A stretch of 64,000 nucleotides of DNA from Ruditapes philippinarum. Taxonomy: Eukaryota. Where the stretch lies: contig NW_026855289.1 of assembly GCF_026571515.1 (NCBI RefSeq), positions 62,001-126,000 on the forward strand, in the 5' to 3' direction. The translations under genes and the position numbers were made by a program. Position 1 is the first letter of the stretch, and each line of letters starts with the position of its first letter. The notes beneath the pieces were generated by a model. The model did not search any database and had not been told where the DNA came from. It saw only the letters and a program-made list of their open reading frames with translations. Shown one piece after another: positions 1 through 64,000 of this stretch.

Positions 1-763
1 TTTTGATAATCTCAAGCTCCTGCTGAATACATAAAAAAAAATATTTCATTTTATGTTTTATACAAAGGCATTTACTAATCTGGCAATGTGAATCATCTGT
101 TACAAATATTGCCTATTAATTTCTATCATATGAACATAGTTTAAAGTCACATAAGAAAAAAGATAAATTTTGCTGACAATATTGTTTAAATTAAGAAATA
201 ACATTTTACACTATAAACACTAGTAACATCAAGCATAGATCCAGGAACTTTTAACAGAAGAAGGATGTAAAAAAATGGGTAATGCACATTTCAAAGGGGG
301 TTTGATATTTTACTGAGAGCGTGTCTTGCTGATTTTCGTTCAATTTTGTGTGATTTTCAATAAATAATCTTAAGTCGAGAACCAAATCTTTGTTTCCACA
401 AACTAGCCAATATTTTTTGGCATATTTGTGATTTTTTTTTCAAAATCAAAGATATTTATAAAATTTAGCCCATTAATTTTAGAAATGTCAATGTTGCAAT
501 TCTCCAAGCACTGCAACATTTTGCAGTATAAAAGGTGCAATTTTCTATTAACATAAATATCTAAAATTTTAGTCACATTTCTTTGAAATAATGTTGATAG
601 CAATGAATAATTGTCACAATTCTCCAAACACTGAAACATTTTGTTGCATCAGACAAAAATTTTTTTTCTTACAAAATTGTCTTAAAATTAAGTCATTTTC
701 TTCAAGCCGATGTTTACAGTATATTTGTAATTAAAATCTGTCCTATCACAAGTTTACATGCTA

Positions 764-18057
<17,294 letters not shown>

Positions 18058-19687
18058 TCTTGTAATTGGTAGCGAGGGATGCTGTAAAGCTGGGAAAACT
18101 TGTTTTTGTTTTTCACGTTTTCTCGCAACAAGTCTGAACTTCAATAGCCTAATTATGCTAAGTAGCATGGGACTCCGTATTATCGGCGTACTTAAGTTTT
18201 CCTATATGCCTGCATTGAATTTCATTCATGAATTTAATAATCAATATTCTGTGTAAAGCAGTACAAATTCAACTAATCATTACATTTTTTATTGAATGAG
18301 GTCAAAGATTTTTAATTTCAATGTATACATGACCGCACATGACAAAATACTGAGAGTACGTCGATAATAGAGTTGCGCCGATAATACCGAGTCAGAGTAC
18401 AGGTAACAGGTCAGGAAAGTGAGATTTCTTGCTCTGATATCATTTTTAAAAGCAATTACTCAAAAGTTCAGCAAGCAACATCTCATATGATGTCCATTTT
18501 ATGTTTGAAAGTTATCCTGAAATAAAATTTGCTGAAATTATACCCACAAATTTGATTTCTTGCTTTTGATGATAAATTCATTTTCTTCCAGTTATGCCCC
18601 TATTAAGAAAAAATGACCGAACATGACAAAATACTGAGAGTGCGCCGATAATACAGAGTTTGAGTATATTGAAGCATAGTAAAATGTTAGTAGTAAATAT
18701 TTTGTTTTAAACTTTACATGGATGAAAATGACTAATACTTTAATTATATGGTCAAGGCTTCATTTAAATGAGTTACCTGTTCTTGAACATTATAGTGATT
18801 ATAGTATACATAAAAATTAAAAATAAAATGAAAATTTAAAAATACTTGAAATCACTACTGCAGTAGGGCCTTTAAAATAGAAAGATCCTGTTTTTCACGT
18901 GCAGATAACTTATAACATAAGAAAATAAGATGGTGACCCAATATTTCATGTAATGATGCAAATTTTAAAAATATTTAAATTTCCGCTCTGTTCAAAATTT
19001 TCCATTTATCTAAAGTCGGCAATAAAAGTAATTATTCTGGTGGTAAACGATTCAGTCACGTTCCTGTAGATCTATTGATATTTTGGGCTTATTTTATGTT
19101 TTGCTATTTAAACATTCAATGCAAATTGAATTGATCCTCACATTTGATGCAAGCATCATTTCATCGTGCTGCACGTGTACAAGTTGTTATATATACTTTG
19201 GCCATGCATGACTGAAAATGTTTTCCGATGTATTGAGCATGATAGAAATTACGCACATATGTATAACAATATACATATATATGAGAAAATACAAGTTGAT
19301 AAATCTCAATGCCTATTAATCTTCTTAAAGAGACATTTTGAACAACGTTTGCAAAAACGTCCGTTCGTCACGTGAAATAATGGTATTTTTTCATAGTAAA
19401 ATATAATATTGAACATGTAATTATGGCAAAATATCACGTTAAGATTTTTAATTACCTGTTTACAGTGTACGTGTCAATTATATTTATAATGAAATTTGAA
19501 ATACTTTTATATTTTGCAAAATAACGGAAAAAAGTAAGTCTAAGCATCGATCTTTCTTTTTTCTCTTTCGTTTCACAGTCTGGAGAGATTGCTCAGTGGT
19601 CTGAATGCGGGTCCTTTCCGTATTTCAAATACGGAATTTAGAGAAGCTTGGCTCAAAAGTAACGTCCTTGGCTAAATATTTTAAGAT
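18058..19687. promoter_or_regulatory. Divergent promoter interval between NAA10 and NDUFA5
   Basis: Start codons at 18057 (-) and 19688 (+) point away from each other, 1.63 kb apart. TSSs not determined. Confidence 0.6.
18171..18393. mobile_element. Small TIR element (MITE) just upstream of NAA10, with a duplicated right end at ~18612..18659
   Basis: GACTCCGTATTATCGGCG is inverted to CGCCGATAATACCGAGTC. ATGACCG-ACATGACAAAATACTGAGAGT occurs at ~18329 and ~18612. Confidence 0.55.
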
Positions 19688-22579
19688 ATGTCAGGCGCTG
19701 CAAGGAGAGTGGTAATTTATTACTAAAGCATCTAACAACATTTTAAAAACACTTCCGTTTATGCCCATATACGATTTTGAAATAAATTACAATTTGAATT
19801 GTTTACTAATAAAGTAACTTGCATAGTACTCGGACGTCAAAGAATGTACTTGTTTCGGACAAAAAATAACAAAACAATTTCTTAGCCATGATAATATATT
19901 AATTGCTCAAAATAAATATTTATCATTATAATCTAAAACTATATGGATATGGACAAGACAAAGGATGCGTGAAGGGTTTGAAAGCATTGTACGTCTTTGT
20001 AGACTAAATTTTATAAAACTTTTACTAAAAGATCTGAGATACATGTACATTATCTTATATTGTTAATGACACAGAAAAACCTGTATTAGTACTCACCTGA
20101 AGCACAGTTTTTTTCATCGCTTAATTTCCAAAAATGTTGTTTTGCATATGCATTGGATTGCATCAAATGAAGTTCAAATTAATAATATAAATTTAATTAT
20201 AGAGTGGGTGGACCAACGCTTGGCGTAAAAATACTATATTTGATTTGATAAATTCAAATCAACGTCAACAAACCTCAATGTTATATGTCCATTTTCAAGA
20301 CCGATGATATTGTTTTAAATAGCCATTGTGTAAAATTCGCTAATCACATAATGATGTGCATGGCTGGAGCTATACATACTATAAACATAGTCCGGATAAA
20401 CAAGAGTGGTTTGCGTGAAAGTGTACCATAGTTCGTCGTACAGTACTACATGATGCAGGATTGTTTTTCGAATAAAATCTCTTTTATCTTATGAAGAAAT
20501 CATATTGAATAAATTGTAACAACCAAATTTGGTTCATACATTTACAAGTACTCAACTTTTAGTTTAAATTTTACAGCCCCAGAACTCTAGTGTTAAAAAT
20601 TTTTAATAATTTATAATTATGTTGCGGATTACATGCGGTTGTTCATCTGCTATTAGCATTGTCATGTGACTTTACCAGCAGTGAACCACACCAGGGTAAA
20701 ATGGTGAAAGATGTAAATAAAAGCACAGGTGACCTAAATCGGAGATAACTGAGACATTTTCAGATATTCTAAAAAATATTTTTTACGCCGAGCATTGGTA
20801 TGCGCAGAGCATTGGTCCAACCACTCTAGCAATAATTGAATAAATGAAGATGGCCACGAGAAAAAATATGTAGATTTTGTGTTCAAATTTCACTTGTGAT
20901 ATCAAAGTTCAAACGTAGCCTCAAAGTAATAATAACTTGATTTTGATTGGTCAGTGTACATTCTACACCATTTTCCGACCAGTCAAATACCTGAGCTTAG
21001 AAAAATTCTTTATTATCTAGGACGCTTGAGTTTAGAAATTAATGTGTAAAATAACCTAGTGGATAAGTTTTCCTAGTGGACAAGTTTACCAAATTTGCTC
21101 AAAATATGCTTATTATTTAAAATAACAAGTATATCAAGTTTATATAACTTTATATTTTTCAGACTGGCCTGACGGGTCTGAAGGTTGTTGAGGAGCCACA
21201 TAAGGTATGTTTTTGTTGTAATGGATTTGCCAAGAAAGACGAAATTTATTATAACCAAAATAAAAAAAATTGTTCCCTTGTCCTCAGTCAGCTTTTACTT
21301 ATTCAGATACATTGTATATAAATATTTGAATTAAAACGTTAAAGACAGTTTACTGAATATATTCAATTACTTTTTTATGATATCGTTTTAATCATATATT
21401 CTCTGAACCAATCAACTTTTCTTGTTGGGGAATTTTTAATAGCAGTATTGAGTAAATTTTTCTTCTGTAACATATTTTGAGATTTAATAATAAAGGAATC
21501 GATGTCTGTTGAATTAATATTAACAGAATGTGTTAATGTAAAATAATAGTACTACATGTAATAACTTACAGATACAAGTCAGAAGTAAAAGATTGCTATT
21601 GAAAATCATATAATTACCATTGAATCATTTGTTATTTTGTTCAATTTCTCAATATATGCAAAATTTACCATATATTTTCTGTTTTTATAGAAACTTGTAA
21701 ATCTGTATGAAAGGACATTACGAGTACTTGGCAAGATGCCAGCGGATGCTAGTTACAGAGTGAACACTCAGGCTATCATCAAACAACGGTTACAGCTTGT
21801 ACAGTCAGTAAGTTACATTGTTGTTCATTAAAGCCTCCAAGAGGAGGAGAAATGTCATAGTGGTAAACTTAACAGTAAAACTTAGGATGTCTGCCACTTA
21901 CCAGGGATTGAGGATTCCAACCTTGCTTGGATCATAACCATGTTTTCCTCAAATGTCACCAGTATTGGTTACCTCTAGGGTGTAGACGTAAAGTAGTTCA
22001 AATAATCTTCTGACTTTCATTGCAATCAAACTAAATTAAACTAAGCCTTGCAAAGTGCTTATGGTGATAACAGAAGTACTGTCAAAATATTTCACCATGA
22101 TAAGGATATGCCTATATGCATAATTGCATTTCCATGCAGCCTGACAAGGGTCTATACTGCTTGCTGCTACATATTGGCATTTTTATACTGAAAGACATTA
22201 AACAACAAATGCCTAAAATGGATTATTCCCAATTCAAATGCATGCTTTTTGAACAGACTGTATACTGTTTGATGCTTAATTTTAGTATTTCTTGATACTT
22301 GAAAGTTACCATCTAACAATTTTATTGTACCTAAATGCAAAAAGATTGACAAGTTGATTCAAGTTATTTAGCATGGTAAGTGACATGAGTATATTTCTTT
22401 TGTTTCAGGAGAGTGATATAGCCACCCTAGAGAGAAAAATCAACAATGGCAGGATTGAAGAAATAATACGACAGGCAGAAAGAGAACTTCATTTAGCAAG
22501 AAATTTTGTACAGTATAAACCTTGGGAGCCATTGATTGCAGAGGCTCCAAAAGGACAATTCCAGTGGCCACCTTGTTAA
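19688..22579 (+). CDS. NDUFA5: NADH dehydrogenase 1 alpha subcomplex subunit 5; join(19688..19711,21163..21204,21691..21807,22409..22579), 117 aa
   Basis: MSGAARRV|TGLTGLKVVEEPHK|KLVNLYERTLRVLGKMPADASYRVNTQAIIKQRLQLVQS|ESDIATLERKINNGRIEEIIRQAERELHLARNFVQYKPWEPLIAEAPKGQFQWPPC*. TGLxGL, EExIxQAExEL and WEPL...QxxWP motifs. All junctions phase-0 GT-AG. AATAAA at ~22781 and ~22793. Confidence 0.93.
20200..20828. mobile_element. Non-autonomous TIR element in NDUFA5 intron 1
   Basis: TAGAGTGGGTGGACCAA...TTGGTCCAACCACTCTA, plus subterminal GGCGTAAAAA/TTTTTACGCC. No clear TSD. Confidence 0.7.
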
Positions 22580-24581
22580 TGGATTGTTACATTTTAGTAC
22601 ATAGTAATTTGTTTTGAATTTGTGTAACACAGTGAATAAGGTAGATTTGGAAATAATACTGTATTGTAATGATAAGACAAGTAAGAAGAATTTATTGGTT
22701 ATGAACAAGTGAAATAAGGGAGAGAAAAAACATTTTTCATTTGTTGTAAATGTATTAAAATATGCTAAAATTTGTTTACAAATAAATGATGAAATAAAAT
22801 TTTGGTTGTTTTACATAATAGATTATTAGCCTTTGTTCAATGTTGAAGTACTTTCAAAATTTTGGGAGAATTAACTTCTGCTTCCAACAGATTTAGCTAG
22901 AAGCGAGGGACAAAAAGTAAAATCTTGCCTATTTACCCTATCAATTACATACAGTATTAAAGATTGACTAGATCTACATATTTTCTATGAGAATATATTT
23001 TCTATGAGTACAGATATCATGTACAGATACATATATTTTATAAAAGATGCATATTGAAGTATGAGAATTCAGTAAAAGGCAATTATTCCATCATGTCAAA
23101 AAAAACCTCAGTGGAGTCCCTTTAAGCTACATGTATAATGATCAAAAAAGTCATCATGAATATTTAATAATCTAAGTGTAATGTCAACAAAGGTGATTAT
23201 AATCCAAGTATTAATGCCTTTGTCTTTTTCACCAGTAATGAATAATAAAGTCATTTTAATAATGTATCTTTTTTATTCATAATATATAAAAAGTCATACA
23301 AAAACACTTCAAAACATTTATGTTGTAAAACATTTTGTGCAAAAAATCCTTCAAGAATATATATACATAAAATGTGATCCCAACATCAAAGGGGGTCATC
23401 TACTCAGGCCAGACCCAATACACCTATGAAGTTTTAGGGTAATAGGCCCAGGCAATCTTAATTTATTGATTTTAAATAATGTGGGATTGACCAACAGACT
23501 GACCAACATCATGCTGCAAAACAATATATGGAAGGAAATATCCCCCAGTTCATGAATCATGCTATTCATTATTCAACATTACAATTTAATTGACTACTTT
23601 TTTTTAATCATTTTATTTTCCTTATATACATGTAAATAAGCATTCTGTTATATTATTGTGTTAATTGAAACACCACTTGTAGTTTAAAAACAGTTCTTAA
23701 TGTTTTTATATTATAAATCAATTATGTAACTATACATGCAATCATCTTTGTTAGTGTTGAATATTTATTCTGCCTTATTTCTCAATAACATTGAAATGTT
23801 TAAATTACATTTCAGTAAAAATACCAGAAGGGGGACATAATGACAAAGATTTCTGGTGTATTCAAAATAAATTTCTACTGTGCAGAGATAACACAATGTA
23901 TATTTTGCATTTTTTTTTTTTGTACACTACAACATGCAAAAATGTTGGAGAGTCAACCTTGGTGCCGTTAAAAACTTAAAATAATGAGTTTGGACCCCTG
24001 TGATACAGTTAAAACCTGGAAAATTAGGGTATTGAGCACAATGCAATACAGCCAATACCACTAACCTAGGACTGCTTCAACCCAAAATAAATGTTTCTAT
24101 AGGCAAGCACTCATATTCACAAGCTTGCTTGTATAACATCCCCTGATCCCAGTGATAGAAATAGCTTGTAAGAACTAATTACACTGTTTCTAGTAATGAG
24201 CATAATGACTTGATCATTTATTCATTTAAATTAATGGTATGCACAAGTAAATAATTGTTTGAAATTTTTTTATGTCTTGTAGGATTGCATTATTTCAAAT
24301 GAATTGTAACATATTTACTTTGGTAAATCTGCAAACTGTTAATCAGTCTAGTAAATCGACTATTTATAAAAATAATTTTAAACACTAAGCTGGTTAAAAT
24401 TTATTAGTACATGTTTACAAAATTATATTGGTTGCACGGTTACACCTCATCTGACCAATTTAATTTTGTAAATACATACTAATAAACTTTAACCTATACT
24501 AAAAATTTGTTCAAAATTAGACTTCCCACTCTAGCTAAATAAGAATAGATATAAAACTCAAACTTGTTTAATGTTCCCTTG

Positions 24582-25400
24582 CTATTTCTCTTTCTTTTTG
24601 CTATCAGCGTGTAAAGCAGTACTTACAGTAAAGCAAAACATATTCACAAAATGCACCTGTCCGATATCACACAGTTTTGAAATCAAATGACCGGAAATGT
24701 ATTTAAAAATTTCATGATATTTTACAAGCTCAAGATCAAGTAACTTTAACACTACAAATCCTGCACAGCTGAGCAAAGCACCAATGAAGGAGTTTCTACA
24801 TTTAGCCTGTGGAACTTTCTTCCAAGCAAGGACAGCCCCGCCAATTGCAAAACATATGTGTACACCAAGGCTGATTTCAAATCCGTGTTTATCGTACAGA
24901 GATAGAAAATAACTTCCAATCGAAGCAGCTATAAATGTTACGTTCCAAACTGTGCTCCATCTGCTAACTGTATTCATCCCCCATAGGAATACCAGCATGA
25001 AGAATGGCAGAGTATACCACTGGTCAAGAATGGCAAATCCCTTCAGCTGGGTCACAATTCTTAATGTCTGAATGGGTCCATAGCAACAAGCTGCGACATT
25101 GAAGATATAGAATAAAAGAGCGTCAGATTTACGTATTGTGTTTTCTGTCAGTGCAATGGTAGTGGCTGCGCACCAAGCCGCTCCGACAAACACATAGCCT
25201 AAATTAACTACGGAATTAAACGGCATCTTAATCCACCTGGGTAAGAATCCTTTCATTGAAATATGGACTCTCTCAGCATAATGCTGAACTCCTATCTCTG
25301 CTGTAGCACCATCAAGACATCCTATGTATACAACGTAACTCATAAGCCCTGTGACTGACAAAACCAGCAGCAATGACTTCACCATAATCCCTGGCAGCAT
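24582..25400 (-). CDS. TMEM187: Transmembrane protein 187, single coding exon, 272 aa
   Basis: Multi-pass hydrophobic ORF with family motifs HYAE, MPFNSxVNxxY, YGPxQxLR, LDQWxTLP, GFVVLKLxD and GHxxSKxCD. Splice acceptor TTATTTGCAG lies 24 nt upstream of the ATG (25425..25426), implying a non-coding first exon. Confidence 0.92.
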   Translation of the reverse strand: MLPGIMVKSLLLVLSVTGLMSYVVYIGCLDGATAEIGVQHYAERVHISMKGFLPRWIKMPFNSVVNLGYVFVGAAWCAATTIALTENTIRKSDALLFYIFNVAACCYGPIQTLRIVTQLKGFAILDQWYTLPFFMLVFLWGMNTVSRWSTVWNVTFIAASIGSYFLSLYDKHGFEISLGVHICFAIGGAVLAWKKVPQAKCRNSFIGALLSCAGFVVLKLLDLELVKYHEIFKYISGHLISKLCDIGQVHFVNMFCFTVSTALHADSKKKEK

Positions 25401-25961
25401 TTTGTTTAATTATTGATATCCACACTGCAAATAAAGTAAATTATTTTGTCAATACAATTCTTTTTTAAAGAAATGACAAATAAATGGAAAAAAGACATTA
25501 AAAGTTTACAGTCCAATACAGTCACAGGAACTTGAAATTTTATGACAGAATATTTTTTATACAGCACAAGGGCTATTTTGGATATCTTTATCAGCTTATA
25601 AATTATAAGTTTGTGTCATAGAAATCAACTACATTAAGGACGTTTTCGGGAGTTTTTATATAGACTTATTGGCAAAATTAAAACTGTTTGATAACAGAAA
25701 CATTTTCAGCGAAAGAAAAATTGGGGTCACAATTCTCATTTTCGAGTTATCTGCCCTTAAATGCAAAATTTCAAGAACAAATTTAGAGTGGATAGTTTTT
25801 TTTCCTACATCTTCTCTTAACTTGTGCATTTTTTTCTTAAAAATTGGCCTATTTTTTCATGAATTTAAAGTTCCTTCATTTTCATTGAAAATAATTAACG
25901 GAACTGCATGTAATTATGTATATTTATTCAACAAGAAAAAGAAAAACATTATCCAGAAGTA

Positions 25962-26850
25962 CAGCACATCTACCCAATGAGATCTATCTACCTCCAACGT
26001 TTCATGTTGATATCTATTATACTTTCAGAACTATGTCCTGGACAATGTTCAAAGTGTAAAAATGGACAAAGGGCAATTACTCCAAAATAAGGCGAGGCAG
26101 AGTGATGCTTATTTTGCACTGCACTTCATCCCAATGAGATCTATCTTCCTACAAAGTTTCATGTTCATATCTATTATACTTTCAGAACTATGTCCTGGAC
26201 AATGTTCAAAGTGTAAAAATGGACAAAGGGCAATAACTCCAAAATTAGGCAAGGCAGAGTTATGGTTCTTTTGCACTGCACTTCTACCCAATGAGATCTA
26301 TCTACCTACAAAGTTTTATGTTGATATCTCTTCTTGTTTCAGAGTTATGTCCCGGACAAAGTTCAAAGTGTTAAAATGAACAAAGGGCAATAACTCCAAA
26401 ACTAAGCAAGGCAGAGTTATGGTTCTTCTGCAGTGCACTTTTACCCAAAGTGTAAAAATGGAGAAAGGGCAATAACTCCAAAATTAGGCAAGGCAGAGTT
26501 ATGCTTATTTTGCACTGCACTTCTACCCAATGAGATCTATCTACCTACAAAGTTTCAAGTTGATATCTCTTGTAGTTTCAGAGTTATGTTCCAGACAAAG
26601 TTCAAAGGGTAAAAATGAACAAAGGGCAATACATTTGTAACTCCAAAACAAAGTTTAATGTTGAAATCTCTTATAGTTTCAGAGTTATGTTCCAGACAAA
26701 GTTCCAAGTGTAAAAATGAACAAAGGACAATAACTCCAAAATAAGACAAGGCAGAGTTACGGCCCTGTGCACTGTACATCTACCCAATGAGATCTAGTTT
26801 CATTTTGATACCTCTTGTTGTTACAGAGTTATGTCCTGGACAAGAAAAGC
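25962..26850 (+). repeat. ~158-bp tandem repeats of the bivalve HINE/satellite-like type
   Basis: AAAGGGCAATAACTCC...GGCAGAGTTATG...CCCAATGAGATCTATC...AAGTTTCATGTTGATATCT repeats at ~157-158-bp spacing (26061, 26218, 26375), with truncated units after. Confidence 0.85.
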
Positions 26851-27889
26851 AGAAGGAAAGATATCAGGAAAGACTGAGGGACAAAGCGTAACTTTATGTT
26901 CACCCTTCAGAAACCATTAAAAGTAAAATTCATATGCAAATTAAGTTTAATAACTAAAAATGTTTCCAAACTCCACAGAACATGAATCGATGAATGCCCA
27001 AACATTCCTCCGTTTTGTCAGCCTATGGACAGGATGACGGACAGACCAGGGCAAATCTGCCCTAATAAGTGGGGCATCTTTGACATTGAAAGGTTCTTAA
27101 GCGTTACATTTACTTAAAGAAAAGGTTCATATAAATAAAATTATGCCTATCCGAATACTTTCATGTCCGAACATATAATACTGGCATAAATCTGGACAGA
27201 GAACTATTTTTTAGATGGCACATCGTGATAACAGTTGAAAGAATTGAAAAAATGCTTACAACATAAAACATACAGTTTGTCTAATGTTATTCAAAAGTAA
27301 TAACTGGAAAAACAGTGATTTTTTTCCGGTAGGGAGGTTCCTATGTTTTGGTACGCCTGAATGAAATTTACGAATATATTCTACTATATCTCTGGTTCTA
27401 TTGTTAATCGAATCAGTTCTATTTCGTTAAAAAATTTATAAGACGAATTTAAGATATAGAGATTTGTTTTGTATGGGTCTGTTATGTGCTTTCAGAAAAA
27501 TGACAATAGTTGGCATGGAGTTTAATATAAGTTTATATATCTGTGTAGTTGGTGAAGACTAATTTTAAATATTGTAAGCATCAATTTTATTGTTAAGCCA
27601 AATTTGGGACTTCCGATAACATTATTTAAAGTAAATTCCACAGAAAACACGATTTTTGAATTTTAAGTTTTCCACAGACTAAAAGAGTCATTCAAAATAT
27701 TATGTTGAGCTTAATCTATTGAAAAGCCAATCATTCTATTACTTTAAAAAATATGCTTCCCACGCGTTTTTGTCTAATATTTCATTACGATGAAAAAACT
27801 TGTCCCTTAATTGTAATGATGTTATGCTACATTGCATGACAGAGGGCCATACTTTCAGAAAAAGGTCCTTCTGTCCAATTTATCTGGGA

Positions 27890-28648
27890 CAGGGTCTTTC
27901 AAATAGAATGGTCTGGAGCCGGAAGAATTTGACGAAAAAAAGATGTCTCGGTTGAATCATGTGATTAGGTTTTCTACTGACCGTGACCTGGCATAGTACA
28001 TCACCCTTCAAAAGTCAAATTATAAGATAATAGTTTGTTAAATCGATCAAAAAATTACTGAAAACTAATCCTGGCTATATTACATGAGTATTTTTTACTT
28101 TAAAAAGTAACAATTTTATAGATTTCCAATGAAATTAGGAATTTTTCATTCCCGGTGTCAAGGTAAAAATTTACTGCTCATATTTGAAAATAGGTCCAAG
28201 TTTCATAAGCTTTTTTTCAATTTATGCATTGTTCAATGGGAAAACAGAAACTGATTTTACAGAGGAAAAATGTTATTTAATCGTATCATGTAAAAAGTTT
28301 ATAATATTTTACGATATTATTGATAAATATCTGATGCTTAATTTGGTGCATTTTCAAAATGGCGCCATTTATCGTCAAATTTTCAGAACAAGCAATCTAT
28401 CTTTTTCAACAGATATGGAAAACATTATTTCCTGAAATATTTTATCCTTTTTTACAAGTTTAAAGATTTTCAAAGAACATCATGTTGTTAGAATTTTCAT
28501 TTTTGCTCTTTTTTATTTTTGCTTTAATTTTCACCCTTTTCTTGATTTGCGTATAGCAAACTATACCGAGTTCTGCCGAGACATGTTTAATTGTAGCGAG
28601 AAAGGTTTACATAGCGCGTTTCCGGACCATTCCATTTGAAAGACCCTG
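27890..28648. mobile_element. 759-bp non-autonomous TIR element, P-like (7-bp TSD)
   Basis: 28-bp TIR CAGGGTCTTTCAAAT(A/G)GAATGGTC(T/C)GGA (26/28). Flanks TCTGGGA and TCTTGGA (6/7). Confidence 0.75.
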
Positions 28649-29295
28649 TCTTGGACTACCCTTTTTAAGTCCCAGATTATGTATGTAATGTTTTTTGTTT
28701 GGTGAGAATAACTAGTTAACCATATTGTCTCGTCAGGAATCGAGCTAACTTGCAGTTACCCTTTATTTATTTTTCTGTTTCAAGAGCGTTGTATGAATTC
28801 TAAAAAAAGAAAGAAGAAAAACAGACGACATTTAAGCAGACGAACATCTTCCCAGCATGCAAAGGGTTCGTTTTATTTTAATAGTTACTCTCCAGAATGA
28901 ATAAAGTTATTAGGATATTTAAAGTGCGTGTATAGAAATGTATCATAATTTTATAAAACGAAAATAAAGGGACGTTTAATAAATAAAAATACTAATAATT
29001 ATACTTATATAAGTCTACAGTATACAATCAATTTATTTAATTACTGCCTCGCTTCAGTTTAAAGGGCCGACTTGTCAAAGTATCAATATAATTTTCACCT
29101 AGTTTTGATAATTTTATTTTCTTATCTTTGTTTATTTCACATTCTTTCTTTAATATTATTTAATATCAGATAGCTTAAATGTAAACTATGAAATTATTGC
29201 CATTTTATGTTTTTGTATTTTCTCCGGACATGCGTATATAACGGACGATTCGACTATAGACGGTTTTTATCACCGACCTTGACCTATGATTAGCA

Positions 29296-29336
29296 GTCAT
29301 GTGATTGGTGTTTTCAGCCATTGTACTACGGAAGTG
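29296..29336 (+). promoter_or_regulatory. ARL8 proximal motif cluster: M-box/CLEAR-like GTCATGTGA, inverted CCAAT, ETS site CGGAAGTG
   Basis: GTCATGTGA 29296..29304 overlaps ATTGG; CGGAAGTG at 29329..29336, 17 nt before the ATG. Motif match only. Confidence 0.45.
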
Positions 29337-29353
29337 AAAACACAAAAAGCAAG

Positions 29354-32300
29354 ATGTTGTCATTCTTTCAGCGCATTTTAGATTGGTTTAAGAGTCTGTT
29401 TTGGAAGGAGGAAATGGAATTGACTCTTGTTGGTCTACAGTACTCAGGGAAAACTACATTTGTTAACGTTATTGCTGTAAGAGTATTCCTGAAATTATTA
29501 CAATTGTTACCCCACCCACATTTTCCGACAGCTGTCAATTTGGGTCCATATTACATTTTACTGTAAAGATCTTTTTTAATTGGTGTGTTAGTCTGGATCC
29601 AGACATTGAATAAGAGGTATTGAGGTTTTTTATAAGAAATAAATCATGCATTAATTTAGATCAATTTAATCTAGTGTGAAAATACTAAACAGTGGAAAAA
29701 AAAGAATTATGGTGGTTTCGGCGAAGGAAGTGGCTAGCCGTACGGCTAGCCAGGACTCACTGTATTGTCAAGCCCTACGGCACTTTTCAAGATTATATGG
29801 AAGTCAAACATGCATATGTTATTTTATGACTTTAAGCCAAGAAACAGCAATTGTCTTCGTATGTTTAAATTTTTAGGTTTGAATTTTCAATATCTTGTCT
29901 TTAATTGCATGAAAATGTGTGATAAACCACGATAATTGGCGTGCTCATTATACAACAGATATTGTTTGCACTATATAAATTAAGTTCGCCGAAACCACTA
30001 CCTGTTTTATTGTATATAAGATCAGTTCGCCTAACCGGTAGTTCGATGAAACCACTCTCACCCGAAAAAATAGGTATAATGAGTAAATGCAAGCAGGATG
30101 TTTCGACACCAAGCAAAATCGGCCCCTGTGCAAAAATCAGCCCCAAGAAGTTTCAGCCCTTTTCCATGAGACGTTTCGACTATTTGATGACATTAAAAAG
30201 GAAATTTTATTCTTGACTAACTATATGTTAGTTTACACCTTGTAAAAATAGTAAAAAATGTGAAAGTTTCACATTCATTTCATTCAGAGAGTGATTGATT
30301 CTCTATTTCAGTCTGGCCAGTTTAGTGAAGACATGATACCAACAGTCGGGTTCAACATGAGAAAGATAAGCAAAGGAAATGTCACAATTAAAGTAAGCAT
30401 ATCATCTTTAGTACCAACATTATAGATTATCTCGTTCTGGTAAATTATCTTGCTCCAGTAGATTGTTTCATTATGGTACATTATCTCATTGCGGTAGATT
30501 ATCTCATTCCGGTAGATTATCTCATTGTGGTAGAATGTTTCATTGCAGTAGATTATCTTGTTAAGAACAAGGTAGATTATCTCATTAAGGTAGATTATCT
30601 CATTAAGGTAGATTATCTCATTATGGTATCTCATTAAGTACACGGGTATAACAAAGTTTTGCTGTCAAAGTTACTACGAGAATAGAAGACTCTGAGAGAA
30701 TACAGATTAATTTTTATATAATGTGATTAGTAATTAATATGTAACTTGTAACATGTTTAAATATAATTCCCCTATAATAATTCAGTAGCTGACGCAATAA
30801 AAACAAGAGATGTTGCATCTTTCATTGTCTTTCATGGACAAAGTGCAGACAATCAAGCAGTCTGTGATTTACACTTTATTATCTTGAAGTAGTCTTCCTT
30901 CCTGTCATAGGATCTGTTCATTCACATAGATACATGTACATGTATATTTGTTTTGTTGGTACATCAAGTCCCGCTGGGCCAGATGATTTATATTCTAACA
31001 TATATTTTAGTTATGGGATATTGGGGGCCAGCCAAGGTTCAGAAGCATGTGGGAGAGGTACTGCCGAGGGGTAAATGCTATAGTGTAAGTCTTACATACA
31101 TAGTGCTTTCTATAAAGTCTGATTATGATGTATAAATTTTTAAGTAGGAAGACATAAAATACTTTGAATTGTTGTATTGAATACATCCATTAAATATTGT
31201 AAGTTGTAAGTATTGTTGATTGTATGATTTTGTATCTGCACCGAATAGGTCTTATAACAAGTGTTGTTTATATTGAAATGGGTATTAATTATACTGAAAC
31301 AGATATTGTTTACATTGAAACAGATATTTATTATAGTGAAACAAGTTTTGAAATAGACATTATTTATATGGAAACAAGTGTTGTTTATATTGACACAGAT
31401 ACTGTTGTATTGAACCAGGTGTTGTTTATATTGAAACAGGTGTTGTTTGTATTGAAACAGGTGTTGTATATTGAAACAGGTATATGGTTGATGCTGCCGA
31501 TCATGACAAAATTGAAGCATCGAGAAATGAACTACACAATTTATTAGACAAACCACAGTTACAAGGTATTCCGGTGTTAGTTCTAGGTAATAAACGGGAC
31601 CTGCCAGGTGCATTAGATGAAAAACAGCTCATTGATCAAATGTAAGTACATGTATTTCTTGCATATCAGACAGGAATATTTATTGTTTACACTGGTACTA
31701 GAAAAACCTGTCTTACACCTTCCATGTTAGACAAGTCACATGCTTTAAATGACGTCAATCCCTTGAGAATTTTATGAATGAATTGCGTTCTTAGAATGAC
31801 ATCATTTTGCCGTTAGGAAGTTGAAAGTCCATATGCTACTTGAAGATATAAGTGCTTAATGAAAATATTACTTTTACTGTATTTTCTTTCCTAATAATGA
31901 TTAATATGCCATATGCAAGGAAAAGAATCGAACACCGGCTGTCGTCACAGACACAAATATCTCGCTCTTGGGTAACTGTTTAGCTCATTAGATTTAATAC
32001 GCTAGTTCAAACTCTTAAATATACATGTTCACTAATGGTTTGTATTTATTGAGAGAATGACATTTGTATTTTCTTTCAGTTTATTTTCTGTCACATTTTG
32101 TATGTCTATTTCTGTGGCACCCCTTTTAAGTTATTTTGATAGAGGAAAAAAACACCAATAGATTTTATATGTTTTGTTTGTGGGTATATACACAAGCATA
32201 ACTATTTAATAAGTGCAATTTTATATCTTGTAAGTTGCAGCGTTTTCTGGAGGGGGGAGAATGTTGTATTTTCAGCTTGATTAAATTACATCATCAGATG

Positions 32301-35090
32301 TTATAAAGAAACTGTTTAGCCTCGAACATTAATACTATACCCAGACAGGCTGATTCTTTATTGCGCAGTATTTAATACAGTAGATTAAGATTAATTTCCA
32401 CAGAAATGTCATGCTACAGAAATCTATAACATACTGTTGTAATTTGTAATAGTGAACAATAAATCAATATTTTATATATCAGCAATATTAAAAGAGCATT
32501 TGATTGATTTCAAAGGTGAAAGCTTTATTAATAGATTTAAACTACAATTATATGGCTTATACTAGGTTATGCATGACTTCTCCCTAGATTTGACAAATTC
32601 TCCCTATTTATTTTGTAGGGAGTAGTCATTACTCTTTTAAATGACAATATCAATTTAGTCAATGGAACTTTGTTAGTCTTGTTAGTTGAATTGTTTTACA
32701 AATAATTGACTTGAAACATATGAAAATATTGTTTTTAAATAATTTTTATTTGCAATTGCTTGATTTCATTATGAAATTATGGAAAATATTCCAACAAACA
32801 AGAGATTTGATTTCATTGAAAAAGTATTGAAATTTATCCAAGAATAACATTTTCAGAAATACATATGAATTTTACTTTATCTTACCAGTAAGACTCTCAT
32901 AAGCTACGGCCGAAAAAGTCCCCTTGTGTCTGTTTTTAAATAATAACTGCAAAAAGTGCTAAATTAAGGATTTTCATTTTTTCCCATGTACGTCTTTATA
33001 TAATGTTTAAACATTGGTATAGAATGTCATAGACAAGTTTTCTTAGACATATGTTTAAAGTGTCACAGACTAATTTTCTCAGGGCATGATTGACTTGATA
33101 AATTAGCATTTAATTCCCATAGTAGCTATTGGACATTCACTGGAATCTCAGAAATCCTTGATTAAAATAATACCAGCAATATTCTGGTCAATATTTAGAT
33201 TCCTGTGTCAACATTGGTATCAAATATTGACAATTGCGACATGGGCGTGTTTGCTGGGACGAGGTAGTCATTGATTTATTCATTGTAAATGATCGAACAA
33301 TATTATAAATACGGTGTGTAGTTTATAAAGACAATTGATTTCCTGATTTGATCATTTCCTGTATGGGTTCTTTAACAATGGATTTTATCAACGTCTTGAA
33401 TGGATCCTGGTCATGAATTTTGTTAAATTAAAAAAAAAGAAGAAACATAGTCAAAGCCAAATTATGAATTTTTGGAAGTGTTTTGGAATTTTTATACTCA
33501 AATTTGAGGGAAAATGAATATTTTGTTGTGTTTGATTCATTTTCTGTTATGAATTCAACATTAAACAAACACACCCATATGATTTCCTAGACTTTGTTGT
33601 TCATTAAAGTAGTATCAAATGATTTATGTCTATAAAATTAGCATATTGTTGTTGTTGTTTTTTTAATTGGTTGTGCATTGTTTGTACACATTTTTTTGTA
33701 TAACCTTTGTTTTCTCTTTTTTCTCCAGGAATTTATCTGCTATCCAAGATAGAGAAATTTGCTGCTATTCAATATCATGCAAAGAAAAAGAAAATATAGG
33801 TCAGTATAAAATATGGGAAGTGCCTGCTCAGATTTCCCCTCTAGAATCAACACAATATTAAATTATAAAGAAAAAGAGACGCTTCCTGCCACTCCTGATT
33901 TGTAAAATGGCCTTGCCCTGCTTTGAATTTGGAACTGTCCATTGTTATTTTAGGTGATTTTGGTATCAGAATGCTAAAACAAGTGCAGCCAGTAATGTTA
34001 TAATTGAGCTGTGCCATCACAAAACCAACATAGATTGTTTGGGACCAGCATGGATCCAGATCAGCCTGCGCATCCACACAGTCTGATCAGGATCCATGCT
34101 GGTCGCAAACGCACTATGTTGGTTTGTCATGGCTCGTCTCAATTATTATGTCTGGTCACATTACACAGAATTGCAGACTGGCCAGGACATATACTGGTTG
34201 CATAGGTACATGTATATCATTAAGGTCAAAGTTGTTCAGACGGTTACCAACTACATGTATGGTTCAAGATATTAGATCTGAGAATTCAAAATAGCTCTGT
34301 GTATATTTGGATTCCAGTGTCATTTTGTAATCAAATATAAACAAATTGACAAGGGCATTTTTGCTATGACAAAGCAGCCATTGATTCAAATTATCCATTA
34401 TAAATGATTGAACATAGTCTAATGTCTGTTTTTCAATACTTTCCCAGCTAGCCATTGTTTTAGATCAGTGTATTAAATTAGCCATATAAATAATAGTATG
34501 TATGTATGTCTCAGGTAAATAAAAGGTAAATTTTCTTCATTTATCCCTGAACTAAATTACTTGTTAAAACTGAAAGTATTCAGCATTTGCTACCAGTCAG
34601 GCTAGCCTACAAATCAGGCTCTATACTGTTGGTAGCTATATTTTGATAAATCAAATCAATTACTTAAATCAGTAGGTTAAAAGCTAATTACAGTTTAATT
34701 AGTGAAATTACTATTACAGTTCACTTAGTGAAATTACTATTACAGTTCACTAAGTCAATTTACTATAACAGTTCACTTAGTTAAATTACTCTTACAGCTC
34801 ACTTTGTTAAATTACTCTTACAGTTCACTTAGTGAAATTACAATTTCAATTCACTTGGCGAAATTACAATTACAGTTCACTCTGTGAAATTACTATTACA
34901 CTTCAGAATGTAATTGTTAAAATTTAATGTAATACAGTAACACTAATAAATATGACAAAGTACGACATTTGCTCTAGAACACTTGTTGAATATTTGTGAA
35001 TGTAATAAACCTACTCAAAATATAATTCACTATTCCTCCATTTCAGACATCACATTACAGTGGTTGATACAGCATTCCAAAGGTCATTAA
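29354..35090 (+). CDS. ARL8: ADP-ribosylation factor-like protein 8 (lysosomal small GTPase); join(29354..29476,30312..30392,31011..31084,31480..31641,33729..33799,35047..35090), 184 aa
   Basis: [41 protein letters not shown]|[27 protein letters not shown]|[25 protein letters not shown]|[54 protein letters not shown]|[24 protein letters not shown]|[13 protein letters not shown]. 555 nt, all GT-AG in phase. Confidence 0.97.
30420..30640 (+). repeat. 18-bp minisatellite (GGTAGATTATCTCATTnn)
   Basis: GGTAGA at 30493, 30511, 30529; about 12 units starting ~30 nt after the ARL8 exon 2 donor. Confidence 0.9.
31255..31479 (+). repeat. ~21-bp minisatellite (GTGTTGTTTATATTGAAACAG) ending in the ARL8 exon 4 acceptor
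   Basis: Units start at 31419, 31440 and 31461, with degenerate ones upstream. The AG of the last unit (31478..31479) is the in-frame acceptor. Confidence 0.9.
34006..34140. mobile_element. Palindromic MITE, Sola-like, internally deleted copy 2
   Basis: GAGCTGTGCCATCACAAAACCAACATAG...ATGTTGGTTTGTCATGGCTCGTCTC, flanked by AATT/AATT. Confidence 0.8.
34695..34905 (+). repeat. 26-bp minisatellite (TTAGTGAAATTACTATTACAGTTCAC)
   Basis: AGTGAAATTA at 34701, 34727 and onward; about 8 units in ARL8 intron 5. Confidence 0.9.
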
Positions 35091-37344
35091 AGTTTGGGTA
35101 CCAGTCATTTCTATACAGTCATTTCACAGCAATATTTCATCATCCATACTAAAAAAAGCTGGGATACAGTCTGCATGAAACACAAATTTGCCAAGTTAGC
35201 TCTTGAAATACTTCATTTGACAAAAACAGGGTTGAAAAGCCAACTAGAGGAAGTTTACAGAGCTGTATTACCTGATAATAAAGTTGTCTTAAAACTTGAG
35301 AAATCATTCTTGAATAGAAAATTTGCCAGAATTGTCATTTAAGAATTTTAAAAAAACACATTTTTATGATATAAAAAATCATCATTATACTAGTAATTGA
35401 ATGGTGCACTTCGCTGCCATGTTTGATTTCATTGAAGACTAGTTTACTGTTGAACATTTTCCAAAGAATTAGTGTTAATTGAACGATAATTAGATTGTTT
35501 GTGTGAAGAAGTTTCCTGTATTTGTCATAAAAAGTAGATTTTTTATGATGATTTAACCTGAATGAGTTTTTTTCCAAGGTTATAATTATATGGTATAGAT
35601 TTTTAGGGCCTATTCTGTAAGTTTGTGTTAGTAATTGTAAAATTACACTCTGTAATTGTTGAATTACTGTAATTGTTGAATAACATATTGTAAATGATGA
35701 ATTACACTCTGTAATTTTTCCATTACACACTGTTTTCTGTCCCATGATGTTTAAACTAAGAATTACTTCATTTCCTAAGGGTCTGTGAACTTTTTAACCT
35801 TTATTTCATGGCAGATTGATAAACATCAGTATTTCTATAAAAGAAAATGTTACCATTTTTTTTTGTTATTAAAGCTTAAGAAGGTCCCTTATTAATGTGA
35901 CTTCTAAACATTTTCATTTAATTCCTATTTTGCGTGGGTTCATAGAACAAAATATGTATAAATTATTGTAGATTATAATTATGAATAGATTATATTTACA
36001 TATTTGGCACAATGTTAGTATGAGAGTGTTTATTGTATGAAAGAGGAGGAGTGTTATTTATTAATGAGTGAAAAAGAATGTATTATTAAAGATGAACCAA
36101 TTTTTTTACTCTCTTTTTTTTCCCTTTCTTGATACAGTTATAAATTGAAATAATTTTTTTTTATCAAGATTTATTGGGTTAGTCTGTTCACTTGATGTAA
36201 ATTGTTACAATGTAACAATGAATAGTGAGCGATGTATTAAAAGCAGTGTGGTTTTTGTTAAAATTTTTTTTAGTCACAAATCTTAGCCAAATAGTAATAT
36301 GCCAACCAAAAGTGAGTGATTTGAATGGGACAATTTATTGGTAGAGCTCTACTTGTTAAATATTCACAAACGGAAAATGCTTCTTAATTGACTGTTATGT
36401 TCTTAAGTGGGTATTGACAAAGATTCTTACATAAAACAAGCACTCTTAATGTTAAAGGTACATTTATGTCACTGCAACATCAATTAATAACCATTTATTA
36501 TTTAATGTAAATAATTTCTGGTGAAAAATGCATCCATAATGCCATAGATTTAATAATTATATGATTATTAGCCTAATACTCATTTTAATGTACGAAACAT
36601 ACCCAAATGTTAACAAAGCGTCAGGAACTGACTTATGAATGATACCAGTGTATTACAGAACATTTGGGATCGCTGGCTGATGAAATATGTAAACACAATC
36701 TGTATTTTGACATCTTTCTTATATACTTATTGGCTTTTTTCTGAAATTAATTTCAAGACTAAGAAGTTTTTGAAATGAGAAATAAGTAAATGAGTAAATC
36801 ATTCCCTTCTTATGTTTTGTAATAAAAATATATGATGTCTTTGAGAATATATAGGACTAAAAGTACTGTACAAATACTAGTAAATACTAGTTGTTTTTTT
36901 TGTCCCTTTACCTTCCTCTTTTAAAGGTAATATATATTTGACAGATTTCATTTAAATTTAAGCTTAATTTTCAATTTTCTTCAATCTTTTTATTGCAAAA
37001 GTGCTGTTTATAATGCATTCCAGTTTTATGTTTATGCTTCATGTGTTAATGAAAGTTTTCAGTTATATCGTGGAAACTGTAGTTGGATGGAGTATCGCAT
37101 TTCTATATGATTATAATGGTCAGTAATTTTTAGGCAAGTTTTCATGTAAAGATTAGTAGATATATGAATGAATATCGATTATTACGATAATTTAGAGGGT
37201 TATTCATAATAAATAGAAGTCTGATGATAATATCACATCTGTATAGCTGTTAGACTGGCCAGAACTTGTTTTGTCTTGCCCTTTTATGTTGAAATCCCAC
37301 CTAGAAACATGGCACAGAGATTGCTAAATGATACCAAAGTGTCC

Positions 37345-37628
37345 ATCTTGGCTTCACTTTCCTACACTTTTGCTACAATTGATGTCACGTTGGCTTCAGT
37401 TGATGTCACTTTGGCTTCACTTGATGTCATTTTGGTTTCACTTCTTCAATTGATGTCACATTGTTTTCAGTTGATGTCTCTATGACTTCAGTCAATGTCT
37501 ATTTAGCTTCAGTTAATATTGCTTTGACTTCTGTTGATATCTCTTTGGTTTCAGTTACTGTCTGTTGTCACTTTGGTTTAACAGGCGTCACTTTGGCTCC
37601 AGTTGATGTCACTTTGGCTTCATTTGAT
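37345..37628 (+). repeat. 21-bp degenerate minisatellite (GTTGATGTCACTTTGGCTTCA)
   Basis: GATGTCA at 37381, 37402, 37423; downstream of the ARL8 stop, possibly in a long 3' UTR. Confidence 0.85.
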
Positions 37629-39189
37629 TTATTGAAAAAAAAATTGGAATGATCTACTCTAGTTTGAGCCATTTAGTCCACATTAGATTATGCCTTCTTT
37701 AGCTATATTGGAACACATGGTGTAACCTAGAAAAAATATTTAACTAGTAAATGCCTTGAATTCCTCGCTTGCATATTTTGTTGCATTGTTGTTTATTGTC
37801 ATTCGTAACTTGGTTACGTTTGATAATGATGAAATGACATTATTATAATACTCATTGCTTTTACCCTGTAGATCAACCAAATCATTTTGTATATGTTTGG
37901 GCTAGTTTGCAATCATTTCTTTATATCTAAAGTGCTAAGTTAGGAAATTATTTTTTTTAAAATCTAGTTCATGATCACTACTAAGTGGCCTAGTGGTTAT
38001 AAGGTCACTGGCCTCTTTTTAACTTGTTCATCATCACTGTCAAGTTTGAATCCTGGATGGAACACATGTGATTAAAATCATCATTTGTTGCGTGTGAGAT
38101 GAAATCAGGAGAATGATGGCTCTTTAAAATTGCCTGCATGTTACTAAGAATATTCGTAGATTAGCCTTGATTATAAAAATTCTAATATTAACAGGCGGGT
38201 AAACGTCATTGGCAATGACTTATTATTACTTAAAGCAAAGACCCAACCAACACTCATGAGATATGACTTGTACTTTTATATCAAGGCAAACCAAAATGTT
38301 AGCCCAATTATGTTGTAGAAATAGCATTTATTAAACGTTAAGCTAACCTGTCTGTTTGATAAGTTATGTTTGAAACCATTTTTAATTGTAAGAACAAATT
38401 TGTAGCTCAGATTTTTCATGTTTTCATATTTATAAGTAACGTTTTAAGGGGACTTATAAATGTGCATATTTTCATGTGTGGGATCAGAAACTGTTTTTTA
38501 TCAATTTGAATATAAGTTAAGTTATACTTAAAAACGTTATATATACATGTATGTTATAAAAGATGTAAATGAAGATCAATTTAGTGCCATAGGCCAGGAA
38601 CTTGTGACTTTTTGTTAAAATCTTTTTTCTTTTTTTTTTAAACTTTGGTGCAGTTGAGTTTATATTTATTTATCTCTTGTTTCTTTTTATTAAGAGAAGT
38701 TATGAACTTCTTTGTACAGTGCAACAATGAAATATGCTTTGAAAAGAATATAGTGTTAGTAGCTTAAAATTTTGTATTATAATATTGAAATCCCTTGAAC
38801 TTTGAATGGACTGTTCTAAATTCAAAACAGGGCAAATCTATTATACAATTTCAGTGGGATATGGGTTTTAACTTAACATTAAATGAAATTTAGAGTGGAA
38901 AAATTACTAATTAAGTATCACAGAATATAGATTTTTTTTATTGCTGTTTAGTGGAATTTATTTTGTGTGCATTTTTTTTTCACGTTTATTTAACAAAATT
39001 ACCGTCAGTTTGTTTTGCTTAGATCATAATTTTGCACTCATTATCAGTGTAAATGTTGTACACTCATAGAACTATATAACCAATGAAATATTTTTATTCT
39101 CAAATCCAAAGTTTATCAAATAAATGCACATTTGTATTCTAGTTTAAAGCTCTATCAATGATTATTGATAATGATTGTAGCAGGAATGT

Positions 39190-39360
39190 AATAACCCTTA
39201 CCTCACTAAATATCTTAAATGGACTTGTCCATCTTTCAATCTGGACAAAACCATTCATCATCTTAGGGAAAATTTCAAAATACTGATAGAATAGCGGACA
39301 GTGCCTGGGGATCTTGGTTTGCAAAGGTTACATGAGTAAAATCTGTTGGCTAAGGGTAAA
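39190..39360. mobile_element. Short dispersed MITE-like repeat (TAACCCTTA...TAAGGGT ends)
   Basis: Core AAATGGACTTGTCCATCTTTCAAT-TGGACA. Related fragments at ~33895, ~38790, ~51445 and ~56035. Confidence 0.5.
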
Positions 39361-41232
39361 AAATATTAATACGGGGTAGTCAAAGGCCGGGTGACTGTGA
39401 AGCGGGTCCTGGCTTTGGCTTGCTCGGCTATAAAAACAAACAATATTAAGAATTCTATACCTATCAATAAAATTTTCAGTGTCAGTTCTAGTTTTAAATA
39501 ACTTCACCGTTCATAGGGTTTGCCTTATTTCATATTTGAAATAAAGCATATTACAAAATTAGGTATTAGGTAGACATTAGTTTGTTTTGTTTTTTGCAAC
39601 AGATAAATGCAAGGGAAGGAAGCAATGGAATTAATGCATTATGTATGGTTGGAATTGTCTCCCTTATGTTAAATGCCTATTATTCTCCAGAGTTATTTCT
39701 CCTCTTTTTGAATTTTCTTTTGAGATAATGCCATGAACTAAGTTTTGTAATTTGCATATTAAGCTAAATTGTATATAGATTATGTATAATAAATTCAAAT
39801 TTTCCTTCACTACCCAATTCTAAGCTTGATAGAAATGAATCGTTTATTGAAAAGAAATTGTTTTGTTTATGGGTTTAGCTGTTGTTTTAAATTTTTCATT
39901 TTTGATTTGATAGTAATTGTTGTACCATTATTATTTCTTGTAAAAGCTATGTCATATTTGTGATATTAAAATTATCAATTATTGCATATTTGCTGTTGTT
40001 TTGTTTATATAAATAACTGTTATTTGATTGGTTCTTTGTTAAGAAATGCTGCTTTCTGTAGTGTAAGTTTGAATGATAAGACCATATAAGAAGGCTTATT
40101 TATTAAGCTTTAGAAATGAATATGTCTTTCGGAAAGGGGTCATATTATGTTTTGAAAGGTTTTAAAACTTTTAATAGCGTTAATAAAGATTATAGAGCAT
40201 AATGGAGGCTTATCATGTCAAAAAAAAGCAACGTTGAAGTTAAAATTATGTGTCAAAATAGGAGCAAAACTTTAATTATGCACATTATGCATAAAAAATC
40301 CATCTTTATTAAATTACTTAAAAATGTTGAACATGTTTTTTAATAATGTTCTAATAATGGATTTAGAGCATGTTAGATGTTTAATAACTGAAGAAAGCAG
40401 CGCTAAATGTGTCATAAAAGTGGCAAAATGTAAACAATGTAGTATGTTGACTTCCATACGAAATACTAATTCACTATAATTATACCAAATGCAAACAAAG
40501 CAAAGATAGTTCTTGGATATATGGCAAATTAGTATTTTTTTGGAAACTGTAACAAGATACAAAAAAAATTAAAATTTAAAGATTTTTTTTGCGAAATAAA
40601 ATGATAGTATAGCATTTCTGGGGCATAATGGACCAATAAACAAAGTGGTATATTGTCTTCCATACAAATAAAATTCACAATAACTACTAATCATGTCTTA
40701 TAAGCAAAAGATAGTTCAGCTATACATTGTATTACCAGTGTTTATTTTCCACCAAATCCTGACAGGACACCAAAAATAAAAAGCTTTCCGCCAAAACAAA
40801 GCCACCACATTGACCTCGCAACGACGTGTGTACAGCTGCTTGGCTCATCTCCCATGCTATGCCATTAACTACCCCCCCCCCCCCCCCCCCCCCAGGGTTG
40901 CAGGAGCGTGGTTACAATAGACTGTAGCATAAATGTCATTTTATTCAGATTTATTTTATTCTCATAACCATGCAGCGGAAAAACTGTGGAGTGTACAGTT
41001 ATTTTTGTTAGTTAAATAACCTGATATCAATTGCTTTATATTAAGATAGTTTTAACAAGAAAACATAGGTCAAAGATGGTATATCGGTGTTATCTATAGA
41101 TCACGCGTGGTAATGGCCAGGTTTTATCAAATATCATTGCATATTATTCCAGCTGTCGCATAGATATATCATTGTACATTGTATGGTTCATTTTCTTTGT
41201 TTTATTAACTGTGCTAGTGTGTGTGTGTGGGG

Positions 41233-41520
41233 GGGGGGTGTCCGTGGCTGAATGGTTGATGTTAAGGTCGCTGACTTGAAACCACTTGCCCATAACCGCA
41301 GTGGGTTCGAGTCCCGACAGAAACTTTTGATTCATTTATGTAATGAAGCTATCCAGCTAACTTATGGAACGTTGGTGTTTCTTCTGAGGTGCCCGTTTGT
41401 GCCTGAAATAATGCACAGACTGACAGAGGGACACCTGAGGTCTTCCTCCACCAATAAAGCTGGAAAGTCGCCATATAACATATACTGTGTGTCGGTGCGA
41501 CGTAAAACCCAACCAAAAAA
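41233..41520 (+). mobile_element. tRNA-derived SINE, full length
   Basis: Head with A box GTGGCTGAATGG and B box GGGTTCGAGTCCC; body GAAGCTATCCAGCT...GGTGCCCGTTTGTGCCTGAAATAATGCAC...AAGCTGGAAAGTCGCCA; A-rich tail. Second copy inverted at 55467..55732. Confidence 0.85.
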
Positions 41521-44399
41521 TGTGTTAGAAATTAAGACAATAAACCAAAACCGATTGAACATAAGACTGACATACGGACGGACATGAGAAAAACGTGCTG
41601 TGAACTTCATTACAGGCAAAGCAATTATTCAAAAAAGTAAACAATATTATTCCTTAATACGGTGTTACCAGCTAATTAACGAGAGGAAATTAATTGATGA
41701 GATTATCAGCATTTGATCTATTGAATTAAATATTAAATCCTCTAATTGGAAATATCTCTAATTGGAAATATTGCTATAGCAACGCGCGAGCCTGATTGTA
41801 TGTGGAATCTTCCGTACATCGTTTAGTGAGCTTTTTTCGCAGAAACCTTAAATAACTATAACAATTGACAGTTCCTATACTACAATCAGCGAAATTAGAA
41901 TTAAAGATAAATATTCGACTTCATGAATATGATTTGCTGTGCGTGGTGAAACCGGACACGTTGGCCAAACATGATCTTTCGACTTCCTGAAACAGCCGGC
42001 TCACTTGATAATAAACATGTTGGCGATATCACATTATTTGAATTGTCAATGATTTGATAGTGGCCATTTCCTTATGAACATGTTACGTTCTGGTAAAATA
42101 AACATCATTTATGATTTTATGACACAAATAACTTTCCTTGAATAATGCACGCACTTTAATTGTGTGGAAACTAAATATAAATGTAATGATAGCTATCTGT
42201 CAATAAAATACATTATTTCCTCGAAAACGCCGGCTTTATACATGTATATAGACATTAAAATTTTAGGATTGGAAGCCTGGCGTCATAATTTCAATATTGA
42301 CGAAAATGAGTCACCCTAATAATTACGGGGAAAAACCTAGCGTTTAAAAATTAATAAATTATTAACTTAACTTAAAAGACAGTTAAAAGAGATACGAAAT
42401 CCCCAATGAACGCATGAAAATGTTGTAGGCTCGGTCTGATGAAAAGATATACAGTATGAAATTGAATTATAACATTGTAATATATAAATATTATATAGTT
42501 GTAATATATAAAGTTTTTACTGCAATCTCATTGAAAAAAAATTAAATGTAATAGCCCGCTCGATTAACCGCAACTAATTTTAAAATAACATGCTACCATT
42601 TCGAAATATACGGTTATAATAAACACCGTACTTTCAAAATAGTACTATATTTATTTTAAACTATCTAGACATGTACACGACTTATTTTGCAAGACGTATT
42701 AATCTCGTCTGATACCCTTGCTATCTACGTAAATAGCGGTGAAGGTATTTGATGACCAACATGCGTGACAATGAGTGTATTTAAAGTACTGTAAACCTTA
42801 TATATTGACGACTTACACACACATTGATTACATTTATTGAGGCTTACTTCAGATAGGAACTAGTCCGAAGTGGTACTTGTTTACTGTTTTACTTCCAAAG
42901 CTACTGTTAACTGCTAAGTACTGTTGAAGAACAAATCATTTTTTCGGATCGATTTACTGCATTTTCAGGTGAGTGACTTTTTTTCGTTGTTAATCGTTTA
43001 ATTATTATAAAAAAGTCCATTAGAATGTTTTTTTTCTGTCTATTTTATTTCTGTTGGTTTCTCTGTTTATCAGGTTTATAGTACATTTGACCAGTCACGA
43101 GATCATTTAACCAGTATACAAGCTTGAATATTTTTTGCATGCTAAACAATTGGCCGTTTTCATGTATGCATGGACTTTCATTTAGTTTACGATACACAGT
43201 TTACCTGAAAATAGTGGTTTACATTACTTTATAATTTTGAAATGTTTATCAATTTTCCATTTTTTCATACATGTATATACATGTTTATTTATCACAGGCA
43301 ATGACCTTTAAAGGTTATGACTAAATATCCTCAGCTTTAAAATAGATAAAAATCAGGATCAAAAGGAAATAGCAAATTGCTTAGTGTATACAAATTTATA
43401 CTTGAATAAATATGCAGTGATAAATTCAACATCCTTTACATATGCAACATGTATGCATTACTGTATATATAGAATAAAAACGTATTGTAGACGAGTATAT
43501 TGTTTCACTAATTTTCATATAATTTACATTTTATGTTTTTTATTATTTGTATGACGCCATACTTATTATAATGTTTCTCGATTGTTTTACGATTCAGTCT
43601 GCTTGAATTTTATATGCAAAATAATCTTCACGCTCGATAATTTCAACATTGTATTCATTAGACCTTAACCTAGATACTAAGTTAAAATTATTATTATATA
43701 CTTATAAAATAAATATTGAGAAATATTCATGAAATAAAATGCGTATTTTCATTTTCCGTATTTTCACTGCAGTGAATCATATTTTCTGTATTTTCACTGG
43801 TGTCTTGGCGGACTACTTTCTGCTTAATTCAGCCAATATACAAAATTTAAGGGAAAACCTTTCAAACTGGGATGTCAAAAAAGAGAAAAATGTATACAAT
43901 AAACCGAAAATTCTAGTTTTTTTTTCTATAAATACAGGATTCATTTTCATCTTGTGCTATGAAAATTATCATATTTCACTCATGGCTACTTGAATATCCT
44001 TTAATTATTAATTGGTTTGTTTTGGCTTTTTATGTTATTTGACCTTTGTTATGGTCATATGGCGACTTTATACAGGGTGACTTCATATGCCCTCTTCTGT
44101 ACATTAATGTAGACAGACGCAGGTGTCCGAATTAAACTACCGGTCTTTTGTAAAGGCGTTTGCCAAGAATGGTCAAGTTATCAAAAAATAATCTCCCCTT
44201 GATTATCACGAACAAAAGATATAGTAAACGGGTGCTGGATAGTCATTTTGTTCTTGAGGATCAAGGGGAGATTGTTCTATGATGACATGACTAAGACAAA
44301 TGTGCCGAACGCCAGTGAGTACTAGAGACAAAAACCAGCCTTGGTATCAAGTAGCAGTAAGCCCTCTTTTTAAATCTATGTGCATCATACAGAATATAC

Positions 44400-45085
44400 C
44401 TGCCATTAAAATTAGCTTTTAAAATGCCTTTTTATTTTCTTATCTATAGCCTTTAATGCATTTTGTAGTATTTTTATAGACATTATGTATGTCATTTTAT
44501 AAAAATATATCTTTAAAGAGCCTGTTTATACCTTTATTATGCATTCAACGTCTTTATATGACATTTCATGTTTTCATAATTATGTCCTTGTATATCTTAT
44601 ATAGCCTTTTGTATCTTTTAATAGCCTTTGATGCATTTAAATATCATTTCATGTTGTCATAATTATATCATTGTATATTGTATATCTTTACGTAGCCTTT
44701 TATATCTTTTCATAGCCTTTAATGCATATAAATCATTTTTGTTTTCAAACACTCTAGTATATTTTATAGCCTTTTATATCTTTTCATTGCCTTTAGGGTC
44801 TTTATAATATATTATATCATTTTGTCTTAATGTTGTATAATTATCTTTATATAGCCTTTTATATCTTTTCATAGTCTTAAATGTATCAATATATCATTTT
44901 TGTATTCTTGTACGCTTGTGTATCTTTATATAGCCTTTTATATCGTTTCATAGCCTTTTATGGATTTATGTGACATTGTCTGCTTTCATGTACTCTTGTA
45001 TATCGTTATATAGCCCTTATTGTCTTTATGTAGGCCTTCGCGACCCTATAAATATTTAAATAGGGTTTCATGTTCCTATATACCC
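44400..45085 (+). repeat. Degenerate AT-rich tandem repeat (ATAGCCTTT-ATATCTTT motif)
   Basis: TAGCCTTT recurs more than 10 times in paired fashion. Confidence 0.7.
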
Positions 45086-45090
45086 TTGTA

Positions 45091-46285
45091 TTTTTGTATT
45101 TTCTGATCGTAAGATCAGTAAATACATAGCTAACATCCACGGTCTAACACAAAATTTCCTCACAGTCCTAACAACGCAAAGTAGTTCTCACTCAAAATTG
45201 CTTAAAAACCAGCAATTTAAAAGAAAGAATAATTTTTAATGTAGGCATTTAACGAATTACAGTGCATTAAAAGTTTAGATTAGTCAACAGAAATATCAGG
45301 TTACAATCACAAATTTCGCGGATGAATATCTTTTTTACCCAATGAAAAATGTTCGGCTATTTCCGTAAAGCTTCGGATTATCATGAATATCATTTTAATC
45401 AATGAAAATGCTATTTTAAGCTATGTCGATTACCGAATACTCCAGAGCGTAGTACACTGTCAAGTAGTGTAATATATACATTTATCACACACCCGTGCCG
45501 ATTTTGCGGCTCCGTAAAAATGGTATTGCACGGCCGTGCATATATTTTGACGTGACGTCATTAGCGTTATACAAACATAGTGTAAAGACGCGCTAAATGT
45601 TAGCGTTATACTATAGGCGCGTCAATGAAAAATGACTCTTATTTCACTTTAAACGGTATTTATTTTGGGTATGTGATAAATAGAATATTAAATTCGTGTA
45701 AGTTCATTACTGAATTTATTGCACTCGTTGAATAAAATAATATTATGCTCGCCAGAGGCTCGCATAATATAATTTTATTCAACTCGTGCAATAAATTCAG
45801 TATTGAACTTACACTCATTCAATATCCTCTATTTTGTACATGCCGGACTGTTTTGGCGAGAAGATTTTCGCTAAATTATTTTCATCAGTGGTTAACAACA
45901 GGTTTATCGTGAACAAAATACCTCGAAATTAATAAGGATTACAAACACGAAATGGAAATTCTCAATTTAGAATATCATAATGTATTCGTTTTAATTCAAG
46001 GTACATATGTATTACTTCGCCATGGTGCAGAGGTAAGCGGTCTTGTTGAGGGTGTGAGAGGCCTATGGTTCAAATCCTAGTCGAGGCAATTCTATTTTTT
46101 TTTTCATGCAAAATTCCATATGTATCAATCTCAAACTGTTATAGAAGAAAATCAAAACGCTGTCGCTGCGTAAGATGAATTATAGTATATAAAAATAAAC
46201 TTATACAGGAAAGTACATACAGATAGTCAGTATGATTTAGATTGCAAAAATCAGAAAATACCTTAGAGCTGCAGCCCTTTGATTT
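45091..46285 (+). mobile_element. Diverged copy of the interior of the 12683..14484 element, including its tRNA-like unit (~46016..46103)
   Basis: Colinear matches TGTATTTTCTGATCG, GATTTTCGCTAAA, CTCGAAATTAATAAGGATTACAAAC, GATTTAGATTGCAAA-ATCAGAAAATACC and GCAGCCCTTTGATT. Confidence 0.8.
45481..45832 (-). mobile_element. Short (352-bp) form of the palindrome-ended Crypton-like element, nested in the homologous interior copy
   Basis: TTTATCACACACCC...GGGTATGTGATAAA IR followed by a ~150-bp palindrome ending CAATATCCTCTAT. The empty site corresponds to AATATATAGATTCTACATG at ~13512..13530. Confidence 0.8.
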
Positions 46286-47085
46286 CTAAATGTTTTCGTT
46301 TCTTTTTATCAGAGAACGTTAGTGAAATGTTAACAGTAATGTTGACTTAACGATAGAGAACTACTTTTTATCTGTTATCATACATGTATGAATATCTGGG
46401 TTAACTGGAGCATAATAAAGATGAAGCTTTTTCTTCTGTTTATGACAACGCATAAATTGACGTATGTGTCAACCTACGCGAGAAACTAAAATACCGGAAG
46501 TCGACAAAGGAAGCACCAATGAGTAATGTACATGTAGGTAAAACTAGGTTGCTACAGTTTGCAATAGAAATTAAACTCGTGTCGATGAGTTATTACAGTT
46601 TTGTGAAAAACAGTTTGAACGTTGATCACAATTGGCTACTTTCATCCCCAAAACCGCGTTCAATTTATTACAGTTTGGTGCAATGTGCACCTTTTCTAGC
46701 ATAAGTCCTTTATCATAAAATCCGCGTTACCTTTATTACATTTTTTTGCAATAATCATGCTATAAATGTACCCAGAACTTTAAAACACGCCATGGACACT
46801 TATGAACAGTACAAAAGTGAAGAAGAAAAACATATAATATCCTTTTTATCTCCTTTACTTAATTTTGGAAACTTCCGTGTTTAATTTAAATAGGAATCGC
46901 TGGTCACGTGATATAATCTGATATGATAGCCTGTGCGTTCCTTATTAGCAGCGCTTTCCTCGAATCCGGCTGAATTACATTCGTGGAATGTCATGTGAAC
47001 CAGACCATTTTGAAATACAATAAAATTACATGTTCTGATTTTTTTAAGGAGGAAGTCATCTGAAGAAGAATAAGGAAAAGTAAAA

Positions 47086-50000
47086 ATGGGTAATTATTTA
47101 TTTTATTAATTATCATTTAAGAATCTATTGTATTTCAAATTTTTAACTGTTCAATTTATATGTTTAAAGTCACGTACCGTTTGTTCAAACTTTGAAATTT
47201 ATGTTATATATATTTAGTATGAAAGAATTTGGAATTTTGCAAGAATCTATGGTATTTGAAATACCTTATCGATTATCCAAAGCTGTTAATCACGTGACTT
47301 ATTGATTTACTCTCACGTTATCGGGCTATCATATTTATTTGAGCCGCGTCACGACAAAACCAACATAATGGGTTTGTAACCAGCATGGATCCAGACCAGC
47401 CTGCGTTCGCTGTCAGTTTCTCTATTTGTTATAGGGTTTGTAAGCGAACAGCATGAGTCCTGATCAGACTGCGCAGATGCGCTGGCTGGTCTGGATCCAT
47501 GCTGGTCGCAAACGCGTTATGTTGGTTTTGTCGTGACGCAGCTCATTTTATTGTAGTTTGTTAATTTCCTGTCGAGGTCAGGTGAAATAACTGTTCAATA
47601 AATAGAATTGTGTCACGGTCACGTTTAAGAACAACAAAAAATGGAATGTTATAATCTTCGTATTGAAAACAGTTTTATATTGAAACTTGACAGTAGGGTT
47701 TTCATAGTAAATACATGTATATCGAAATTAGGACTCCAATGTTTTACAGGCTGCTGTATTCTTGTTTTGAAATAAAATATTTGATTACTGTATTTGATAG
47801 GTCAAGACTCTTGCGATATAAATGAAAAAAATCGTGCCATTTAGATAGAGTATGTCTCTGAAACTTCCTTTTTAGCTCGACTATTCAAAGATAGTTGTCC
47901 TTCCCTTCTCAACTGTGTGTCGTCGTTTGCGTCCGCTTAAAATTCACGTGCAACGTTTTTACGATTTTATTATCTCGTCAGCCAAGAAAATCGTTTCATG
48001 TATTTGAAATCATAATTGGAGGTGACTTTCCAAGATTCATAACTCCGGCATGTATTACTTTTTTTGAAAAATTTTGGTTAAAGTTTTGCATTTAACATAT
48101 TATGACTTTTGTACCAATATTGGAGGGCACATGCAAGACATATTCAACATTAATCTTCAATGCTACTGAAGGTACCCATTTGAAACCTCATACATGTCTT
48201 CAGGATCATAATTGAAGGTCACTGTCCAAGGCCCATAACTCTTGACATGGATTTTAAATAATAATAAAAAAAATAACCCTTTGTGAGCTTACAAAATGTT
48301 TGCCCATTTTCTAAGACTCATAACTATAACATATCGTCACCTTAGTGCAGTAACGGAATAAGTTCTTCTAAATTTAATAGGAGTTAATCAGTTGTTGCGC
48401 TAAGGTGACTTGAAAGTTATATTCCTTTTTGTTAATTTCTGCTCTTGTTTTATTTTGTCATTAGATGTGTTCACTGAATGCCGCACTTCCTTGTTGATCT
48501 TTACAATTGGTTTCATATTTTTCTTTGAATCACTCGTAGTACTTAGTTACGGAATGCCGTTAGGGCCATTGCCTATGAATGTGTTGATCTGAAACGCGAT
48601 AGTCGATAGTACGATGGTGAAAACGCGAAATCACGAAACTACGATGGTGAAAATGCGAAAGCACGATGATGAAAACGCGAAAGTACGATGATGAAAACGC
48701 GACAGTACGATACTACGATGATGAAAGCGCGATAAACTATCGTGTTTTCACCATCGTACTGTCGCGTTTTCACCATCGTAATTTCGTGATTTCGCGTTTT
48801 CATCATCGTACTGTCGTGTTTTCATCATCGTACTATCGCGTTTTCACCATCGTACTATCGCGTTTTCACCATCGTACTATCGCGTTTTCATCATCGTACT
48901 GTCGTGTTTTCATCATCGTACTATCGCGTTTTCACCATCGTACTGTCGTGATTTCATCATCGTACTATCGCGTTTTCATCATCGTACTATCGCGTTTTCA
49001 CCATCGTAGTTTCGGGATTTCGTGTTTTCACCATCGTACTATCGACTATCGCGTTTCAGATTTACACATTCATAGGCGATGGCCCTAACGGCATTCCGGA
49101 ATGCCGTTAGGGCCATCGCCTATGAATGGTTTGATCTGAAACGCGATACTCGACAGTACGATGATGAAAACGCGAAATCACGAAACTACGATGGTGAAAA
49201 CGCGACAGTACGATGGTGAAAACACGATAGTTTATCGCGCTTTCATCATCGTAGTATCGTACTGTCGCGATTTCATCATCGTACTATCGCGTTTTCATCA
49301 TCGTGCTTTCGCGTTTTCACCATCGTAGTTTCGTGATTTCGCGTTTTCACCATCGTACTATCGACTATCGCGTTTTAGATCAACACATTCATAGGCGATG
49401 GCCCTAACGGCATTCCGTACTTAGTCGACGGTCATGTTTATTCTCTAAGCTTGATGGTTGATTATTGTGTGTTCGCCTTTTCGCTTCTCGGAGCGAAAGT
49501 ACGACAAAATGTTGACTGCGTCATATTTTCGTAATTTTTGCATTTTTGTCCAGCGCAGCGAAAGTACGAAAAAATGTTGGCCCTGTAGAGCAAAAAAAAT
49601 CGTCAGGGCACAAATCAGTACCGTACTAAGGAAATATCCTATTAAAGTTAGTTATTTATTTCAAGGGTATATATCATATTATAAAGTATGTATATTGAGG
49701 AAGTAGAAAAGGGAATATTTTTTGTCTAAATAACTTTAATTTCAAATGCAAACAAAGTCGCTTCTTAAATTTCCTTCAAAACTTTATAAGTACTTCTTTG
49801 TCTGTTTTTTTTTTGTTAATTTTGCGTATTTGAAGCTATTTACCGCTATTTGAAAATGTAATGTCAAAGATTATATATAAAATTTCAATTCTTTTGAATA
49901 ACAATGACTTGTATTTAAGTCCATGAAAAGTATGGCACATGACGTGCTTTTTCCAAATAGTTTTTGTCACATCCGTATTTAATTTTATATCAAAACACAC

Positions 50001-53000
50001 CGTGAATAAATAAATACATGAAGTGAAAACAGTTAACAAAGACAAAGTCAGAAAGGTCTAATTAAGTGTTGCACTACTTAAAAAATGTGTAAGACCGACC
50101 CCTCCGCCCCCTTCCCCCAACAAGTCTCTCGATTATACCGTAATATGGCGGAATAGGCCGAAGATATGCCCGTTGATAAAGCGTGAGGAAAACAAAATGT
50201 TGGTTCTAGACAAGAAACTTTTTAGTCAGGTATGGTAGAAGACTCGTTAAAAATGTACTTCTATAGTGATACAGCCCAAACTTATTTTGTTTAAGAACAT
50301 TTAGAGATGACATAAACAAATTAAGAAGTAAAATTTATATTGAAAATCAAATTCGTCGTACATGTATTAAACGTTTATTTATTACTATTTTTCTGCAGCT
50401 CTAAGAAAACAAAAGAAATATGACTGGAAAGATTCGAACCTGGCACTGTTCGGGTCGGACACTGAACGACAGGTCAAAAGTAAGTTACATTTTCAACTAA
50501 CTTTGTATTTACGGAAGCAGACATGTCTTGACAATCTTTATTGGCCTATGAAGTTTTTTTATGAGTTTGATATAGCTTAATATGCTGTCCAGCTATTTCA
50601 AAGGTAATAAAACACGTTTACTATACAAAAGAATGATATTTTGTAAATTTTATATGGGTAGTTGGGGAAAATTTCTGTTTATAGTTTCATGCTATATTGT
50701 ATGAATACTGATTATATAAAGATACTGATTTTCAAGAACATGTTTTACTGGTGATTGGTCATGAATTATTAACGTCTTTTTACAGTGTGGGTTGGGTAAA
50801 AATAAATAAATAAATCACAACTGGCCGATGATTTCATAATCACATTAGTTGTACCCTAGTTCGCATGGGTCATATATTCACTGTTTACAATGTCAGTCGA
50901 AATAAAAACCGACAAATGCTAGTGTCCTTTTAATTCAATGGTCAATAAATTTATCTATTTTGCTAATTTCTGGTGTAAACCTGTAACAAAAATATTTGGA
51001 AAAACTTTCATAAAGATTCTTTAAATACTGTCTTGAAAATAAATATTTTCCAGTAAGCCTATAAAATTATATATCTGCAACTGAATCTTATTAAGCATTA
51101 TAATTATAACCATGACAGGGAAGTACTTAAATGCGTGTATGATAATCATGTCACTTATGATAATACACATTTTGTGAAAACATCGTGAAATTTAGACACT
51201 ATTCGATAATTTCCGTGTCTTGTAGAGATCTTAGAACCATTTTTAATTTGTACGTACAACTTTTAATATGTTCAATTGGTAGCGTGATAGCATGGGGTGC
51301 ACAAAGCGACCCCCACCCTCTCTTAAACGCGGAAGTTGACGAAATTTAACAACTTTTTCCCACCTGATATAAACTTAATAATAAATATTTTGTATAGATG
51401 ATAAATGTACCTGATAAAGTACATTATAAAAATCGTCTTAAACACTAAACCTCGCTAAATATCTTAAATGAAGTTGTCCAAAACCATTGATCATTTTGTG
51501 TATGGCCTGACTGAATAGCGAGCAGTGCAGACGGCATATACGTGCCAGCTGGTATTGGTCTATACTGGTTGCATAGGTATATTCGGTTGCCGCCAGCAGT
51601 CAGAAGCTATTGTGACTCTGGTACATATACATGTAAAGGAAATAACTTAAATGGTCCAGTACAGATTCGATCAGCGGCAACAATGATTAAGAGGGGTGGG
51701 TATTTTCAAGCAGTCAGTCCATCTAGATTACGTTTTATTATTATTTTACAGAGGAATCAGCTCAAACCGAGCCTGCCTGGAAAAATGTGGGACAAAAATG
51801 TGGGCTTCAGATCTGGAGAATTGTGGTAGGTAGTATTTGTAAGCCAACAGTTTTTCTTAGGGACATGATTTATTTTCTTTCTGAACATGTACACTACTTT
51901 CGCTTCTCGTATTTTAGAAAAAAAATAGTTATGAGCCGTTTTTGCGTCCGTGTCAAATCAGGGAAAATATAATAATATTGCCTGTACGTAAACTGACGAA
52001 GCTGATCGAAATCAAACTCACTTTTGAAGATTGTTATATCTTTGCTGTAGAAATTGTTTTCTTTCTATTTATCTTGACGCAATAAATTCAAACGTCACTT
52101 CAGAAGCGGTTTGTATTTTATGGGAATTTGTTACCATAAATTACACATTGAAATAGAAACTTGTACAATAAATCAAAGAAATTTTGAAAAAAGGAACATT
52201 CATAAATTTCACTTTTTTTTCTTCTTCAGAAATTCAAGGTCACATCATGGCCGAAAGAGGACTATGGAAAATTCTATGACGGGGACTCGTATATTGTACT
52301 CAACGTAAGTTACTATGTTTGTTAGAAACGAAAAAATAAATTCAGCCCCAATTATTTTTAGGGCCCTTTTCTAGTTTCTCAAAAGCCACTTATGGTACTT
52401 ATAGCTGAACAATCTTTGGCTTTTTTTACATTTTGACATTTAGTGCAGTTTTAGTGATTTATTATTTTGTACGGAAGCCTAAATACTATTTAGTTTAAAA
52501 TTTTGTTACTTTTAAGACACGTTATTCACATTTAGTGCTACTTTCTTTTCTTTAATTATTCACATTTAATGTTACTTTCTTTACTTAAATTATTCACATT
52601 TAAAGCTACTTACTTTAAGTGTTAACAATTTAAAGTGCTGTAAACCCATTATTAAAAAAGTATAAAGTTTGATCTCTCTAAAGAAGATAATACATGTCTG
52701 AGGCTTGCTGTGCCTTTAATAAAAATATATTAATAAAACTGTCAAAAACTTAAACAATTTAAGAGTGTAGCACAATTATACATTATACTGAGAAGTATTT
52801 CTTTACTATATCAACCAAGGCAACACAATTGTCCGCCTGACATCGTTATGATTTAAAGTTCAAAATTATTCACTATGTTGCATATCACATATAAAATTAT
52901 GATTTTATCATTTCATATTCATCTTCAGACATACAAAGAGGAGGGTACAGAAGTACTTCTATACGACGTCCATTTCTGGATCGGACAATACAGTACCCAG

Positions 53001-56000
53001 GACGAATACGGTACCGCAGCTTACAAGACCGTCGAACTCGACACATACCTTGACGATGTCCCAATACAACACCGTGAAGTCCAGAACCATGAGTCCGAGC
53101 TGTTCCGAAGTTACTTCAAAACTATCACGTGAGTCTGTCTTATTTACTCATTGGTCAGTTAAACTTTACCATTATTTTAACACTTTTGATGACCTTGGTC
53201 ACCTTTATTAACTCAAAAATTTATTCTTATTTTCAAACACTTAAGAACTTTGTTTTACTTTCATAAAATAAATAAACAAAACATCAATGCAAATGACATC
53301 ACATACCAATGTGATTTTTTTTCTATGGTAAGGCTAAACCATCAAAATGGCGATGGTTAACGTGTATACCTCTCCACCCAGGAATGGTGGGTACGACCCA
53401 CACTTTGGTGTGTTTGGTCAACACCATATTTCCTCAGAAGACACCAGTAATTAAGCGATCTCTGGAGTTGTTAAAATTTGCTCCAACCTTTAACATTCAG
53501 CAAATAAAATGTTTAAACCAATAACAAAAAACGTTCAGAACCTCACGTCCACAATGGAAACAAAAACTTTTCGGTTTCATTAATATATAATTGTTGAAAC
53601 GTTGTACTGTACACGTACTGCACTAAACTGAGTTGTAGCTGTTTTTTGCAATTGTTTAATTAGGATCTTGAAGGGTGGCGCAGACAGTGGATTTAGGCAA
53701 GTAAAACCAACAGAGTATGAACCCCGCCTTCTTCATTTCCATGGTGACCGCTATGGTGTGAAAGTATCTCAGATAGAGAGGAACAAGGGTAATTTGGACA
53801 ACACAGATGTATATATACTGGACCTTGGCTTGAAACTCTATCAGTGGAATGGGTCAGGGGCAAATAAAGACGAAAAACATAAGGTAAGTAATTTTGATGC
53901 ACGCTCAGCATTGTTAAATCAATCAACGTTGCTAAATAGATGTAGAACTGAAATACTTGCACTTTAATTGCTAGAAATACTGAGCTAATTTTAAAAGTGT
54001 CCATTGCTAAACAATCATGAGATGTATTTAACATTGCCAAAATATTTTGAGATGTATTCATACATGTACTATTAAATATTGCTGAAAATAACGTTGGCAT
54101 CTAAGACGGTAAGACGATGCTACTTTTAGCATCGCTATAACCTTAAAATATATTTATTATTTCCAAATTACTCTCAGATATGCACAAAATTGCTGACCAT
54201 ATTTGATCTGCATTCAATAGAAAGTAGTACTTTGTAATTTTATCACGAATATATGTGTATAGGCATTTTTTTTAAAAATACTAAACTTAATTATACTTAA
54301 AAGCACGGATGTGATTGGTTAAGAAAACTTACATTCAACCTAAGTTTTATATTTTAGGCAATGCAGTACCTGTTAGCATTAAAAGACGAACGAGGCGGCA
54401 AATGTAAAACGGAAACATTGGATGAAGACCCTAATGACCTTGATGTAAGTATACCTATCAAAACAATACTTGTTGCAGTCTGCCATTACATTTTCCTCCC
54501 CCCCCCCTCGAATGGAACATAGACTTATTGCCCCCCCCTCCCCCAACTTGCTGTTCAAAGCGTTCAGTTTACTTCAGACCACGTTATTCTGTGACGCACT
54601 GACGTTGCAGTTGTGCACAACTTATAATTATATGACCATATATAACTTTTTGGAAAATCACTTGATTAACTTAAAGATATTGTACTGGAATGGTTTGAAA
54701 TTTCTCCTTTCTTTTAAAACTCTGTTATATCACATAAAAACAACTTAAAATGTGTTATACGTTACTATTTTTAGAACGAGTTTTATGATGCTTTGACTGA
54801 AGATAAGGGTGATCTGGAGGAGGAATCCGGGCCTGCCGATAAAACCACAGAGCTTTACAGGTAAAAGAGCGCAGCGTTTTTGTGTATTTCATCTACAAAT
54901 CGTATAAATTCAGGAAACATGATAATTTACCGCAGAATATATTGATTTTAACGCAGGCTATAAACTGATAGCATTGAATAATTTATAGGTGGACTAGTAA
55001 CTCACTATTGTCCGATTTTATAAAGCTGGAATAACTATTGCCGATTTTATAAAGCTCGTCAGGTACATTATGATAATACGTTCATTGAACAGAATACATT
55101 AAACTTCGATAGGTCTTTGATAGTGTTGACAAAATTCGGCTATAAATAAGAAAAAATGTACATTTTCCTGCTAACTTTCAATCTCCTACGCAGTGATCTC
55201 CCCTTATCAGTACAATCTGCCAAGGGAGGTAATCACTGTGAGGAGTTAGGTGATCGTACTTAAATCTGTCCGCTGGTAATGATGTCTACTGAGAATTACT
55301 GGTGGCAGCTCTTGTTAAAGTACAGAATTGTGATCCAATGATTGTTCTTTTTTATTTAACAGATTGTCAGACGCTTCCGGAAAAATGAAAATGACCAAAG
55401 AAAAAAGTGGAAAAATTGAAAAGAAAGATTTTGACAGCAATGTATGTTGATCATTTTATAGAATTCTTTTTAGTTAGGTTTAACGTCACACCAACACAAT
55501 AAAGTTCATGTGGCGACTTTCCAGCCTTACTGGTGTAGGAATCCTTCAGGTGCCCCTCCGTGCATTATTTCAGGCACAAACAGGCACCTGAATAGAACCA
55601 CTGACGTTCTGTAAGGTAGCCGGATAGCTTTCTCACATGAAAGAATTAAAGTCCCTGGCGAGATTCGAACCCATAGTGGTGAGAGGCAAGTTGTTTGAAG
55701 TCAGCGACCTTAATCACTTAACCACGGATGCCTTATTCGTAGAATTAGATTGTAGGTTCGGATAACTAGCCAATTAGCCTTTGCCACTAGTATAAATACA
55801 GGCCAACCTACACAACCGCCCAGTAAACGCACGGTTAGTTTAATTGGTAGAGGAATGGACAGTGAATCATGCTTTTTACAATCATACAATCACTGTACCT
55901 CTACTCTGGCATGAACAGAAGTAATATCAGTTCCTTGCGAAAGTGAATGCAACTAGTACTGGTAAACTGCTTGACAGCCTGCCAAGGAACATGCCGTGGC

Positions 56001-57163
56001 TGAACTGTGATCTGGTTAATTCAATATGGCTTAATAGTGTTGACTGCTTCAAATTCAAAGCAGGGCAATTTAGTACAGTTCACAGCAGGGTTAAGGCAAA
56101 ACAGTATTGTATACTTGCTTAGATGCCAGGTAGTCTTTTGACATAGGCCGATAAAAATGCCATTTTGATTTTAAATGTAACGTAAAACATGTATTTTATA
56201 CTTTATTCTCATAGGAAAGAAATAACAAAAATTGGATAAGTATCAATAAAAATATTTAAAACGGAATTATATATTCAAAGTCACGACGACGTGACCGACG
56301 ACGTGACCGTGTTCACGTTAAAATAGAATAAGATAATAGCAATTTATGAAATATATACAAGTATTTCGATCGTATGTGTGCTTTTATTATTTCATGCAAA
56401 GTTTTAAAACGTTGAGAAAAAATCAAATGTCATTCTTTTTCATAGGATGTATTTATTCTGGATACGAAGGAATCAGTTTTTGTTTGGATTGGACTTAAAA
56501 CGTCAACAATGGAGAAAAGGAACGCCATGACATATGCACACGTAAGATTTCTTTTTTTTCAAAATACGAACGATTCTCAAAATAAGTGTACATGTATTCA
56601 ATAAATATTTAGGTAAAATTATTGTAAAACCGTTTTGCAATAAAATGAGAGTAAGACTAACAACAATTGAGTTATTAGAGGTAATTGATAATGTTAGTGT
56701 TACTAAAAATACTCACTCCTTATAATCGAATGGACAATTTTTATTTTTGTTATTGACAATGTTAAAATCAAAAAGAATAAAAACCCAAAGAATACAAAAA
56801 GTAAAAAAAGAGCAAAAAATAGAAAGAAAGAAGTTAAAATATTGTTAAAATCAGCTGTCTCAAAATAAATATTTCAAAAGCAATTGTTTGTCTTTTCATG
56901 TGAGTGATTATAATAATAAGCTTAAACGTATACAAGTTGTTTCTGCTTTCGTCTCTGATCTGAATTCATTAACTGCCATATAAATATACATGTACGAAGT
57001 TTTAGGCACGAATGTTCTTATTCTACAGTTTCACTAAGAATGACACTATTTGTTTTTCAATTTCCAGAATTACCTGAAAGATACAGACCATCCTCTTGTT
57101 CCAGTTTGCTGCCTTGGAGAACAGAAAAGTTCCAGAGCATTTGACCTTGCCCTTGCTGCCTAA
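47086..57163 (+). CDS. Gelsolin-like protein (three-domain, severin/invertebrate gelsolin-like 2 type), 365 aa; join(47086..47089,50399..50479,51752..51825,52230..52304,52929..53128,53664..53883,54358..54444,54775..54860,55363..55441,56446..56541,57068..57163)
   Basis: [38 protein letters not shown]...[35 protein letters not shown]...[27 protein letters not shown]...[10 protein letters not shown]...[16 protein letters not shown]...LSDASG...[16 protein letters not shown]. 1098 nt, all GT-AG in phase. A probable non-coding exon ends at 42968 (CAG|GTGAGT). Confidence 0.95.
47341..47544. mobile_element. Palindromic MITE, Sola-like, copy 3
   Basis: GAGCCGCGTCACGACAAAACCAACATAA...TTATGTTGGTTTTGTCGTGACGCAGCTC, flanked by ATTT/ATTT. 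Confidence 0.88.
48548..49419. mobile_element. IS3EU-like MITE present as an inverted dimer (872 bp) with 22-bp internal repeats
   Basis: Termini TACGGAATGCCGTTAGGGCCA...TGGCCCTAACGGCATTCCGTA. 6-bp TSD CTTAGT (48542..48547, 49420..49425). Internal TIR-TIR junction CATTCC|GGAATG at 49097/49098. Repeat unit ACGATGGTGAAAACGCGAYAGT. Confidence 0.88.
55467..55732 (-). mobile_element. tRNA-derived SINE, copy 2 (gelsolin intron)
   Basis: Reverse complement of 41233..41520 (TGGCGACTTTCCAGC, GTGCATTATTTCAGGCACAAAC, TTCGAACCC, GTCAGCGACCTTAA). Confidence 0.85.
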
Positions 57164-57396
57164 ATACGCTAACAATTTCACTCATTTCCTTACTCAATAT
57201 ATTCTACACGGAAGTATGAAAGCTTGTATAAGTACGAGGAATGTTTTTGGCCATGCTTAATTAGTATTGTTGCCTAAAAACGCTGACAATTTCACTCATT
57301 TCCTCTTTTCCTTACTCAATATACTCTCTACCCGGAAGTATGAAAGCTTGTATAAGTTCGAGGAATATTTTTGGCCATGCTTGATTAGTATTGTTG
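57153..57396 (+). repeat. ~115-125-bp tandem duplication spanning the gelsolin stop codon and proximal 3' UTR
   Basis: TGCCTAAA-ACGCT-ACAATTTCACTCATTTCCT...TTTTGGCCATGCTT-ATTAGTATTGTT occurs twice. Confidence 0.9.
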
Positions 57397-60056
57397 TATG
57401 TTCTATGGAAGTGGCCAAAGAATGGACAAAATTGATGAAAGATGATATCTATTTTTGTTTATATGTTAAACTGCCAGAGTTTAAAGACTATTTTTTTTAT
57501 TTGGAATTAATATTGTAAGTTTGTTAAAGCACTTCCTGTTGTGTAAACTCACTTCCGGAACTGCATATTATGTATAAATATCCTTTAACATGTTATTAAA
57601 ATCTTTAAATACTAGATTGATTTTTGTTTTGAAGTAGTGTGACAATGCCCTTTACCCCACTGTGATTGACTTGTTTTATTTTGAAATAGGAACCGCCTCA
57701 TGCTTTAAGTTATTTCAATGTCAAAATACCACCATAATCTGCAGAATTTGTGTGATGGATTTGTCCTGCTTTGTGGATCAAAGATTAAATGATCACAATA
57801 CAAACATGTCACCTCTGTGACACCATACCTTTGTGCCACTGTACAGAGCTGTCGTATTTCCCTGGTCCTTGTCTTTTACTTGTTGGGGATTGAATGCTGC
57901 ATAAAACGGTGCTGGCGAGCGTTAGAAATGTCGCACTTTTTCCTTATCTCTCATGAATCTACTCTCCTGCGCATCGGTCGAATGTTCCACTCTCGTCCAC
58001 TTTCTGAAGTACCGCGAGTGTATTCAGTGAGCTGCGAAGGGAGCGTATCATGAACTAAACAATAAAAACAACAGAATAAGCATGTACGTCTGCATATATT
58101 CTTGAATAAAAACATTGACATCTAAGATCAATGAAAATGTCAATGTCACATAAAAGTCAAGGACATTGTTCTACTAATGTTGCACAATAACAACAGCAGC
58201 TTTTATATTGAGATCAATTAAATTGGGGGTAGAGATAAATTTTCTACAGATTTTCTGAGGTGGTCATTTTTCTGCAGAGAGAATCAGTATTTTAAATAAA
58301 GAAAAGGGTCATTATTTTGGGATATTATTCGATAGGGGTCACTTTATTTCGTTACACCGGTAATACGATGTGGCATCTATGTACGTAAAGAAAATCAGTA
58401 TGGTACTCAACCAACAACCCTATCTTGCGATTACGGGCACCTGTTACTCCAGGGCACTGTACCTTTCTTGGGAGCATATATATGTCAACTTGAACCTTTT
58501 TTGCTATAGCAGGAAGTATAGTTGTTTATACACTGTGATAATGAGCACTTGTTTCACAACACTAATTAATTCGTAAGGACAAACATTGTAATCCAGAGGT
58601 CGCCGAATAAAAGACCAAGTAACACAAAATTTTAATGGTTTTGTATCATAAATATGATGCTCAAATGAAGATTTATCAATATTGTGTGTTTCAAAAAGCA
58701 TTTTTGTAGATATAACCGAATTTAACATTTCATGTAAATAAAGGGAGGTAATTAGAAATTTATTAGCCAATAAAATTTTGAATGCATTAATTTTAACGTT
58801 TAATTATAATGTGTATAAAAATTTGCAGTACATATTTAACATATTCTTGGATGACATTTGTTTTAGAAGAATAATTATATACATATATAAAACATCTTTA
58901 ATAACACATACAAAATCTTAGGCAGAATATCACGTGACAAATGAGCTCGGACATTGAGTCTGATTTCAGTAATTATAATCAAAGCGCTGAAAGCACTGGA
59001 GGGTCGAACTCTTTAGTTATCAAGTAAAGCTGGTTAGGTTGATCAACCGCCGAGATATGACTAAAACGTGAATTTAAATCAGCGAATAATTAGTAAATAT
59101 TAAAGAAACAGTTAATTTAAGTACCATATGAATTTAATATGGAACAAATGGACTCGAAAAATGAAAACGAGGATAGATAGAGTACAATATAGATTTGGTA
59201 TGGCTTTATTGGATCTGTAAAATAAAAATAAGTCTAAAATCAAATAATTTATATTGGAACATCACGTGGTACCAATGCTGGAAGTTCGTTAGTTACATTT
59301 TATGCGGCGTTAAGTATTTTCCTTTACCTGCAAAAGGAAATATTCGAAATATTTGACAATTCCCAAATGCTTTCAGAATAGATTCTGGATGCGCTTAAAA
59401 TAGATTTAATTAGAAATACAATTAGACTATCCTTTGGAATTCGATCAAAACATACTGCAGTGAATGTCAATACTTAAATCGTTTGATGGTGAGCAGACGG
59501 CCAGAGGGGGTCTGTTTTTCTTGGGATAATGAATACGTTTGAAATAAGATATCACGACAAACTTTAGTAGAACATACTGGAAACGTTCTTGAAAACTTCG
59601 GATATTTCTAGTAGAATCGAACTGTAAGTAATTTTAATAATTGTTTTAAACTTACACATTGTACTTATAATATTCACTCGGCACTTTGTCGTGTTTTTTT
59701 TTTTTTTTCGAAGAAAAAAAAAGGAAAGCGCTGCGGCGGAAATGTTCGGCGGAGAGCCGGCTGATTTTTGGCCGTCTCGGTGCCCGGCAAATAAATCTTG
59801 ATGTATCGGTGTAAGCGATTTTAAGAACAGCAGAGGCACTTTATACCATTATTATATGTGTCTGAGAATAGTATTATTTTATACATTCTTATACAATAAA
59901 AATAAATAAATAAATAAAATTTATATATATTTTTTAAATATTTTTATAAAAGTTATAATATAACTTTCATTTATATTTATTTTATAGAAATCCTTTGCAA
60001 TCGACTTTGCAATGTTTGAAATCGACTTTAATATAACTCAAACCTCTGAATCACAG

Positions 60057-60166
60057 GTATTGTAACAAACTATTTTTAATGATCTATATAGGCTATATAC
60101 TATAATACTAGTCTTATTATAGTATATAGCCTATATAGAATTTTAAAAATAGTTTGTTTCAAGTAC
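60057..60166. repeat. ~110-bp near-perfect hairpin
   Basis: AACAAACTATTTTTAA...CTATATAGGCTATATACTATAATA pairs with TATTATAGTATATAGCCTATATAG...TTAAAAATAGTTTGTT. Confidence 0.85.
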
Positions 60167-60433
60167 ATGTGCTCTGAATTTGAATACATGATTTGAAGTT
60201 ATTCAAAATTAAAGAGTTTTTAATAACAATAATAACAAAAAAGGTGTGCTAGCAACAGTAAAGAGCCTGGTCGGACTGCTCGGGTATTTAGGCTCTATAC
60301 TGGTGGCAAAGTCCAGTCGGTTCCAGCAGGTTGACGGTAAAAACAGGTGGAAAAATCAAAGTTTGTTTTGTCTTCTTTAATCCACAGCATACAAATAAAG
60401 AGTCCTTGTGAAAACAACAAACCAGTCACAGAC

Positions 60434-61005
60434 ATGGGTATGTTTATATTTTATATATGAGCCGCGTCACGGCAAAACAAACATAATGGGTTTGCGATAG
60501 CATGGATCCAGACCAGCCTGCGCATCCGCGCAGTCTGATCAGAATCCATGCTGTTCGCTTACATACCCTATATCAAGTAGAGAAACTGAAAGCGAACAGC
60601 ATGGATCCTGATCAGACTGCGCGGACGCGCAGGCTGGTCTGGATCCATGCTGGTCGCAAACCCATTATGTTTGTTTTGTCGTCACGCGGCTCATATATTT
60701 GTTCAGTAAACTTAATAAAAAGGTAAACCTATTGGAATAAATACACGAATTTTGTAAAGAAATCATAGGCTAAAAATATAAGAATACATGTATGCATTTG
60801 TAACTCAAAAATAAATCGATTTTCATTCCTTCAAACTTTTTGTTTATTTATTTATTTATTTCTGAGGATAATCGAGCATTAACTGTCGATATTAAAGCGT
60901 GTGCATTTTGTACATTTATTTCAGTTTTTCGGAAACAGCAGCAGTATAGCTGGAAAGACTCGAACTTAGCACAGTTCGGATCGGACACTGAGAGACTGGT
61001 GAAAA
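60434..61005 (+). CDS. Second gelsolin-like paralogue, 5' part only; join(60434..60437,60925..61005); continues beyond the window or is a relic
   Basis: ATGG|GTATGT micro coding exon and an 81-nt exon give MVFRKQQQYSWKDSNLAQFGSDTERLVK, the same sizes and phases as the first gene. No further exons were seen before 64000. Confidence 0.8.
60459..60692. mobile_element. Palindromic MITE, Sola-like, copy 4
   Basis: GAGCCGCGTCACGGCAAAAC...GTTTTGTCGTCACGCGGCTC, flanked by ATAT/ATAT. Confidence 0.9.
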
Positions 61006-61627
61006 GTATACTAACTTTCAGCTTAATTTATTGTTTGTTAAACAGGACTGATTTTGAGATTTTGGCTCCCTATAAGATGCTAGAGGCATTTTGTAGTACA
61101 AGTGGTGTCTTGGTGTATTCTACCTATTTAAGGTATGCTGAATCCGATAAAGGTGGACTACTAAGGCCGCCAAATTTCTTTATCATAAATGGATGATATA
61201 TCAAATAAAACTTTTAAGGAAAGGAATAGGCTGAAATTTGTCACAAAGCATGTTTAGGTAAAAACAAATTAGACACCAAAACAGAATAAAAAAACCCAAA
61301 ACAATCCAATATGGCCGAATAATCCAAGATGGCGGACATTTTCTATAGGCTAATATAATTGTAATATAGAAGTAATATTAAAGAAAGTACTGAAAATTTT
61401 AAGGCATTTATACATAAGAGACCTATATTTAGGGTTTACGCAGCGAACACTACACTCTTCCCTGCCCTATCTGCTAGATAGAGCTTTCATGTATTTTATC
61501 TGGCACTCTATGCAAGCATATAGAGTGGCTACTCACATTCGTACTTATATTTTCGCACAGCGTGCGTATGTGTGAGGTGGTGCATGCAAAATAAACATTA
61601 ATTAAAGGCACCTTTCTCTGACTACTC

Positions 61628-62200
61628 TTGGGTGTTCGATTTTCTGTTATCGGTCGTCGGCTCTGTTCGCTTGTTGTCAGTTTTTATGTTATTGGTCGTG
61701 GTGTTCGTGCTTCTGTAATCGGTCTTGGTGTCAGTTCATTTGTTTTCACATGTTCCGATTTGTCGTCTCTGATTTCCTGTTATCGGGCGTCGTCTTTGTT
61801 CTTCTGTTATCGGTTCTCGTCTTCGTTCTTCTCCGTTCTTCTGTCATCGGTTCCCGTCTCTGTTATCGATCTTCGAACAATGTTATTCTGTTATCAATCC
61901 TTATCTCCTTTGTCTTGTTGTCAGTTCTTCTGTTATCGGTCCCAGTCTCTGTTCGCTGGTGGTCAGTTCTTCTGTTATCGGTCCCTGTCTCTGTTCTTTT
62001 GTATACGGTCCTCGTCTCTGTTCGCTTGTTGTCAGTTCTGCTTTTATCGGTCCCTTTCTCGTCTCTGTTCGCTTCTTGTCAGTTCTTGTCTCCATTCTTC
62101 CTTCTGTTATCGGTCGTTGTCTTCGATCTTGTACTCTCGGTACTTGTTTCCTGTTCCTTTAAGGTCTTCTCTTGTATCTATCGTTGCCGTCATTCTGTGT
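61628..62200 (+). repeat. Pyrimidine-rich degenerate tandem repeat (TTCTTCTGTTATCGGTC motif)
   Basis: CTGTTATCG recurs about 8 times. The A-poor plus strand explains the overlapping stop-free ORFs. Confidence 0.8.
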
Positions 62201-62244
62201 TGATGTCCTGGTTTTGTCAGTCTTGTAGTCATTTATTCGTTCAG

Positions 62245-62317
62245 TGGAGTAGCGGGGGATCGAACTCACGACCCCTTGATTTAAAGGCAGACAGTGTTAC
62301 CACTGCACCATAGCGCC
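62245..62317 (-). pseudogene. tRNA-derived head (pseudo-tRNA or SINE 5' end)
   Basis: Minus strand TGGTGCAGTGGTAAC (A box) and GAGTTCGATCCC (B box); anticodon and acceptor stems do not pair. Confidence 0.55.
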
Positions 62318-64000
62318 CGCTCTGAATAATAACCATTTTTGAAAGTCCTTTATACATTAAATACTATTTCAATGGCATTACAATTATATTTTAACACCTC
62401 TACTATGTAGCCAACCCACGTGACTTTTATATATGGTCAAAGAAAATATTACTCGATTTATTACAAGTAATATTTTTATAGATAACTTTGCTGTTACTTT
62501 AAGATATCCTGGAGATTTATTGGAGGGTACCCGGAATTCTAATGTATATCGAATGATGTGATAATCTTCTTGTAGAATTTTCTCAAAACCGTGACTGAAT
62601 TTCAAAATTTTCGAGAGCTGCCATGGTATAGCAAGCACACGTAGCAATCTCCCGGTTTCAGACATTCCATGACTCGATGAAAATATGGTGTTGTTATTGT
62701 TATTTTTAACTTTAACTTTAAATTTCAAATCAAATAGTCACTTATCTTTAAACAAGATGGTATTTTGTAAGAATGTGATAAAGTATACACTTCTAAGTTT
62801 AAGATGACTTTTTAATATTATCGATTATATATAGCCGCAGTTAAGTGATTGGCTGATGTGTGAGAGGTCTATTGTTCTATTCCTACTGTTGCCTTTTTAA
62901 AGACCTACTGTTTTTTGTTGTTTTTGTTGTTGTTTTTGTTTTTTTGTTGTTGTTTTTTTGTTGGTGTTTTTTTTTTTGGAGGTGGGGGGGGGGGTGCAGT
63001 ATATATTATAAAACACTTTTTGTCTCGGTTTGTGTTGTGTTAATGGCATTGAAATGACATTTTTTGACATTTCAAAAATAATTTTTAAATATTTATTTTA
63101 AACCATAAATACCATAATAAGTGCAAAATATATGAAAACAAAATGAACAACTTAAAAAAATCATAGCTACAAATAATGTTGAAAATTACGGAACACCTGA
63201 AGTGACATTTTCCACACTTTCTCCCGGAATTGAATTCGTTTTTACGAGATAATAATTCCCAATAAGAAATATTATTTCGATTTTTTACGAAATATAAAAT
63301 CTTAATTAATAAATTCAGTATGAAATATTGATTCGTTATTACGAAATATTTATTCTGTGGTTATATTTATAAAGAAGGGTTTGAAACTAAGTTTATTGTT
63401 AAATATAAGTCAAGTAAACAAAACATAAAAAGTGATTTTTTCAATCTTAGTCTTATACCTTAACGCGCTAGTAAAACAGTACTGTACCTTTTGAAGGTCA
63501 AGGTCAATTTTATTTTCTTGGTATCCACCCTCATCGTCTTCAGCATACCCGTATTAGGTTAAAACACTCAAGATATTACTTGTACTATAAAATGCCTCTA
63601 GCATTCATATTTTCCTAAAACCAGTCCTGTCTATGTGACCTTTTAGCGAAATTAGTAGATACGAGTAAAGTTTTGTCAATTTTGTTCATTATTTGACTTT
63701 TAAAAAACAATATAATAATTGCTATAAATAAGCAATTTCTATTGCCGGTTGATTGAGGTCACTGGCATTAATACCCATCTCTTAGGTTCAAACCAGCCAA
63801 TGATGCTTCATTCTGGCATGTGAGATATTGCGAAAGGTCAGTTAGTTCTTCTGTTATTGAAAGTTTTGACAGCGGTCCGCCTTGCGTCTTTTTATAAGTC
63901 TGAAAAATGTCCAAATCTCCGGATTTATCACTAGAAACATTGGAAATGATTATGCCATTGCTTGCCAGTCTGTATTCATAAAACGGAGAAACAGTCGATT

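Follow-up and report, generated by a model that had tools for sequence, protein, structure and literature searches.

A GA/GA-mismatched terminal hairpin in a non-autonomous CryptonA element of Ruditapes philippinarum, likely part of a folded single-stranded recombination site

INTRODUCTION

Animal Cryptons have been reported without terminal repeats (Kojima and Jurka 2011, PMC3212892). As far as the available text of that study goes, the animal CryptonA elements resemble the one analyzed here in their single DUF3504 tyrosine recombinase gene with a full catalytic set, in their abundant non-autonomous copies, and in having relatives in molluscs and cnidarians, whereas the present element stands out by its asymmetric inverted repeat, by tandem GA/GA mismatches in a long terminal hairpin, and by a defined target consensus. 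The Glomhopper CryptonA elements of fungi (PMC13465315, 2026) share the DUF3504 recombinase; the available text of that paper resolves no boundaries or repeats, and its main text is without the terms "hairpin", "palindrom" and "single-strand". CryptonF follows a short-repeat model, yet its copy number rises (PMC9977147).

In integron attC/IntI and CTX phage attP recombination (PMC3458562), a tyrosine recombinase (YR) acts on a folded single strand that is chosen by its unpaired features, and attC/IntI recombination uses one exchange with replicative resolution. Both properties are proposed here for an element that differs from attC in being eukaryotic, in encoding its own enzyme, in being marked by tandem GA/GA and a 2-nt bulge, and in using degenerate genomic targets. 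In DIRS-1 (PMC7192593), an internal complementary region that repeats the joined ends acts as the splint of a single-stranded YR intermediate, and insertion occurs into resident copies; the present element would be alike in both respects, but it lacks a reverse transcriptase and an ITR pair, and its splint of about 18 nt is the base of the terminal hairpin. Helitron2 (PMC3627910) also has asymmetric inverted repeats, a terminal hairpin, no target duplication, and a gene in either orientation, but it relies on an HUH RepHel enzyme instead of a YR and its hairpin is short, that of the present element being five times longer; a GA/GA rule is not mentioned in the available text. The SE elements of Vibrio (PMC9345347) are YR elements that circularize one specific strand (copy-out), as is proposed for the present element, but they contain four genes and carry along a 6-bp coupling sequence, and no terminal hairpin is mentioned in the text available for them.

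Our literature search, which had supplements and Repbase outside its scope, gave no paper on GA-mismatched Crypton hairpins or on a single-strand model. The bare hairpin may already have been noted in Repbase or in a transposon-structure review; what we did not find in print is the end design and likely mechanism presented here for a known transposon family. To our knowledge, it has never been shown how animal Cryptons move, their ends having been reported as featureless, and we know of no animal DNA transposon for which folded-single-strand recombination has been shown.

RESULTS

A young 351-bp element with sharp ends

The window, i.e., the whole stretch of DNA that was analyzed, is 64,000 nucleotides long and originates from contig NW_026855289.1 of R. 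philippinarum. A search of the 1.41-Gb genome with window positions 45480-45840 returned 1278 candidate places, and all 40 copies that were scored were 98-100% identical (40/40). As 30 aligned copies run from TTATCAC to CTCTAT and have unrelated flanks, the unit is a sharply delimited element of 351 bp (45482..45832, + strand in the orientation of the gene of its partner, see below), a whole non-autonomous CryptonA element, and it is young. It begins with the terminal arm of an asymmetric inverted repeat (45482..45494, +), which is the 3' end of the GA strand in the predicted fold, followed by a non-coding body (45495..45666, +) that contains short internal palindromes and shares its first ~50 bp with the partner. 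The internal arm of the repeat (45667..45679, +) lies directly at the base of the terminal hairpin, and the two arms form a 13-bp TTATCAC/GTGATAA inverted repeat with one wobble. The element ends in an invariant CTCTAT (45827..45832, +), which would be its own spacer and the 5' end of the exchanged strand.

The terminal hairpin and its two strands

The initial annotation had described a terminal palindrome of ~150 bp with three TC/TC mismatches. The palindrome is real and the mismatches are where they had been placed, the exact span being 45680..45832 (153 nt), since base 45679 is the last base of the adjoining inverted repeat. At all three sites TC stands opposite TC on the plus strand and GA opposite GA on the minus strand, hereafter the GA strand, which also has a GG bulge and a TCT loop. 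The outer tandem (45694..45695, partner 45815-45816) has the context TGAG/CGAA and is Watson-Crick paired in one of six homologous hairpins, whereas the middle tandem (45725..45726, partner 45784-45785) and the loop-proximal tandem (45749..45750, partner 45760-45761) both have the context CGAG/CGAG, the latter being the position that is most widely kept across families. Not mentioned in the earlier description were single mismatches at 45707/45803 and 45739/45771, a 2-nt bulge at 45826-7, and A.C at two positions where the minus strand has T.G wobbles. Tandem G.A pairs follow a Py-GA-Pu context rule, and they form in RNA too. B-DNA stays stable with two adjacent G.A pairs (PMC11014236).

Fold z-scores were -15.7 for the minus and -17.3 for the plus strand, and none of 200 shuffles reached either strand. 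It had been claimed that only one strand folds, but the energy model gives near-equal values, -51.9 versus -48.9 kcal/mol for the two hairpin strands and -79.1 versus -78.6 for the whole element. Separating the strands by nearest-neighbor energies was therefore rejected, and the term "strand-selective" has to refer to shape or recognition, not to folding. In the predicted fold of the minus strand, the 153-nt hairpin abuts directly on the 13-bp stem that closes the element body, so that the two element ends would meet on the internal splint.

GA/GA mismatches are kept while stems covary

The initial annotation had proposed a test of whether GA/GA positions resist conversion to Watson-Crick pairs while the stems covary, and they were found to do so. 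The six homologous hairpins show two-sided changes at 36 of 69 pairs, with 97.8% of cells pairing, and GA/GA is retained at 17 of 18 sites. None of 500 shuffles scored as high, a control that is inflated by the relatedness of the six hairpins. Within the young subfamily, the GA positions are not measurably more conserved (2/408 versus 46/4794), a comparison that is uninformative.

To extend the comparison, 70 DUF3504 loci were scanned and 36 hairpins were picked by hand, of which three were set aside, leaving 33 in 17 families that are mostly 30-58% alike (68% for families A and B). The three are L057, which has no such loops, and L072 and L090, which show TC/TC and were read as neighboring elements in the other orientation, a reading that is clear for L090 and assumed for L072. 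Also left out were another MITE present in the window, (TA)n arrays, weak AT-rich folds, duplicates, and partial hairpins. The strand was assigned by position, as the one on which the hairpin precedes the gene region. With one representative per family, 23 of 32 two-by-two loops on this hairpin-first strand are GA/GA and none is TC/TC (0/32), and at least one GA/GA loop occurs in 15 of the 17 families. Single G.T mismatches outnumber A.C on the GA strand (15 versus 2). The pattern holds with the hairpin downstream (12 families) or upstream (5 families) of the gene, thus the GA strand tracks the element end and not the gene or its transcript.

An outside survey covered 83 metagenome loci, 42 of which had at least 760 nt downstream. 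These 42 comprise 20 loci with a GA-only hairpin, one mixed, three with a hairpin that has neither GA/GA nor TC/TC, and 18 without a hairpin. In the 24 loci with a hairpin, GA/GA accounts for 51 of 73 loops, all 51 in Py-GA-Pu context, and TC/TC for three, while the G.T bias is absent from the outside loci (A.C 18, G.T 14). The 760-nt cut-off dropped L166 and L172, which have TC/TC, and L180, which has four GA/GA. Over both surveys, TC/TC on the predicted strand was seen in L072, L090, L166 and L172, and in the inner parts of L182 and L218. On the GA strand, 9 of the 17 families and 11 of the 24 outside loci have terminal loops of the type C-GNA-G or C-GNNA-G; the loop of the focal family is TCT, not GNA. 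As RNA, GNA and GNNA mini-hairpin loops are far less stable than they are as DNA (PMC13037366).

Several individual loci showed further variation. In L182, L166 and L218, compared to L219/L235, the inner hairpin is flipped relative to the outer one (GA outside, TC inside), like flip-flop isomers. In L039, L050, L053 and L259, single GA/GA sites are Watson-Crick paired in some copies or in one family, as arm-to-arm conversion would give. Up to four GA/GA tandems are stacked in the outside loci L171, L180, L184, L193, L199 and L231, three of them at a spacing of two base pairs below a GNA loop.

The autonomous partner encodes a DUF3504 tyrosine recombinase

The initial annotation had suggested a Crypton-like tyrosine recombinase and a search for an autonomous element with the same ends, and such an element was found. 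Of 393 candidates for DUF3504 in the genome, 150 were scored and 149 of these matched. Two loci, L036 and L038, carry the ends of the 351-bp element, with 95% and 91% identity over the left 64 bp and 84% identity over the right ends of 177-179 bp, and one 351-bp copy is fused exactly onto the end of L036. L036 is 2.17 kb long and has one open reading frame of 488 aa, other frames being short and overlapping it on the same strand. The 488-aa product matches DUF3504 (1.9e-28) and Phage_integrase (1.9e-7), and L036 retains the catalytic R-K-H-R-H-Y set intact, as do 14 further rows of the 32 compared. A structural model of the protein (mean pLDDT 81.5) has a predicted Cre-like fold, matching QRICH1 and then Cre, and the fold search also finds the Tn1549 integrase. 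The homologs with names are proteins of bivalves, a gastropod, an octopus, corals, and an anemone, and there are five more near-complete relatives with 81-96% identity. Searches of viral contigs with the single recombinase protein and with an alignment gave no relative.

The complete partner contains neither a reverse transcriptase or RNase H nor a RepHel (HUH) gene. As its 2.17 kb has room for the recombinase gene only, the HUH mechanism that had been offered as an alternative is unneeded. A DUF3504 tyrosine recombinase as the sole gene, retention of R-H-R-Y, both ends shared with the non-autonomous copy, and no target-site duplication are the properties of CryptonA, and on the basis of DUF3504 and the names of the homologs we assign the partner to this group; the recombinase tree covers the proteins of this genome. 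RNA cover of the gene was low in two of three runs and alike in both directions, and therefore holds no strand information.

Also detected were L241, L242 and L243, animal-type Crypton loci inside bacterial genome bins, which are probably host DNA.

Insertion footprint and target site

To avoid selecting for intact ends, copies were also collected by a search with the element body only. Among 39 such copies, the left end (45482..45494) is in register in all (39/39), 34 have CTCTAT or a one-letter variant at the right end, and five are interrupted; no shifted footprint class was seen among them. Paralogous empty sites were available for five of 30 copies and indicate precise insertion in four of the five, the paralogs being 74-93% alike. 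The flanks have a consensus, on the left A-10 (33/59), T-9 (35/59), A-8 (44/59) and T-1 (55/59), and on the right T+2 (75/82), A+3 (54/82) and T+4 (53/82). The target is thus a pseudo-palindromic, AT-rich ATAW-N6-WTAT, in which two ATA boxes in inverted orientation flank a spacer of 6 bp, and the element sits at one edge of this spacer. In family O (A and T 30/32 each) and family Q (14/18 and 15/18) the near box recurs; of the far box, O has a partial version with a spacing of 7 bp, and in Q it does not reach significance. A one-base match beside the cut is present in families A and B and absent in O and Q.

Tyrosine recombinases cleave each of the two strands at the spacer's 5' edge. On the minus (GA) strand, this edge is the one at which the insertions sit, so that footprint and structure independently indicate the same strand. 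The binding or crossover site had been predicted at the inverted repeat adjoining the hairpin, and the crossover indeed lies at the joint of this repeat and the hairpin base. The chemistry of these enzymes leaves a 3'-phosphotyrosine and a free 5'-OH (PMC3458562). A single footprint class fits one strand exchange, as it would fit strand-biased repair.

Frequent long flank duplications were considered and rejected, with counts of 0/53 (duplications of at least 11 nt), 1/25 (inside a tandem repeat) and 0/20. Direct repeats of 4-6 bp at both ends, as in the standard model for CryptonF/S, are not present. A DDE-type MITE was rejected as well, since one inverted-repeat arm lies 153 bp inside and there is no fixed duplication. 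The alternative of a DDE transposase binding CTCG direct repeats, named earlier as a refuting outcome, fails because there is no target duplication and because TGAG/CGAA serves as well as CGAG/CGAG.

The window copy itself is exceptional in that TACAT at 45477..45481 (+) is repeated at 45837-45841 behind a 4-bp filler, whereas the empty host copies have a single TACAT in 29 of 29 cases; TACAT plus filler is an atypical footprint of this copy. Among the joints shown for DNA contigs of four public runs, in which paralogs dominated, there was no empty allele of the window insertion.

Two more young non-autonomous families, of 335 bp (L327-L353) and about 382 bp (L360-L383), start with GT, which places the 2-nt bulge directly at the cut and not 6 nt further inside.

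The internal splint and tandem copies

Exact head-to-tail junctions were found in 8/53, 0/25 and 3/20 copies of three copy sets. In head-to-tail copies of the 351-bp element the joint is CTCTAT|TTATCAC. Apart from the 2-nt bulge further in, its reverse complement recurs inside the element as the internal joint, GTGATAA|ATAGA, so that 45667..45679 plus 45680-45684 is complementary to the joined ends of the element. This is the relation known from DIRS. Some tandems join different subfamilies, which suggests insertion at resident ends and not rolling-circle overrun. Eight of 17 families have, at the hairpin base, a repeat of ~11-21 bp that corresponds to the far end and whose sequence differs per family, and such a repeat is also present in 11 of 17 outside loci tested, both counts being without a shuffle control; nine of the 17 families gave no clear match. 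Judged from these sequences, the family-specific inverted repeat at the hairpin base would let the GA strand hold its own two ends together.

A second copy and other features of the window

An older, truncated copy of a sister subfamily lies at 12683..12981 (-), with its hairpin at 12683-12835, its internal repeat at 12836-12848, and the far end lost. Its hairpin has the opposite orientation to the one at 45680-45832 and is 83% identical to it; the copy is decayed. The initial annotation had it keep two of the GA/GA sites fully and one partly. This is correct for the letters, which are GA at two sites and at half of the third, but not for the structure, since the flanking pairs of the middle site are broken (AGAG/TGAG) and it folds as a 3x3 loop.

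The repeat that hosts the insertion, at 45086-46290 and 13190-14050, is another young repeat, with 1904 candidates for its right part. It contains a tRNA-like stretch, ARAGORN reporting a tRNA-Thr at 13699-13770, and both hairpin copies of the window are in or beside this tRNA-like host repeat. A separate palindromic MITE of ~200-250 bp occurs at 906-1104, 34021-34120, 47356-47523 and 60473-60671 and is common near many loci; used as a control, seven copies contained only two two-by-two loops, neither of them GA/GA, too few to weigh. Further features are arrays of a 175-bp repeat in inverted orientation (7069-11385 and 16571-17839) with arms up to 98% complementary, a 22-bp minisatellite arranged as a nested inverted repeat (48548-49419), and a 275-aa open frame (24582-25409, -) that matches TMEM187 (E 5.8e-59).

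DISCUSSION

The hairpin is the terminal hairpin of a non-autonomous CryptonA element and, in our judgment, is likely to be part of a folded site that the tyrosine recombinase of the partner recombines on one strand, a substrate that we infer to be single-stranded. From the observed element, its ends and partner, the GA/GA design, the covarying repeat, and the footprint, we infer a mechanism of four steps. The GA strand would be exposed, at a replication fork or by extrusion, and fold into the hairpin plus the 13-bp stem, and the internal TCTAT-TTATCAC would pair with both ends, drawing them together. The recombinase would then exchange the GA strand alone and free a single-stranded circle with a duplex junction. 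This junction and an AT-rich ATAW-N6-WTAT target would recombine through a single strand exchange, placed at the spacer's 5' edge on the GA strand, and replication would copy the insertion, leaving no duplication. The sheared G.A tandems may serve to keep the GA strand a continuous helix, to mark this strand, and to prevent a perfect palindrome.

The same element and enzyme might instead use an extruded cruciform, or a double-stranded circle with a mismatched spacer as in Tn916, with both strands exchanged and repair biased. Both strands are able to fold, a two-box target with a 6-bp spacer is the ordinary shape of a YR site, and the Tn1549 integrase appears in the fold search. We nevertheless consider this rather unlikely, since a two-strand exchange between unlike spacers should give two footprint classes or carried donor flank, whereas one class and an invariant CTCTAT are seen, a duplex circle would place the ATA box one base further out than the target consensus, and a GA and GNA design on only one strand would be left unexplained. 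In the published Crypton model, supported for CryptonF (PMC9977147; PMC3212892), a double-stranded circle is excised and inserted via short direct repeats, and the hairpin would have some accessory function, e.g., in protein binding, termination, or silencing. For the present element this is improbable: its termini share no direct repeat, as the base that follows the right end varies and the one that precedes the left end is not always T, and the splint repeat covaries with the far end.

A Helitron2/Helentron-type element that carries the recombinase gene as cargo and is mobilized by an HUH RepHel acting in trans would have the same outline of asymmetric inverted repeats, a terminal hairpin, no duplication, and T next to the ends (PMC3627910). 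However, the hairpins here measure 100-190 bp versus 20-30 bp, the target is a two-box pseudo-palindrome, and all long elements examined encode a YR with catalytic residues kept across deep lineages, although they were found by a YR search; we think it quite improbable. Least probable of all is that the hairpin works as RNA, in a regulatory step for instance or in one that is RNA-templated. RNA reads contain element ends in abundance, and Rfam gives one weak match to the element, a plant miRNA precursor, below the cut-off of that family. Against this, 97% of the placed reads continue into dissimilar sequence, a pattern that read-through of dispersed copies would produce. Relative to the gene, the GA strand is antisense in 12 families and sense in five; GNA triloops favor DNA, and the partner has no reverse transcriptase.

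Recombination of one folded strand thus remains the reading that we favor. Extended to the group, we hold with moderate confidence that animal CryptonA elements are single-strand DNA transposons, in which a YR peels off and pastes one folded strand that is marked by a structural code common to sequence-unrelated families across animal groups. This code would plausibly consist of tandem sheared G.A pairs, GNA mini-hairpin loops, and self-splinted ends. By analogy, these elements may well be a eukaryotic counterpart of integron and CTX recombination, mirroring the anatomy of Helitron2 with YR chemistry.

Since the ends are defined, a target consensus is available, strand and cut site are predicted, and there is an intact enzyme with young non-autonomous copies, the movement of animal Cryptons becomes directly testable. 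If the proposed mechanism is true, folded-single-strand tyrosine recombination, known from bacteria, also operates in animals, and would provide a compact, duplication-free insertion chemistry consisting of 351-bp ends plus one protein of ~490 aa. It would also give an annotation rule that separates such elements from Helitron2 look-alikes, and would suggest which DNA the ancestors of the domesticated DUF3504 proteins (ZMYM, QRICH1, KCTD1) bound.
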